Shown: in pieces, positions 1 to 64,000 of the stretch | How the letters are laid out: each line of letters starts with the position of its first letter | Numbering within the stretch: position 1 is the first letter of the stretch | Source of the DNA: Polyangiales bacterium | GTDB lineage: Bacteria; Myxococcota_A; Polyangia; Polyangiales; Polyangiaceae | NCBI GenBank assembly: GCA_038231275.1 | Contig: JBBRLQ010000002.1 | Location: 128,001 to 192,000, forward strand | Length of the DNA: 64,000 bases | Direction of reading: 5' to 3' | Notes under the pieces: model-generated | Databases searched by the model: none | What the model saw: only the letters and a program-made list of their open reading frames with translations | Told to the model about the DNA's origin: nothing | Program-made: the position numbers and the translations under genes

Positions 1-992
1 TTGAGCCGCGCTCCGAGGACGATCGCGCCATGGAGCTGCAGCGGCGAGAGCTCGAGGACCCGCGCGCCGCCGACCGTGTAGTTCTGGTAGCGAAAGAGGT
101 AGGACCCCCCACCACGTAGTCCGAGGCTCACCGCGCGGGAGAGCGCGAACGAGAAAAGGACGGAGCCGTCGAGCGCCGCGTCGCGCTGCGTCGATTTGAC
201 CGGGACGTTGCCGGCTTGCACGGTCGTCGCGCCGTCGAGCGAGGTGAAGTGCAGCGCGGGACCGACCTCGGGCTCGATCGCGAAGCGGGTGCCGAGCGGG
301 AGTCGCCCACGGATCGCGACGCCGAGGCCCAGATCGAGGAAGCGACCCGCGAACGAGTCGTTCGCGACGCCGACGCCAGGCCCTGCCGCGAAGTTCAAAC
401 CGAGCGCCGCGTACTCGCCGAGGAAGCTCGGAAACCAGAGCGCTCCGAGGCCGATGCGCAAGTCGGCCGAGCTGCCGACCGTGGCGAGCTTGCGCGGTCC
501 CCCGTACGCTTCGACGCGAAAGACGCCCGCCGCCGGCATGAGTGCGCGCTCGGAGCTGATGCGCTCCTCCACCGGCGCGGCGGTCGTCGATCGCATGAGC
601 GTCTTCAACGTAAGGGCGAGCGACGCCGCGTTTGGCGCGTCGGTCGGCGGCGCCATCGACAGCGGGCGGGTGACGATGTGACCCGCTTGCGCGTCGAAGA
701 CCCAGAGCGCGTGGCTCTGCCCGGTCTCGCTGATCCAGACGACGAGGTCGACCTTCTGCGCGTCCGCGACCTGGCGCGCTTCCTTCGCTGCGCCAGGCAT
801 TCCGCTCGAGAGGCTCGTCCAGTCGACGTGACGCACGTCGAGCTCCCACGTCGAGAGGGCGATCCGTACCTGCCGCTCGACCACCTCGTTGCCGTTCACC
901 AGCGCGACGGTCCGCCGCTCCGCCGACGCCGTCCTCGCGGCGAACGCGATCGCGAGCGCCAGGAGCGCGGACGCGACGAGGCGAAGAGGCAT
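1..992 (-). CDS. Secreted hypothetical protein, probable outer-membrane partner of the ECF cassette; runs off the window start
   Basis: Not in the ORF track because it is truncated. ATG at 992 reads MPLRLVASALLALAIAFAARTASAERR (signal peptide). The frame stays open to the window edge, with beta-strand-like C-terminal segments. It is the third gene after sigma/FecR. Confidence 0.7.
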   Translation of the reverse strand, partial: MPLRLVASALLALAIAFAARTASAERRTVALVNGNEVVERQVRIALSTWELDVRHVDWTSLSSGMPGAAKEARQVADAQKVDLVVWISETGQSHALWVFDAQAGHIVTRPLSMAPPTDAPNAASLALTLKTLMRSTTAAPVEERISSERALMPAAGVFRVEAYGGPRKLATVGSSADLRIGLGALWFPSFLGEYAALGLNFAAGPGVGVANDSFAGRFLDLGLGVAIRGRLPLGTRFAIEPEVGPALHFTSLDGATTVQAGNVPVKSTQRDAALDGSVLFSFALSRAVSLGLRGGGSYLFRYQNYTVGGARVLELSPLQLHGAIVLGARL

Positions 993-1049
993 GACGAGAA
1001 ACGTAGCCCGCTTGCCTCGCCGATGTCAGCCGCGATGATCGCGCGGCGC

Positions 1050-2231
1050 TCACCGCACCTTCGCGAGGAGCTCCCGCGCGTCCGCCGCGTTCGCGCCGTT
1101 CGGGAAGCGAACGAGGTATTCGTCGAGCATGCGCGCGGCGTCGGCGTTGCGTCCGCGATGCGCCTGGAGCCGACCGGCCGCGAAGAGCGCGTTGGCAGCC
1201 CACGCGCCGCCACCGCCTGCGAGCTTCTTGTACGTCGCGAGCGCTTGATCGGGGTTTTGCGCTTCGAGCTGCGCGGCGCTCTCGTACAACTCTTGCGCGC
1301 TCGGCTGCGGAGGCGCAGGCGGCGGCACGACCGCGGGTGCCGCAGGCGGCGGCGGCGGCAGGTTGAGGCTCGGCGGAGAGGCGGGCGGAGGCGTGCCGAC
1401 AGGAGCGGCTTGCGCGACGGGAGCGGCGGGTGAAGCCGGCGGATCGGCGGTCGCCGCGATGGGCGCCTTCGGGCTCGTGGTCTTCGACAGCGGCGCCGAC
1501 TTGTGTCGCGAAGAGCGAGGCACCGTGCGCGGCGCAGGGGTCGGCGGATCGTTCTGCGTGACGGTGGAGGGCGTCACCGGCGCAATTGCCGTGGGCGTCT
1601 GCGTCGTCTGCGCGGCCGGCCAGCTGTCGCCGTCATGCAGCGTCGTCGTCTGTCCGTGCGACGTCACCTCGACGATGCCGTGCGCGACGAGCACGTGCGC
1701 GCCTCCGCCTTGCGCGTCGCGGGCCACCGTGAAGCGGGTGCCGACGACCTTCACGCGCACGTCTCCCGCTTGCACGACGAACGGCGGGCGGCCCTTGCGC
1801 GGCGCGACCTCGCACTCCACCTTGCCGCGATCGACGACCACCATGATGCCGCGCTCGTCGTCTCCCGACACGAGCACCGCCGACTCCGGCGCCACGTCCA
1901 CGTCCGACTCTCCCAAGGCCACGTGCGAGTCGCTGCTGCCGGTAACGACGCGCGACGGCGCCGAAGCGACCGGCGCGGTCGCAGGTAGTGGACTCGTGAA
2001 GAGCGACTTGGTGGCGAGCGCACCGACCGCGGCGGCCATCGCACCTGCCATCACGAGCGCGACCGCCGGACGCCAACGCCACGACCGCGCGGGCGGCGGC
2101 TGGGACACCATCTTGATCTGCGGCTCCCGATCGAGCTCGGCGTGCTCGAGCTGCGCGAAGAGCGATTTCTCGATCTTCGCCCAACGCGGCTCACTCAGCG
2201 GCTCGACTTCGATCTTCCTGATCGGGTCCAT
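1050..2231 (-). CDS. FecR-domain anti-sigma factor with Pro-rich linker and C-terminal TPR-like helices
   Basis: Single TM helix, FecR-like motif (FVVQAGDVRVKVVGTRFTV), C-terminal 'YLVRFPNG'; immediately downstream of an ECF sigma. Confidence 0.85.
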   Translation of the reverse strand: MDPIRKIEVEPLSEPRWAKIEKSLFAQLEHAELDREPQIKMVSQPPPARSWRWRPAVALVMAGAMAAAVGALATKSLFTSPLPATAPVASAPSRVVTGSSDSHVALGESDVDVAPESAVLVSGDDERGIMVVVDRGKVECEVAPRKGRPPFVVQAGDVRVKVVGTRFTVARDAQGGGAHVLVAHGIVEVTSHGQTTTLHDGDSWPAAQTTQTPTAIAPVTPSTVTQNDPPTPAPRTVPRSSRHKSAPLSKTTSPKAPIAATADPPASPAAPVAQAAPVGTPPPASPPSLNLPPPPPAAPAVVPPPAPPQPSAQELYESAAQLEAQNPDQALATYKKLAGGGGAWAANALFAAGRLQAHRGRNADAARMLDEYLVRFPNGANAADARELLAKVR

Positions 2232-2234
2232 GGT

Positions 2235-2912
2235 TCAAAGACCTTCCTGAACGCCGCTCTCGGGCGGTCCGTCATCATCGTCGTCACTATTTTCTTCTTC
2301 GTCCGGCACGAACGCGGCGAGGGTGGCGTCTTTGCGCGCGCGCTTCTCGATCGCGCGGCGCGCACGCCATACCCTCGTCTTGGTCGCGACGAGCGATGCC
2401 TCCATCAAGACGGCGACCTCGGCGAGAGGGCGTCCGTCGATGACGTGCAGCGTGAAGGCGAGCCGCTGTACGGGGTCCATTTTCTCGAGCTCGGCGTAGA
2501 GGTGGCGAGCCGCCTCGCGCAAGAGGGCGCGGGACTCGGCGGAGGCGTCGCCCGACGGCGGCTCCGTGACCAGCTCGAGGTGCGGCGCGCGCGCGCGGCG
2601 CTGCGTGATGTGCGCATAAGCCACCCGCACCGTGCACCGATCGATCCACGTGGCCAAGGACGACTCGCCGCGGAAAAGACGCAGCGAGCGGTAGACGTTC
2701 ATGAACGCCTCCTGGACGAGATCATCCATGAAGGAGTTGGAGCCGAGGATCCGGTAGAGCGTGGCGTGGATGCGGCGCTTGTTCTCGTGGAACAGGCGCT
2801 GCTGGGCGGCGCGATCGCCAGCGACGCACTTCTCGGCGAGCTCGAGATCGGCCGGCGCACGGACCACGCTGAGCGTGGGCGGCTGCGTCTGCGTTCCGAT
2901 CGAGCCAGTCAT
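2235..2912 (-). CDS. ECF-type sigma-70 factor
   Basis: Region 2 'DDLVQEAFMNVYRSL...FRGESSLATWI'; region 4 'LAEVAVLMEASLVATKTRVWRAR'. Confidence 0.93.
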   Translation of the reverse strand: MTGSIGTQTQPPTLSVVRAPADLELAEKCVAGDRAAQQRLFHENKRRIHATLYRILGSNSFMDDLVQEAFMNVYRSLRLFRGESSLATWIDRCTVRVAYAHITQRRARAPHLELVTEPPSGDASAESRALLREAARHLYAELEKMDPVQRLAFTLHVIDGRPLAEVAVLMEASLVATKTRVWRARRAIEKRARKDATLAAFVPDEEENSDDDDDGPPESGVQEGL

Positions 2913-3182
2913 GCCCTCATAGTAGGGAGACGCACTTGAAAGGTTGCGCGGATCGAAAATGACCCAGCACGATTGTTTTTTCGGTGCGCCGATGTGCGCG
3001 GGCGAATTTTCGCCAAAGCGCGCGCGGTTGCGACGGATCGCGTTCGATCCACCTCCGGTGGCGCCAATGTGCGCGCGAAATTGCTACGGTTTTGCTGCAA
3101 CCCCGGCGAGGGCGCGAGACACTAGAGGAGAGGCCCGTCGGACTGGTCGGTGGAAGAGCCACCCGGGCTCGAGGAGAGAAGA

Positions 3183-4106
3183 ATGCGTCATGTCTTCCTG
3201 GTGGGGTCGCTTCTCGTCGCTGGCGCCATGGCGGCGACGGCCTGTGGGAACGCGAACACCACCGTGATCGGCGCCGGCGGCTCGTCGGGCGACATCATCC
3301 TCGACGACGGGGGGACGACGGCCCAGAGCATCGACGGCGGCGCCGGCACCGGGACGACGACCGGGCTTCCTTGCGACGTGCAGAAGGTGCTGGAGGACGG
3401 GTGCATCGCGTGCCACGGCGGAGCGACGTCGCCGCGCCTTCTCACGTACGCGGACCTGACCGCGCAGTCGACGCAGTACGCGGGCCAGACCTATGCGCAG
3501 CGGTCGCTCGCGCGGATGCAGGCCGGGACGATGCCACCGAAGCCCGCGGTCCCGCCGACGGCGCCGGAAATCGCCACGTTCGCCGCGTGGGTGAAGGGCG
3601 GAACGCCGATGGGTGGAACATGCACGAACCTCCCCGACGCCGGCTCCGGCAGCGGCAACACCAACACGCCGCCGGTCTGCACGAGCGGAAAGACCGGCTC
3701 CACGAGCAGCGACAACGGCGCCAACATGGATCCCGGACGGGCGTGCCTCGCGTGCCATCAACAGCAGGGCGGACCTCGCTTCGCCGTCGGCGGCACGCTC
3801 TATCCCACCGCGCACGAGCCGGACATGTGCGTCGGCGGCCCGGCCGGGCTCACCGTCGTCATCACCGACAGCAAGGGCGTCGTCACGACGTTGCCGATCG
3901 AGGCGGCGTCCGGCAACTTCTGCTCGTCGACGAAATGCGGCGCGCCGCAAGGGACCACGATCACGCCGCCGTTCAGCGCCAAGGTCGTGAACCCGACGAC
4001 CGGCGCATCGCGCGTCATGGCCGGGACCATCACGGCGGGCGACTGCAACAGCTGCCACACGCAGAATGGCGCGAACGGCGCGCCGGGCCGCGTCTTCGCC
4101 CCCTGA
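3183..4106 (+). CDS. Triheme c-type cytochrome lipoprotein
   Basis: Lipobox-like ATAC; three CxxCH motifs (CIACH, CLACH, CNSCH). Confidence 0.85.
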   Translation: MRHVFLVGSLLVAGAMAATACGNANTTVIGAGGSSGDIILDDGGTTAQSIDGGAGTGTTTGLPCDVQKVLEDGCIACHGGATSPRLLTYADLTAQSTQYAGQTYAQRSLARMQAGTMPPKPAVPPTAPEIATFAAWVKGGTPMGGTCTNLPDAGSGSGNTNTPPVCTSGKTGSTSSDNGANMDPGRACLACHQQQGGPRFAVGGTLYPTAHEPDMCVGGPAGLTVVITDSKGVVTTLPIEAASGNFCSSTKCGAPQGTTITPPFSAKVVNPTTGASRVMAGTITAGDCNSCHTQNGANGAPGRVFAP

Positions 4107-4119
4107 ACGATCGCCAACG

Positions 4120-4779
4120 CTACGGCGTGAACGGCTGCGTGCGGAACGTGAGCGACCGGTCGCTCGTGCCGATCTGACGCACGAAGAGGCCCACGAACGA
4201 TCCGAAGAGCGCGTCGCCGGGGCCGATGCCCGTCGAGCCGGTCGGGCGCGCGACCCACTGGCGCATCTGCGCGAGCATCTGCGGCGAGACCGGATTCACG
4301 TCGACGATGACCGCGAGAAAATGCGCCTTGCCACTCGCGAGGAGCGGGCGATCGACGACCGGCAGATCGCGCGCCTCGGCGCACTGGCGGAGGACGCCTT
4401 CGACGTTGATCGCGGCGGTGTCGCGATCGACGCCGGGGCCGGTGATCTTGAGGCGGTAGACCTCCTCCCACAAATCGTAGACGACCCGGCACGTACGCAC
4501 GGTCAAGGCGACCGGCACGGCGTCTTCGTCGCGGAAGACGTACGCGCGCATCGCGATGACGCTCGGGAGTCCGCTCGAGAGCTTGTCGGTGAGCGTCTTG
4601 TCCATGACGTCGCGGAAGGAGAAGCTCGCGCGCAGGAGCGCCTTGTCCCATGCGTAGTTCGCTTGGCGGCTCGGGAGCTGCTGCGGCGCCGTCGGCTGCG
4701 CGGGTTGCTGCGCGCGCGCGTCCGTGACGACCAGGGCCGCCGCCACGAGCAGCCATGCGAATACCGCGCGCGGGCTCAC
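4120..4779 (-). CDS. DUF4390-like exported protein
   Basis: Signal peptide; 'CRVVYDLWEEVYRL' motif; GTGA overlap with the upstream Omp85 gene. Confidence 0.7.
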   Translation of the reverse strand: MSPRAVFAWLLVAAALVVTDARAQQPAQPTAPQQLPSRQANYAWDKALLRASFSFRDVMDKTLTDKLSSGLPSVIAMRAYVFRDEDAVPVALTVRTCRVVYDLWEEVYRLKITGPGVDRDTAAINVEGVLRQCAEARDLPVVDRPLLASGKAHFLAVIVDVNPVSPQMLAQMRQWVARPTGSTGIGPGDALFGSFVGLFVRQIGTSDRSLTFRTQPFTP

Positions 4780-6455
4780 GGGTTCCCTCGTACCGGCACG
4801 AAACCGAGCAGGTTCGAGAGGCCGAGTGTGAAGGCGCCGGCCTGCGTGTCGATCTTGAGTCCGAGGTTGAACGTGAAATCGATCGGCACCGTCGCGAAGC
4901 CGTTGTACCCACGCGGGTGCTGCGACAAATCACGCCCATCGGCGACGCCGTAGAGACCGGCCGACGTGAAGACGTCGACGCCGTAGACCGAGCGCGTCCC
5001 GCGATAGAGAGGGATGCGGTACTCGAGGTTCACCTTCGCGGCGTATTGCCCGTAGCGAACCTCCACGATGTCGGTGCCGAGGAAGTTCGGCGACGTGCGG
5101 CGGTCGAAGTTCAAGTCGAGCACGCGATCGGGCAAGAGATCGCTGTAGTCGCCGACGTAGAATTTTTCGAAGATCGGCGCGTTGCCGAAGATGGCGCCGG
5201 CGCTCCCCTCGAGGCGCAGGACGTGGCCCCACTTGATCGGCATCCAGTGCGACGCGCGCGCATGGAGCTTCACGTACGAGTAGTCGCTTCCGAGCGGAGC
5301 CAGCGCGGCGTCGGCGAACAGGTACAAGTGCTCGCCGCGCGTCGGGAGGACCGGCTCGTCGCGCGTGTCGTGGATGAGCGTGGCGCGAACGGTCGACAGG
5401 AGCGTCGTGCCCGGCGCGATCTGGAAATCGATCGGCTCGACGTCGAGGCCGCGGTGGTGGCTCGCCGCGAGCGGCAGGTTGGCGTCGATCTTTTCGAGCC
5501 GGTAGTCGAAGAAGAGCTGCGTGGAGACGCCGAGATCGTGCCCGGCGCCGACCATCCCTCCGAAGCGTCGGTACTGCGCGACGGCATAATCCTGGGAGAT
5601 TTGCTGGCGCGGGTCGTCGACGAGGACGTCCTTGTTGCCGAAGAAATCGCGCGCATTGTTGTAGAGGAGCACCGCCTCCGCGGTCCATTGGCTGCCCAAG
5701 AACTGCGGATCGGCGAAGCGGGTGCGGAGGCCGATTTGGCGATCCGCGAGGGCGACGGCGCCGCCCAACGAGATTCCCGTGCCGGCGAGGTTCGTCTCGG
5801 CGATGTCGATGCCGCCGTACGCGGTGAGGGGACGCGCGGCGCCGCTCGGATCGGCGTCGGCGGAGAGGCCGAGCCACACGTCGTTCACGACGATCGTGTT
5901 GCGCTCGACGACGCTGACGACGAGGACGACGAACCCGCGCCGCGTCCCCCGCCGGAGAGACAGGCGCACGTCGCGAAAATAGCCGGTTCCGAGCAAGCGG
6001 AAGCGCGTGAGCTCGAGCTCCTTGTCGTCGACGTCGAGGGTGTCGCCGGCCTTGAGCGGCACGTACCGGAGGACCACACGCGCGAGGGTCGACGTGTTGC
6101 CGCGCACCTCGATGCCCTCGAGCGTGTAGCGGAGACCGACGCGTCCCGGCGCGCGCACGACGCCGGTGGTCGCGGCGGTGGGATCGTCGGGCGCCTTCGG
6201 CGGCGGCGCGGTCGGATCCTTCGGCTCGTCGACCGGCGTCCCGATCGTCGACGGGGGCGGCGCGGGAGGCGGCTGGACGGTCGGCGCAGGCGGCTCCGCG
6301 GGAACGCCGGCGTCGGTCGTCTCTCCACCCCACGTCTTGATCGCGTCGGCGCGCGCCGTTCGTGACGCGCCCGCCATCGACACCATCACCGCCAGGGCGA
6401 GCAGCGTCGAGCAGACCAGACGGGTCGCGGCGTGGCGCGCCATGGGCCAAGCCAA
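4776..6455 (-). CDS. BamA/TamA (Omp85) family outer-membrane protein
   Basis: Signal peptide, one POTRA-like domain (IEVRGNTST...RLLGTGYF), 'ETNLAGTG', 'HDTRDEPVLPTRG', 'EKFYVG'. The start may be ATG at 6443. Confidence 0.88.
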   Translation of the reverse strand: MAWPMARHAATRLVCSTLLALAVMVSMAGASRTARADAIKTWGGETTDAGVPAEPPAPTVQPPPAPPPSTIGTPVDEPKDPTAPPPKAPDDPTAATTGVVRAPGRVGLRYTLEGIEVRGNTSTLARVVLRYVPLKAGDTLDVDDKELELTRFRLLGTGYFRDVRLSLRRGTRRGFVVLVVSVVERNTIVVNDVWLGLSADADPSGAARPLTAYGGIDIAETNLAGTGISLGGAVALADRQIGLRTRFADPQFLGSQWTAEAVLLYNNARDFFGNKDVLVDDPRQQISQDYAVAQYRRFGGMVGAGHDLGVSTQLFFDYRLEKIDANLPLAASHHRGLDVEPIDFQIAPGTTLLSTVRATLIHDTRDEPVLPTRGEHLYLFADAALAPLGSDYSYVKLHARASHWMPIKWGHVLRLEGSAGAIFGNAPIFEKFYVGDYSDLLPDRVLDLNFDRRTSPNFLGTDIVEVRYGQYAAKVNLEYRIPLYRGTRSVYGVDVFTSAGLYGVADGRDLSQHPRGYNGFATVPIDFTFNLGLKIDTQAGAFTLGLSNLLGFVPVRGNP

Positions 6456-6483
6456 GGTAGCGCAAATCGAGGACGCTCGGCGG

Positions 6484-7131
6484 TCAGGGCGCCGCGTCGG
6501 CCTGGTTCTCCGGGAGCGCGGCCTGTACCGCGGCGGTCGCCAGCGCGGCCTTCTCCGCGGCGACCGCGCGCGGGTACGGCGTCAGATCGAGCTTGAAGCG
6601 CCGCGCGTTGTAAAGCTGCGGCACGAGGAACAGATCGGCTGCGCCGAGATCTGCCCCATATGCGAACGGTCCTGTGACTCCCAGCGACGCGTTGCGTGCC
6701 AAGAGCGCCTCGAACGTCGCGAGGCCGCGCGCGATGAAATGCGTCGCCCACGCCGTGCGCCCCGGCTGCTCGGCGCTCGCCTTCTTGAGGACCGCCAAGT
6801 TCTGCATCGGCTGCGTCCCGGCGTTGATCGTCTCGACGAGCGCACGCACGCGCGCGCGATCGATCGGATCCTTCGGGTAGAGCGCGGGCGACGGCGCCAG
6901 CTCTTCGAGCAGCTCCACGAGCGCCACGCTCTCGGTCAGCTCCTTGCCGTCGATGACCAGGCACGGCACCCACCCCGCCGGGTTGTGCGCCTTGTACTCC
7001 GGCGCCTCCTGCGCGGACTCGAGGAGGTTCACGAAGACCGACTCGTACGGGATCTTCTTGTGCGCGAGCGCGATGCGCACCCGAAACGCCGACGACGACC
7101 GCCAGTACGTATAGAGGACGACCTTGTCCAT
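6484..7131 (-). CDS. maiA: Maleylacetoacetate isomerase (zeta-class GST)
   Basis: 'LYTYWRSSSAFRVRIAL', 'NPAGWVP', 'QPMQNL', 'LVPQLYNARRF'. Confidence 0.9.
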   Translation of the reverse strand: MDKVVLYTYWRSSSAFRVRIALAHKKIPYESVFVNLLESAQEAPEYKAHNPAGWVPCLVIDGKELTESVALVELLEELAPSPALYPKDPIDRARVRALVETINAGTQPMQNLAVLKKASAEQPGRTAWATHFIARGLATFEALLARNASLGVTGPFAYGADLGAADLFLVPQLYNARRFKLDLTPYPRAVAAEKAALATAAVQAALPENQADAAP

Positions 7132-7159
7132 GCCTCGGCATACCACGACGCGAATGCGG

Positions 7160-7900
7160 TCAGGGGGCGAGGCGCAGCGCCTTGGCGATCTCGCGCACGT
7201 CGTCGGTCATGATGCCGTCGGCGCCGAGCGCGGCGAGACGGAGGGCCTCGCGCGGATCGTCGATCGTCCAAAAGTGCACGACGATGCCGAGGGCGTGGCA
7301 GCGATCGACGAAGCGGCGCGTGTCGAGGCGAACGCCCATCGCGCGGACCGGCACCTGCGCGGCCGTTCCTTCGAGAGGCGACGCACGGAGGAGCGGCATC
7401 GGCGCGAGCGCGAGGCGGGCGATCTCGGTCTGGCCCAGCCCCGTCGCGCCTTCGTAGCCGAGCCGGCGGACGTGGCGCAGCGTCCGCGCATCGAAGCTGG
7501 CGATGCGGACGCGATCCTGCGCGCGCGCGTGGCGTACCTCGCGGACGAGCGCCTCGGCGGCGGCGGGGCCGGGCGGCTTGCAGTCGACGTTGAACGGCGT
7601 ATCGGGCAGCGCGGCGAGCGCCTCGGCCAAGGTCGGCATCGTGAAGACGCCGAGCCGGCCGTGCCCTGCCGCGACGTTCCACGACCGCACCTCGTCGAGC
7701 GCCGACTCGTCGATGCGCCGTGGAACGCCGGCCGCGCGCGCGCCGGTGGGATCGTGGGAGAGGACGACGTGCCCGTCGCTGGTCAGGTGCGCGTCGGTCT
7801 CGATCGCGGTCGCGCCGAGCTTGATCGCCCGTAAAAATGAGGGGATCGTGTTCTCGGGCACCTCCTTCGGCGCGCCGCGATGGGCGTAGAGCGCGACCAC
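7160..7900 (-). CDS. Glycerophosphodiester phosphodiesterase family protein
   Basis: 'AHRG...PENT', 'ETDAHLTSDGHVVLSHD', 'WTIDD', 'GADGIMTD'. Confidence 0.92.
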   Translation of the reverse strand: MVALYAHRGAPKEVPENTIPSFLRAIKLGATAIETDAHLTSDGHVVLSHDPTGARAAGVPRRIDESALDEVRSWNVAAGHGRLGVFTMPTLAEALAALPDTPFNVDCKPPGPAAAEALVREVRHARAQDRVRIASFDARTLRHVRRLGYEGATGLGQTEIARLALAPMPLLRASPLEGTAAQVPVRAMGVRLDTRRFVDRCHALGIVVHFWTIDDPREALRLAALGADGIMTDDVREIAKALRLAP

Positions 7901-7906
7901 GCGACG

Positions 7907-8827
7907 TCAGCGACGGCGGCGGCGGAACGCGATCACGTTCGCCGTGGGAGCAGGCCCCGGGTCGAGCGGCGGCAGGGCGAGCACCAAGCGCTCGATCTTA
8001 TGGAGCGCCTCGGTGAGCGCGCGCTCGGCGCGGAGCTCGTCGAACGGCGCGTCGTACACGAGCACCACGAGGTAGATGCCGGCGAACGAGCGCGCCACGA
8101 AGCCGTAGTCGTCCTCGCGCACGACGTGGACGATCGGCCGGCCTTTGCGCAGCGCGGGCAGCTCCGGCAGCTCGCGCACCTCACGGATCGCGCGCTGCGA
8201 CACGGCCGGCGGATCCGGATCGTCGTCGAAATCCACGAGCACGTCCGCCGACGGCGCGGGCACCGGCACGAACGCCTCGACGTCTTGCGCCTGCCCCGGC
8301 CGCTCGGGGCTCATCTCGTTGATCAAGCGGAGGAGATCGCGCCGGGACTCCTCGAGCCGCACGAGCGCCGGCACGACCTCTTCGTCCGGCGTGTCGGTCC
8401 GCGGGCCGCGAAGGACCGACGAGCCCCACACGACGGGCGAGTGCGCGTCGAGCACGATCGCGTCGACGGCGCGCGCACGCTGCGCGAGGGCACGGAGCTC
8501 GTCGTGGAGCGACAGCGAAATCGGCTGGCGCGTGGGTCGGTTCATCGTCTCGCTATTGGGCTGCTCCTCGAGCGCCTGCGCGAAGGTGCGGACCAGGATC
8601 TCGAGACGACGCAGGAGCGCCGGCGGGTTCTCCGGCGTCGCGCCGAAGGTGACCGCGACGTGCCTCCCGCCGAGCAGCGACGCGAAGAGGACGTTGGTGG
8701 CACCGCTCGGCACGCTCGCCGCATCGAGGATGCGCACGTCGTCGGCGCCGAGCTCACGCTTCACGAGCGCGGAGAAGCGGGCGAACCCGGTGTCGGTCGG
8801 CGGCGGCGGCGGCGCGCTGGAGGCCAT
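7907..8827 (-). CDS. Hypothetical cytoplasmic protein
   Basis: Long ORF with protein-like composition, co-oriented with the following genes. Start uncertain (8827, 8848 or 8896). Confidence 0.65.
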   Translation of the reverse strand: MASSAPPPPPTDTGFARFSALVKRELGADDVRILDAASVPSGATNVLFASLLGGRHVAVTFGATPENPPALLRRLEILVRTFAQALEEQPNSETMNRPTRQPISLSLHDELRALAQRARAVDAIVLDAHSPVVWGSSVLRGPRTDTPDEEVVPALVRLEESRRDLLRLINEMSPERPGQAQDVEAFVPVPAPSADVLVDFDDDPDPPAVSQRAIREVRELPELPALRKGRPIVHVVREDDYGFVARSFAGIYLVVLVYDAPFDELRAERALTEALHKIERLVLALPPLDPGPAPTANVIAFRRRRR

Positions 8828-8894
8828 GAGGGTCCGCCCGTATACCATGAGCGGCGCGGCCTCCGGGACGGACAGCAACGCGCTGCGGCGACAC

Positions 8895-8934
8895 ATTTTA
8901 CGATCGATTCAAGTAACTAAAATCGTTGTAAAAT
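8895..8934. promoter_or_regulatory. AT-rich imperfect palindrome in a divergent promoter region (candidate TF operator)
   Basis: attttacgatcgatt (8895-8909) ... aatcgttgtaaaat (8921-8934), in an otherwise very GC-rich context. Confidence 0.45.
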
Positions 8935-8991
8935 TTGCATCTTCGCACGGTTGTGGGGGGCGCGGAGACCGGTTTCGACGTAGAAAGCGGC

Positions 8992-9651
8992 GTGCTTCGG
9001 CCCCTCCTCTTCTCTTTCTGCCTGGTCGCGCCCGTCGCGGCAGGCCTCGCGGCGTGCTCTTCGCCGGGGGACGGAAGCGGCGACGCGCTCGGCGCCATCG
9101 GTGAAGGGGGCGCGGGACACTTTCACGACGCGCAGGTCACGAGCCTCGACGCGTCGCTCGTCGTACTCGAGGCCACGCCCGGTGACGACGGCGGCAACCC
9201 CGTCGACGCGACCACCGGCGACGACGCGGCCACGGTCGATGCCGGGAGCGACGCGCCGGTCGATGCTCCTGTGGACGCGCCCGCGGATACTGGACCGACG
9301 ACGTGCACGCGCACCCTCACGATCGCCGCTGTCGCGATCACGCCGACCGGGTGCCCGCTCAACGAGAGCGTGACGGCGGCGCCGGCGACGCTCACCTACC
9401 CGTGCGCCGGCGGAACGGGCACCGCGACGTTCGGGACGCAGACGTTCACGGGCTCGGTCGCCAACGGCCAGGTCGGCCTCCAGAACGTCGACACGTTCCT
9501 CATCGGCGGCAGCTGCATCTGGCAGAGCACGCAGCGCCTGGAGGGCTCGCTCGCCGGGCCGCTGACGTATACGTACTCGGAAAAGGTCGTAACGACCGGC
9601 TGCTCGTCGAGCGGCGCGTGCAAGGGCTCGGGCAGCTGCAGCGTGAAGTGA
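8992..9651 (+). CDS. Cys-containing lipoprotein, hypothetical
   Basis: Lipobox LAAC, D/A/G-rich linker, Thr/Cys-rich C-terminal domain; GTG start at 8992 chosen. Confidence 0.7.
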   Translation: MLRPLLFSFCLVAPVAAGLAACSSPGDGSGDALGAIGEGGAGHFHDAQVTSLDASLVVLEATPGDDGGNPVDATTGDDAATVDAGSDAPVDAPVDAPADTGPTTCTRTLTIAAVAITPTGCPLNESVTAAPATLTYPCAGGTGTATFGTQTFTGSVANGQVGLQNVDTFLIGGSCIWQSTQRLEGSLAGPLTYTYSEKVVTTGCSSSGACKGSGSCSVK

Positions 9652-9687
9652 CCTTGCGCTGCCGCCTGGGGTGCGTAACCTCCCCGC

Positions 9688-10277
9688 GTGTCCGACGCTC
9701 CCGAAAGCTCCGCCGCGCCTCCCGCGCCTCCCGCGCCTCCTCTTGCCTTCACGACGCGCATCTGGTTCGCGTGGGTGTGCTTCTTCCGCGCACTGTTCGA
9801 CGGTGACTTCGCCGCGCGCGCGTGGACGGTGAGGGACGCGTTGCCTGCGCCCGCGAAAGCTCCCGCGGCGAGCAAGCCCAAGCCCGCGCTCCCGCCGCCG
9901 CCGAGCACCGACGCGGCGCTCCAGCTCCTGGGCCTCCTCCAGCGTGAGGTGCGCCTCATCGATTTTCTCGAGCAAGACGTCGCGAGCTTCGAGGACGCAG
10001 AGATCGGCGCCGCCGCGCGCGCCGTGCACGAAGGCACACGCAAGGCGCTGCGCGCGCACGTGACGGTCGCCGCGGTGCGCGAAGAAGAAGAGGAGACGAA
10101 GGTCACTCTCGCGGAGGGCTTCGATGCGGCGAGCGTGAAGCTCACGGGGAACGTGACCGGTAAGCCGCCGTACACGGGCGTCCTCCGGCATCGCGGGTGG
10201 CGCGCGACGAAGATCAGCCTGCCAGTCGCGATCGAAGGGCACGACGTTCGGGTGCTCTGCCCGGCGGAGGTCGAGCT

Positions 10278-10281
<4 letters not shown>
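9688..10281 (+). CDS. DUF2760 domain protein
   Basis: 'ALQLLGLLQRE.RLIDFLEQD', 'IGAAARAVH', 'LTGNVTGKPPYTGVLRHRGW', 'PAEVEL'. Confidence 0.88.
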
Positions 10282-12057
<1,776 letters not shown>

Positions 12058-12065
<8 letters not shown>

Positions 12066-14733
12066 GCCGCGCGTCGTCGGCATCGATCTGGGGACGACGA
12101 ACACGCTCGTCGCGTTCGCCAACGATGCCGGCGCGCTGTCGGTCCTCCCCATCGCGCAGCTCGTCGCGCCGGGGGTCGGCGAAGAACGCGCGCTCTTTCC
12201 GTCGTGCCTCTATGCGCCTGCGCCCGGCGAGGACCTCGGCGATCCGTTCGGCGACGCGCCGTATGTCGCAGGCGAGCTCGCGCGTCTGCGAGGCGCAGAG
12301 GTCCCCGGTCGCCTCGTCGCGTCGGCCAAGAGCTGGCTGTGCCACCCCGCCGTCGATCGCACCGCGCCGATTTTGCCGTGGGGCGCTGGCGAGGACGCTG
12401 ATTTGCCGCGAATCTCGCCGATCGACGCCAGCGCGAGGTACCTGGCGCACGTACGTCGTGTGTATAATGCACTTTTCCCCGACGAGCCCCTCGAGTTCTG
12501 CGACGTCACGCTCACCGTGCCGGCGTCCTTCGACGAGGTCGCGCGCGAGCTGACGCTGGACGCCGCGACGCGCGCAGGGCTCACGGTGCGCTTGCTCGAA
12601 GAGCCGACCGCGGCGTTTTACGACTACCTCCTCCGCGAAGGCTCGCCGGCCGTTCACGCGATCGCCGACGCGCACGGCGGCGAGGCGTTCGTGTTGGTGG
12701 TCGACGTCGGCGGCGGCACGACGGATCTGTCGCTGCTCAAGGTCACGAGGACGGCGATCGAGCGCATCGCCGTGGGGCAGCATTTGCTCCTCGGGGGCGA
12801 CAACATGGACCTCGCGCTCGCGGCGGTGTGCGAGGCGCGGCTCGGCAAGCTCGATCCGGCGCGCTTCGGGCAGCTCGTCGCGCAGTGCCGCGCCGCGAAG
12901 GAACGGCTGCTCGGTCCCGAGCCGCCGGAGGAGGTGGAGATCGCGCTCCTCAGCAAGGGCTCGAAGCTCGTCGGCGGGACGCTGCGCACGAAGCTCGGGC
13001 GCGAGGAGACGGCGCGCGTCGTGCTCGACGGATTCTTTCCGCTCACGTCGAGGGACGCGCGGCCAGAGCGCACACGTAGCGCGCTCGTCGCGTTCGGACT
13101 GCCGTACGAGAAGGACGTCGCGATCACGCGCCACGTCGCGCACTTCTTCGCGCGCCACGCTCCAGCGGACGCGCACCCGCACGCGCTCCTCGTGAACGGC
13201 GGAGTCTTTCGCGGCAAGAAGGTCATCGAACGCCTCGCCGCAGCGATCGAAGGATGGGGCGGCCCCTCGCTGCGCGTTTTGCCGCAGCCCGATCCCGATC
13301 TCGGCGTAGTGCGTGGCGCGGTCGCGTACGGCCTGTCCCTTCGCGGGGCGCTGGAGCGAATCGGCGGAGGCTCGGCGCGCGGCTTCTACGTCGGCGTCGA
13401 CGGAGGAGCGGTGTGCGTCGTGCCGCGCGGCGCCAAAGAAGGTGCGCTGCATCGCGCGGCGTCGCGAACGTTCGCGCTGACGGTCGGTCGCCCGGTGCGT
13501 TTCGATCTGTACGCCTCGGACGATGCGCGCGCCGACGCGCCGGGGGACGTCGTGCCGATCGACGAAGAGAGGATGCTGCGTTTGCCGCCGATCGCGGTCG
13601 CGCTCGGTGCCGGCGAGAAGGCGCGCGAGGTCCAGGTCGTCCTCGAAGGGCAGCTCACCGCCGTCGGCACGCTGGATCTCGCGTGCGTGGAGCTGTACGG
13701 CGCACCGCCGCGTCGCCATCGCCTCGCGTTCCAGCTCCGCAGCGGAGGATCGGAGGCGCCGACCTCGCGCGCGACGCGGCCGCCGCAGTCGATCGCGCCC
13801 CCGAGCCGCTCCTTCGAGAGCGCCGCCGCCGCGATCGCGCGCGCGTTCGGAAAAACCGGCGGCGAGCGCGAGGCGAAAGATGTCCTCCGCGAGCTGGAGC
13901 GCGCGCTCGGTGAGCGTGCGACGTGGACGACAGAGGTGACGCGCGGCCTCTTCGACGCGCTCTCGCAGCACCGCAGCGCGCGGAGGCGAACGGCCGATCA
14001 CGAGCGCGTGTTCTGGATGCTCGCGGGCTACTGCGCGCGCCCCGGCTTCGGCGATCCGCGCGATCCCGAGCGAGTCGCCGCGCTCGTTGCGCTCTGGAGC
14101 GATCGCCTCGCGTTCCCCGCCGAGGCGCGCGGATGGGCGCAGTACTGGATCGCATGGCGCCGCGTCGCCGGTGGCCTCGATGACGAGACGCAAGCGCGGA
14201 TGCGCGAAACCGTGGACCCGTACCTCGCGCCGACGGAGGCAGGCCTCAAGAAGAACAAGAAGTGGAAGCCCGAGGCGATCGGCGAGCTCCTCGAGATGGC
14301 GTCGTCCCTCGAGCGCGCGGGATCGACGTCACGCGCGGCGCTTGGCGAGTGGACCCTCGAGCGAACGTGGGTCGACGACGACGCGCGCTTGTGGGCAGCG
14401 CTCGGCCGTGTCGGCGCGCGGGTGCCGTCGTACGCGAGCCTTCATCACGTGGTCGCGCCGCTGACGGTCGAAAAGTGGCTCGAGCAAATGCTCCGCACCG
14501 CGAAATGGACGATGCCGATGGCGGAGGCCGCGGCGCGGATGACGCGCAAGACGAACGATCGCGCGCGCGACGTCGGCGATCGCGTACGCCGCGAGGTGGA
14601 GAAGAAGCTCGTCGCCGCGAACGCGCCTGCGGAGTGGCTGCGCGTCGTGCGCGAGCATGTGGAGGTGGAGGAGACGGAGCGCGCGGTTTGGCTCGGTGAC
14701 GGGCTGCCGGTGGGCCTGCGCCTCGTGACGTGA
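12058..14733 (+). CDS. Hsp70-like protein with C-terminal DUF3731-like helical domain
   Basis: Same Hsp70 NBD motifs; C-terminal 'RRRTADHERVFWMLAGYCARPGFGDPRD', 'WRRVAGGL', 'GDGLPVGL'; 8-nt overlap with the previous gene. Confidence 0.9.
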
Positions 14734-14749
14734 GGTGCCGAGCGCGCGG

Positions 14750-15376
14750 TCACCGCCCCCTCGCGACCCCCTCGCACCACAGCCAGCTGCGGCGCGGGAA
14801 GACCAGCGGCGGCCTGGCGCCGACGTAGCAGCGGACGTCGTCGATCTCCGCCGCTCCCGCCCTGGCCGCGCGACGGCGCAGGTCGTCGAGGGCGTGCTGC
14901 ACGAGATGCGTCGTGCTCTGCGTGTCCTCGTGCTCCCGCTCCTCGAGCGCTTCCCCGTAGCGCGCACATGACGAGGTGTATCCGAAGAAATTGCGCGGGG
15001 GTGGCCAGTCCGCGGGGCGCCACCACGCCCGCTCGAGGGCGCTCTTCTCGTCGCTCGTGAGGTACACGTTCGCCGAACGCACGTCGTAGCGGCTCTCGCC
15101 CGCGGCCGTGTCGTTCGCCCGCCCCATCTCGAGGTTGCCCGCCAGATCGGGGAGCCGGAGCGTGAGGCGGAAAAGGTACCGGCTGCCGCAGCGCTCCATC
15201 CGCAGCACGGGCGCGACGATGAGTCGCACCGACTCGATAGGCGTCGGGGCACCCAAGCGCGCAGGATCGATCGGCTCGGCAACGGAGTACTTGGGGTACG
15301 TCGCGCCGCACGCCGTAAGAAGAGCCGTAAAAAACGCGAGCGGGGCCGCGCGCGGACCCTTCACGAGGACGAACAT
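14750..15376 (-). CDS. Hypothetical lipoprotein
   Basis: MFVLVKG...LLTAC lipobox followed by a protein-like body. Confidence 0.55.
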   Translation of the reverse strand: MFVLVKGPRAAPLAFFTALLTACGATYPKYSVAEPIDPARLGAPTPIESVRLIVAPVLRMERCGSRYLFRLTLRLPDLAGNLEMGRANDTAAGESRYDVRSANVYLTSDEKSALERAWWRPADWPPPRNFFGYTSSCARYGEALEEREHEDTQSTTHLVQHALDDLRRRAARAGAAEIDDVRCYVGARPPLVFPRRSWLWCEGVARGR

Positions 15377-15411
15377 GAGAGGCGCGCATCGCAACCCGCG
15401 TGCCGTGCCGG

Positions 15412-15873
15412 TCAGTCGGCGTCGGCGCACACCGCGTGGCACGAGGCGGTTCGGCACGCGAGGTACGCGTCGTAGAGCGGTGCGGCCGCGGCGTCGGCGG
15501 CGCGGCACGCGTCGCGGCAGAGGAAAACGGCCTTCGGATCCTCGTTCGTCGCGAGCTTGGCCTGGCACGCGTCGAGGCACGCACCGAACGGCGCGCACAG
15601 TCCGGCGCCGTCGTGGCCGAAGCAGCTGACCGTGAGCTCGCAGCACTTGTCTTGGAGACACGCGTCACAGAAGCCATGCGCGTGGGTCCCGTCAACGCGC
15701 GGTGCGTCGAAGGTGACGGCAGAGTGCACGAGATCGCACGTGGCCTTCTCCGGCTCCGTCGCGCTCGACGCGTTGGGCGCCGGCGCGGCGTGCTCGGGCG
15801 CGCTGCTGCACGCGCCAAGGATCGGGGCCACAGCGAAGGCGAAGAGCGCGGCGACGGATGCGCGGTGGATCAT
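15412..15873 (-). CDS. Cys-rich lipoprotein
   Basis: Lipobox LGAC; 'CDACLQDKCC...C...CLDAC' repeats; RBS-like GAGAGACGGGGGAC upstream. Confidence 0.75.
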   Translation of the reverse strand: MIHRASVAALFAFAVAPILGACSSAPEHAAPAPNASSATEPEKATCDLVHSAVTFDAPRVDGTHAHGFCDACLQDKCCELTVSCFGHDGAGLCAPFGACLDACQAKLATNEDPKAVFLCRDACRAADAAAAPLYDAYLACRTASCHAVCADAD

Positions 15874-16055
15874 GTCCCCCCGTCTCTCTTCACGAGTCGT
15901 GCCGCGGTGCAACCCCGCGGTCAGAGGAGGCGCGTTCGATCGGTGTGACGCGTTGTGACGAGCCTGTAACGCCCCCCACGAACGAACGATCCACCACCCG
16001 GCTCGCGGCGCGCGCTTTGTCGGGAGGCGCAGGTGTGGCATCCTCCGCCCGTTTC

Positions 16056-16128
16056 GCCCCCGTAGCTCAGTGGATAGAGCAGCGGTTTCCTAAACCGTTG
16101 GTCGCAAGTTCGATTCCTGCCGGGGGCG
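16056..16128 (+). tRNA. tRNA-Arg (anticodon CCT)
   Basis: Acceptor GCCCCCG/CGGGGGC, D-arm GCTCAGTGGATAGAGC, anticodon arm GCGGT-TTCCTAA-ACCGT, T-loop TTCGATT; CCA not encoded. Confidence 0.95.
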
Positions 16129-16270
16129 CCTCATCGTTGTTGGTGGTCGGGACTGGCGAGAATGATCGCGACCGACCACCAGCTCGCCATTGGCGTTCGC
16201 CTTCCGTGCGCCGCGGTGACCTGGTCAACTCGGGTCCCTCGCCAGAGGGGATTTCGGCCTGAAGCCGCAG

Positions 16271-16552
16271 CTACGGCGCCGGTCGCGAGAGGTCCTGCCA
16301 CTCGCCCGTCGCGATCGCGACGCACTGGGATCCCCCCGGCGAGGTCATGCAGTGGTAGCGCACCCAACGACCGCAGCCCTGAAAGGTGAGGCTCGCGTGT
16401 CGGTACTGCGTGACCTTCTCACGCGGACACCCCAAGTCCGACGGCGCGTGGTCCTCGGCGATGTGAAACTCCCGCAGAGGAGACGCGCACGCGAAAAGAG
16501 GGGCGACGACCAGTGTCGTCGCGAACCAGGCCCGGTGGATCGACATCGCCAT
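16271..16552 (-). CDS. Small lipoprotein
   Basis: Lipobox LFAC; 'DLGCP...GCGRWVRYHC' motif. Confidence 0.65.
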   Translation of the reverse strand: MAMSIHRAWFATTLVVAPLFACASPLREFHIAEDHAPSDLGCPREKVTQYRHASLTFQGCGRWVRYHCMTSPGGSQCVAIATGEWQDLSRPAP

Positions 16553-16579
16553 CGACGCGAGAGCTTACCCGCGCATCCG

Positions 16580-17866
16580 TCACTGCGGCACGACGATCGG
16601 CACGTGGTACGCGCCAATGCCGTTCGGCACGCCGTTCCCGTGATACGTGAACCCGCCGTCGGCGTCGCGCAGGATGGGGGCGATGAGCGGGAAATTGATG
16701 CCATAGCTCGCGAGCATCAGCTTGCCGTCGGGATCGTACTCGAGGGACGTCCCGCCGACCCCGTTGACGAGCGGGTGCGCCACCGGCGCGGCGAGGCCAC
16801 CGGTCAGGCCGTCGAGCGGGAACGTGTAGAGCGTCGACGCCGAGGTGCTGCCGACGTAGAGCACAGCGCCGCCCGGATCGATGGCCAACCCCTCGATCGA
16901 CGCGGTGGTCACCGATTGTGAGCCGAAGACGTTCATCGCGCCCGTCGCGTCATACGAGACGGCATAGACGACGGTGCCATTCGGGCCGGTCACGTACAAG
17001 ACCGGCTTCGTCGGATGATGAACGACCACCGACGGCCCCCCGGGAGTGCTGACCGTCAGGCGGTTCGAGAGCGCGCCGGTGCCCGGGTCCACCTTGAACG
17101 ACGACAGCGAGTCCGAGTTCACGTTCGTGACGAAGAGGAGATCCCCCGCCGGCGAGAGCACCGTGCCCCGCGGCCAGACGAGGGTGGTCGCCGTCGCCGC
17201 CTGCGCGGTGAGCGTGCCGTCCGCCGCGATGTCGTAGACGGTGATGCTCTTGCCGTTGAAGTTGGAGACGTACAGGTGCTTTCCGGCGGGATCGGCGACG
17301 AGGTACGTCGGCGTAGCGCCCGCGGTGGCCTGCGTGCCGAGGGGCGTGAGGGCGCCCGACTTCGTATCGACCGCGTACGCGGAGACCGACTGGTCGCCGT
17401 TGTTCGCCGCGTAGAGAAATTTCGAGTTCGGCGTCGTCGCGCAGGCGACCGGGCCCTTGCCCGCGGGAACGCTGCCCTGAAATCCCGCGTTGACCGCGTC
17501 GGTGTCGAAAGGTGCGATCGCGCCGGTCGTGGGATCGAAGGCGTACCCGAACACGCCGCTCTGCGGCCCGCCGTCGGGCAGTGGCGTCTCGAGCGTGGCG
17601 CACACGTACGCGAAGTGAACGGGGCCGGCGTCGAACGTCGTCGCGCCGTCGCCGGAGTCCGTCACCACGGAGCCGTCGGGCGCGCCGCCGTCGCCCGGCA
17701 GCGTGCCGTCGGGGAGGGCGCCGTCCAAGGGAGGAGCGTTGACGTCGTAGCCGCCGCCGTCGAAGGACTGCGCGCCCGGCGGGCTCGCGTCGGAGGTGAC
17801 GCAGGCGAACGGAGCGAGCGCCGTCCAGACGAGCACGAGGGCACTCCAGGCGTACGAGGTTCGCAT
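16580..17866 (-). CDS. Lactonase-family (6-phosphogluconolactonase-like) beta-propeller lipoprotein
   Basis: Repeated blades 'TPNSKFLYAAN', 'DPAGKHLYVSN', 'HPTKPVLYV'; lipobox PFAC. Confidence 0.82.
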   Translation of the reverse strand: MRTSYAWSALVLVWTALAPFACVTSDASPPGAQSFDGGGYDVNAPPLDGALPDGTLPGDGGAPDGSVVTDSGDGATTFDAGPVHFAYVCATLETPLPDGGPQSGVFGYAFDPTTGAIAPFDTDAVNAGFQGSVPAGKGPVACATTPNSKFLYAANNGDQSVSAYAVDTKSGALTPLGTQATAGATPTYLVADPAGKHLYVSNFNGKSITVYDIAADGTLTAQAATATTLVWPRGTVLSPAGDLLFVTNVNSDSLSSFKVDPGTGALSNRLTVSTPGGPSVVVHHPTKPVLYVTGPNGTVVYAVSYDATGAMNVFGSQSVTTASIEGLAIDPGGAVLYVGSTSASTLYTFPLDGLTGGLAAPVAHPLVNGVGGTSLEYDPDGKLMLASYGINFPLIAPILRDADGGFTYHGNGVPNGIGAYHVPIVVPQ

Positions 17867-18093
17867 TCGCCGAGCAGCATGCGGCCGCCCGCGTGCCTAC
17901 GCAAGCGCACGCGTGTCACCCGTTTGGGGGCAGGAGGAAGAGAACATTCGACCGCGGACAACCGTCCGCCATGGAGCGGCTTCTTGTCCTCGCGATGGAC
18001 GCGCTGCCGTCACCCGAATCTGGAATTTTTCTCGTCGCGCGGTATTTCTCCGGTGAAACTCACTGCGCACGCGACGTGCAAGAGAGCCGCGTC

Positions 18094-19527
18094 ATGGAAC
18101 CTCGGGCCCGTCTCGCTCGCGTCGTGTCGCTCGGCGCCGCCGCGCTCGCCGTCGTCGCCCTATCCTCGGCGTGCGGGAGCGCGCACGGCGAGGGATTTCA
18201 CGACGACCCGCCCGCAACACCCGCCGCGAGCGGAGCGGACGCCGCTGGAGGCGCCGACGGATCGACGCCGCTCCTCGGCCCCGCGATCGAAGGCGGAGCG
18301 CCCGGCTGCGGCACGACGATCAGCGGCACCGTGTACGATCCCGCCGGACGCAATCCGCTCTACGGCGTCGCGGTCTACGTCCCCAAGTCGACGCCGGCCG
18401 CGTTGCCGTCCGGCGCCGCGTGCAACTCGTGCAGCGAGCTCTACACCGGCGAGCCCGTCGCCGCCGCAATCACCGACGCGGCCGGCAAGTTCACGATGAA
18501 CGGCGTGCCTGGCAGCGGCAAGACACCGCTCGTGCTCCAAGTCGGCAAGTGGCGCAAGCAGCTCGTCGTCGACGTCACCGCGTGCAAGGACAACCCGCTG
18601 CCTGATCGCTCGCTCACGCTCCCCAAGAACCACACCGAAGGGGACATCCCGAACATTGCGATCACCACCGGCCAGGCCGACACGCTCGAGTGCTTGCTCC
18701 GTCGCGTCGGCATCGACGCCGCCGAGTACGTGCCGGGTGCCGGCGGCGCGGGACGCATCCATATCTTCCAGGGGACGGGGTGGACGGCAGGCCCAGGTCC
18801 GAACACGCAGCCGGCCGCGCCCGATCCGATGACCGTCCTCTGGGACGCATCCGCGCACATGATGCCGTACGACATGGTGCTGATGTCGTGCCTCGGCGAC
18901 GAGCCCGGGCCTGCCCTCGTCGGCCTGAGCGACACCAATCGGCAGGCGCTCTACGACTACGCGGCGGCGGGCGGGCGCGTGTTCGCGTCGCATTTTCACT
19001 ACGCGTGGTTCAACGCGGGGCCGTTCGGCGGCGCGAACCTCGCGTCGTGGAGCGCCGGCGCCAACAACATCGGAACCGTGAACGCCTCGATCGCCGCGAC
19101 CCTCCCCAACGGCCAGCCGTTCCCGAAGGGCATCGCGTTGAAGGCGTGGCTCGGCAACGTGGGCGCGCTCCAAGGCGGCGAGCTCACCATCCAGGAAGCG
19201 CGGCGCAACGCGACAGTGAGCGCGGCGAACCCCGCGTCGCAGCCGTGGATCGTCGCCGACACCGGCCCGACGCAGTACCTCTCCTTCGACACCCCGATCG
19301 GCGCCGCGCCTGACAAGGTTTGCGGGCGCGTCGTCTTCAGCGATCTGCACGTCGGCGGCGCCTCCGGCGACTACGGCGGAAATCCCAAGGGCGCGACGAC
19401 GCCGGCCGGATGCGCCGCGAACGATCTCTCCCCGCAGGAGAAGGCGCTCGAGTTCATGCTGTTCGATCTGTCGTCGTGCGTCACCCCGAACAGCGTCCCG
19501 CCCCCGCCGCCGCCAGTGGTGAAGTGA
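18094..19527 (+). CDS. Lipoprotein with carboxypeptidase-regulatory-like domain (myxobacterial family)
   Basis: 'ISGTVYDPAGRNPLY', 'DTLECLLRRVG', 'GGRVFASHFHY', 'CGRVVFSDLHV', 'QEKALEFMLFDLSSC'. Confidence 0.82.
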   Translation: MEPRARLARVVSLGAAALAVVALSSACGSAHGEGFHDDPPATPAASGADAAGGADGSTPLLGPAIEGGAPGCGTTISGTVYDPAGRNPLYGVAVYVPKSTPAALPSGAACNSCSELYTGEPVAAAITDAAGKFTMNGVPGSGKTPLVLQVGKWRKQLVVDVTACKDNPLPDRSLTLPKNHTEGDIPNIAITTGQADTLECLLRRVGIDAAEYVPGAGGAGRIHIFQGTGWTAGPGPNTQPAAPDPMTVLWDASAHMMPYDMVLMSCLGDEPGPALVGLSDTNRQALYDYAAAGGRVFASHFHYAWFNAGPFGGANLASWSAGANNIGTVNASIAATLPNGQPFPKGIALKAWLGNVGALQGGELTIQEARRNATVSAANPASQPWIVADTGPTQYLSFDTPIGAAPDKVCGRVVFSDLHVGGASGDYGGNPKGATTPAGCAANDLSPQEKALEFMLFDLSSCVTPNSVPPPPPPVVK

Positions 19528-19547
19528 GACTCGCGCGATAGGACTCT

Positions 19548-19745
19548 CTAAAGGCGCACGTCGATCGGCACGGCGCGGCGCAGCTCGATCAGCCAACGCT
19601 TCATCTCGCGATCGACGACGGTCTCGATGGCGCGGTCGAACATGACCCTCCTGACCTCCTCGAAGGCCGGCATGGGCGCTCCCGCGGTGAGCTGGCGGAC
19701 GGCCTGCGCGTACGCCGCGCGCGCGTCTCGCTCCGTGACTTGCAC
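19548..19745 (-). pseudogene. Possible gene fragment resembling part of SurA-like proteins
   Basis: The in-frame sequence (L)RVRGRVQVTERDARAAY...WLIELRRAVPIDVRL looks protein-like but has no plausible N-terminus or signal peptide. Confidence 0.3.
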
Positions 19746-19961
19746 CCTTCCGCGAACGCGCAGCGTGCAATGGCCCCGCCGGCTACACGTGCCACTGCTC
19801 CTCCGTGGACGCCGGCGACGGTGGCGGCGGTGGCCAGTGGTCCTGCGTCGGAACCGGCGGCGCGTGCCAGGTCAACTGAAGGGCATGGCGTCTTCGCGGG
19901 CGCTCGCCGATAGTTTCTGACCTGAGCGCGCGACGGCCGAGGTGACGGGTATCCTTGTTCG

Positions 19962-21497
19962 ATGCGGCACGCCAAGCTCGCTCTTGCGCTCGCGGTCCTC
20001 TTCGCGCTCGTCGCGTGGGCGTGCGGAGGAGACTCGCCGTCGTCGTCCGTGACCGCGCCCGATGCATCCATTCAGGACGCGTCGGGCGATGGCCCGGTGG
20101 CGCCCGGCACCGACGGCTCCTCGCCCACGGATGGTGGCGCGTCCGATGGATCGCGTGAGAGCAGCGCGCCGGTGACGTCGACCTCGCAGCTGCCCGATCC
20201 CAACGTGACGTTCTTCGCGCTGTCGAAGGCGTTCAAGCCCAACAAGCGCGTCTTTGCACACTACATGCTTTGCTGCGGATCCTTCGGCGTGACCGTCGAC
20301 GACTTCGCGAACGAGGTCACGCTGGCGCAAGCGATGGGCATCGACGGCTTCGCGCTCAACGCGGGCGGGTGGAGCGCTGCAAACTACAAGGCCGACGCCG
20401 CCAACATGTTCGCGGCGGCGAAAACACTGGGCACCGACTTCAAGCTCTTCTTCTCGGCGGACCTGTGCTGCAACCTGCCGGCGGCCGACATCGTCGACAT
20501 GATGACGACGTACGCGGCGCACGCCAACTACCTTCGCGAGGGCACGAAGGCGGTCTTGTCGGCGTGGGCGGGCGGAAGCCACACGGCCGCGAGCGTCGAC
20601 TTCTGGCAGAACCAGGTCATCGGCGCAGCGAAGACGGCGGGCGTCGACGTCTTCTTCATTCCATTTTTCTATCCGGAGCCCGTGTCCGAGGTGCCGGCAC
20701 CCGCGCTCGTGCAGGACAACGTCGCATTCTGGAAGGATCACGTCGACGGGATGTTCTATTTCGGCGCGTCGGGTCTTCCCTTCGGCGATCCGTCGCTCGT
20801 CACGGCGAACGCCGCGTACGCGCAGGCGCTCGCGGCAGCCGGGAAGAAGGCGATGGCGAGCTACAGCGCCGCGTATTGGGGCGCGGTCCAGGGCGATCGT
20901 CGGTACTTCGAGTACCAGGGCGGCCTCGGGACCGAGACGCAATGGAAGGCACTCGTCGCCGCCGATCCCGATTGGGTCGAGATCTCGACGTGGAACGATC
21001 TCAACGAGTCGTACATGATGCCGATGGACGATTTTCAGAAGCACCGCGACTGGGGCATGCCGCTCGGCTTCTACAAACCTCACTACGGCTACGCCGAGCT
21101 CGTTCGGTATTACATACAGTGGTTCAAGACCGGCATCGTCCCGACGCTCACGCGCGACAGCATCTTCTACGCCTACCGCACGCAGCCGAAGAACTTGGTG
21201 CCGACGGCTCAGGACGGCGGCGTCGCGTTCATCGGTGACGTGCAGGACGACATCTACCTCACCATCCCTCTCCTCGCCCCCGCGGAGCTGCGCGTCACGA
21301 CGGGCGGCCAGGTCGTCACCGTTCCCCTCCCCGCCGGGATGAACCAGAAGGCGGTGCCCTTCAACGTCGGCGCGCAGTCGTTCGAGCTATGGCGCGGCGG
21401 CGCGAAGATCAACGGGATCGCCGGCGAGCCTGTCGTGGACAAGGGTGCGCGCTACGATTTCTGGAGCACGACGGGCTTCGTCGAGACCACGCCGTAG
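19962..21497 (+). CDS. Glycoside hydrolase family 71 (endo-alpha-1,3-glucanase) lipoprotein
   Basis: 'VFAHYM', 'AQAMGIDGFALN', 'FKLFFSAD', 'WVEISTWNDLNES', 'YAYRTQPK'; lipobox AWAC. Confidence 0.85.
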   Translation: MRHAKLALALAVLFALVAWACGGDSPSSSVTAPDASIQDASGDGPVAPGTDGSSPTDGGASDGSRESSAPVTSTSQLPDPNVTFFALSKAFKPNKRVFAHYMLCCGSFGVTVDDFANEVTLAQAMGIDGFALNAGGWSAANYKADAANMFAAAKTLGTDFKLFFSADLCCNLPAADIVDMMTTYAAHANYLREGTKAVLSAWAGGSHTAASVDFWQNQVIGAAKTAGVDVFFIPFFYPEPVSEVPAPALVQDNVAFWKDHVDGMFYFGASGLPFGDPSLVTANAAYAQALAAAGKKAMASYSAAYWGAVQGDRRYFEYQGGLGTETQWKALVAADPDWVEISTWNDLNESYMMPMDDFQKHRDWGMPLGFYKPHYGYAELVRYYIQWFKTGIVPTLTRDSIFYAYRTQPKNLVPTAQDGGVAFIGDVQDDIYLTIPLLAPAELRVTTGGQVVTVPLPAGMNQKAVPFNVGAQSFELWRGGAKINGIAGEPVVDKGARYDFWSTTGFVETTP

Positions 21498-21627
21498 ACT
21501 TTCGAGCACGTCTTGCGCAGGTCAGGCGAGCTCCGAGAATCGACTGAGCAGACCATGCTCGACCCACCACCACGAACGCGGGGTTGGCGCGGGCGTCTTC
21601 GGTACGGTGATTGCTCCACGGGTGAGC

Positions 21628-22395
21628 ATGGACCTCCACGCCAACGCGCTCATCGCCGCCATCCTTTGCGTCACCGGGTGCACGACCGCCACGACCACCT
21701 CCGCCACGGGAGGCGACGGCGGAGCGCCCACGGACGGAGCGACAGCGGGGGGCGACGGAGGCGCGGCGGGGGCGAGCGGCGCGCTCACATGCGGCGCGAT
21801 CCTCGATTGCTTGGGGGCGTGCGCGAGCAGCGACGCGGCCTGCCCCGACGCATGCGTCGCGAAGGGATCGCCGCCGGCGAAGGACGCCGTCACGAAGCTC
21901 GCGACCTGCTCCAACACCAACGCGTGCGCCGACGCGCCGTGCCTCCAGAGCAAATGCAGCGCGGAGCTGCAAGCTTGCGTCGCATCGGCATCGACGGGAG
22001 GAACGCCGCTCGACAGCGGCGTCGCGCCCGCGGGGAACGTGCCCGCGGAGCTCGTGGGCAAGTGGTACAGCTATGGCGTCCTCTTCGAGTTCGGCGCCGA
22101 CGGCTCGGCCTCACGGAGCACCAACGTGTCGACCGGAGGCTGCACCTCCACGTCGCTCGAGAAGGGCACGGCGGTCGTAGCCGGCACGACGCTGACGACG
22201 TACTTCACCAGCGGCATCATCAAACTTTGCGGCTCGTCGTCGGGCGATCCCTACCAGCCGACGACGACGAGCTACACCTACCGCGTCGAGACGGTCGACG
22301 TCGGGATCGTCCTTCGGCTGTCGAAGCAGAACTGCCAGTACACCGACCAGGCGAGCATCGATTTCTACTGCACCGACGGGTACGACAAGAAATGA
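21628..22395 (+). CDS. Cys-rich lipoprotein, hypothetical
   Basis: Lipobox VTGC; Cys-helical repeats followed by a 'PAELVGKW' lipocalin-like domain. Confidence 0.7.
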   Translation: MDLHANALIAAILCVTGCTTATTTSATGGDGGAPTDGATAGGDGGAAGASGALTCGAILDCLGACASSDAACPDACVAKGSPPAKDAVTKLATCSNTNACADAPCLQSKCSAELQACVASASTGGTPLDSGVAPAGNVPAELVGKWYSYGVLFEFGADGSASRSTNVSTGGCTSTSLEKGTAVVAGTTLTTYFTSGIIKLCGSSSGDPYQPTTTSYTYRVETVDVGIVLRLSKQNCQYTDQASIDFYCTDGYDKK

Positions 22396-22396
22396 G

Positions 22397-23392
22397 TCAC
22401 CCCGCCGTCGGGCACCCGCCGCCGCACGTCTTCACGCCGTAGCAGTCCGACGTGCAGCTCGGGCCGCCACACTCGCAGTCCTGCTTGCAGACTTGATCGG
22501 CGAGCGCAGGATCCGAACCGCAGGAGACCTCGCACTGCGAGTAGACGCTGGGAATGACGGCGTGGTGGATGCAGCAGACGGTGCCGGCGGGACAATCGGC
22601 GGTCTCGTCGCACTTGAGGGAGACGTTGACCGGCTTGAGCGTGCAGCCGTCGCCGGAGGGAGAGCACGCTCCGTTGCAGCACTGCTCCGCCTGCGCGGCG
22701 CACGGGCCAGACGGCGGGCAGTCGATCCCGGCGGTGAAAGGGCCACAAGGGCCCGCGTCGACGCGTGTGGTCGTCGCGTCACCGTCCGATGCGCCGTCGC
22801 GTCCGCCGACGTCGGCGCGGGCGTCCGTCAGCGAACCGGGAGGCGGAGGGGTCGGAGTCCCCGGCGGCGGCGCGAGGTTCGAGCACGCCGGGTCGACGCA
22901 CGCCGCCGAGACGCAGCCGCCCGCGAGGCACGTGTACTCGGGCTCGCATCGCACGCCGGCACAGTCCTGCCGGAGCTCGATGGGGAGGAGGAGCGGCGTG
23001 TGCGCGACGAAGCGAAGACGACGGCGGGCGACGACGCACCCCGCGAGGCTGGCGCCAGGCGTGCGAACGGCGCACGCTTCCCGCCCGAGGCCCGCCACGA
23101 TCTCGATCGCGATCTCGGCGCCGCGATCGCCGCTCGGCACGACGACGAGATCGCCGATTTCGCGCGGCGAAGACGGAGCACACGTCGCGGCGGTCGCCCC
23201 CGGCGCACCTTCGAGCGAGGCAAAATCAGGCCCGATCGTGATCGTGGTGGTGCCCGGCTCCTTGGACGCGGCGATCGGTGGACAGCTCGCGAGATCCGTC
23301 GTGAGGACGAGTCGGATCTCCGTCGGATCCCGGCAGCTCGCGACGATCGCGATCGCCCCGAGGAGGGGAAACAGGACCGCCCCTCGCACCAT
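22397..23392 (-). CDS. Cys-rich lipoprotein (myxobacterial 'CRDPTEI' type)
   Basis: MVRGAVLFPLLGAIAIVASC lipobox; 'CVVARRRLRFVAHTPLLLPIEL'; Cys-rich tail; starts 35 nt after the RT stop. Confidence 0.78.
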   Translation of the reverse strand: MVRGAVLFPLLGAIAIVASCRDPTEIRLVLTTDLASCPPIAASKEPGTTTITIGPDFASLEGAPGATAATCAPSSPREIGDLVVVPSGDRGAEIAIEIVAGLGREACAVRTPGASLAGCVVARRRLRFVAHTPLLLPIELRQDCAGVRCEPEYTCLAGGCVSAACVDPACSNLAPPPGTPTPPPPGSLTDARADVGGRDGASDGDATTTRVDAGPCGPFTAGIDCPPSGPCAAQAEQCCNGACSPSGDGCTLKPVNVSLKCDETADCPAGTVCCIHHAVIPSVYSQCEVSCGSDPALADQVCKQDCECGGPSCTSDCYGVKTCGGGCPTAG

Positions 23393-23427
23393 CTGCACTA
23401 CGATACATGGGAGACGCTGGGAGTGCG

Positions 23428-24774
23428 TTACCCCCACCGAATCGTCTCCAACATCCGCATCAGCCGTTCGCCGCGCGCCGGGTCGGATGCCGCGACCCAC
23501 GCGACGAGGCCGCGGAGGTGCCCGCGGAAGTCTTCGTGCCCGCCGCGGTTCTGCGTCGCCGGGCCGAGGCGAGCGCAGTTGTAGAGCGTCGCTTTGAGGC
23601 GGTCCACGGCTTCGCGGGAGACTCGCGGGCGCTCGTTCACGACGAGGCCAGTGACGGTCTGCCGGCCGCCGGCGGGCATGATGCGCGTCTTGCGATGGTT
23701 CACGACGAAGCCCTCTTCGAACACGATCGCGCCGACGCGCGCAGCGAATCGGAGCGCACCACGCGCGAAGTCGGCGCTGCCCGAGAAGACGAGATCGTCC
23801 GCGTACCGCGTGTACGCCGCGCCGGCTGCTGCGGCGGCCGCCGACAAGCGAACGTCGAGACCAAACGCCACGAGGTTGGCGAGCGCGGGCGACGTCGGCG
23901 ATCCCTGCGGCAAGTGACGCGCGCGTGCGAGGGCCTCGGCGCGTCGCCACGCGTCGATGTCCGCGCGCGCCGCGTACGGCCCGAGGGCTCCGCGCCGCGC
24001 GATCGCGTCGACCGGCGTGCGGTTGGTGCAGAGGCGCGAGAGGACGAACGCCACCTCCTCTGGATAGCCCGCGGTTCGAAAGACCGCCGCTACGCGTGCC
24101 GCGGTGATCGTGAGGAAGAAGTCCGCCAGATCGATGCGCATCACTACCGCGCGACCCGCATGCGCCGCCGCGTGGGTGCGGGCCGAGCGCCCGCGACGAA
24201 ATCCGTGAACCGCGTCGTGGGGAGGGATGACGTCGAGCACCTCGCGCAAGATGGCGCGCTGGATCGCCTTCATCCGCGGCTTCGGCGCTTCGAGCAAGCG
24301 CACGCCTCCGCTTCCGTCGGCGCGCTTCGAGACCCAGCGGTACCGGTACTGCCGCAGGGCTTCGCGTTCGACGATTCGCTCGAGACCTCGCGCGTCCGCG
24401 AACCATTCGAGCTCGCCGGCGCGGAGTCCCAGCCACGCCGCCACGTCGCCGTGCGTCGTCAGAACCCGAACGTTCCACCGCGGGCTCCTCATCTCGACGT
24501 GCGGCACGAGCCAAGCACGAACCGTCGGCGCCTCACGCCGCCCACACACCTCGATGAGACGCTTGTCGCCGGCGACGAATCGCGTCAGCTCACGGAGCCG
24601 ACCGCGAGGTGAATTCTGGAACTTCGCGAGGACTCGCGCCGCGACCTTCGACACCCAGGGGAGCGACCCGCCGAGGGCGGTCGCAGCGCGCGCCTTCAGT
24701 CCCGCGCGCGTCCACTCCCCTTCGGCGAGAAATGCTGCCGCAAGGGCGCCGGCCACGTTGACGAGCTCGGCCAT
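23428..24774 (-). CDS. Retron-type reverse transcriptase with N-terminal extension
   Basis: 'RLLEAPKPRMKAIQR', 'HGFRRGRS', region X 'HAAAH' (NAxxH variant), 'IDLADFF', 'LPQGSPTSPALAN', catalytic 'YADD', region Y 'VTG'. No group II intron maturase or endonuclease domain is visible. Confidence 0.92.
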   Translation of the reverse strand: MAELVNVAGALAAAFLAEGEWTRAGLKARAATALGGSLPWVSKVAARVLAKFQNSPRGRLRELTRFVAGDKRLIEVCGRREAPTVRAWLVPHVEMRSPRWNVRVLTTHGDVAAWLGLRAGELEWFADARGLERIVEREALRQYRYRWVSKRADGSGGVRLLEAPKPRMKAIQRAILREVLDVIPPHDAVHGFRRGRSARTHAAAHAGRAVVMRIDLADFFLTITAARVAAVFRTAGYPEEVAFVLSRLCTNRTPVDAIARRGALGPYAARADIDAWRRAEALARARHLPQGSPTSPALANLVAFGLDVRLSAAAAAAGAAYTRYADDLVFSGSADFARGALRFAARVGAIVFEEGFVVNHRKTRIMPAGGRQTVTGLVVNERPRVSREAVDRLKATLYNCARLGPATQNRGGHEDFRGHLRGLVAWVAASDPARGERLMRMLETIRWG

Positions 24775-24977
24775 CCTTCGTCAACGTGCGGCGGCGAGGC
24801 CCAACCAGACTTGACTGGCGTGCGGAATCGTACGTTCTGCGTACCGCGCCGCACGCGACGAAATGCGGGTCCAATTGCGTTCCCTCGGGGTAACCCCGAG
24901 GAGGATCCGAGCCGTCCGAGACGGTCCCTTCTCCGACTTGAGCCCCCGCCGCCGCACGACGCGAGACTACACGAAGG
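24775..24977 (-). ncRNA. Putative retron msr-msd ncRNA
   Basis: Perfect 12-bp inverted repeat 24785-24796/24947-24958, extendable to ~20 bp with G:U pairs and one bulged G on the minus-strand RNA. Hairpins at 24912-24924 and 24883-24901 (msr-like) and 24818-24856 (msd-like). Directly upstream of the RT ATG. Confidence 0.78.
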
Positions 24978-24992
24978 CGCCGTCCGCGCGCA

Positions 24993-26546
24993 TCACCCCG
25001 CCTTGTCGCCCTGAAGCTTGCTGTGGTGCCGCCCGTACGTCCCATAGATCACGAAGCCGATCACGAGCCACACGACGAGCCGGATCCACGTGTCCTTCGG
25101 CAGACCGCTCATCACCCACAGGCACGCCACCGCGCCTAGCGGCGCAACGATGTAGAATGCAGGTACCCGGAACGGCCGCACGGCCTTCGGCTGCGTGAAG
25201 CGGAGGATGAAGACGCCCGCGCACACGAGCACGAACGCGAGCAGCGTGCCGATCGACACGAGCTCGCCGACGAGGCTCATCGGAAGGAGACCGCCCGCGA
25301 CGGCGACGAACGCGCCCGTCACGACCGTGGCCTTGTGCGGCGTGCCGAATTTTTTGTGCGCCTGCGAAAACCAAGGGAGAAGGCCGTCTTTGCTCATCGC
25401 ATAGAAGACGCGCGTCTGGCCCATCATCATGACCAGGATGACCGACGTGAGGCCCGACAGCGCACCGAGCTTCACCAGGAACGTGAAGGCCTTCGTCGCG
25501 CCCGGCGACCACTGCCGAAGCTGCACGATGCGATCGATGCCGACCGCGACCGGATCGGACACGCCGAGCTCGTGGTACGGGACGACGCCGGTGAGGACGA
25601 GCGCGACGAGGATGTAGAGGATCGTGCACACGACGAGCGAGCCGAGGATGCCGATCGGCAAATCCCGCGTCGGATTTTTGCATTCCTGCGCCGTCGTCGA
25701 GACCGCGTCGAAGCCGATGTACGCGAAGAAGACGACGCCCGCGCCCGTGAGGACGCCGCCCCAGCCGAAGCTCTGGATCGTCTCGCCGGCGCGCGTGCTC
25801 GGCCCGGCCGGAGGCACGAGCGAGGCGAGGCCGGACGCGGTCGCGTCGCCGACCCAGTTGGCGTGATTGACGACGCTCCATCCGAGCAGGATGAAGGTGA
25901 TGACGATGATGACCTTCACCGCGACGATGAGGTTGTTCACGAACGCCGACTCGCGCATGCCGCGGTAGAGGATCGCGGAAACGAGCACCGCGACGAAGCT
26001 GGCCGGGAGGTTCCACATGCCGTGCGTCGTCGTGCCATTCGCCAGCGTCACGACGTCGCCCCATGGCCCCTGCGTGAGGACGAGGAGGGAGTCGGGGAGC
26101 GTGATGCCGAGCGTCTTGTGGAGGAGCGAGATGAGGTAGCCCGACCACGAGACGGAGACGGTCACAGCGCCGAACGCGTACTCGAGGATGAGATCCCAGC
26201 CGATGATCCAGGCGATGATCTCGCCGAGCGTCGCGTAGGAGTACGCGTAGGCCGAGCCGGCGACCGGGATCATCGCCGCCATCTCCGCGTAGCAGAGGCC
26301 GGCCAGCGCGCAGAGAATGCCGCCGAGGACGAAGCTGTAGACGATGCCAGGGCCCGCGTAATACGCGGCCGCGGTCCCTGTGAGCGAGAAGATGCCAGCG
26401 CCGATAATGGCGCCGATGCCCAGGGCCACCAGGTTGAGGGGGCCGAGGGAGCGCTTGAGCGTGCCGTGCGCCGCGGCCTCGCTGGCGTTCGGATCGTTCG
26501 CTTCGGCGAGCAGCAGAGCGAGCGGCTTCTTCTTGAGGAGGTCCAT
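24993..26546 (-). CDS. APC-family amino acid permease (cationic amino acid transporter-like)
   Basis: 'LGIGAIIGAGIF', 'PVAGSAYAYSY', 'IGWDLILEY', 'FFAYIGFDAVST', 'SIGTLLAF'. Confidence 0.95.
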   Translation of the reverse strand: MDLLKKKPLALLLAEANDPNASEAAAHGTLKRSLGPLNLVALGIGAIIGAGIFSLTGTAAAYYAGPGIVYSFVLGGILCALAGLCYAEMAAMIPVAGSAYAYSYATLGEIIAWIIGWDLILEYAFGAVTVSVSWSGYLISLLHKTLGITLPDSLLVLTQGPWGDVVTLANGTTTHGMWNLPASFVAVLVSAILYRGMRESAFVNNLIVAVKVIIVITFILLGWSVVNHANWVGDATASGLASLVPPAGPSTRAGETIQSFGWGGVLTGAGVVFFAYIGFDAVSTTAQECKNPTRDLPIGILGSLVVCTILYILVALVLTGVVPYHELGVSDPVAVGIDRIVQLRQWSPGATKAFTFLVKLGALSGLTSVILVMMMGQTRVFYAMSKDGLLPWFSQAHKKFGTPHKATVVTGAFVAVAGGLLPMSLVGELVSIGTLLAFVLVCAGVFILRFTQPKAVRPFRVPAFYIVAPLGAVACLWVMSGLPKDTWIRLVVWLVIGFVIYGTYGRHHSKLQGDKAG

Positions 26547-26661
26547 GGGGTGGCGCCAGCCTACCGCGCCCGCGCCCGCGGGTGCTAATGCGCAAGGAGA
26601 CACCGGCGAGACCGTGCCCGACGCCTTGCGGGCGCCCGGATTTCGCTTCATAAGGGGCCGC

Positions 26662-28428
26662 ATGCGTGGGGGGGTCTTCTTTTTCGCTGCGCTCGCGTTC
26701 GCGGGGCTGGCCGGTCTCGCGGACTGCGTCCCGTCGGACCCGAGCGCGGCGGACGACGCGGCAGCCTCTTCGCAGGATGGCGGCCCCGGCAACGGCGACT
26801 CCGCAGCCCGCGAGGACGCCGCGAGCGACGACGCGACGACGCGACCCGACGGCGACGTCGGAAACGAGGCCGGTGCGAACGACGCTCGCGACGACGCGAC
26901 CCCGGCACGCGACGCCGGCTGCGACGCGCAGGTCCCGACCGACGGCGGGCTCGCGCCGCTCTGCGCCGTCCCCATTCCGCAGCCCACCGGCGGCGACGTG
27001 ATCGACGTCGCCGCGGCCGTGCGCCTCGGCAAGGCGATCTTCTGGGACGTGCAGACGGGCGGCGACGGCAAGCAAGCGTGCGCGTCGTGCCACTTCTCCG
27101 CCGGCGTCGACACGCGCCGACTGAATACGATTCACCCCGGCCCCAACGGCACGTTCGAGAGCGACGGCGTGACCGGCGCGGGGCAGACCGCGACGATCGC
27201 GAACATCGGCAACGACGACCGCGTCGGCGCGCAAGGCGTGATGGCGGCGACGTTCAACGCGATCGCGGGCGACCCCGCCACCGGCACGGACGACTGCACG
27301 CCCGCGCCGGCCGCGCCGTTCGGCACGAACCGCCAGGTGACGCCGCGCAACGCGCCGACCGTCATCGGCGCCGTCTTCTACCGCGATCTGTTCTGGGACG
27401 GCCGCGCGAGCCACGCCTTCAACGGCGTCGATCCATTCGGCGCCACGGGCAACGCGGCCGGGAGCCTCGCGAACGTAGGCGCCGCGGCGCTCGCGTCGCA
27501 AGCGGTCGGGCCGCCGAACAATCCCGTCGAAATGTCGTGCGCCGGTCGGAGCTTCAACGGACCGGGCAGCCTCGCGACGAAGATGCTCGCGCGCCAGCCG
27601 CTCCACTCCCAGAAAGTGAGTCCGAACGACGGCGTGCTGGGCGTCCTGTCGGCGTCGCCGGGAGACGGCCTCGCGTGCAACGGCAGCGCGTGCACCTACC
27701 GGGATCTCGTGGTCGCGGCCTTCGGCGCTTCGCTCGGCGCGCAAGCCGAAGCGCAGTTCTCACGGTTGTGGGGCCAGGCGCTCCTCGCGTACGAAGCGAC
27801 CCTCGTCCCCGACGACACGCCGTTCGATCGCTACCTCGCGGGGAGCGGGTCCGCGCTGACGGCGTCGCAGGTCCAGGGATTGTCGCTCTTCACCGGCAAG
27901 GGCCAGTGCGTTGCGTGCCACGCGGGGCCGGAGCTCAGCGATGCGACGTGGAGCTTCGCGACGCGCAAGGGCCTCGTGAACGAGGACACCGGCGATCAAG
28001 GTTTCCACAACACCGGCGTGCGCCCGGGCGGTCGCTTCCCCGAAGACCTGGGCCGCGCCGACGTAGGGCCCAAAGGCGTCACCTACTCCGTGAGCGCCGC
28101 GCAAGTCGATCGCGGCGCGTTCAAGACGCCGTCGCTCCGCAACGTGAAGCTCACCGCGCCGTATTTCCACAACGGCGGCAAAGCGACCCTCGACGATGTG
28201 CTCGCGTTCTATGCGCGCGGCGGCGACTTCAACAATCCCTCCTCGCGTGTCCGCGCGATCGTCTTCCTGGCGGGCGAGCAGGCGGCGCTCGTGGACTTCC
28301 TGGCGAACGCGCTCACCGACTGCCGCGTCGAGAAGGAGCGGGCGCCGTTCGATCACCCATCGCTCGACGTTCCCAACGGCCCGAGCCTCCCGGCGGTCGG
28401 CGCCGCGGGCGTCGGATCGTGCCCGTAG
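26662..28428 (+). CDS. Diheme cytochrome c peroxidase/MauG-family protein
   Basis: 'LGKAIFWD...ACASCH', 'RNAPTVI...FWDGRA', 'CVACH', 'FKTPSLRNVKLTAPYFHNG'. Confidence 0.9.
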   Translation: MRGGVFFFAALAFAGLAGLADCVPSDPSAADDAAASSQDGGPGNGDSAAREDAASDDATTRPDGDVGNEAGANDARDDATPARDAGCDAQVPTDGGLAPLCAVPIPQPTGGDVIDVAAAVRLGKAIFWDVQTGGDGKQACASCHFSAGVDTRRLNTIHPGPNGTFESDGVTGAGQTATIANIGNDDRVGAQGVMAATFNAIAGDPATGTDDCTPAPAAPFGTNRQVTPRNAPTVIGAVFYRDLFWDGRASHAFNGVDPFGATGNAAGSLANVGAAALASQAVGPPNNPVEMSCAGRSFNGPGSLATKMLARQPLHSQKVSPNDGVLGVLSASPGDGLACNGSACTYRDLVVAAFGASLGAQAEAQFSRLWGQALLAYEATLVPDDTPFDRYLAGSGSALTASQVQGLSLFTGKGQCVACHAGPELSDATWSFATRKGLVNEDTGDQGFHNTGVRPGGRFPEDLGRADVGPKGVTYSVSAAQVDRGAFKTPSLRNVKLTAPYFHNGGKATLDDVLAFYARGGDFNNPSSRVRAIVFLAGEQAALVDFLANALTDCRVEKERAPFDHPSLDVPNGPSLPAVGAAGVGSCP

Positions 28429-28431
28429 ACG

Positions 28432-29286
28432 TCAGCTCGTGAGGGCGCGGCGGGTGAGCCCGAACGACGCGCGCATGACGAGATCGACGAGGCGCGTAGG
28501 GAACAGGCCGACGAGCGCGATCAGCAGCCAGAATCGGCGCGGCGCGACGTAGCGCGTGCACGGACGCCGGGACTCGGCCGCGTGCGTGATCGCGCGGACG
28601 ACCGGGCGCGCGGAGCTCGCGACGAGATCGAAGCTGCGCCGGAGATCGTCGGCGCGCGCGTAGATCGACGCGTAACGCGAATCGGGCAGCTGCTCGCGCG
28701 CGAGCTCGCGAAGCACGCGGTCGCCGAAGCTCGTCTTGATCGTGCCTGGCTCGACGATCGCGACGTCGATCCCGAACGGCTGGAGCTCCATGCGAAGCGC
28801 GTCGGAGAGCGCCTCCAAGGCGTACTTCGTAGCGTGGTACGCGCCGAGCAGCGGCGCCGGGATGCGGCCGGAGACGCTGCTCACGTTGACGACGCGACCG
28901 CTCCGCTTCGCGAACATCGCCGGCAAGAAGGCCCGCGTGACCGCCATCAGACCGAACACGTTCGTGTCGAACTGCGCGCGAAGCGTCGCGTCGGAGAGCT
29001 CCGCGAGCGGCCCCACCGTCGCGTATCCGGCGTTGTTGACGAGGACGTCGAGCCCGCGGCCCTCCGTCCGCTCGCCGACCTGCCGAACGGCCTCGGCGAT
29101 GCTCTCCGCCGATGTCACGTCGAGCGCGAGCGTCTCGAGCGCGAGGCCCGACGCCTCCTGCTCCAGCGCGGCGAGCGCTGCCCGGTCGCGCCCCGTGGCG
29201 AACACACGATGGCCGCGCCGCGCGAGCCAGAGCGCCGTGTCACGGCCGATCCCCGCGGTGGCGCCGGTGATGCGAACGTTCTTCAT
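28432..29286 (-). CDS. Classical SDR oxidoreductase
   Basis: 'TGATAGIG', 'NNAG', 'YHATK'. Confidence 0.92.
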   Translation of the reverse strand: MKNVRITGATAGIGRDTALWLARRGHRVFATGRDRAALAALEQEASGLALETLALDVTSAESIAEAVRQVGERTEGRGLDVLVNNAGYATVGPLAELSDATLRAQFDTNVFGLMAVTRAFLPAMFAKRSGRVVNVSSVSGRIPAPLLGAYHATKYALEALSDALRMELQPFGIDVAIVEPGTIKTSFGDRVLRELAREQLPDSRYASIYARADDLRRSFDLVASSARPVVRAITHAAESRRPCTRYVAPRRFWLLIALVGLFPTRLVDLVMRASFGLTRRALTS

Positions 29287-29376
29287 GATTTTTTCCCCGA
29301 GCTGCGAGCGCTTCGATGCTCGGCGAGGCGTGGCGTTGCGGGATTTCTCGCGGCGAAACGCGCGCTGACTTCCGCC

Positions 29377-30312
29377 TTAGTGGCACTGCGCCGGGTGCGC
29401 GATCTCTTCGAGCTGCACGCACTGGGTGGGGCACCTCTGGGTCGTCGTCACGCCTTGGAAGCATTTCGAGCGCCGCGCACCGTGATCGACACAGCGGTAA
29501 ATCGCGTCGAGCTCCGCCGGGCACACGGTGCCATCCCCCTCGGGCGGCGGAATGTGCACGGCCACGTCGGCGTGGTTGTCGTCGTAGTGGAGCTCCGCGA
29601 TCATCCGATCGGGGTTCACGGTGACCGAAAGCACGTAGTCGCCGGCGGGCACGTCGGTGATGTCGATCCAGTTGCCCTCGGTCGTGTTCACGTACCCGTC
29701 GCCCCACCCGCGATGGAGGCCGGGGTGGTGGCAGTTGGTCTGCATCTTCGGCGTCCACGTGTCGGGCACCGGCGGCGAGCCGAACGGACGCTGCGGAGGG
29801 CGCGGTAGGAGCGAGCGTCCGCCGCCCTGCACGTTGTCCTCGATGCAGAACGACTCCTTGTGCCCCTTGGCCGCCTGCGTGCCGTCGCGCGCCTTGAGCT
29901 CGTAGTCGGCGTAGCCCTTGAAGTGGAAGTGACCGTGGCACGACGCGAACTCGAAGAAGCGCGCGTTGCCCTTCGACGGATCGCCGAGGAACAGATCCTT
30001 GGTGCCCACGTTCGTCACGAACGTCGTGAACCGGAGCAGGCGGCGACGGCCGGACGCGAGGATCGTCCCCTCGGCGACGGAGCACGAGTCTTCGGCGATG
30101 TCGCGCGTCTCGATCACGATGGACGCTTTGACGGTCGGCGCGTCGAGGCGAAGATCCGGACACCGAGCACCGGGCGCGCACACGTCGAACCGCGGCGCGT
30201 CGGTGAGTGCCTCGTCGTCGCTCCCGTCGTAGGCCGGCTGCGCATCTGCGCCGCCGCACGCTTGAATCACGCCCGCAACGGCGACGAAAACGGCGAGTCG
30301 AGCACCACGCAT
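29377..30312 (-). CDS. Lysyl oxidase family lipoprotein
   Basis: 'RRLLRF', Cu-binding 'CHGHFHF', 'GHKESFCIED', 'GWGDGY', 'WIDITDVPAGDY...VNP'. Confidence 0.85.
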   Translation of the reverse strand: MRGARLAVFVAVAGVIQACGGADAQPAYDGSDDEALTDAPRFDVCAPGARCPDLRLDAPTVKASIVIETRDIAEDSCSVAEGTILASGRRRLLRFTTFVTNVGTKDLFLGDPSKGNARFFEFASCHGHFHFKGYADYELKARDGTQAAKGHKESFCIEDNVQGGGRSLLPRPPQRPFGSPPVPDTWTPKMQTNCHHPGLHRGWGDGYVNTTEGNWIDITDVPAGDYVLSVTVNPDRMIAELHYDDNHADVAVHIPPPEGDGTVCPAELDAIYRCVDHGARRSKCFQGVTTTQRCPTQCVQLEEIAHPAQCH

Positions 30313-30400
30313 GGCGGTTCATGGTGCCAATGTCATACCAAGTCCTACATCATGTATTTATAGGTACTTAGCGCTCCATTTCGCGAAATATCGACCGCCC

Positions 30401-31114
30401 TTACTGGATCGCTTGCGCACCTGTCGCCCTGCGCGACCCGAGCATGGCGGCGACGAACCAGACCTCGAGGAGCGTGAACGCGATCGCGTTGCCGGCGCCG
30501 ATCCGCTCCGCGCTAGGTCGGATCGCGAGCGGCACGACTGGCGCGACCGAGATCGCGACGAACAGGAGGAGCATGGGAGGAGACAAGAGCGCGAGGGCGC
30601 GACTCCAACGTCCCGTTGCACGAAGCGTCCACGCCCACGCGATCGCAGCGAGCGTGTAGAGCAGCGCCGCCCATCCCGAGGTGAGCGGGAACACGACGTC
30701 CTCGAACGCCAGGAAGGCGGATGCGTCGCGCAGCCTGGCGGCCTCGCGTGCGAGCTCCACGCCGCGCGTCACCAAGAGGAGCTGCGCGCCTTGATCCGGA
30801 ACGATCGCCAGGAGCACGAAGACGAGCTGCGCGATCGCGGCTCGCCGTCCGGGACCCGCCGGCGTGCCGCGGAGCAGCGCGATCGCGAGGACGACGTCGG
30901 ACGCCGCCGTGATCTGCCACCCCAACCATCCAAGTCGATACGACGAGGGCGACGCGGCGACGCGCATCGCGCGATCGAGATCGCCCCCCGCGCCGCCTCC
31001 TCCCGGCAGCATCGGCAGAAGGAACACGAGCATCCCGAGCATCGCGGCCCCGTGCGCGAGGAACGTGAACGCCAAGGCGCGCACGAGCAGCCCATCCCCT
31101 GCGCGACCACTCAC
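30401..31114 (-). CDS. Integral membrane protein, hypothetical
   Basis: Five to six hydrophobic segments; GTGA overlap with the upstream SDR. Confidence 0.7.
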   Translation of the reverse strand: MSGRAGDGLLVRALAFTFLAHGAAMLGMLVFLLPMLPGGGGAGGDLDRAMRVAASPSSYRLGWLGWQITAASDVVLAIALLRGTPAGPGRRAAIAQLVFVLLAIVPDQGAQLLLVTRGVELAREAARLRDASAFLAFEDVVFPLTSGWAALLYTLAAIAWAWTLRATGRWSRALALLSPPMLLLFVAISVAPVVPLAIRPSAERIGAGNAIAFTLLEVWFVAAMLGSRRATGAQAIQ

Positions 31115-31932
31115 GTCGCCGCCCGCGGAGACCGGGGTCCGAAGAGGTCACGGCGGTAGTAACGCGGCGTCAGGAAACGCAGCGCCCCTTTCAGGAGGGT
31201 CATCCACGCCAGGTGCGCGCCTGTTCGCCGGTTCTCGAGCAGCCGCCGCGCGAGCCAGGGCGCCACGACGTCCACCGGATCGGCGATGAAGTTGAAGAGC
31301 CGCCGCTGTGAGCGCCACAGCGCCGGATCACCTTGCTCGTAGACCGACACCAAGAGATCCGTGACGACGATTCCCGGGCTGGCGGTGCCGACGACGACGT
31401 CGCGACCTCGTGTCTCGTCGACGAGCGAGCGCGTGAAGTAACGGAGCGCGCGCTTGGTGCTGCCGTAGATCGCCATCCCGCGCTGGCGGGCGCCATCCGC
31501 GCCGAAGCCCTCCATGTTGTAGAGCGAGCCGCTCCCCTGCTTCAGCATTCCCGCGAGCGCGACGCGTGAGCCGTTCATGACGCCGATTAGGTTCGTCGCG
31601 ACGACGGAATGGATTTGCGCGGGCGGCAGCTCGACGAAGGCGCGCTGCGCGTTGCTCGTGCCGGCGTTGTTGACCCAGACGTCGACGCGGCCGAACCGCT
31701 CGATCGCGGCGTCCCAGAGCCGCTCCACATCGTCGTACGCCGCGACGTCACAGCTCTTGCCGAGGATGCGCGCCTCGGGAAATCGCGCGGAGAGCACGCG
31801 AACCGCGTCGCGGACGCCGTCTTCGCCGCGCGCCGAGACGACGACGTTGGCGCCCCTCGTCAGGAGCGAATCGACGAGCCCGAAGCCGAGCCCCTTGGTG
31901 CTCCCGGTCACGACGACTGTCGGCGCGCTCAT
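31111..31932 (-). CDS. SDR oxidoreductase
   Basis: 'TGSTKGLG', 'WVNNAG', 'YNMEGFG', 'YGSTK'. Confidence 0.9.
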   Translation of the reverse strand: MSAPTVVVTGSTKGLGFGLVDSLLTRGANVVVSARGEDGVRDAVRVLSARFPEARILGKSCDVAAYDDVERLWDAAIERFGRVDVWVNNAGTSNAQRAFVELPPAQIHSVVATNLIGVMNGSRVALAGMLKQGSGSLYNMEGFGADGARQRGMAIYGSTKRALRYFTRSLVDETRGRDVVVGTASPGIVVTDLLVSVYEQGDPALWRSQRRLFNFIADPVDVVAPWLARRLLENRRTGAHLAWMTLLKGALRFLTPRYYRRDLFGPRSPRAAT

Positions 31933-32091
31933 CTCTCGTGTCGCCCCCCCATGCGTCGGCACGAGCGTACCAGCGGCGGAGGAACGAAGGGGGCGGCAAG
32001 AAGTTGCCTTTCCGGAAGTGAAACGTGTGTTTCGGCGAACGTGTCGTGGATCCGCCGTGGCGACACCGACGCGGCGCGCTAGGCTAGCGGC

Positions 32092-32742
32092 ATGCGCTTG
32101 AAATCCATTTTCGCGTTCGTCGCCCTTCCTCCCCTCCTCGCCATCGCCTGCTCGTCGAGCTCGTCGAGCCCCGCGACCGGCGGCGACGCGTCCGCCGACG
32201 CGGGCGGCGGAAGCAGCAGTGGCACGTCCGGCTCGTCGGGCACGTCATCGGGCTCGTCGGGTTCTTCAGGAACGTCCGGTACGTCTGGCAGCTCCGGCTC
32301 GTCGGGTTCTTCTGGAACGTCCGGTTCCTCGGGATCGTCGGGCTCGTCCGGCAACGTCGACTCGGGCCAGACCTGCCCGACGGCGGTGGACTTCGCAAAG
32401 TGCGTCGAGGCCGACGCGGGAACGGCCGGCAACCCGTTCCAGGACTTCGGCGCGACCGACGCGTTGGTCAACATGGTCACGGGCGACTACAACGCCGGCG
32501 TCCCGTCGACGTTCGACATCCCCTGCATCAAGATCAAGGTCGGCCAGAAGGTCACGTGGCAGGGGAACTTCACGACGCATCCGCTCATCGCCGCGCCGTG
32601 CAATCCGGCCGGCAACACGATCCCAACCGGCGGACCCGGCATCGGAACGGCGGTCTTGAACGTCACGACGGCGGGCATCTACGGCTTCCAGTGCCAGATC
32701 CATACGGGACAAGGCATGAAGGGCGTCATCGTCGCCTACTGA
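32092..32742 (+). CDS. Cupredoxin (plastocyanin/azurin-like) lipoprotein with Ser/Gly linker
   Basis: Lipobox AIAC; type-1 Cu ligands 'HP' ... 'CQIHTGQGM'; (SSG/TSG)n linker. Confidence 0.85.
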   Translation: MRLKSIFAFVALPPLLAIACSSSSSSPATGGDASADAGGGSSSGTSGSSGTSSGSSGSSGTSGTSGSSGSSGSSGTSGSSGSSGSSGNVDSGQTCPTAVDFAKCVEADAGTAGNPFQDFGATDALVNMVTGDYNAGVPSTFDIPCIKIKVGQKVTWQGNFTTHPLIAAPCNPAGNTIPTGGPGIGTAVLNVTTAGIYGFQCQIHTGQGMKGVIVAY

Positions 32743-32751
32743 ATCGCCTCG

Positions 32752-33735
32752 TCAACGTGGTGCCGCGCGCGGATGCGACGCGAAGAATTTCCAGATCTCC
32801 TCGCGCGCGTCGATGTCGCGGTTGGTGGTGCCGATGAGCTCGTCACTCAAGTACTGCCAGCCACCCGGCCACGTGTGTCCGCCCCCTTGGATTTTCCAGA
32901 GCTCCACCGCGGTGCCCTCGGCGCAGCGGCCCCACGTCTGCACGTGGATGGTCGACCCGTCCTTCGTGTTCGTGTCGGGGATCGCGCGCTCGGCGGCGCC
33001 GGGCTCGCAGCCGTCGTGGCGAGCCCACTCCGCCGCCGTCGCCTCCGCCGAGATCACCATTCCGCGCGACGCGAGGCCGCGCAGGCGAACCTCGCCGCCC
33101 TCGTAGGGCACGATCGGATCGGCGGTGCCGTGGACGATCATGACGCTCACCGGACGCTTCGGCGCGCACGTGGGCTGGATCGAGCGGGGCGTCGTGCCGG
33201 CGACGAGCGCGACGGCGACGATGCGATCGGAGAGCTCGCACGCGAGGCGGCTCGACATCATCGCGCCGTTCGACATTCCGGTCGCGAAGACGCGCGTCTC
33301 GTCGACGAGGTAGGTGGCCTTGAGATCGTCCAGGATGGCTCGCACGAAGTCCACGTCAGCGACCTCTTCGCGATGCGCGGCGGAGTGGACGTCGGCGCGC
33401 CCGTCGTTCCATCCCTTGTCGACGCCCTCCGGGTACACGAGAAAAAAACCGTACTTTTCGGCCGTGGCGTCGAGGCCAGTGAGCTGGTGCATGCGCGCGC
33501 CGGTGCCGCCGCCTCCGTGGAGCGCGAGGACGACGGGGAGCGGGTGACGCTCGCGTGACGCCGTCGGGACCACCAAGTGCCACGCGCGCGCGCGGTCGCC
33601 GACGACCACCGAACGTTCTACGTACTCCGAGCGAGAAGCTCCCCGCTCGGGTGGAAATTTCGACTCGGAATGTACGTTGCAACCTGCAAGCATCAAGGCC
33701 GCGAGGCCGCAAATTCCCTTACGCCAGGCTGTCAC
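32752..33735 (-). CDS. LpqC/PHB-depolymerase-family esterase lipoprotein
   Basis: 'LHGGGG', nucleophile 'GMSNG', 'HGTADPIVPY', 'GGGHTWPG'. Confidence 0.9.
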   Translation of the reverse strand: MTAWRKGICGLAALMLAGCNVHSESKFPPERGASRSEYVERSVVVGDRARAWHLVVPTASRERHPLPVVLALHGGGGTGARMHQLTGLDATAEKYGFFLVYPEGVDKGWNDGRADVHSAAHREEVADVDFVRAILDDLKATYLVDETRVFATGMSNGAMMSSRLACELSDRIVAVALVAGTTPRSIQPTCAPKRPVSVMIVHGTADPIVPYEGGEVRLRGLASRGMVISAEATAAEWARHDGCEPGAAERAIPDTNTKDGSTIHVQTWGRCAEGTAVELWKIQGGGHTWPGGWQYLSDELIGTTNRDIDAREEIWKFFASHPRAAPR

Positions 33736-33974
33736 GTTCGTAACGTACCCATGATCGTCACGCCGTCACAGTTGCCAGTTCGTGCCACGCGAACCCACGC
33801 GACCCATCGCGAACCCCGCGCAATGTCGCGCGCACGCCGCCGCGAGTGGCGCTCCGTCGCCCTTTGAATCAAGACGAGGGAAGCGGCATCAACGTTGCTC
33901 GTAGACAGAGTGGCTCGCGCGCTCCCCCTCGTCGGTCCGGGAGCACTTCAGCCCACATTCGGAGTTGCTTCACG

Positions 33975-34475
33975 ATGTACCCCCTTCGCGATGTCGAGCA
34001 CAGGGACCGAGCTTCGGGCATGCGACTGCGCGCCTCGTCCGACGACGAACGACGCGACGACGAGCCCCACACCTTTCGCGTCGACGAGCCGTTCGATGGC
34101 CTCGATGACGACGACGAGGCGACGACCTCCGAGCGCGCGACGCTCGCGCCGCCTCCCGAGGGCAGCACCTCCGACGTCCCTCGCAAGAGCGATCCGACCG
34201 AAGCGATCAGCGAAGTGCTCTTCCGCGCGGCGTGCGGAGACAGCAACGGCGCGTTGACCGCGGCGGAGGAGCTGATGGCGCGGGTGCCGGTCGTCCTCAT
34301 GTCGAAGGACGATCTGCGCGCCGAGCCGCTCGGCTACTGGGAGCTTCACATGCTCGCGCAGATCGACGCGATGTCCTCGCTCGCCGAGCTCATCGACGAC
34401 GCCAAGGTCCCGCCCACCGAGGTGGTCCGCGTCGTCTGCGAGCTCGTCGAACGAAAAATCATCGCGCTTCGCTGA
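33975..34475 (+). CDS. Hypothetical protein with C-terminal winged-helix-like segment
   Basis: Acidic N-terminus followed by 'LAQIDAMSSLAELID...VVCELVERKII'; start uncertain (33975 or 34020). Confidence 0.6.
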   Translation: MYPLRDVEHRDRASGMRLRASSDDERRDDEPHTFRVDEPFDGLDDDDEATTSERATLAPPPEGSTSDVPRKSDPTEAISEVLFRAACGDSNGALTAAEELMARVPVVLMSKDDLRAEPLGYWELHMLAQIDAMSSLAELIDDAKVPPTEVVRVVCELVERKIIALR

Positions 34476-34487
34476 AGTGGAGCGAAA
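34476..34487. repeat. Minimal copy of REP-like motif
   Basis: The whole 12-nt convergent intergenic gap is agtggagcgaaa, the reverse complement of tttcgctccact at 50336-50347. Confidence 0.4.
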
Positions 34488-35714
34488 TCAGGCCTCGAGC
34501 CGGTCGCGCAGGACGCGGCCACCCTGCACCACCAACGACGGCAGGGCCGCGGTGAGCGAGGCGCCGATCGTCTCGCCGCGGAACGCGCACAGATCGGCGA
34601 CCGCGCCGACCGTGATCGAGCCAACGTCGGGGAGGCGCAAGAGGTCCGCCGCCGCGCGCGTCGCGGCGTAGAGGGCGGCGAGCTCACTCATGCCGTAGTC
34701 GATCAGATGCGCGAGCTCGATGCGTGAGCCGAGGGCGTGCGGGTACGCGCCGATGTCCGTCCCCATCGCGATCGTGATGCCGGACGCGAGGACCCGCGAG
34801 AACGCCTCTCGCGCGGAGCCGACCCGGCGCTTGGCGCGATCGCGCTTCTTGTCGTCGGTCGTCGTCTTGAGGACGTTCTCGAGCACCGAGAGCGTCGGGA
34901 CGAGGACCACGCCACGTGCGACGGCGCGATCGAGCGTGTCTCTCGAGAGCGGACCCAGGTGCTCGATCGACGCGGCGCCGCAGTCGACCGCCTGCCGCGC
35001 GCCCGCGTCGCTCGTGACGTGCGCGGCGACCTTCACCCCGCGTCGCGTGGCCTCGTCGCAGATCGCGCGGAGCTCGGGCGGCGTGAACGTCGGACGGTCC
35101 TCCGTCACGCCGGTCGTCGCGTCGACCGAGAACCAGTCGGCGAAGACCTTGATCCACGCGACGCCGAACGACACTTGCTCGCGGACCTCACGCCGCGCCG
35201 CGTCCTCGCCGTCGACGAGGGAGCACCCGGTCGGCACGCAGACGCCCGGCGCGAACGGCTGCGGGAGGTAGCCGCCGGTGACGCTGATTCCGGGACCCGA
35301 AGGAAGGATCCGCGGCCCCTCGCACACGCCGGTGCGAACCGCCTCGCGGAGCGCGACGTCCGCGTACCCTGCCCCCTCGGTGCACACGTCACGAATGGTG
35401 AGGATGCCGTTGTCGAGCGCGCTGCGGGCATGGGCGGCCGCACGCAGCGTGCGAAGCGGCACGCCGTCACGGAGCAGCTCGCGATCGTAGTTGCCGTCGC
35501 CGGTCATGAGCATGTGCGTGTGCGCGTCGATGAGCCCCGGCACGAGCAGATGTCCCGTCAGATCCACGACGCGATCCTCGGGGCCCCACGCCGCGGCTCC
35601 CGGCGGCCCGGTGCGCACCTCCGCGATCGTCGCGCCCTCGACGACCACGGTGGCCGGCGCAGGCGCGGCGCGACCGTCCGAGACCTTCGCCCCCGCGAGG
35701 ATCAGCTTCGGCAT
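34488..35714 (-). CDS. Metal-dependent amidohydrolase (Xaa-Pro dipeptidase-like)
   Basis: 'PGLIDAHTH', 'WIKVF', 'KVAAH', 'SIEH', 'MGTD'. Confidence 0.9.
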   Translation of the reverse strand: MPKLILAGAKVSDGRAAPAPATVVVEGATIAEVRTGPPGAAAWGPEDRVVDLTGHLLVPGLIDAHTHMLMTGDGNYDRELLRDGVPLRTLRAAAHARSALDNGILTIRDVCTEGAGYADVALREAVRTGVCEGPRILPSGPGISVTGGYLPQPFAPGVCVPTGCSLVDGEDAARREVREQVSFGVAWIKVFADWFSVDATTGVTEDRPTFTPPELRAICDEATRRGVKVAAHVTSDAGARQAVDCGAASIEHLGPLSRDTLDRAVARGVVLVPTLSVLENVLKTTTDDKKRDRAKRRVGSAREAFSRVLASGITIAMGTDIGAYPHALGSRIELAHLIDYGMSELAALYAATRAAADLLRLPDVGSITVGAVADLCAFRGETIGASLTAALPSLVVQGGRVLRDRLEA

Positions 35715-35806
35715 GCCCTCCATTGATACCACCTCCCTTTGCTCGCAGCCCCGAACCTCGCTCTTTTTCCCGGGATGGGGGGACAGGCTCTAGGATACGG
35801 GAGCGC

Positions 35807-37207
35807 ATGGGCTCAGATCACCGGCCGTCGATCGTCTTCATGCAGCACGTGGAGGCGGAGGCGTCGATCCACGAGCGGATGCAGCCCAAGCTCCGCCGTC
35901 TGACCGCGAAGTTCGCGGATCACGCGCTCGAGGACCAGTTCCTGCGCGACGAGCTCGAGCACGGCACGCGCGCGTTCCTGCGCTTCAGCATCGTCGTCGC
36001 CGCGGCCGCGTTCCTCCTCTATGGCATCCACGACGCCGTCGTCGTCCCCAGCGTGCGCGGCCTCGCCTGGGCGATCCGGTACGGGGTGTTCGTCCCAGCG
36101 GCGCTCGTCACGGTGGGCGTCGTCTTCTCGCGCCATCTCACGCGATGGCACCAGCCGACGATGCTCCTCTTCGGGATGAGCGTGAACGCGGTGGTCCTGT
36201 GGATCGGCGCCATCGCGCCGCGTGAGGGCTTCTTCATCTACACCTCGTTCGCGATCCTCTTCGTGACGCTCGGCGCCTTCATCGCGCGCATGAGCGTCGT
36301 CACGCAGATCACCTACACGCTCCTCTCGATGCTCGCCTACGACGCGCTCGATCTCGCGATCTCGCACAGCAGCCTCGAGGTCCGCGTCTCGATGAACCTC
36401 ACCTTCTTCTCGATGGGCGGCATCGGCGCGCTGGTGGCGCACCAGTTGGAGGCGCAGGCGCGGCGCGGCTTCCTCCAGCGTCAGGTCATCCTCGAGCAGA
36501 TCGCCGAGATCGACGTCGAGCGCCAGCGCGCCGAGCAGCTGCTCCTCAACATCCTGCCAGCCCCGATCGCGAAGCGCCTCAAGCTCGACTCGCGCGCAGT
36601 CGCCGAGGCGTTCGCGGAGACGACCGTGATGTTCGCGGACATCGTCGGCTTCACGAAGATGAGCGCGCGCCTCACGCCAGAGGAGGTCGTGCGACGCCTG
36701 AACCAGATCTTCAGCGCGTTCGACGATTTCGCCGACGAGCTCCGGCTCGAGAAGATCAAGACGATCGGCGACGCATACATGGTGGCGGGCGGCCTCCACG
36801 ATCGCAACGCGACCCAGCAGGCCCGCGCGATCGCCGAGATGGGGCTGCGGATGACCGAGTACGTCACCGAGTACGGCAAGAAGCTGGGCGAAGAGCTCGC
36901 GATCCGCGTCGGCATCCACACCGGTCCGGTGGTGGCGGGCGTCATCGGGCGACGGAAGTTCATCTACGACGTGTGGGGCGACACGGTGAACACCGCGAGC
37001 CGCATGGAGTCCCACGGCCTGCCCGGACGCATTCAAGTCTCGCAGGAGACCTATCGGCGCCTCGGCGACGGCTACGTCTTCGAGGATCGCGGCGAGATCG
37101 ACCTGAAGGGCAAGGGGCCCACGCGCGCGTGGATCCTGGTGGGTCGCAAGGGGGCAGGAGCGGCGCCCCAGAGCAGCAAAAGAGGCGATAAGATGGAGAC
37201 GCCATGA
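35807..37207 (+). CDS. Membrane-bound class III adenylate cyclase
   Basis: About six TM helices; 'LLLNILP', 'FADIVGFT', 'EKIKTIGDAYM', 'YDVWGDTVNTASRMES' (K/D pair indicates ATP specificity). Confidence 0.93.
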   Translation: MGSDHRPSIVFMQHVEAEASIHERMQPKLRRLTAKFADHALEDQFLRDELEHGTRAFLRFSIVVAAAAFLLYGIHDAVVVPSVRGLAWAIRYGVFVPAALVTVGVVFSRHLTRWHQPTMLLFGMSVNAVVLWIGAIAPREGFFIYTSFAILFVTLGAFIARMSVVTQITYTLLSMLAYDALDLAISHSSLEVRVSMNLTFFSMGGIGALVAHQLEAQARRGFLQRQVILEQIAEIDVERQRAEQLLLNILPAPIAKRLKLDSRAVAEAFAETTVMFADIVGFTKMSARLTPEEVVRRLNQIFSAFDDFADELRLEKIKTIGDAYMVAGGLHDRNATQQARAIAEMGLRMTEYVTEYGKKLGEELAIRVGIHTGPVVAGVIGRRKFIYDVWGDTVNTASRMESHGLPGRIQVSQETYRRLGDGYVFEDRGEIDLKGKGPTRAWILVGRKGAGAAPQSSKRGDKMETP

Positions 37208-37815
37208 CCGCACCGCAAGCCCCTCCCCCGACATGCTCCTCCTGCGGCGGTCCCGACGATGGCGAGTTCGTCATTTGCAAATTCTGCAAGCGGGCGCTCT
37301 CGGCCGAGATCGCGCAAGCGGCGATCCCCTGTCCGCGCTGCCGTACGCTTTGTCGCTGGGGGAAGCAGAAGTGCGGCGCGTGCGCGACGTGGCTCGTCGT
37401 CAGCTGCGTGTTCTGCGGCGCGCTCTCTCCGCACAACCAGTCCGCCTGCCTCACCTGCCACGAGGCCTTCGCCGGAGCGCCGGAGCGCAAGGCACAGCGC
37501 GAGGCGCAGGCGCGGCAGCAGCAGGAGGTGCAGACCTTCGGGACCGTCGGCAACGTCGCCGCGTCGTTCCTCGGCGCCCTCGCCGGTGGGGCCGTAGGCA
37601 GCTCGTTCGGCGGCGGCTACCACGGGCACTACCACCCGGCATGGGACAGCTCGAACAACAGCTACGGCAGCTCGTCCGACGATCACCCGCCCATTGGCAA
37701 CGTCGGCGGCGACATCACCGGCGGCGGCTTCTCCGAGTCCGGCGGCAGCGACGACTCGTCTAGTTACGACTCCTCCAGCGATGACTCCTCGTCGAGCGGC
37801 GACTCGGACAGCTGA
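37204..37815 (+). CDS. Multi-zinc-ribbon protein with Ser/Asp/Gly-rich tail
   Basis: Six CxxC pairs; ATGA overlap with the cyclase. Confidence 0.75.
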   Translation: MTAPQAPPPTCSSCGGPDDGEFVICKFCKRALSAEIAQAAIPCPRCRTLCRWGKQKCGACATWLVVSCVFCGALSPHNQSACLTCHEAFAGAPERKAQREAQARQQQEVQTFGTVGNVAASFLGALAGGAVGSSFGGGYHGHYHPAWDSSNNSYGSSSDDHPPIGNVGGDITGGGFSESGGSDDSSSYDSSSDDSSSSGDSDS

Positions 37816-37829
37816 GTCTGCCCGCGTCG

Positions 37830-38756
37830 ATGCGAATCCTGTCGTACAACGTTCGCTACTTTGGGCACGCGACGCGCGGCCTTGCGAGCACGAAGCGCGC
37901 GATGCAGCGGATCGCAGCGGCGATCGCGGCGCTCGAGCCTCCGTGCGATCTGGTCTGCCTGCAGGAGGTCGAGACCGCGTCGATCCGCTCGACGCTCGCC
38001 CACCCACAAGATCGCGACGGCGAGACGCAGCTTGGGCGCTTCGTGGAGATGCTCGGCAAGGAGCTCCTCGCGCGCGGCGTGCGCGAACCGTACGAGGCGT
38101 ATTACTTCCCCGCGCACAAGTACCGCGTGAGCCGCGCGCTCCCTTTCTACACGACCGGCCTCGCCGTCCTCGCGCGCAAAGGCACGCGCGTGCAGCACAC
38201 CAACGCGGGCGAGCCGCACGACATCACGAATCGGCAATTGCACCCCGTGAAGGGCCTCAAGCAGACGCGCATCTGCGCGCACGTGCGCGTGCGGACCGAG
38301 AGCGGCGCGAGCCTCGACGTGTTCAACACGCACCTCTCCCTCCCGTCGACGATGTCGCGCGAGTTCTGGGTTCGCGAGCGTCGCATGGGCTACGGCCCCA
38401 ACCAGCTCGGCGAGGCGAAGAACCTCGTGCGCTTCGTCGAGAAGGAGAAGGAAGGGGACGCCTTCGTCATCGTCGGCGACTTCAACGCGCTGCCTGGCTC
38501 GCCGGTGTACCGCTACCTCGTGGGCGAGGCCAAGCTGACCGATCCGTTCGCGAAGCTCCACCGCATGAACGAGGACGAGCTGCGCCACTGGCCGACCGCC
38601 GGCTTCATGCGCCTGCGGATGCACCTCGATCACGTGTTCGTGGGGCCCGGGGTCCAGTGGCTCGACTTCGACGGGAGCACGCCGTTCGGAGACAAATCGA
38701 GCGCGTTCCACCTCCTGAGCGACCACGTGCCGCTCATCGGACGGTTTCGTGCATAG
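37830..38756 (+). CDS. Endonuclease/exonuclease/phosphatase (EEP) family protein
   Basis: 'LSYNV', 'CLQEV', 'NTHL', 'GDFN', 'LDHVF', 'SDHVP'. Confidence 0.92.
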   Translation: MRILSYNVRYFGHATRGLASTKRAMQRIAAAIAALEPPCDLVCLQEVETASIRSTLAHPQDRDGETQLGRFVEMLGKELLARGVREPYEAYYFPAHKYRVSRALPFYTTGLAVLARKGTRVQHTNAGEPHDITNRQLHPVKGLKQTRICAHVRVRTESGASLDVFNTHLSLPSTMSREFWVRERRMGYGPNQLGEAKNLVRFVEKEKEGDAFVIVGDFNALPGSPVYRYLVGEAKLTDPFAKLHRMNEDELRHWPTAGFMRLRMHLDHVFVGPGVQWLDFDGSTPFGDKSSAFHLLSDHVPLIGRFRA

Positions 38757-38773
38757 TGCACCTATGCGGCGCG

Positions 38774-39706
38774 TCAGCCTGCTTTTTTTAGATGATCCAT
38801 GAGGCGCCGCAAGCCTTCCTCGACCCCGACCTCGGGCGCGTACCCGAGCTCTTTGCGCGCAAGGGAGATGTCGGCGAGGGAGTCTTTGATGTCGCCGACC
38901 CGAACCGGCGCGTGGGTCGGCGTGAGATCGCGGCCCACGATCTTGCCGATCGCGGCGAGGAGCTCGAGGAGCGTCGTGCGCGTGCCGCAGCCGACGTTGT
39001 ACGCGCGCCCGCTGACGCCCGGGACGGTCGCCGCACGCAGATTCGCGTCGACGACGTTGCCCACGTAGACGAAATCGCGCGACTGCGAGCCGTCGCCGAA
39101 CACGGTGGCCGTCTTCCCCTCTAGCGCGCGCGCGACGAAGACGCTGATGACGCCGGAGTACGGCGACCGCGGATCCTGCCGCGGACCGAAGACGTTGAAG
39201 TAACGGAGCGACACCGTCTCGACGCCGTACAGCTTCGCCCAGGTCTGCAGGTACATCTCGCCGGTGATCTTCTCGACGCCGTACGGCGAGATCGGGAGCG
39301 GGCGCATCGACTCCTTCTTGGGGAGCTCCGGATCCTCTCCGTACACCGCCGCCGAGCACGCGAAGACGACGCGCTTCACCTTTTGCTTCTTCGCCGCGAT
39401 GAGCACGTTCAACGTGCCCTGGATGTTCACGTCGTGCGTCTCCTGCGGGTGCTCCACCGAGTAGGGCACGCTGACGACCGCCGCCTCGTGGAAGACGACG
39501 TCGCACCCCGCCATTCGGTAGTCGAGCTGTGGCGCGTCGCGCACGTCGCCCTCGACGATCTCGACCTTGCCTTCCAGCGTCGCGAGGTTCTCGCGCCGGC
39601 CGCTCGAGAAATTGTCGTAGACGACGACTTGGTGCCCTTCGCGCACGAGCCGCTCGGCGATGTGCGAACCGATGAACCCCGCGCCGCCGGTGACGAGTGC
39701 CTTCAT
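38774..39706 (-). CDS. NAD-dependent nucleotide-sugar epimerase (extended SDR)
   Basis: 'TGGAGFIGSH', 'YGVEK', 'LRYFNVFGPRQDP', 'RDFVYV'. Confidence 0.93.
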   Translation of the reverse strand: MKALVTGGAGFIGSHIAERLVREGHQVVVYDNFSSGRRENLATLEGKVEIVEGDVRDAPQLDYRMAGCDVVFHEAAVVSVPYSVEHPQETHDVNIQGTLNVLIAAKKQKVKRVVFACSAAVYGEDPELPKKESMRPLPISPYGVEKITGEMYLQTWAKLYGVETVSLRYFNVFGPRQDPRSPYSGVISVFVARALEGKTATVFGDGSQSRDFVYVGNVVDANLRAATVPGVSGRAYNVGCGTRTTLLELLAAIGKIVGRDLTPTHAPVRVGDIKDSLADISLARKELGYAPEVGVEEGLRRLMDHLKKAG

Positions 39707-39749
39707 GGTGCCGTCATTCTACACGACGGCACAATGGTCGTGATGCGCG

Positions 39750-42700
39750 TCACGCCTCGGCGTGGTGGTCGCGCTCTTCCATCGCGCGCGCGTAGGCTGG
39801 GCTCTTCTTGAACGCTTCGAGCGCGTGCTGCGCGCGGGAGCGGAGGAGGGTGCGCGGATCGTCGAGGAGACGCACGAGCGCCGCGATGACGCGCTCGTCC
39901 TTGGGCGGATCGCTGGCGATCACCTGGCGGACGTGGTGGTTTTGGCTGGAGAGGCCCTCGATCAGGCACGCGGTCGCCTCGTCCGCGGCAAAGCTCCCGA
40001 GGGCGCGCGCGAACCAGCGCAAGTGGTACGGCGGATCGTCGTACTCGTACGTCGACGTCACCGGCTCCTCGTAGAACGTGCGCATCGCGGAGACGAGCAC
40101 GGGGACGCTGGACGGATCGGCCACCTTTGCGACGCGGAGGGCCGCGTTGTAGCGGAAGACGCCCCACGGATCGGAGACCGCGTCGTGAAGCGCACCGAGC
40201 CCGCCGATCCGCTCGCGCGCGGCGAGCGCGAAGGAGAAGTATAGGCGCGCGTCCGGCGCTTCCACTCCCTGCCTCGCGAGGGCCTTGGTCGCGGCGGTGC
40301 GCACGCCGTGGTCGTCGGTCGTCAAGAACTGCCGCACGGTGACCACGTCGGGGCTCGGACCGCCAAGCTCGCCGAAGCAACGCCACGCCCAGATGCGCTG
40401 GCGCGACGTGTCCGCCTTGCGGTGGCCCGGCTCGCCCAATGCGACGTGGAAGGCCTCTACGAACGGGGCGCGCTCCCCGCCGAGCTTGGCGAGCGCCGCC
40501 GCGCGGACGACCTCGGCAGCGGCGTCGAGACCCGAGAGGCGAGCGAGCCTTGCCCGCGCGACGTCGTAGGCTTCCGGATCCTTCGCGCAGATCTCTCCGT
40601 AGGCCCAGATCTCCTCGGCGCTGGCCGCCTCGTTCGCGCGATCGAGCCGCTGCGCGAGCGGACCCGCGGCCTCGGCGGCACCGAGCGCGCCGAGCGCGCC
40701 CGCCGCGAGCGGGAGGACCTCGTCGTACTCCTTGTTCGTTTGCGCGAGGACCTGGAGGAGCGCCGGCGCCGCGCTGCGATCGCCCAGCGATCCGAGCGCG
40801 AGGACCAGCTCCTGGACGAGATCGCCGCGCTCGATCCCGGTCTTCCAATCGACGAGCGGGTTGCGGGCGAGGATCGCGAGGAGCTTCGGCACCGCGCCGC
40901 GCGCCCCGTGCGTGCGTAGCGCGTGGACGACCGCCGTGTCGAAGTGGTGGTACCGGTCGGCCCTTCCGTCGAGGAGCGCGAGCATATGCGCGACGGCGCG
41001 CGGGTCCTTGAGCGCGGCGAGCATCTCGACCGCCTTGCGATCTCCACGACGCGCGCGCCCGACGAGGATCGGGACGATGCGCGAGCTCCCGAGCTCGGCG
41101 AGGGCCAGGAGCGCCTCTTCGCGCTCGTGCTCGAGGATGAGGTTGTCGTGCGCGTGCCCGTCGTTGTCGATGTAGTCGACGATCGCGAGCGTCTCCTGCA
41201 TCTCCTCCTCGCCGCGCATCGCGCGGAGCACTTCGTCGTGGGCGTTTGCGTCGTCGAGCTTCTCCCATGCCAGATCCTCGAGGCCGACGCCGGCGTCGAT
41301 CGCACGCACCGCCGCCACCCGCGACGCCTTGGCCCGCGTCTGCGCCGAGCGACCTCCGCCATCCTTCTCGCGCTCGCGCTGCTCGCGACGGTTCGGATCG
41401 AGATCGAGCGCGAGGAAATCGGTCTTCAGCTTCCGGACGTTGCGGATCGTCCCGAGCGTCTTTCGCCCGTCCTGCAGCTCGCCCGCGAGCTTCGCGGCGT
41501 CTCGAATCAAGCGCGACGGGCTCTCTCCGCACGCCGTGACCACATCCGCGAGGCGCGCCTCGTCGTCGAAGAAGAAGCACCGAAACAGGATGTACATCGC
41601 CGTCGGCACCTCGAGCGGCGCGCGCGCCATCCAACCCTTCCAGCTGTGCTCGGTGATCGGCTCGTTCGCGGAGTCGACGAAGACGCGCGGCATGTCGTCG
41701 ACGGTCACGGTGCCGTTGTTCCGGAGAAGGTAGTTGATCCACAGCGATCGGAAGAAGAGGAAGCGCGGCAGGATCGCCTGGCTCTTGTACCGGAACGAGT
41801 CCCCCGCCTCGGGCACCGCGCGCGCCTCGAGCCCCGCGAAATGGGGCGTGGCGGCGACCCGCCGCTTGAGGCGACCGTAGGCCCTCCCGAACGCGCGCGG
41901 CGAGACGATCCCGCGCGCGCGAGCGTCGCAGATCGCCGACAGGTACGCGAACGTGCTCGCGTCCGGCGTGATCGGATCGCAGAGCGAGTGCTCTTCGTGG
42001 CTGTAAAGATAGATCTGCCCGTCGCCGCGCGCGTCGGAGTGGAGATCGTCGAAGAGGCCGAAGTGCCACGTGTCCCCGTTCGACGCCTCTCCGATCGCGA
42101 CGACGCCGGCGAGCGGCTGTACGAGCGAGAGGCCCACGTAGCTCTTCTGATCGGCAAGGACGAGCGCCTCGATCAGGTTCTTCGACTTCGGCGGGAGGCG
42201 CGGCGAGCCGAACGCCGGCGCGAGCTCGAACAGGCGCCCGCCCTTCATCGCGGCGGTCATCCGCACGAGGGCCTCGAGCTCGGGCGGAGCAGGTCGTCCC
42301 CACACCTCCTCGACCTCGTCGAGCGCGGCGACGCGCGGCAGGCGCTTGGGGAGGCCGTGGTACGCGCGCAGGTAACCGTCGAGGCGCTCGCGCAAGAACG
42401 CGGCAGGACGCGCGCCGACGAACAGCCGATCGTCCCGCCACTCCGAGAGTGGCACGCCAAAGGCCGTGGTCTCGCGGCCGCGGCGATCGTAGTAGCGGAC
42501 CTGCTCCTCCTCTTCGGCGTCGTGGTCGAGCACCATGCGCGCGACGGAGCGCGCCTCGACCGGGAAGTGCTCCGCCGAGCGGTGGGGCGAGCGGTAGAAC
42601 GACTCGCGCCCGACGTGTTGGCCGTGCGCGAACGTTCCGACCCGGCTGACCGCGCCGTCCGGGTGGTACCGCGCGAAGTCGCCGTGGAGGCGCCCCTCGT

Positions 42701-42872
42701 CGTCGAACGTCGTCGCGCACGCGCGCGAGCCATCGGCGCGCCACCAGGTCCACGGCCCGACGTTCTTGCCCTTCGCCTTCGCGCCGCGCTCCCACTGCTC
42801 CTCGTCCGTGTTGAACCGCGCATCCTCGGGGACGCCGGGCGGACGAGTCTTCTGGGAGGGCCTCCTCGACAT
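39750..42872 (-). CDS. Large protein: N-terminal MORN-like repeats, SUKH/SMI1-like segment, C-terminal HEAT repeats
   Basis: 'GPWTWWRADG', 'GRLHGDFARYHPDG'; 'LDEVEEVWGRPAPPEL', 'VAIGEASNGDTW', 'IYLYSHE'; many HEAT-like helices. Confidence 0.75.
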   Translation of the reverse strand: MSRRPSQKTRPPGVPEDARFNTDEEQWERGAKAKGKNVGPWTWWRADGSRACATTFDDEGRLHGDFARYHPDGAVSRVGTFAHGQHVGRESFYRSPHRSAEHFPVEARSVARMVLDHDAEEEEQVRYYDRRGRETTAFGVPLSEWRDDRLFVGARPAAFLRERLDGYLRAYHGLPKRLPRVAALDEVEEVWGRPAPPELEALVRMTAAMKGGRLFELAPAFGSPRLPPKSKNLIEALVLADQKSYVGLSLVQPLAGVVAIGEASNGDTWHFGLFDDLHSDARGDGQIYLYSHEEHSLCDPITPDASTFAYLSAICDARARGIVSPRAFGRAYGRLKRRVAATPHFAGLEARAVPEAGDSFRYKSQAILPRFLFFRSLWINYLLRNNGTVTVDDMPRVFVDSANEPITEHSWKGWMARAPLEVPTAMYILFRCFFFDDEARLADVVTACGESPSRLIRDAAKLAGELQDGRKTLGTIRNVRKLKTDFLALDLDPNRREQREREKDGGGRSAQTRAKASRVAAVRAIDAGVGLEDLAWEKLDDANAHDEVLRAMRGEEEMQETLAIVDYIDNDGHAHDNLILEHEREEALLALAELGSSRIVPILVGRARRGDRKAVEMLAALKDPRAVAHMLALLDGRADRYHHFDTAVVHALRTHGARGAVPKLLAILARNPLVDWKTGIERGDLVQELVLALGSLGDRSAAPALLQVLAQTNKEYDEVLPLAAGALGALGAAEAAGPLAQRLDRANEAASAEEIWAYGEICAKDPEAYDVARARLARLSGLDAAAEVVRAAALAKLGGERAPFVEAFHVALGEPGHRKADTSRQRIWAWRCFGELGGPSPDVVTVRQFLTTDDHGVRTAATKALARQGVEAPDARLYFSFALAARERIGGLGALHDAVSDPWGVFRYNAALRVAKVADPSSVPVLVSAMRTFYEEPVTSTYEYDDPPYHLRWFARALGSFAADEATACLIEGLSSQNHHVRQVIASDPPKDERVIAALVRLLDDPRTLLRSRAQHALEAFKKSPAYARAMEERDHHAEA

Positions 42873-43030
42873 GTTCCTACTCCGAAGCGTCCCCGGGAAG
42901 CGCATGCCCCGTCAACGGACGGCCTCATCGTGCCGGCGATCGCCGTGGGTTCGCTGCCTACATGGCCCGTGGGGCGCCGGCGCCCGACGCTGTGCGTCAG
43001 CGCGCACGGAACGGAAAAAACCGCGGTCGA

Positions 43031-43843
43031 TCACTCCGCGCGCCCGGCGTGGCGGTAAGGACCGTCCCGCCCTCGCAGGAGCCACTCGCCGAGCGCGTGA
43101 ACGAGGAGATCGACCGCCGCGTCCGCAGCGTCGGGCGTCGCCGCTTCGTGACCGCGCACATGCACCAGCTGCGCGGCGGTCCGAGGATCCTTTGCGAAGC
43201 GCTCGTCGTAGATGGCGCCCGGAGCTCGCGCGCGCAACATCGCCACGGTCTCCCGGAAATTCTCGTAGCGCGTGAGCTTCATGCGCGGGCCGAGCGAGAG
43301 GTACTGCGTCTCCTGCTCACGCACGATCCACGGCACCCTCCGCTCGCGCGGCAAGAGGTACGCGACATGATCGACGACGTGCTCGCGCTGGCGCTGCAGG
43401 ACCGCCGTGGTCACCGCCGGCCTACCGGGCGAGCTCCGGATCGCCTCGCGCTGGCGCGTCGTCCGGACCACCTCCACCCTGCGCACGACGATCATGATCG
43501 CGCCGATCGCTCCCCACTCGAGGAAATCTCCTTCGCCATCATTTGCCCAGAGCGATGCGTCGTCCGCGACGAAGCGATGGACCTGCACCATGTGCGTCCC
43601 CGGGACGACGTCCGCCAGATCGAACATCACCGCCCCGTGCCCGCGCGCGCGCAGCCGCCTCAGCGCTTCTACCGCCGCGCCGTGATCGGCGGTCTGGAGA
43701 ACGACGCGCGGGAGAACCCCGCTGAGCCACCCGCGGACGTCGTACGGCGCCACGCCGAAGAGCGGCGCGAGCTCGGCCGCCTCGGTCTCGGCGTGGCCCT
43801 TGACCTCACAGAGCGCGATCGCGTGCACCGTCCAAGGGTACAC
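43031..43843 (-). CDS. Hypothetical protein
   Basis: Protein-like ORF co-oriented with its neighbours. Confidence 0.6.
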   Translation of the reverse strand: MYPWTVHAIALCEVKGHAETEAAELAPLFGVAPYDVRGWLSGVLPRVVLQTADHGAAVEALRRLRARGHGAVMFDLADVVPGTHMVQVHRFVADDASLWANDGEGDFLEWGAIGAIMIVVRRVEVVRTTRQREAIRSSPGRPAVTTAVLQRQREHVVDHVAYLLPRERRVPWIVREQETQYLSLGPRMKLTRYENFRETVAMLRARAPGAIYDERFAKDPRTAAQLVHVRGHEAATPDAADAAVDLLVHALGEWLLRGRDGPYRHAGRAE

Positions 43844-43898
43844 AAAACGCGCGCGGCCAGGCGAATCGCCCGGCCGCGTACACCCCTCTAGCTGCCGT

Positions 43899-44537
43899 TC
43901 ACTTGTTCGGCTGGGGCGTCATCCTCAAGTACGGCTTCACGATGCGGAAGCCCTTCGGGAACTTCTGCTTCAGCACCTCGGGGTCTTGCAGCGACGGGAC
44001 GATCACGCACTCCTGGCCGTCCTTCCAATCCGCCGGGGTCGCCACCGAGTGGCTGTCGGTGAGCTGGAGCGAGTCGATCACGCGGAGGAGCTCGTCGAAG
44101 TTGCGGCCGGTGCTGGCGGGGTAGGTCAGCATGAGGCGGATCTTCTTGTTGGGATCGATCACGAACACCGAGCGCACGGTGAGCGTGTCGTTCGCCTCCG
44201 GGTGGATCATGTCGTAGAGCTTCGACACCTTCCGATCGGCGTCGCCGAGGATCGGAAAGTTCATCTTCGCGTCCTGCGTCTCCTCGATGTCCCCGATCCA
44301 CTTCTTGTGGGATGCGACGTCGTCGACGCTGAGGGCAACGATCTTGACGTTGCGCTTCTCGAACTCGCCCTTGAGCTTCGAGGCGCGTCCGAGCTCGGTG
44401 GTGCACACCGGCGTGAAGTCTTTGGGGTGCGAGAAGAGGACCGCCCACTTGTTCCCGATCCACTCGTGGAACTTGATGGGGCCCTCGGTCGACTCCTGGG
44501 TGAAATCGGGGGCAATGCTTCCGAGGTGTAGCGTCAT
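43899..44537 (-). CDS. 1-Cys peroxiredoxin (Prx6 type)
   Basis: 'FSHPKDFTPVCTTELG', 'YPASTGRNFDE', 'TPADWK'; RBS AAGGAG. Confidence 0.95.
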   Translation of the reverse strand: MTLHLGSIAPDFTQESTEGPIKFHEWIGNKWAVLFSHPKDFTPVCTTELGRASKLKGEFEKRNVKIVALSVDDVASHKKWIGDIEETQDAKMNFPILGDADRKVSKLYDMIHPEANDTLTVRSVFVIDPNKKIRLMLTYPASTGRNFDELLRVIDSLQLTDSHSVATPADWKDGQECVIVPSLQDPEVLKQKFPKGFRIVKPYLRMTPQPNK

Positions 44538-44599
44538 GGCGGTCTCCTTCTTTTTCCTGAATTTGGGCGGTCACGCTACCGCTCCTCGGCGTCCGATGT

Positions 44600-45755
44600 C
44601 TACGGGGCGCGGGAGGCGTCGACCTCGACCGTCAAAGCTTCCAGGACCGGCACCTCCCCGGCCCGATCGGTGAGGCCGAGCGCGGCGAGGGCCTCCTCGG
44701 TGATGGCCCTCGCGCGGAGGCGCACGACCGCCTGCGTGAAGCCGGAGATCGGAGCCGCGACGTGAAATGAGCGTGATTCGCCGGGCTCCAGCGCACGCCT
44801 CTCCACGGCGTCGGCGTCGGTGACGAGCGCAACCGCGACGCCCCCGCGTGTTGCGCGCGCGCCGAGCTCGAGGACGCCGGGCGCCGTCACGACGACGCCG
44901 GAAGCTCCGTGGAAGTCGACGTCGATCCAGATGCGCCTCAAGAACGAAGCGCCCGTGGGGATGGCATGGCCGGCCAGGCCGGTGCTTACGGAAACGTCGA
45001 CGCCATCACCGGCCGCGTGCGCGTCGATCGTGAGCGCGGACGCGAGGAGAGCGCGTGAGCGTTCGGCGGCGCGCGTCGCTTCGGCCGGCGGCGCGCCCCA
45101 CGGGGGGTCGAGCCCGACGAAGCCGTGGTCGACGCGGCGGCGCACGACGTCGACCCCGACGGCGATCGGTGCGGGATCGAGCTCGGGCATGTGGCACGAC
45201 GCGCAGCCGGCTCCGGCGCGGGCGGCGGGCGACGCGCGGTGCTCCGTCAACGTCGGCTCGGTGAAGAGGTTCGGCCCGGTGACCTCGTGGCACGTGCCGC
45301 ACAGGATGGGCGAGCCGAGGAGATCGTACGCGCGTGAGCCGTGCGCGGGCGTCGCGCGCGGGTCGGCGAACGGACCGTTGATCGGCGCGCCCACGTCCAC
45401 CACGAGTCGTCCGTCACGCTCGGCGGTGTTGCCGATCGCGGAGTGGCACGCGACGCAGCCGATGCCGTCGTCTCCTCCATGACCCGGCGCATGGCACGAC
45501 ACGCACCGCGCGCGCGCGTCATCCCCCCACGCGGCGGCCACGCGCGGGAGCATCGCCGCGAGCACGGGCGAGCCGGCGCTCGAGGCGTGGCGCGACGTGC
45601 TCCATGCGTCGTGCTGCGCCGCGTGACACGTGCCGCACGCGCCCGCGCGCGTATCGCCGGAAAATTCCCGCCTCTTTCTGGGCACACGCCGAGGCGACGA
45701 GCGCGATCGCGAGGGCGATCGCCAGGACGACGGGCAGCGCCGCGGCGCGGATCAT
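44600..45755 (-). pseudogene. Pentaheme c-type cytochrome lipoprotein, apparently frameshifted after the signal peptide
   Basis: Five CxxCH motifs in frame 44600-45685. The signal peptide/lipobox MIRAAALPVV...VASAC starts at ATG 45755 in a different frame. Confidence 0.65.
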
Positions 45756-46381
45756 TGCCCGAGGTGCAACGCGAGCCCGGTCGTCGGCTGGAAGATCGCG
45801 AGCGCGCGCTCGCTCGATCCGACCGAGCCGGTCCACCCCTGCCCCGTTCGATCGTGCGCGAGGTACCCGATCGCCTGCAAATCGAGGAACCACGAGAGAC
45901 GATCGTGGAGCGATACCTCGAGGCCCGCGCCGCCGTGGACGCCGAACAGAATGTCGTCCGCGCGCGGCGCCCCGGCGTGCTGGGGCTCGACGAAGCTGAA
46001 TACCGTGCACGCGCCGGCGAGGACGCGGAACCGAACGTCGCGCGTCAGATCGAACGGCAAATACAGGTTGAACCCGATCGGATGATCGTGGCGCAGCCCG
46101 CCCGGCCAATCGACGATGAGGGACTCGGCCAAGACCTCGACGCCGAAGGTGCGCGGCACCATCTCCCAGCGCGCGCGCCCGCCGACGCCGCCCGCGGTGT
46201 ACCCGCCGGCCCACCCCACGCCATAGCCCGCGAGCGCGAACGGCCGGTCGAACGCGCTCTTCGGCGCGGTCTGCACGACCGGCGGCGCGTCGGCGGCGTG
46301 TGCGGTGGACGTGGCTCCGAAGCACGCGACGATCGCCGCGAGCCCGATCGAGACTCTCTTTGGGAAGACGAAGCGCATCAT
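45752..46381 (-). CDS. Small outer-membrane beta-barrel-like exported protein
   Basis: Signal peptide; alternating beta-strand pattern ('HGGAGLEVSL', 'GLALHL'). Confidence 0.7.
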   Translation of the reverse strand: MMRFVFPKRVSIGLAAIVACFGATSTAHAADAPPVVQTAPKSAFDRPFALAGYGVGWAGGYTAGGVGGRARWEMVPRTFGVEVLAESLIVDWPGGLRHDHPIGFNLYLPFDLTRDVRFRVLAGACTVFSFVEPQHAGAPRADDILFGVHGGAGLEVSLHDRLSWFLDLQAIGYLAHDRTGQGWTGSVGSSERALAIFQPTTGLALHLGQ

Positions 46382-46430
46382 GCTTCGTACGTGGAGCCTT
46401 CCCTCGCGCGTTATGAAGGCGCGCGCGATT

Positions 46431-47204
46431 TCAGTCCCCGAGGAGCGCGTCGATCCTGCGCTGCTGCGCGGAGCCAGGGTAGCGCGCGGCGAACCGTCGG
46501 GAGCGCTGCGAGGCCTCGGCGCGTCGCCCGAGCTTCACGAGCGCCTCGATCGCGATCACCTCGCGCTCCTGGGCCAACTGCCCGTTCGGGAAGCGCCGCG
46601 CGTGATCCGCGCAGAGCGCGAGCGCGCGATCGGGAGAGGAGCGAACGGCCTGGAGGGCCTCGTCGACGAGCTTCACCTCGGCGTCGGGGGACTCGACAGT
46701 CGGCGCCGGACCCGGAGCCGCAGTCGGCGTCGACGTCGACGTCAGCGTCGGAATCGGATCCGGCAACGGAGTCGGAGTCGGAGTCGGAGTCGGAGTCGGA
46801 GTCGGAGTCGGGGTCGGGGTCGGGGTCGTCGTCGTGGTTGCGGTCGTCGTCGCGGTCGGCGTGTTCGTCTCGCGGACGACCACCACGGTCGTCGTCGTTG
46901 CGACCGCCGCGACGACCACAGCTGTGGTGACCTTCGCGACAAGGCTCGTCGCGAGGCTTTTCGCGACCACGGCCTTCGCCGCGCCGGCGCCGACCTTCGC
47001 GGCCGTGCTCGCACCGCCCGCCGCCGCTCCGCCCGCGGCCCCACCTGCTGCGCCCCCTCCCGCAATGCCGCCGGCGACGACGCCGATCTTCACCGCGAGC
47101 GCCGTGAGCTGCGCGTCCGTCGGCAAATCGCTTCGCCCCGCGTCGAGGAGCGCGCGAAGATCGTCCGAGCCCGAGTCGAATAGACGTGTCGGACCGTCAC
47201 TCAT
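46431..47204 (-). CDS. Putative anti-sigma factor with Pro-Thr linker and C-terminal TPR-like domain
   Basis: ATGA overlap with the sigma gene; TM segment; 'HARRFPNGQLAQEREVIAIEAL'. Confidence 0.8.
   Translation of the reverse strand: MSDGPTRLFDSGSDDLRALLDAGRSDLPTDAQLTALAVKIGVVAGGIAGGGAAGGAAGGAAAGGASTAAKVGAGAAKAVVAKSLATSLVAKVTTAVVVAAVATTTTVVVVRETNTPTATTTATTTTTPTPTPTPTPTPTPTPTPTPLPDPIPTLTSTSTPTAAPGPAPTVESPDAEVKLVDEALQAVRSSPDRALALCADHARRFPNGQLAQEREVIAIEALVKLGRRAEASQRSRRFAARYPGSAQQRRIDALLGD
46767..46826. repeat. Hexanucleotide tandem repeat (cggagt)7(cggggt)3 encoding Thr-Pro
   Basis: Read directly from the sequence. Confidence 0.9.
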
Positions 47205-47791
47205 GACACGCCTCCCCTCTCCGTCTTCTCGGCGCTGGCGCGTGCGATCCCGTCTTCTACGAGCTTCCGCGCCGCATGCAGGCGGGAATACGCCGTCTGA
47301 AGCGGGCAGCCGACCGCCTCGGCCACCTCCGCCATCGTCACCTGCTCGATCTCATAGAGGACGAAGACCGCGCGCTTGTCCTCGTCGAGCTCGTCCAGGA
47401 TCTGGTCGAGCTTCGCCCGGGCCTGGCGGCGCGCGGCGTCGGCGTGCGGATCGTCCTTCGCGACGGCTTCGGGCATCTCGTCGCTCACGATCTCGCGCCG
47501 CACATGGCCGCGCTTTCGGTAGTCGGACGCGACGCGCACGCTGATGCCGTACACCCACGTGCGCACGGTGGACCGCCCCTCGAACTCGGCGAGCTTGCGG
47601 TGGACCACCATGAAGACCTCCTGGCATGCGTCGTCGACGTCCCGCTCCGCCACGCCGAGGCGCCGCAGCGCGCGCCACACGAAGGGCGCCAGCTCACGGA
47701 ACACCTGCGCCACGGTCGGCGGGGCGGCAGGCGTGTGGGGTGCCAGCGTACCTCCCGGCAAGGAGCTCCTCGGTTCTGCCCAGGCCCACAC
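47201..47791 (-). CDS. ECF-type sigma-70 factor
   Basis: 'FVWRALRRLGV...DDACQEVF', 'FEGRSTVRTW', 'PLQTAYSRLHAAR'; start uncertain. Confidence 0.9.
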   Translation of the reverse strand: MWAWAEPRSSLPGGTLAPHTPAAPPTVAQVFRELAPFVWRALRRLGVAERDVDDACQEVFMVVHRKLAEFEGRSTVRTWVYGISVRVASDYRKRGHVRREIVSDEMPEAVAKDDPHADAARRQARAKLDQILDELDEDKRAVFVLYEIEQVTMAEVAEAVGCPLQTAYSRLHAARKLVEDGIARASAEKTERGGVS

Positions 47792-47822
47792 GACCGTGTG
47801 TGGAGCGAGGTGGCCGTGATTA

Positions 47823-48869
47823 TCACGGAAGAGCGAGCCCGACCCCCAGATCGACGACGCCGACGACCGGTGCCATGCGAAAGAGCTCCCCCTCGGTGCC
47901 GTCTGCCCGCGGGTAGTTGAAGCGATCGCGCAGGAGTGGGACGACCCCCTGGACCCCTCCGCGAAGGACGAAGGGCGGAAGGACCTCAATCGTCGCGCGG
48001 AGATCGATCGCGCCGTTCCACACGACGTGGTTCTCGTCTGCGCGAGACGGCACGAAGCCGGTCGGATGGCTTCGCAAGAGCCCGAGGTGACCCAGCGCGC
48101 ACGCATAGAGGTGCGCGCCTTTGGCGTGATGAAAGAGCGGACAGAAGCCGGCGCCCAGGAGGAAGATCGAGAACGCGTTCGCGGCGCCCGTCTCCGCCTG
48201 CGCGGTGCTGTCGAACCAGTAGCCGCCGAAGCCGACGAACGGGATGAGGCCTCGCGGCTCGAGCAGGCCGATCGCGGCGAGACCGACCGCCGGGTTCGGC
48301 AAGAATCCGAGCGCGCCCGTCACCGCGGCGCTGCCCTCGAAGCGGAAGGGCGCGGGCGGCGGCGGCACCGGCAGGGGCACGAGCACCTCCTCGCGCTTCA
48401 CGATGACGGTCGGGGGAAGCTGCGGGAGCGGCTCCTCCTTCTTGGGAGGCGGTGGCGGATCCGGTTTTCGGCCCATCGCCGCGTCGGGATCGATCATCAC
48501 CGCGACGACGAGCGCGAGCGGTGGCGTCAGGGCGTCACACGAGGCCTCGGGCCGCTCCACATCACGGGTGCCGAGGAGCGCCCCCTTCGCGTCGCGCAGC
48601 GTGACGACCGCGCGCCATCCTCCGCCGCGCCGCGGCTCGACGCGCCCCTCGACCGAGACGTCCGCTTGCGCCGCCGATACGAACACCTCGCGGCCGAGGC
48701 GCTCTTCGACCGCGCGCGCGAGCGCTTGCGTCGCGACGCACCCCTCGGCACCGGGAAGTCGCACCCACGAGAGCGACGACGTCCGCGCGCGGGACGGCGC
48801 GTCGTCGGCCGCCGCGAAGGACGCGGAAAGCCAGACTGCAGACGTTACGAGGAAGGCAAGCGGGCGCAC
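47823..48869 (-). CDS. Secreted hypothetical protein associated with the ECF cassette
   Basis: Signal peptide; 'SWVRLPGAEGC...VEERLGR'; Pro-rich linker; beta-barrel-like C-terminus. Confidence 0.75.
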   Translation of the reverse strand: MRPLAFLVTSAVWLSASFAAADDAPSRARTSSLSWVRLPGAEGCVATQALARAVEERLGREVFVSAAQADVSVEGRVEPRRGGGWRAVVTLRDAKGALLGTRDVERPEASCDALTPPLALVVAVMIDPDAAMGRKPDPPPPPKKEEPLPQLPPTVIVKREEVLVPLPVPPPPAPFRFEGSAAVTGALGFLPNPAVGLAAIGLLEPRGLIPFVGFGGYWFDSTAQAETGAANAFSIFLLGAGFCPLFHHAKGAHLYACALGHLGLLRSHPTGFVPSRADENHVVWNGAIDLRATIEVLPPFVLRGGVQGVVPLLRDRFNYPRADGTEGELFRMAPVVGVVDLGVGLALP

Positions 48870-48930
48870 GCCGCGCGATTTGTCGCACGAAGCGGCGCAG
48901 CGTGCCAGCGAGAGAACGCCGCGCGCGAAG

Positions 48931-49386
48931 TTACTTGGACGACGTGCGAAGGTTCGGATCGATGCGCGGACCGACGACGACGCGAACCGCGAACGCCGAC
49001 GCGATCATCGGGCTGATGAGGCCGGCGACGATCGCCCACGGCCCGTATTTGTAGAGATCGACCGGCGAGAGGAGCGCGTACGAGCCGACCACGCCGAACG
49101 GCGCGCCGAACGCCATGATCCACGCCGCCTTGCCGGTGGGCAGGCGCCGCTGGCGGAGCGCGAGGAGCATCACGTCGACGAGGACCTGGATGAGGGTGAA
49201 GACGGTCGCGAGCAGCGCGCCGGCGATCATGCCAACGGCCCACACGCCCCATCGACCCACCCACCGCTGGTCGGGACCGAACGCGGCGTAGAGCGTGGCG
49301 GCGGTCGACATCGACAGCCACGGCCCGAGCATCGCGGGGACGATCCACTTTCCGATTTGCGGTCTCTCGTAGCGTTCGCTGGGCAT
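48931..49386 (-). CDS. Small membrane protein
   Basis: About four hydrophobic segments; RBS GAAGGA. Confidence 0.7.
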   Translation of the reverse strand: MPSERYERPQIGKWIVPAMLGPWLSMSTAATLYAAFGPDQRWVGRWGVWAVGMIAGALLATVFTLIQVLVDVMLLALRQRRLPTGKAAWIMAFGAPFGVVGSYALLSPVDLYKYGPWAIVAGLISPMIASAFAVRVVVGPRIDPNLRTSSK

Positions 49387-49483
49387 GCGTCCTTCTCTCT
49401 TCCCGTTCTACGTACGAGTAGCCCAAACGCTTCATTCCGCACGCCGGGTCGAAATCGCGCTCTCTTTCAGCTAGATAGAGCGT

Positions 49484-50293
49484 GTGGGTTCCCGACTCAC
49501 CCCCATCCTGACGTACGCCGCGGCCGGGCTTGCGGCGGCCACGACCGTAGGGGTCCTCCTCTACTTGGTGGTCTCGTTCTTCCTCATGCGCGCGCACGTA
49601 CCCGCGCGGCCGTTCCGCGCGACGCTTCGCGAGCTCATTCGCGAGACGTGGTGGGTGGTCCTCACGCAGCCGCTCATCCCCCTCTATTACCTCCGCGGGC
49701 ACGCGATGGGAGGGGACGGGCCGGGCGACGCGATCGTCTTCGTGCACGGCTACTTCCAGAACCGCGCGAACTTCGTCGGCGTCGCGCGCGCGATCCGGCG
49801 CGCGGGGTTGGGGCCGATGTTCGGCTTCAACTACCCATGGGTGCTTCGCGTCGAGAAGAACGCGGCGCGTTTGGCGAAGTTCGTCGAGAAGGTCTGCGCG
49901 GCGAGCGGGCGCGAGCACGTGTCGTTGGTAGCGCACTCGCTCGGCGGGCTCGTCGCGCTCGAGTACTTGCAGTCGGAGGAGGGGGCGCGGCGCGTCCGCA
50001 AGTGCGTGACGATCGCCTCGCCGCACGCGGGCGTTCCGTGGCGCGGGCCGATCCTCGGTGAGGTGGGGCGGCAGATGCGCAGCGGCTCGACGTTCATGAC
50101 CGATCGCGCCGGGCGCAAGCTCGCCATCCCGACCTTGAGCATCTACTCGACGCACGACAACATGGTGCACCCGGCGACGACGAGCCAGCTCGTGGCGCGC
50201 GGAGGGGTCGATCTCGCCGTCGAGGGGCCGGGGCACCTCTCGATCCTGTTTGATCCGAAGGTCGCGAGCGCGGTGGTCGACTTCCTTCGCTAA
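49484..50293 (+). CDS. Alpha/beta hydrolase (lipase/esterase)
   Basis: 'FVHGY', 'AHSLGG', 'HDNMV', 'GHL'. Confidence 0.9.
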   Translation: MGSRLTPILTYAAAGLAAATTVGVLLYLVVSFFLMRAHVPARPFRATLRELIRETWWVVLTQPLIPLYYLRGHAMGGDGPGDAIVFVHGYFQNRANFVGVARAIRRAGLGPMFGFNYPWVLRVEKNAARLAKFVEKVCAASGREHVSLVAHSLGGLVALEYLQSEEGARRVRKCVTIASPHAGVPWRGPILGEVGRQMRSGSTFMTDRAGRKLAIPTLSIYSTHDNMVHPATTSQLVARGGVDLAVEGPGHLSILFDPKVASAVVDFLR

Positions 50294-50296
50294 GGA

Positions 50297-50349
50297 CCTG
50301 AGCGGAAAAGCCGGTCAGGCCTTCCTTCATGAGCGTTTCGCTCCACTCA
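50297..50349. repeat. REP-like intergenic element, copy A
   Basis: cctgagcggaaaagccggtcagg ... cgtttcgctccactca, between convergent genes. Confidence 0.7.
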
Positions 50350-52602
50350 CCGTGACGCCGCCGCCGCGAGGCGATGGGAGGCGGCGCGGCGAAGGTCCCC
50401 GGTGACCTCGAACGCGCGCGCGGCGCGCTCGTGGAGCAGCGCGTCGGTCGGCGACAAATCGGCGCGCGCGTCGAGGGCCGTCGCGGTGCGCGCCGGTGAC
50501 GCGAGCTCGATCAACGTGTCGTAGGCGCGCGGCGCGCCGGGCACCGCGCGCACGAAGCGCTCCGCGGCCTCGCGTGCCTCGTCGCGGCGATCGGCGCGCA
50601 TGAGCGCGTGCACGAACGCGTCGTGGGCCTCGGCGTCGTCGGGGCGCTCCTCCGTCCGCGTTCGCAGCTGCCAAATCGTGTGCGGATCGGGCGTCTCCGA
50701 GGCCGGAACGCGGAGCGGCAGGACCCCGGGACCGCCGACAGTGCCCGCCTCCGGCGTGAGGAGAAACGGATAGACGACCGACACGATCCCCCCTTCGGGT
50801 GTCGGAAACGCCATGTCGCGAAACACGTCGGCGACGCACGCCACGACCGCGGCGTCAGGGAGATCCGAGCCCGCGTCCGCCGCCGCGACGACCGCGCCGT
50901 CGCGACCGATGACGAACTTGATCGCGACGCGCCCTGCGAGCGTCGGGTTGGCGCGCAGCCCTTGCTCGTAGCAGAAGGAGACACGCGCGCGGTTCATGTG
51001 GACGATGTGCTGGATGCGCTCGGCGGGGAACCGACCGGTGACCTGTACGAAGGCCATGCGCAGCGCGATCGGCCGGGCGACGTGACCGGCGAGGACCCCG
51101 GGCGCGCTCGAGGTAGTGGCGATGGGACCGACTTGCTTGGGGGGCGCGGATCGCACGGCGCGCGCGATGCCGTTCTCGAGGAACATCTCGTCGCTCTCGA
51201 GCACGAGCCACGACGCGGACTTGGCGAGGACCTTGTGCGCGCGCGCGATCGCGCCGGCGGCGGCGAGGCTCTTCGCGTCCCCCTTGGCCTCGAGGGCGTC
51301 CACGCGCGTCTGCGCGAGGAGCGCGTCGGCGCGCGCGACGTCACGTGCGATGACCTTCACCTGGTGCGTCGACGAGTACGACCGCCCCTGAATCGCGCCG
51401 CGGATCGTGAGATCTCCGTGTGGCGCGCCTTTCACGACGCCAATCGCCACGAGCGGCTCGCCGAGACCGATGCGCTCGGGCAGGGGCGTCGCGAGCGCGA
51501 GGCCTGCCGGGAGATCGATCGACGGCGCGCGCAGGCTCGACGCATGGAGACGCCTTGCGAGCGCGGCGGCGGGAGCGTGGGGAGGCGAGCCGACTGCGTC
51601 GTTCGCGTCATCGAAGGTGCCTGCGACGGCACGCGCGAGTGAAGCGAGCTCGCCGAGGTCGACGTCCCCGACGCGGACCGCGCGAAGCTCCGCCCCTTCC
51701 CCGAGCGAGGTCCGCACGCGCGCGGCGACGTCGGAGGGATTCAGCGCACCCGACGTCGCGCGGCCGGAGCCGAGCCAAACGATCTGACCTTCGGCGCCCA
51801 CGCGCGCGGCCGCCTCCGCGACGCCGCCGGCCACGTCCCGCGCACCACCTCCTCGCGGCGCCGCCATCCACGCGTCGAGATCGGCGACCGACGCGTCGAC
51901 CTTCACGGCGAGGCCCGCCGACGGGAACGACGCGCACGCGCTGTCGCACACGAGGACCGCGAAGCGCTCGCCGTTCGAGAGCGTTCCCACGAGCTCGCGT
52001 GCGATCGCCTCCGCGCGCGCGATCGCCCGTGGTCCTTGCCCGCGACTTGCATCGATCGCGATCGCGCGCGCCCTCGGCAGCGTCTCTGGCAACGCGGAGG
52101 TCGGCACGCGAAGGACGAAGCCTTCGCGCCCGAGCGTCAGCTCCGCGTCGCCGGTCGGCGCCGCAGGAGCGACCTCGTCGTACGCGAGCATGATCCTCCT
52201 CGACCCATGCGCCGGGACCGGGAAAATCTTGATCTGAACCGATCCATCCGCGAGGCGCTCCACGAGCGCCGGATCGCGCGGCGTCGGCCGGTCCACGATG
52301 CCGCTGAAGATTCGGCGCGAGCGCTCGGCCTCGAGAACCTCTCCTTCTATCAGGGTCCCGTCGACGTCCAGCGCGACACGCGAGAGCGCGGCGCCCTTGG
52401 GCAGGTGCACGACGTACCGCGCCTCGAGCTGCATCGGCGTAGAGTTCTCGACGACGTCCTCACGCTCGGTCCGAAGGAGCCCCGCGTCCTCCGCGACGCG
52501 AACGACGCCCGGCACGACGCGCATCCCGTCCACAGTCTGGCTCGTCCCCGGGACGCGCGCGCTGACCGCCGAGACGAGCGCCAAAACCAGGGGCAAGCTC
52601 AT
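50347..52602 (-). CDS. VIT-domain protein with degenerate vWA-like region, AgmX/PglI C-terminal (TonB-C-like) domain and TPR tail
   Basis: 'LEARYVVHLPKGA...PRDPAL...IFPVPAHGSRRI'; 'CYEQGLRANPTLAGRVAIKFVIGRDG...VVYPF'. Confidence 0.82.
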   Translation of the reverse strand: MSLPLVLALVSAVSARVPGTSQTVDGMRVVPGVVRVAEDAGLLRTEREDVVENSTPMQLEARYVVHLPKGAALSRVALDVDGTLIEGEVLEAERSRRIFSGIVDRPTPRDPALVERLADGSVQIKIFPVPAHGSRRIMLAYDEVAPAAPTGDAELTLGREGFVLRVPTSALPETLPRARAIAIDASRGQGPRAIARAEAIARELVGTLSNGERFAVLVCDSACASFPSAGLAVKVDASVADLDAWMAAPRGGGARDVAGGVAEAAARVGAEGQIVWLGSGRATSGALNPSDVAARVRTSLGEGAELRAVRVGDVDLGELASLARAVAGTFDDANDAVGSPPHAPAAALARRLHASSLRAPSIDLPAGLALATPLPERIGLGEPLVAIGVVKGAPHGDLTIRGAIQGRSYSSTHQVKVIARDVARADALLAQTRVDALEAKGDAKSLAAAGAIARAHKVLAKSASWLVLESDEMFLENGIARAVRSAPPKQVGPIATTSSAPGVLAGHVARPIALRMAFVQVTGRFPAERIQHIVHMNRARVSFCYEQGLRANPTLAGRVAIKFVIGRDGAVVAAADAGSDLPDAAVVACVADVFRDMAFPTPEGGIVSVVYPFLLTPEAGTVGGPGVLPLRVPASETPDPHTIWQLRTRTEERPDDAEAHDAFVHALMRADRRDEAREAAERFVRAVPGAPRAYDTLIELASPARTATALDARADLSPTDALLHERAARAFEVTGDLRRAASHRLAAAASR

Positions 52603-52653
52603 GCCCGTTGGACCGCGCGCGACACCGAGAAGTTCCCGCGCTATTTTCCCCGG

Positions 52654-52872
52654 GTGTCCGAACGCGATCCCGCTGTCGAGGCGGCCCTCCGAAAAGCGAG
52701 CGACGAGAACGGCCTCGACCCCGACTACCGCGACTGCGTGCGCCCCCTCCTCCGCGACCCCGACGGCCGCTGGCCCGAGTGCTGCGGCGGCAGCTGCGAG
52801 CCGTGCTCCGCCCTCCTCACGCGCGTGGCCTCGCGCACGCTGGATCTGCTCGGAACGCCCCGTAAGAGCTAG
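52654..52872 (+). CDS. Small Cys-cluster protein (oxidoreductase-like CCxxxCxPC motif)
   Basis: GTG start at 52654; 'WPECCGGSCEPC'. Confidence 0.6.
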   Translation: MSERDPAVEAALRKASDENGLDPDYRDCVRPLLRDPDGRWPECCGGSCEPCSALLTRVASRTLDLLGTPRKS

Positions 52873-52881
52873 ACTGCAGGG

Positions 52882-54531
52882 ATGACCTCACGCCGACGCG
52901 GGCACCTCGTCTGGATCACGCTCCTGGCCGGGCTCCTCTGGGTGCCCGCGCCCGGCTGCGGCTCGAGCGCGCCGGGCTCCGGCTTCTCCGATCCGGACGC
53001 GGGAGGCGACGGCAACGTAGGCGGCGAGGCGGGCAACTGCTCGTCGCCCAGCCGCACATGCAGCGGCGCGTGCATCGACGTGACGAGCGATCCGGCGAAC
53101 TGCGGCGACTGCGGGCGCACGTGCGACAACGGCTCTCCGTGCTGCGGCGGCATCTGCGTGCAGGCCGCGGCGTGCTCGTTCGCGATCACGAAGGTCTCGC
53201 AATTTCGCCTTTACCTGAGCGGTTCGCAGTGGGTGACCCTGACCGGCGCAGGCTTCGTCCCCGGGATGAAGGTCACCGTCGGCGACGGTCGCGCGGTCGT
53301 CCGCGTGCTCGACGACAAGACCGCGCTCATCCTCACGCCCCCCGCGCCCGCCGGCATCGTCGACGCGCGCATCGACGCCGCCGGGAAGACCGCGACGCTG
53401 AAGAACGCGTTCCAGTACGAGACGGCCGGCCTCGGCACGCCGTGGAAGCAACGCCCCATGCGCGTCGTCCGCGGAGAAGATCCCGGCATCGCCGTACTGC
53501 AAGACGGCCGCGTCCTCATCGCCGGCGGCACCCGCGTTCCCGACAACGGGAGCCTCACGCTCGCCGACGGTACCGCCAACGACGCCCTCACCACCGCCGA
53601 GATCTACACGCGCGCGACCGAGGTCGTGACCCCCGTGACCGGCACGATGAGCGCGCCGCGCTGGCACGACTCCGCGGTCACATTGATGAACGGCAAGGTG
53701 CTGGTGGTCGGCGCGACGTGCACCGCGAGCCCGTGTCCCGGCGCGCTCACCGCAGATTTGTTCGATCCGACGACGAACACGTTCACGCCGAGCAAGTCGC
53801 CGCTCAAGGTCGAGCGCGAGTACACGCGCGCCGTGCTCCTCCCCGACGGGCGCGTCCTCATCGCGTCGGCTGGCGAACCGACGCTGGAGATTTACGATCC
53901 CGACGCCGACACGTTCACCCAAGTGCCGCACACCGTCGTTCACACGTTCGGGTTCATGGTCCGCCTCCGCGACGGGCGCGTCCTCTTCGGCGGCGGCGAC
54001 GGCGGCGCCAGCCCGGCGGTCACGGCCGCGGAGGTGTTCGATCCCGACACGAACGCGATCACGTCCGTCGGCGCGCTCCAGCAAGGTCGCTCGATGCTCA
54101 CCGCCCACACGTTGCCCGACGGTCGCGCGCTCGTCATCGGCGGCGCGAGCTTCAGCGCCGGCGGCATCCACGCGCCGCTCGACTCCATCGAGGCGTTCGA
54201 TCCGAAGACCGCGCAGTTCACGACGATGCCGTACAAGCTCTCGATCGGCCGCACCTGGCACGCCAGCGCGCTCGTGCGCGACGGGAGCGTCCTCGTCATG
54301 GGCGGGTACACCGTCGATGCGAAGTGCGACTCGCTCTCGCCGAGCGTCGATCAGGTGGATCCTGCCGCCGGCAAGTCCATCGTCTTCGATCCGCTGCCCA
54401 ACGCGAATTGCGAGTGGACGGCGGTGACGCTCCTCGACGGCTCGGTCCTCGGCGTCGGCGGCGGCGCGTGCGGGACGTCGAGCGCGCTGCCCGATCTCGA
54501 TTTTTTGCCGGGCGCGCCCGAGACGAAGTGA
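52882..54531 (+). CDS. Lipoprotein with Cys-rich repeat, IPT/TIG domain and Kelch beta-propeller
   Basis: 'DPANCGDCG'; repeated 'LxDGRVLxxGG' blades. Confidence 0.85.
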   Translation: MTSRRRGHLVWITLLAGLLWVPAPGCGSSAPGSGFSDPDAGGDGNVGGEAGNCSSPSRTCSGACIDVTSDPANCGDCGRTCDNGSPCCGGICVQAAACSFAITKVSQFRLYLSGSQWVTLTGAGFVPGMKVTVGDGRAVVRVLDDKTALILTPPAPAGIVDARIDAAGKTATLKNAFQYETAGLGTPWKQRPMRVVRGEDPGIAVLQDGRVLIAGGTRVPDNGSLTLADGTANDALTTAEIYTRATEVVTPVTGTMSAPRWHDSAVTLMNGKVLVVGATCTASPCPGALTADLFDPTTNTFTPSKSPLKVEREYTRAVLLPDGRVLIASAGEPTLEIYDPDADTFTQVPHTVVHTFGFMVRLRDGRVLFGGGDGGASPAVTAAEVFDPDTNAITSVGALQQGRSMLTAHTLPDGRALVIGGASFSAGGIHAPLDSIEAFDPKTAQFTTMPYKLSIGRTWHASALVRDGSVLVMGGYTVDAKCDSLSPSVDQVDPAAGKSIVFDPLPNANCEWTAVTLLDGSVLGVGGGACGTSSALPDLDFLPGAPETK

Positions 54532-54804
54532 AGCCCGCCGCCCCCACCTGGATCATTTCGGTGTGAGCGCACCTGGCGCCGAAATGAGATCGATTCGATC
54601 ACAGACCGACATGTCGCCGAGCGCGAGTCGATCACGGTCTCGGCGACGTCGCAATCTTCACAACTGGCGTGGATTCCCGGCAGAGGTGCGCGTCGCGGCG
54701 CCGGATGGGGCGGCGGCGGGTGGCCACACGAGAAGCCGGCCCGGTTCGTGCGTAGGGGTTAGTGACCGCGAGGACCGACGCGCTGTGCGAGCGTCTGGAG
54801 GACC

Positions 54805-56883
54805 ATGAAAGCTCACCGACATTTCGCCACCCGAATCCTTCCTATCGCCGCCACGATCCTCGGCGTCGCGCTGGCGGCGTGCGGAGACAGCGCCACCGAC
54901 AGCCTGAGCAGCGGAGGCCCGCACGGAAATCCCGCCGACGCGAGCGCGGACGCAGACGACGCCGGCGTCGATCCCGACGGCGGACCGCCGGCCGCGCCGT
55001 TCGAAGCGGTCGGCCCGTCGGTCTACGTGCCGCGCGTGAAGAACCTCATGACCGGCCTCGCGGCGACGGACGCCGAGGTCAACGCCGTCGTCGCGGACCC
55101 GAACGCGCTGCGCACGCTCATCGATCAGTGGATGACGCTGCCCGAGTTCCAGGGTCGCATGCTCGACTTCTTCCGGAACGCGTTCCAGCAGAACCAGGTC
55201 GTCACCAGCGCGCTGATGGCCAACCTCGGGCTCAACTTCCAGGTGAACCCCGCCGTCGCGAAGCAGCTCGAACGCAACATCATGGACAGCTTCCCGATGA
55301 CCGTTTGGGAGATGGTCAAGGCCGGGACGCCGCTCAACACGGCGGTCACGACGAACCAGTACATGATGACGACGGCGATGATGAGCCTCCTCTCGTACGC
55401 CGACGACATCGCGGTCGACGACAAGGGCAAGACGACGAACCGCCCGCTGGGGCGCACGGCGATCCCGGCGACCGGCTTCACGATCGACCCGAAGTCGACC
55501 GCCACGCTCGCGCAGTCGCTGACCGTGGGCGACCCGAACTACATGACCTTCAACCTGCCCGCGACCTTCGCCGGGTGCACGACGCTCACGCCGTACACGT
55601 TCAACACGGCGAACCAGATGTACCAGCAGCTGTTCGGCTTCCTTCTCGGACGATCGCCCTACCCGCCGTGCATCGCGAACAACAACAGCACGACGTTCAC
55701 GTCGCAGTTCGCCGACACGGATTTCTCGGACTGGCGCCTCGTCACGCTCAACACGACGACGACCAACACGACGCCGAACTTCTTCGACATCATCAAGATC
55801 CGCGCCGCCAACGCGATGAGCCTGCACACGCAGCGCATCGGGTACTTCGGCACGATGGCGTTCGACGCGAACTGGGGCACCAACACGAGCAACGAGGCGC
55901 GCGTCACCGCGAACCAGTCGCTCATCGTGGCCATCGGCGAGAGCATCCTCGGCGAGGACACGATCGTGAAGTTCCCGGTCAACGCCACCGACGCGAACCA
56001 CGCGACGAACCCGGCCTGCGCGGGCTGTCACAGCCAGCTCGACCCGTTCAAGCAGTACTTCCGCCAGTCCTACTCGCTCACCTACCACGACCAGACGGAC
56101 ACGACGCAGCTGTCCCAGCCGGCCGGCTTCAACATCGGCGGCGTGACGACGACGGGTCAGGGGGTCGGCGATCTGTCGAAGACGCTGGCCTCGCATCCGC
56201 GCTTCCAGCTGGCGTGGGCGCAGAAGCTCTACTTCTGGGGCACCTCCACCCCGGCGCTCGAGGACGATCCCGAGCTCGTGCGCATCGCCGGCGTTTTCGC
56301 GAAGGCGAACTACGACTTCAAGACCCTCGCCCGCGAGGTCTTCTCGTCGCCGCTGCTCACGCTGGCATCGGGCACCAAGACGACGCAGACCAACGGCGTC
56401 ATCCTCAGCATCGCGCGCCGCGACCAGTTCTGCGCCGCGCTCTCCAACCGCATGGGCCTCGCCGACGTGTGCGGAATGGAGACGGTGAAGCCGACGAGCG
56501 CGCAGAACACCATCGCGTCGCGCGCGCTCCTCATGCCGGTCGACACCTATTACCGCGCGTACGCGCTGCCGTCGTACCCGACAAACCCCGATCTGTTCTT
56601 CCGTGACAGCGTCGAGTCGATCTGCCGGCTCGTGGCCGACCAAGTCGTCGACGTCGCGGCGGGCAGCAAGTACAGCAGCAAGTCGAGCGATCAGGCGATG
56701 AGCGACTTCGTGGCGACGGTCATGGGCGTCCCGCCCTCCGACCCGCGCTCGTCGCCGGCCATCGCCATCTTGAAGGACAACTACACCGCGGCGCTGGCGG
56801 CCAAGGCCACGCCCACCGACTCGCTGAAATCGACCTTCACGCTGGCGTGCATCGCGCCCTCCAGCATCGCGATGGGGCTCTAG
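54805..56883 (+). CDS. DUF1592/DUF1588/DUF1585-like lipoprotein with one CxxCH
   Basis: Lipobox LAAC; 'YVPRVKNLMTG'; 'CAGCHSQLDP'; RBS GGAGG. Confidence 0.7.
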   Translation: MKAHRHFATRILPIAATILGVALAACGDSATDSLSSGGPHGNPADASADADDAGVDPDGGPPAAPFEAVGPSVYVPRVKNLMTGLAATDAEVNAVVADPNALRTLIDQWMTLPEFQGRMLDFFRNAFQQNQVVTSALMANLGLNFQVNPAVAKQLERNIMDSFPMTVWEMVKAGTPLNTAVTTNQYMMTTAMMSLLSYADDIAVDDKGKTTNRPLGRTAIPATGFTIDPKSTATLAQSLTVGDPNYMTFNLPATFAGCTTLTPYTFNTANQMYQQLFGFLLGRSPYPPCIANNNSTTFTSQFADTDFSDWRLVTLNTTTTNTTPNFFDIIKIRAANAMSLHTQRIGYFGTMAFDANWGTNTSNEARVTANQSLIVAIGESILGEDTIVKFPVNATDANHATNPACAGCHSQLDPFKQYFRQSYSLTYHDQTDTTQLSQPAGFNIGGVTTTGQGVGDLSKTLASHPRFQLAWAQKLYFWGTSTPALEDDPELVRIAGVFAKANYDFKTLAREVFSSPLLTLASGTKTTQTNGVILSIARRDQFCAALSNRMGLADVCGMETVKPTSAQNTIASRALLMPVDTYYRAYALPSYPTNPDLFFRDSVESICRLVADQVVDVAAGSKYSSKSSDQAMSDFVATVMGVPPSDPRSSPAIAILKDNYTAALAAKATPTDSLKSTFTLACIAPSSIAMGL

Positions 56884-56892
56884 GAGGAACGC

Positions 56893-58215
56893 ATGGAACC
56901 TTCACGTCGCAAGCTGCTTCTCTCGGGACTTTTCGGCGCCGGCTGGGTCGGCCTCCGCGCCCTCGCGACCGGCCTCCCGGTCTCCCTCCTCACCGGCGCC
57001 GTCGGCGAGCGCGAAGCACGCGCGGACACACCGCCGGCCTGCGGGGCCAAGCCGCAGTACCTTCTCCTCCTCACGTCGGGCAGCGGCGATCCGCTGAACG
57101 CCAACGTCCCCGGGTGCTACGCGGACGCGGGCATCTACCACTCCGCGCTGCCGACGATGGCGCCGACGCAGATGACGGTCGGCGGACAGCAGGTCACCGC
57201 AGCGCTCCCGTGGACGACGCTGCCCGCGAGCATCCTGGCGCGGACGAGCTTCTTCCACCACGCGACGTACACGAACTCGCACGGCGACGCGGCGAAGGTG
57301 AATCGCCTCATGGGCGCCGTCCAGCGCCAGGAGATGCTCGCCTCGCTCATCGCGAAGAACCTCGCGCCGTGCCTCAAGACGATCCAGGCGCAGCCGGTCG
57401 TCCTGAACAACAACCTCATCACGTACAACGGCAGCGTGCTGCCGATCCTCAGCCCGCCGAACCTGCAGGCGGCGCTGGCGGCTCCGACCGGCCCGCTCGC
57501 GCAGCTCCAGCAGATCCGCGACGCGCACGTCGACCAGCTGAACGCGCTGTTCAAGCAGACCGGCAACATCGCGCAGAAGCAGATCCTCGACTCGTACGCG
57601 CTCTCGCAGACCCAGGCGCGCTCGCTCTCGCAGCAGCTCCTCAGCGATCTGTCGTCGATCAAGGGGACCACCCGCGCCGACACGAACATCGCCACCGCGG
57701 TGCTCTTCAAGATGAACGTGAGCCCGGTCGCCGTCGCCACGTACAGCTTCGGCGGTGACAACCACACCGACAACGCGCTCACCAACGAGTCGAACGAGCT
57801 CGTCAACAGCACCACGGCGCTGGCCGATCTGATGACGCGCCTGACGTCGTACGGCCTGCAGGACAGCGTGACGATCGCGATGCAGAACGTCTTCGGTCGC
57901 ACGCTCTCGATCCAGAGCCACAGCGCCAACCCCGACGGCCGAAACCACAACGCCAACCACCACTGCTCGGTGCTCATCGGCGCCGGCATCAAGTCGTCGC
58001 TCATCGGCGGCGTGGCGCTCCAGACCGGCGGCCGCGATTACCGCGCGACCGGCTTCGACTCGGCGACCGGCAAGTCGAACGACGGCGGCGACGTGCCCTA
58101 CGAGAACACGCTCGGCTCCGTCGGCAAGACGCTCGGCCTCGCGTGCGGCGTCGCGCAGACCGAGCTCGACAAGCAGATCACGCTCGGCAAGGTCATCCCG
58201 GCCGCGCTCGTCTAG
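56893..58215 (+). CDS. Tat-exported DUF1501/DUF1552-like protein
   Basis: 'SRRKLL' twin-arginine signal; 'GGDNHTD', 'VFGRT', 'GRNHNANHH'; RBS AGGAGG. Confidence 0.75.
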   Translation: MEPSRRKLLLSGLFGAGWVGLRALATGLPVSLLTGAVGEREARADTPPACGAKPQYLLLLTSGSGDPLNANVPGCYADAGIYHSALPTMAPTQMTVGGQQVTAALPWTTLPASILARTSFFHHATYTNSHGDAAKVNRLMGAVQRQEMLASLIAKNLAPCLKTIQAQPVVLNNNLITYNGSVLPILSPPNLQAALAAPTGPLAQLQQIRDAHVDQLNALFKQTGNIAQKQILDSYALSQTQARSLSQQLLSDLSSIKGTTRADTNIATAVLFKMNVSPVAVATYSFGGDNHTDNALTNESNELVNSTTALADLMTRLTSYGLQDSVTIAMQNVFGRTLSIQSHSANPDGRNHNANHHCSVLIGAGIKSSLIGGVALQTGGRDYRATGFDSATGKSNDGGDVPYENTLGSVGKTLGLACGVAQTELDKQITLGKVIPAALV

Positions 58216-58222
58216 CGGAGCT

Positions 58223-58313
58223 GAGCGAAGCGCAGCGGACGCTCAAGCCCTGACCGGAAAAGCCGGTCAGGACTCTCCGCCAGGAGTCGTTTCGCTGCGC
58301 TGCGCTCCACTCA
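58223..58313. repeat. REP-like intergenic element, copy B (multi-stem)
   Basis: Perfect 9-bp hairpin cctgaccgg-aaaag-ccggtcagg (58249-58271), enclosed by imperfect inverted repeats 58223-58241/58288-58307. Confidence 0.75.
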
Positions 58314-58925
58314 GCGCGCGAGGTCGATGGCCTCGCGCAGCGTCTTCGCACGGCACATCACGGCGGTGACGTCGCCGAAGGCCACCGTGTCGCCCGGATC
58401 GATGTCGACGAGCTCCTGGCCCAGGATCTTGCGGCCGTTCACGCGCGTGCCGTTCTTGCTGTCGTTGTCGCCGACGAAGTAGGCGCCGGAGTCGTCGCAG
58501 TTGAGCCATGCATGGCGCTGCGAGACGCTCCAGTGCTTCAGCACGATGTCGGACGCGGGTGAGCGGCCGACCCAAACGCGGCTGGTCAGAGAATCGCGCC
58601 CGGTATTGCGCTTGGTCAGGACGACGAGGAAGTGAGTCCCCGCCTCGAGCGCTGCGCGCAGCTTCTCGGGATCCTCTTTCTTGGCGGCACCGCGGCGCGA
58701 GCTGGGGGTCTTCGAGCCGATGAGGAGCGTGTTCGTGCTGCTGCCGCTGTCGGCCAAACGGGCGTCGACCACCTTCATCGCGGCCTCGAGCGCGGTCACG
58801 AGCTTGCCGTTCGGATCGTCCACTCGGACGAGGAGAAGAAGGACCTCCCCCAGCGGACCATGCACGATGTCGTCGCGTCGGCCCTCGCAGAAGTGGCCGG
58901 CGAGGTCTTTCGGCAAGAGCAGCAT
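58311..58925 (-). CDS. FHA domain protein
   Basis: 'VGRSPASDI', 'SVSQRHA', 'DNDSKNGTRVNG'. Confidence 0.9.
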   Translation of the reverse strand: MLLLPKDLAGHFCEGRRDDIVHGPLGEVLLLLVRVDDPNGKLVTALEAAMKVVDARLADSGSSTNTLLIGSKTPSSRRGAAKKEDPEKLRAALEAGTHFLVVLTKRNTGRDSLTSRVWVGRSPASDIVLKHWSVSQRHAWLNCDDSGAYFVGDNDSKNGTRVNGRKILGQELVDIDPGDTVAFGDVTAVMCRAKTLREAIDLAR

Positions 58926-59032
58926 GTTCGGACTAGTCAGCCATCACGCGCGACCTCGGGCAAGGGGAATTCGGCGGAGCGGCCTCACGAACTGATTAAT
59001 CGCCGTGGGCGCCCGGCCGTATTCCCGGCGTC

Positions 59033-60139
59033 ATGGCGCATGCCGTACGAATCTCGGCGGTCATTGCGGCCTGCGCGTTTCCCGCGCTCGGCTGCACGTC
59101 ACTCCTCGGCGATTACGAGCACGCCGATGGCGCTCTTGGTCAGGCCGCCGCGCCGGACGGCGGGACAGGGGGGCCCGCGGGACCGGACGGAGGGACGGTC
59201 GCCGACGACGCGAGGACCACCGTGGAGGCGGGACAGAGCGCCGACGTCGCCGGCCCCCCGCCCGCCGCTCTCGTCACAGGCCAGACCAACCTGCGCGGCC
59301 TCGTGGTCGACGCGGCCAATGTGTATTTTACACGTTACGAGCCCGCGGCCGACGTCACGCAGGTGCCGCTCGACGGCGGTGCTCCACTCTCGCTCGGCGC
59401 GGGGATCGACGGCGCGACGGCCCTCGCCCTCGACGGCGCGGGGCTCGTGTACTGGACTTCCGCAGCCTCGAACGGCACCTGGCAGCTCTTCGACGCGAAG
59501 ATCGGTGTCGCGGGCTCCGCGCGCGCTCTCCTGGCGCCCGTCCCGGCCGGCGTGCCACACGGCCTCGCGGTCGACGCGACGCGCACCTTCGTAGGACAGG
59601 TCTCGAGCAGCGGCTACGCGGCCGTCTTCTCGTTTCCGCACGTGGGAGGGCCACCCGCGACGCTCGCGAACGGCCCCGGCAAGCTCGGTGACGTCCGCGA
59701 GCGCGGTGGCGACGTCGTGTGGGCGGACACCGCGAACGGCCGCGTCTACTCCGTCTCCAAGAGTCCGGGAAGCAGCGTCGTCGCGTTGGCCACTGGCATG
59801 GTCCAACCGACCGAGCTCGTCGTCGCCGGCGACACCGTCATCTGGATCAACCACGGCGCGATCGGCGCGTCCTCGATCTCCGCCGCGACCGTCGGCGTCG
59901 CCGGCTCCCATCGCGTGCTCGCGAAGAGCCTCCCCTCCCCCGCCGGCATCGCGACCGACGGCGCCCGGGTCTTCTGGACCGACGCCGTCGCCGGCGAGCT
60001 TTTGTCGATGCGCCTCGACGGGGGCGACGTCCACCGCGAGATCGGCGGGATCGCTCAGCCCGGCGCGCTCGCGGTCACCGCCTCGCACCTCGTCTGGTAC
60101 GCCGCGGCGGACGGCTCGATTTGGGCGCGGGGGCGCTGA
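59033..60139 (+). CDS. Beta-propeller lipoprotein (YWT-type repeats)
   Basis: Lipobox ALGC; repeats 'VDAANVYFT', 'VYWT', 'TDGARVFWTD'. Confidence 0.8.
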   Translation: MAHAVRISAVIAACAFPALGCTSLLGDYEHADGALGQAAAPDGGTGGPAGPDGGTVADDARTTVEAGQSADVAGPPPAALVTGQTNLRGLVVDAANVYFTRYEPAADVTQVPLDGGAPLSLGAGIDGATALALDGAGLVYWTSAASNGTWQLFDAKIGVAGSARALLAPVPAGVPHGLAVDATRTFVGQVSSSGYAAVFSFPHVGGPPATLANGPGKLGDVRERGGDVVWADTANGRVYSVSKSPGSSVVALATGMVQPTELVVAGDTVIWINHGAIGASSISAATVGVAGSHRVLAKSLPSPAGIATDGARVFWTDAVAGELLSMRLDGGDVHREIGGIAQPGALAVTASHLVWYAAADGSIWARGR

Positions 60140-60259
60140 GGCCGCGCCCTGACGGACCCCAGATCCGGGGTATCATTTACCTACATGTGCGTACGTTTCG
60201 CGCAGACCCCCTGCCCCATGCTGCTGCACGACGGAGGGAAACTCGGGCAAAGTGCAGGG

Positions 60260-60727
60260 ATGAGTGAGTCGCGGTTCGCGCGTGTGGATGTCGCTCGGGT
60301 CCTGGAGGCCGGCGGTCAGCTCTCGGCGACCGAGGCGGAGGCCATCCTCGAGATCGCGTACCTCTCGACCGTCGTCGACGGACGGCTCTCGGACGAAGAG
60401 ATCGCCGCGTTCGCGCAGGTCGCCGCGCGCCTTAAGGCCTCGGCGATCGAGGGGCGCAAGCTCGACGATCTGCTCGACGGGTACGCGCGCCACATCGAGC
60501 ACCGGGACATCGCGGAGCGCCTCGCCGAGCTGGCCAAGTCGCTCACGCGCGACGACGCGCGCAAGACCGCGTACAAGGTCGCGTTCGCCATGGCCCTCTG
60601 CGATCTCGCCACCAGCGACGACGAGAGCGACTTCGACGACGCGCTCGTCAACTTGCTGGGGCTGTCGATCGAGGACGTCGACGCGCTCGAGTCGGAGGTC
60701 TACGCCGCGCTCGACGGCGTGCAGTAG
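60260..60727 (+). CDS. TerB-family protein
   Basis: 'VDGRLSDEE', 'AMALCDLATSDDE...LVNLLGL'. Confidence 0.78.
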   Translation: MSESRFARVDVARVLEAGGQLSATEAEAILEIAYLSTVVDGRLSDEEIAAFAQVAARLKASAIEGRKLDDLLDGYARHIEHRDIAERLAELAKSLTRDDARKTAYKVAFAMALCDLATSDDESDFDDALVNLLGLSIEDVDALESEVYAALDGVQ

Positions 60728-60728
60728 G

Positions 60729-62351
<1,623 letters not shown>

Positions 62352-62594
62352 GGGGGGCGCGGTAAATAGCACAAGTTGGTCGCCGTACGTCGCGCGCGGC
62401 CTCTCCGTCGTGGCGGCGCTTTCACAGGGCGTGTGGCCGGCCGGCACACGCAGCCGGTGGGAACGCGCGATCTGGCGTGAAATGGCCGGTTTCCATGACG
62501 GCGCGGCGGTGGCGCGCGAAGTGCTTTAGGCAAAGTACGGAACGCCGCGTCGCGCAGCTCGCGCCGACGTCGCGCGCTCCCCTTTGGCTTCCTC

Positions 62595-63770
62595 ATGCTC
62601 GAAGACCGTCCCTCGCCGGGCGTCCGGCTCCCGTCCATCGCCATGCTCTTCGGCGCCTTCGCAGGCGCGGGGGTGGCCGCCGGCGCGATCTCGCTCGCGT
62701 TCGATCAGTCGCTCAACTTCCATGTGTTCCGCGCGGCGTCATTCGATCTGATTCACCGCCGGGACCTCTACGAGAAGCACGCGGAGGACTACTTCAAGTA
62801 CAGCCCGACGTTCGCGCTCCTCTTCTTGCCGTTCGCGTGGCTGCCTTCGTGGCTCGGCGCGCCGCTGTGGGCGCTCGCGAATTTCATGGTCGCGTTCTTC
62901 GGCATCGAGCGCGTCGTACAGGACCCCGCCCAGAAGCGCGTCGCGCTGACGATCGCGCTCGCGGGGATCTTGCTCGCCACCGACGGGGATCAGTCGAACT
63001 TGCTCGTCGCGGGCGCGCTTCTCCTCTCGCTGCACGCGTTCGAGCAGAGCAGCTCGGGGGCCGGCGCTGCGCTCATCACGGGAGCCGCGTTCGTGAAGCT
63101 CTTTCCGGCGGTCGGCGCCGTCTTCGCCCTCCTCGCGCGGCGGCGAAAAGAGGCGGTTCGCGCGCTGGCGCTGACGGCGGTGCTCTGGCTCGCGCTGCCG
63201 ATCCTCGTGATGCGTCCGCGGACGCTGGCGCGCGAGTACGCATCGTGGGGGCACCTCTTGTCGTGGGACCACGCGAACCACGGGTGGTGCGTGATGAGCC
63301 TCGTGCAAGACGCGCTGCACGTCCCGGTGTCGAGCCTCGCCATTCAGGTGACGGGGATGGCGCTCCAGGTCGTGCCGGTGGTCCTCGGCCTCCTCTTTGG
63401 GACCGACGCGCGGTGGCGCCGGACGTTCGCGTGCTCGCTCCTCGTCTTCATGGTCCTCTTCAACCATCGGGCAGAGTACGCGTCGTTCGTCCTTTCGGCG
63501 ATCGCCGTCGGAGTCTGGTTCGCGACGACGCGCCCTCGCTCGCCGCTGGTGGGCGCGCTCGTGGCGCTCGCCGTCATCGCGCCCGGGCCGTTCTTCACGC
63601 GCGCGGATCCCAGCGTCACCGGTGTCTTCGCGATCCTCGGCGCGCACCGGCAGTTTCATGCGCTGCGCCTGGTGCCGCTCGTCTTCCTGTGGGCGCTCAT
63701 GCACAAGGACTTGCTCGCGCGCTTCGTCGACGTCCGCGTGTCGCTGCGCGCGCCGGTGCGGGAGAGCTGA
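62595..63770 (+). CDS. GT87/DUF2029-like membrane glycosyltransferase
   Basis: 'DYFKYSPTFALLF.PFA', 'QSN', 'VKLFP'; many TM helices. Confidence 0.8.
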   Translation: MLEDRPSPGVRLPSIAMLFGAFAGAGVAAGAISLAFDQSLNFHVFRAASFDLIHRRDLYEKHAEDYFKYSPTFALLFLPFAWLPSWLGAPLWALANFMVAFFGIERVVQDPAQKRVALTIALAGILLATDGDQSNLLVAGALLLSLHAFEQSSSGAGAALITGAAFVKLFPAVGAVFALLARRRKEAVRALALTAVLWLALPILVMRPRTLAREYASWGHLLSWDHANHGWCVMSLVQDALHVPVSSLAIQVTGMALQVVPVVLGLLFGTDARWRRTFACSLLVFMVLFNHRAEYASFVLSAIAVGVWFATTRPRSPLVGALVALAVIAPGPFFTRADPSVTGVFAILGAHRQFHALRLVPLVFLWALMHKDLLARFVDVRVSLRAPVRES

Positions 63771-63774
63771 GGCG

Positions 63775-64000
63775 ATGCACCGCCGCATTGCCGTCCGCAT
63801 CGTCGACGCCGCCGGACGCTGGCCCGTCGTCGTCGTGGCCCTAGCGCTGGCCCTCACCTTCGCCCTCGGCGCCTTCGCGCGTCGCCTGGAGTTGCGGTCC
63901 GATCTGCTCGAGCTCTTGCCGCGCGACAGCCCTGGATTTCAGGCGTTCGAGCACCAGCTCGGACGCGTCGGAGGCGGCTCGACGCTCATCGTCATCGTCT
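63775..64000 (+). CDS. MMPL/RND-family transporter, N-terminal part (truncated by the window)
   Basis: MHRRIAVRIV... then a TM helix and 'LELRSDLLELLPRDSP'; open to the window end. Confidence 0.7.
   Translation, partial: MHRRIAVRIVDAAGRWPVVVVALALALTFALGAFARRLELRSDLLELLPRDSPGFQAFEHQLGRVGGGSTLIVIV

Follow-up and report, generated by a model that had tools for sequence, protein, structure and literature searches.

Do a reverse transcriptase (RT) gene and the folded sequence in front of it form a retron, a system in which the RT makes small single-stranded DNA from such an RNA, and if so of which kind? The question is raised by a locus in a 64-kb stretch of DNA (which we refer to as the window, meaning the whole stretch analysed) from a 9.3-Mb sediment-metagenome myxobacterial genome, in which an earlier note, made from the letters of the window, had proposed an intact and probably uncatalogued retron. 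The locus comprises the RT gene and, within the 218-nt gap upstream of it, a structured RNA of 176 nt, both on the minus strand, the cassette as a whole, probable promoter box included, spanning 23428–24969 (-) (Table 1).

Table 1 Features of the cassette, in window coordinates.
Feature	Position	Strand	Remarks
Retron RT gene	23428–24774	-	448 aa, stop codon included; translation
YADD catalytic motif (residues 324–327)	23794–23805	-	Translation; family alignment
N-terminal extension of RT (~100 aa)	24475–24774	-	Five helices at residues 2–78, then linker
Retron ncRNA (msr-msd)	24784–24959	-	Complete match to family covariance model, positions 1–178 of 178
a2 arm	24785–24804	-	Ends 10 nt ahead of RT start codon
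G facing candidate branching G	24805	-	Minus-strand fold; covariance model alignment
msd hairpin	24818–24856	-	8 bp, 4x4 internal loop, 5 bp; putative msDNA stem-loop template
msr hairpin 2	24882–24902	-	CUCGGGG-UUA-CCCCGAG; most conserved element
msr hairpin 1	24903–24934	-	5-bp tip at 24912–24924; window fold; sequence variable, shape conserved
Candidate branching G (2'-OH primer)	24937	-	Aligns with conserved G of family motif CCAA|G
a1 arm	24938–24958	-	Perfect 12-nt core 24947–24958; G-run 24943–24946 (three paired, one bulged); CUCAA 24938–24942
-10-like box TAGTCT	24964–24969	-	4 nt upstream of RNA model match, 5 nt upstream of a1

Reverse transcriptase and its N-terminal extension

Translation of the RT gene yields all of the motifs which the earlier note had listed, RIDLADFF, HLPQGSPTSP, RYADDLVF, the VTG of region Y (RT7; QTVTGLVVN, residues 372–380) and a variant region X (RTHAAAHAGR), which reads HAAAH (residues 201–205) and not the NAxxH that in retrons lies between RT2 and RT3. 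Invariant across 39 aligned family proteins are D215, PQG, Y324, D326, D327, G376 (VTG) and H205 (region X); the A of region X is mostly kept, and its N position is taken by H, Q, F or Y. Within NAxxH, the H is the best-conserved residue according to the accessible text of Mestre 2020 (PMC7736814).

Two PADLOC profiles matched the RT over its full length, RT_other (515 bits, 5.9e-155) and RT_outgroup (492 bits, 5.3e-148), RT_XIII ranked third (314 bits, residues 97–445), and the best 25 of the 57 PADLOC matches were all retron RT profiles. The same ranking was obtained for six relatives, from Actinomycetota, Pseudomonadota, Bacteroidota, Planctomycetota and Labilithrix. Pfam RVT_1 covered residues 155–366 (1.6e-18), and the nearest protein found is 76% identical to the RT. 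Retron models of NCBIfam matched below their own cut-offs (retron_St85 reached 176 bits, its cut-off being 235) and an Rfam 15 scan of 23000–26000 at E up to 10 returned five chance-level matches (E 0.7–9), none of them over 24784–24959, so that retron membership of the RT is drawn from the PADLOC profiles together with our own covariance model (see below). A PDB sequence search gave 15 matches, 14 of which were retron RTs, the best being Ec86 (1.3e-31). An AlphaFold model of the RT (pLDDT 93) was compared with solved structures using Foldseek: the 17 best matches were all retron RTs, headed by Ec86 (E 2e-21, TM 0.81 on target), with group II intron, DRT2, DGR and DRT9 enzymes after them. Grouping with a non-retron class had been named beforehand as one outcome that would refute the retron reading; profiles, PDB and Foldseek all favour retron RTs, and the enzyme falls with the retron lineage and outside those of group II introns, DGR, Abi, DRT and UG.

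The N-terminal extension is clade-specific. It is kept in relatives, is spanned by both PADLOC profiles (RT_other and RT_outgroup) and is modelled with confidence (pLDDT 89). It corresponds to no Pfam family, and Foldseek against the PDB gave nothing at E 0.001 or better. A wide VIA-align search reached a best Z of 5.5, to a helical part of a deubiquitylase, a value within the background of helical bundles, and an ESM Atlas feature search reached 0.80, a value that shuffled or reversed proteins attain one third of the time. By analogy with other retrons, phage sensing or defence might be the likeliest role of the cassette, its output then coming from this N-terminal domain or from an unlinked partner. 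A more specific proposal, that the five-helix domain (residues 1–100) is a built-in output or sensor module, or else that the cassette has a non-defence cellular role, seems doubtful to us. If the sensor or output reading were true, effector-less retrons would be complete single-protein systems, with msDNA restraining the N-terminal domain until a phage factor disturbs it.

A covarying RNA upstream of the reverse transcriptase

The RNA of the window scored 128.8 bits (E 4e-23) against the family covariance model. The perfect 12-bp inverted repeat which had been described as bracketing the gap proved to be the core of longer arms (24785–24799 / 24944–24958; 15 nt, 93% complementary), and a perfect inverted repeat of at least 12 nt, its arms separated by 80 nt or more, turned up in 4 of 1000 dinucleotide shuffles made from the 218-nt gap. 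Folded at minimum energy, the minus-strand RNA (-112.8 kcal/mol, z -3.0; none of 200 shuffles reached this) contains the two short hairpins and the longer interrupted hairpin of the earlier note, and its outer stem runs inward with G:U pairs, past the one unpaired G that had been noted (24943), to CUCAA/UUGGG. Folding the plus-strand sequence as DNA gives the msd stem too.

The earlier note had further stated that the wobble pairs work only on the RT-coding strand, and this strand was borne out by comparison but not by energy. The plus strand folds about equally well (z -4.1), so that fold energy alone does not choose the strand; however, at one stem position U.G is the prevailing pair (38 of 44 sequences), and a match to the whole covariance model is obtained on the minus strand alone (128.8 bits versus 20.9 bits for the best partial match on the plus strand). 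These comparative data place the RNA on the minus strand.

Relatives were collected with a single-protein query of genome contigs, which returned three loci, and with an alignment query of metagenome contigs, which gave a wider set. An inverted repeat of at least 11 bp, spanning 145–185 nt and at most 40 nt from the RT start, was present in 47 of 77 related loci, with arm sequences that vary among loci. We examined covariation in a 44-sequence MAFFT alignment with a 36-pair structure. Pairing is maintained in 93.6% of cells, versus 37–49% when one partner is slid by 1–3 columns; the 44 sequences were picked for a terminal inverted repeat, which inflates the paired fraction of helix 1 and leaves helices 2–4 and the later model search unaffected. 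Both partners have changed in 26 of the pairs and in 206 cells, and none of 500 shuffles reached any of the five measures, strong covariation of the kind that the earlier note had suggested looking for in the upstream stems of homologues. The changes fall in 13 of 15 pairs of the a1/a2 helix, and in 6 of 8 and 5 of 5 pairs of the two msd hairpin stems. In msr hairpin 2 the GGGG/CCCC is invariant in all 44 sequences, whilst its closing pairs covary (at one position, C-G in 22 and U-A in 20), and this hairpin is probably the RT recognition site. The segment equivalent to msr hairpin 1 varies freely in sequence, yet 78 of 80 family RNAs fold it into one hairpin (median 11 bp).

In 80 of 89 sources the covariance model (E 1e-8 or better) detected the RNA immediately ahead of the RT gene and in every case on the strand of that gene, the match ending a median of 5 nt ahead of the RT start, among upstream genes which are unrelated between sources. 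No match was obtained at 25 loci encoding other retron-type RTs from the phylum (L009–L033). One full-length relative (L010, 45% identity) had no match to the model, and two others matched only weakly (L007, 41.8 bits; L006, 30.6 bits). The resulting comparative set, 80 RNAs whose stems covary, together with the invariant GGGG-UUA-CCCC hairpin and the conserved N-terminal RT domain, can be used in work on effector-less retrons.

Branch point, promoter and predicted product

Where the DNA would be primed is a point on which we depart from the earlier note, which had taken the bulged G of the run 24943–24946 as the branching residue. Alignment with 79 relatives favours G 24937, which lies directly after a1 and opposite G 24805, as the likely branching G, and makes the bulged G the less likely choice. 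Traced automatically, the a1/a2 stem ends inward on two facing Gs in 56 of 79 family RNAs. The Ec86 RNA follows the same logic, with a1/a2, a G after a1, msr hairpins and an msd stem-loop.

Conservation also points to TAGTCT as the probable promoter of an msr-msd-RT transcript. A TGCTATCAT-like (extended -10) box is found in most relatives, 5–9 nt ahead of the RNA; TAGTCTcgcg is identical in L034, the nearest relative at the DNA level, and several relatives have a TTGAC(A) -35 box. A generic sigma-70 scan detected no promoter at the locus, and a terminator scan returned one chance-level terminator only, within the RT gene. U 24959, between the start of the RNA model match and a1, is unpaired. 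Among public sequencing runs, none of RNA is listed as containing the locus, and the single run that contains it in full, present as assembled contigs, may be the source sample.

Together these elements suggest how the cassette most likely works. A promoter just upstream of a1 would yield a single transcript of the msr-msd RNA and the RT gene, the 176-nt leader would fold with a1 paired to a2, and the RT would bind the msr hairpins, chiefly the invariant one. The 2'-OH of G 24937 would then prime synthesis, with reverse transcription, by analogy with characterised retrons, plausibly starting at ~24806, just 5' of G 24805 on the template, and copying the msd template upward towards ~24860–24880. 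The product would be a branched RNA-DNA, whose DNA, plausibly of roughly 55–75 nt, would carry a 13-bp interrupted stem-loop. The locus thus offers predictions at the level of single bases, covering the promoter box, the arms a1/a2, the branch G, the hairpin that the RT would bind and the msd template, and RNAs of this family might act as compact DNA-producing parts in genome editing.

The strongest rival is that the RT and RNA do form a pair, but not a classical retron: the RNA would template or scaffold some other cDNA (unbranched, repetitive or protein-primed, as certain defence-associated RTs make) and its likeness to a1/a2 would be architectural only. Such a pair would suit the departure of region X from NAxxH, the 100-aa N-terminal domain, which is absent from solved retron RTs (305–381 aa, except the 596-aa Ec67/Eco2), the absence of an effector to complete a tripartite retron, and the lack of any report of msDNA from a member of this lineage in the retron literature accessible to us. 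We nevertheless consider it improbable, as retron RTs take all the top places by profile, sequence and fold, with DRT2, DRT9, group II intron and DGR enzymes far lower, and the RNA shows the complete set of canonical retron features in their canonical order, with Gs that face each other at the a1/a2 end among them. As to Ec67 (Eco2) itself, its NCBIfam family is an RT/endonuclease fusion.

Placement among known retrons and genomic setting

We read the locus as an intact two-part retron cassette of an effector-less lineage, RT clade 11 (PADLOC RT_other/RT_outgroup), with a probability of roughly 0.87; the RT profiles, the sequence and fold matches and the covarying, RT-linked RNA all support the original proposal of an intact RT gene behind an msr/msd RNA. 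In the accessible text of Mestre 2020 (PMC7736814), clade 11 consists of (msr-msd)-RT cassettes that stand alone, has two or three RNA structures and is called "essentially restricted to Actinobacteria". The accessible parts of Toro 2026 (PMC13712802) name its RNA models OutgroupA and OutgroupB, report no accessory module in the clade, and in the supplement already list a clade11-A member from Myxococcota (Archangium); from the names used there we infer that PADLOC RT_outgroup is Mestre clade 11. The relatives found here, together with that survey (PMC13712802, in the part accessible), spread far wider than Actinobacteria, and we found no clade 11 results in the accessible text of the Khan 2024 census. 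As in clade 11 (PDLC03740 RT_outgroup, PDLC02949 RT_other), both profiles match the RT of the window from end to end and take in the N-terminal extension, the gene is immediately preceded by a canonical msr-msd RNA, and there is no conserved accessory gene, whereas the myxobacterial host, the 76% identity of the nearest protein and the HAAAH of region X set this cassette apart. The expectation that the retron was uncatalogued therefore holds for this locus but not for its lineage, which is already in PADLOC and whose RNA has been catalogued as well: the cassette is a new example of a described lineage, not a new kind of retron, a well-defined myxobacterial addition which leaves established knowledge of retrons unchanged.

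Retron-Eco1 (Ec86; 7v9x, 7v9u), the best-matching solved RT, shares the RT fold at 24–26% identity, but its RT is ~320 aa long, without the N-terminal domain of the window RT, and it operates together with a neighbouring effector (title of 7v9x), which the window cassette does not have. Retron-Eco5 (Ec107), from the stand-alone branch of RT clade 2, is likewise an effector-less two-part cassette according to the accessible text of Mestre 2020 (PMC7736814), but is of a different clade (RT_Ec107-like, 185 bits), shorter (profile of 307 positions) and without the extension.

The tie that the earlier note had drawn to the classic myxobacterial msDNA producers is a loose one. Those are the type XIII retrons (Mx162/Mx65; RT clade 10, with HEAT/ARM-repeat and SWIM genes), which have the host phylum in common with the window cassette, but RT_XIII (314 bits, versus 515 bits for RT_other) lies 200 bits under the best profile, its match omits the N-terminal domain, and a same-genus genome has no match to the RT of the cassette. 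Pfam scans of the neighbour genes found no HEAT/ARM or SWIM domain near the RT, and with RT_XIII ranking only third we rejected a type XIII identity.

The adjoining genes are an amino-acid permease and a Cys-rich lipoprotein (Pfam scan), and the genes surrounding the cassette are metabolic. None of its 12 flanking ORFs matched a PADLOC profile, and at 82 relative loci the largest shared neighbour family comprised 6 of 82, those six being closely related to each other. No conserved accessory or effector gene is thus linked to the RT across the 82 loci, and the cassette is a stand-alone one.

Could the cassette be a decaying or silent relic, recently acquired, unexpressed and without product? 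It has no RT match in the same-genus genome (95% complete) nor in three other family genomes which share the neighbouring permease gene, and it sits at a synteny break: in a comparison with these four genomes, homology to the permease gene stops at 25006 and homology to the lipoprotein gene at 23359. In the same-genus genome the two flanks lie on different contigs, so that no clean empty site or target duplication can be defined. The negative promoter scan, and a Shine-Dalgarno-like GAAGGA only 0–1 nt from the annotated ATG of the RT, would also suit a silent element. Set against this, the reading frame is open over 448 codons and keeps all invariant family residues, the RNA scores 128.8 bits over the full length of the model, the GC content of the cassette is that of the surrounding DNA, and the -10-like box is common to the nearest relative, which makes a relic very improbable. 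Last, the reading of the upstream structure as a permease terminator or a cis-regulatory leader of the RT mRNA, suggested by its start 34 nt past the permease stop codon and by the folding of both strands, is close to refuted by the recurrence of the same RNA ahead of the RT behind unrelated genes (80 of 89 sources), the absence of a U-tract, pairs which covary in a multi-helix retron layout, and a permease orthologue in the same-genus genome that lacks the RNA, nucleotide homology stopping at 25006.

Across the 9.3-Mb genome the RNA model has a single match, which is also its sole strong match in the window.

The reverse transcriptase and its lineage

The locus carries a real retron that appears intact, and it adds a member to an already catalogued, effector-less retron lineage. 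Translation of positions 23428–24774 (minus strand) gives a 448-aa protein carrying RIDLADFF, HLPQGSPTSP, RYADDLVF, QTVTGLVVN and RTHAAAHAGR, so that the open-reading frame with reverse transcriptase (RT) motifs described in an earlier note is present. Pfam detected RVT_1 alone (1.6e-18, residues 155–366), and the best PADLOC profiles, RT_other (515 bits) and RT_outgroup (labelled retron, 492 bits), covered approximately the full protein, including its first 130 residues. The next-ranked profile was RT_XIII at 314 bits, and assignment to the classical myxobacterial type XIII retrons was rejected on that score against the 515 bits of RT_other. The NCBIfam retron models also matched, all under their own cut-offs. 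Retron RTs made up 14 of 15 sequence matches to solved structures, with Ec86 at the top (1.3e-31). An AlphaFold model built from 39 relatives was confident (pLDDT 93.1, pTM 0.85), and its best 17 Foldseek matches in the PDB were all retron RTs (Ec86, E 2.2e-21); the RTs of group II introns, DRT2, DGRs and DRT9 came after them, and the grouping with non-retron classes that the earlier note had weighed did not appear. Catalytic and retron-specific residues (H205, D215, P289-Q290-G291, Y324, D326, D327 and G376) were invariant in 39 aligned family proteins, across which the N of the NAxxH motif, here HAAAH, was not conserved.

Retron RTs have been sorted into 11 clades (Mestre et al. 2020, PMC7736814), of which clade 11 is described as containing stand-alone (msr-msd)-RT cassettes. 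In the available portions of a later survey (Toro 2026, PMC13712802), the RNA models of clade 11 are named OutgroupA and OutgroupB, no recurrent accessory module is given for the clade, and a clade11-A member from Archangium (Myxococcota) is listed. Owing to this naming, PADLOC RT_outgroup most probably corresponds to clade 11. The profile ranking was identical for relatives from Asanoa (Actinomycetota), a Sedimenticolaceae genome, a Flavobacteriaceae genome, Planctomycetaceae and Labilithrix. The accessible part of the Khan 2024 census held no experimental result for clade 11.

Residues 1–100 form five helices followed by a linker, are conserved among the family proteins and lie within the PADLOC profile coverage. 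Modelled separately, this N-terminal domain was again confident (pLDDT 89.3), it had no Pfam family, and its model had no convincing match among solved structures or in the ESM Atlas. The boldest reading allowed, that it is the missing output module of an effector-less clade, we regard as improbable.

Comparative evidence for the retron RNA

Upstream of the RT lies a 218 nt gap (G+C of the whole window, 69.6%) containing the inverted repeat that the earlier note had reported, a 12-nt perfect core within 15-nt arms of 93% complementarity (24785–24799 and 24944–24958). When the gap was dinucleotide-shuffled 1000 times, four of the shuffled sequences had an equally long perfect repeat with its arms separated by 80 nt or more. 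The minus-strand RNA folded at −112.8 kcal/mol (z −3.0) and contained every hairpin proposed inside the repeat, but the plus strand folded about equally well (z −4.1), and the strand was therefore decided by comparison with relatives.

The RT family comprised 4515 proteins at E ≤0.001 among 8000 candidates scored, the nearest at 76% identity. DNA was drawn from three genome loci, from 80 loci on metagenome contigs and from 30 loci found by sampling 301 genomes within the phylum. Upstream DNA of 250 nt or more was available at 77 loci, and a simple stem search showed that 47 of these had an inverted repeat of at least 11 bp, spanning 145–185 nt and ending at most 40 nt from the RT start, and the arm sequences varied between loci. 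The window and 43 of these 47 were aligned, loci L054, L065, L079 and L083 being dropped as near-duplicates of existing rows. RNAalifold returned 26 pairs, 19 with compensatory changes, which were extended to 36 pairs counted on the alignment: 93.6% of cells were paired, vs. 37–49% with partners slid by 1–3 columns. Covariation upstream of homologues, a check the earlier note had suggested, was found, with double-sided changes at 26 pairs (206 cells) and none of 500 shuffles equalling the real alignment on any of five pairing measures. U·G pairs recurred at fixed positions (e.g. in 38 of 44 sequences at one hairpin 2 pair), and as these would be A·C on the opposite strand, the RNA is assigned to the RT-coding strand.

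Because rows were selected for the terminal repeat, helix 1 is favoured in these counts, whilst helices 2–4 are free of that selection; the bias was removed by searching with a covariance model, R1, built from the 44-sequence alignment. R1 matched the window at 24784–24959 (minus strand) over its full length (128.8 bits, E 4e-23), with no other match above 21 bits in the 64 kb and a single match in the 9.3-Mb genome. Together with the RT profiles, this upholds the earlier description of an apparently intact retron; "probably uncatalogued" applies to this locus alone, since RT_other and RT_outgroup already represent the lineage. At E ≤1e-8, R1 was found in 80 of 89 sources, many of them loci overlooked by the stem search, ending a median 5 nt from the RT start codon. 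Five of the nine remaining sources have too little upstream DNA (L040, L045, L053, L099, L100), and in L075 the protein match begins only at query residue 102 and the start codon used is doubtful; L007 and L006 gave weak matches (41.8 and 30.6 bits). None of 25 loci with other retron-type RTs of the phylum (L009–L033) matched. The last of the nine, L010 (G182:C2:582376-586575), a full-length RT relative (45% identity, residues 9–442), had no R1 match within 1.5 kb; it may have an RNA of the other structural family known from the clade, or no RNA.

RNA anatomy, proposed branch point and probable promoter

Elements of the retron RNA in the window
Feature	Position	Strand	Remark
a1	24938–24958	−	bulged G at 24943
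Proposed branching G	24937	−	inferred from R1 alignment
msr hairpin 1	24903–24934	−	
msr hairpin 2	24882–24902	−	GGGG/CCCC invariant, 44/44 sequences
Conserved linker		−	UUUCGUCGCGUG, continues into 5' side of msd hairpin
msd hairpin	24818–24856	−	
Opposing G	24805	−	
a2	24785–24804	−	
RT start codon (ATG)	24774 (first base)	−	

We propose G24937 as the branch point because, in the R1 alignment, CUCAA|G of the window falls on CCAA|G of the family, and because in 56 of 79 RNAs a G lies opposite a G where the a1/a2 stem ends on its inner side, the arrangement highlighted for retron RNAs by Mestre et al. (2020, PMC7736814). The earlier note had placed it at the bulged G of the G-run; the alignment puts the conserved G at 24937 instead. 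From a1 to the conserved hairpin, sequences were too variable to align, yet in 78 of the 80 RNAs this stretch folded into one hairpin. The predicted DNA product (plus strand, 24806–24875), folded as DNA, retained the interrupted 13-bp stem.

Most relatives (L034–L113) carry a TGCTATCAT-like extended −10-like box ~5–9 nt upstream of the RNA match, directly before a1, with TTGAC(A) at −35 distance in several; in the window this position reads TAGTCTcgcg (24964–24969, minus strand), as it does in L034, the nearest relative at the DNA level. A generic promoter scan near the RNA found no promoter. From these shared boxes, the retron RNA seems to be equipped with a promoter of its own, from which transcription would begin at a1 or close to it. 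Between the upstream permease stop and the RNA, 33 nt (24960–24992, minus strand) form their own hairpin in the minimum-energy structure, without a U-tract and overlapping the proposed −10 box, which could be chance. The conserved RNA allows a detailed prediction of the mechanism up to the making of msDNA.

Distribution and genomic setting

The cassette is patchily distributed. RT matches at ≤1e-40 occurred in 43 of the 301 phylum genomes, only three of them over the full query length, and none at ≤1e-10 was found in the same-genus genome (95% complete) or in three family genomes sharing the permease gene. Nucleotide homology with the same-genus genome ends at 25006 on one flank and 23359 on the other, and as these flanks lie on different contigs there, an empty site is not definable. 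The RT as query detected only one retron-type RT (E ≤1e-5) in its own 9.3-Mb, 94%-complete genome and no type XIII-like copy there; such RTs match it at ~1e-50 elsewhere in the phylum.

The commonest neighbour gene family occurred at six of 82 loci at most, these six being mutually close relatives. Of the 12 ORFs examined from 16.5 to 35.8 kb, none matched a PADLOC defence profile, and the Pfam families found among them belong to metabolism (lactonase, GH71, short-chain dehydrogenase, lysyl oxidase, esterase, amidohydrolase); the cassette is therefore stand-alone and outside any defence island. Downstream, 22397–23392 (minus strand) encodes a Cys-rich lipoprotein that no Pfam family matched and whose signal peptide bears a lipobox-like ...VASC; the same-genus genome contains four paralogue-like matches to it (best 64% identity). 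The upstream same-strand gene, ending at 24993, encodes an amino-acid permease (AA_permease_2, 2.5e-52). Its stop-to-stop frame (24993–27131, minus strand) extends ~700 nt past the permease match (residues 223–667 of the 706-aa reading) and overlaps an opposite-strand di-haem cytochrome c peroxidase gene (26362–28428, plus strand; CCP_MauG, 5.5e-25); this long frame probably arises as an artefact of high GC content, with the true start near 26420–26500. The gene at 19962–21497 (plus strand) encodes a secreted protein of glycosyl hydrolase family 71 (1.6e-61), whose signal sequence resembles that of a lipoprotein.
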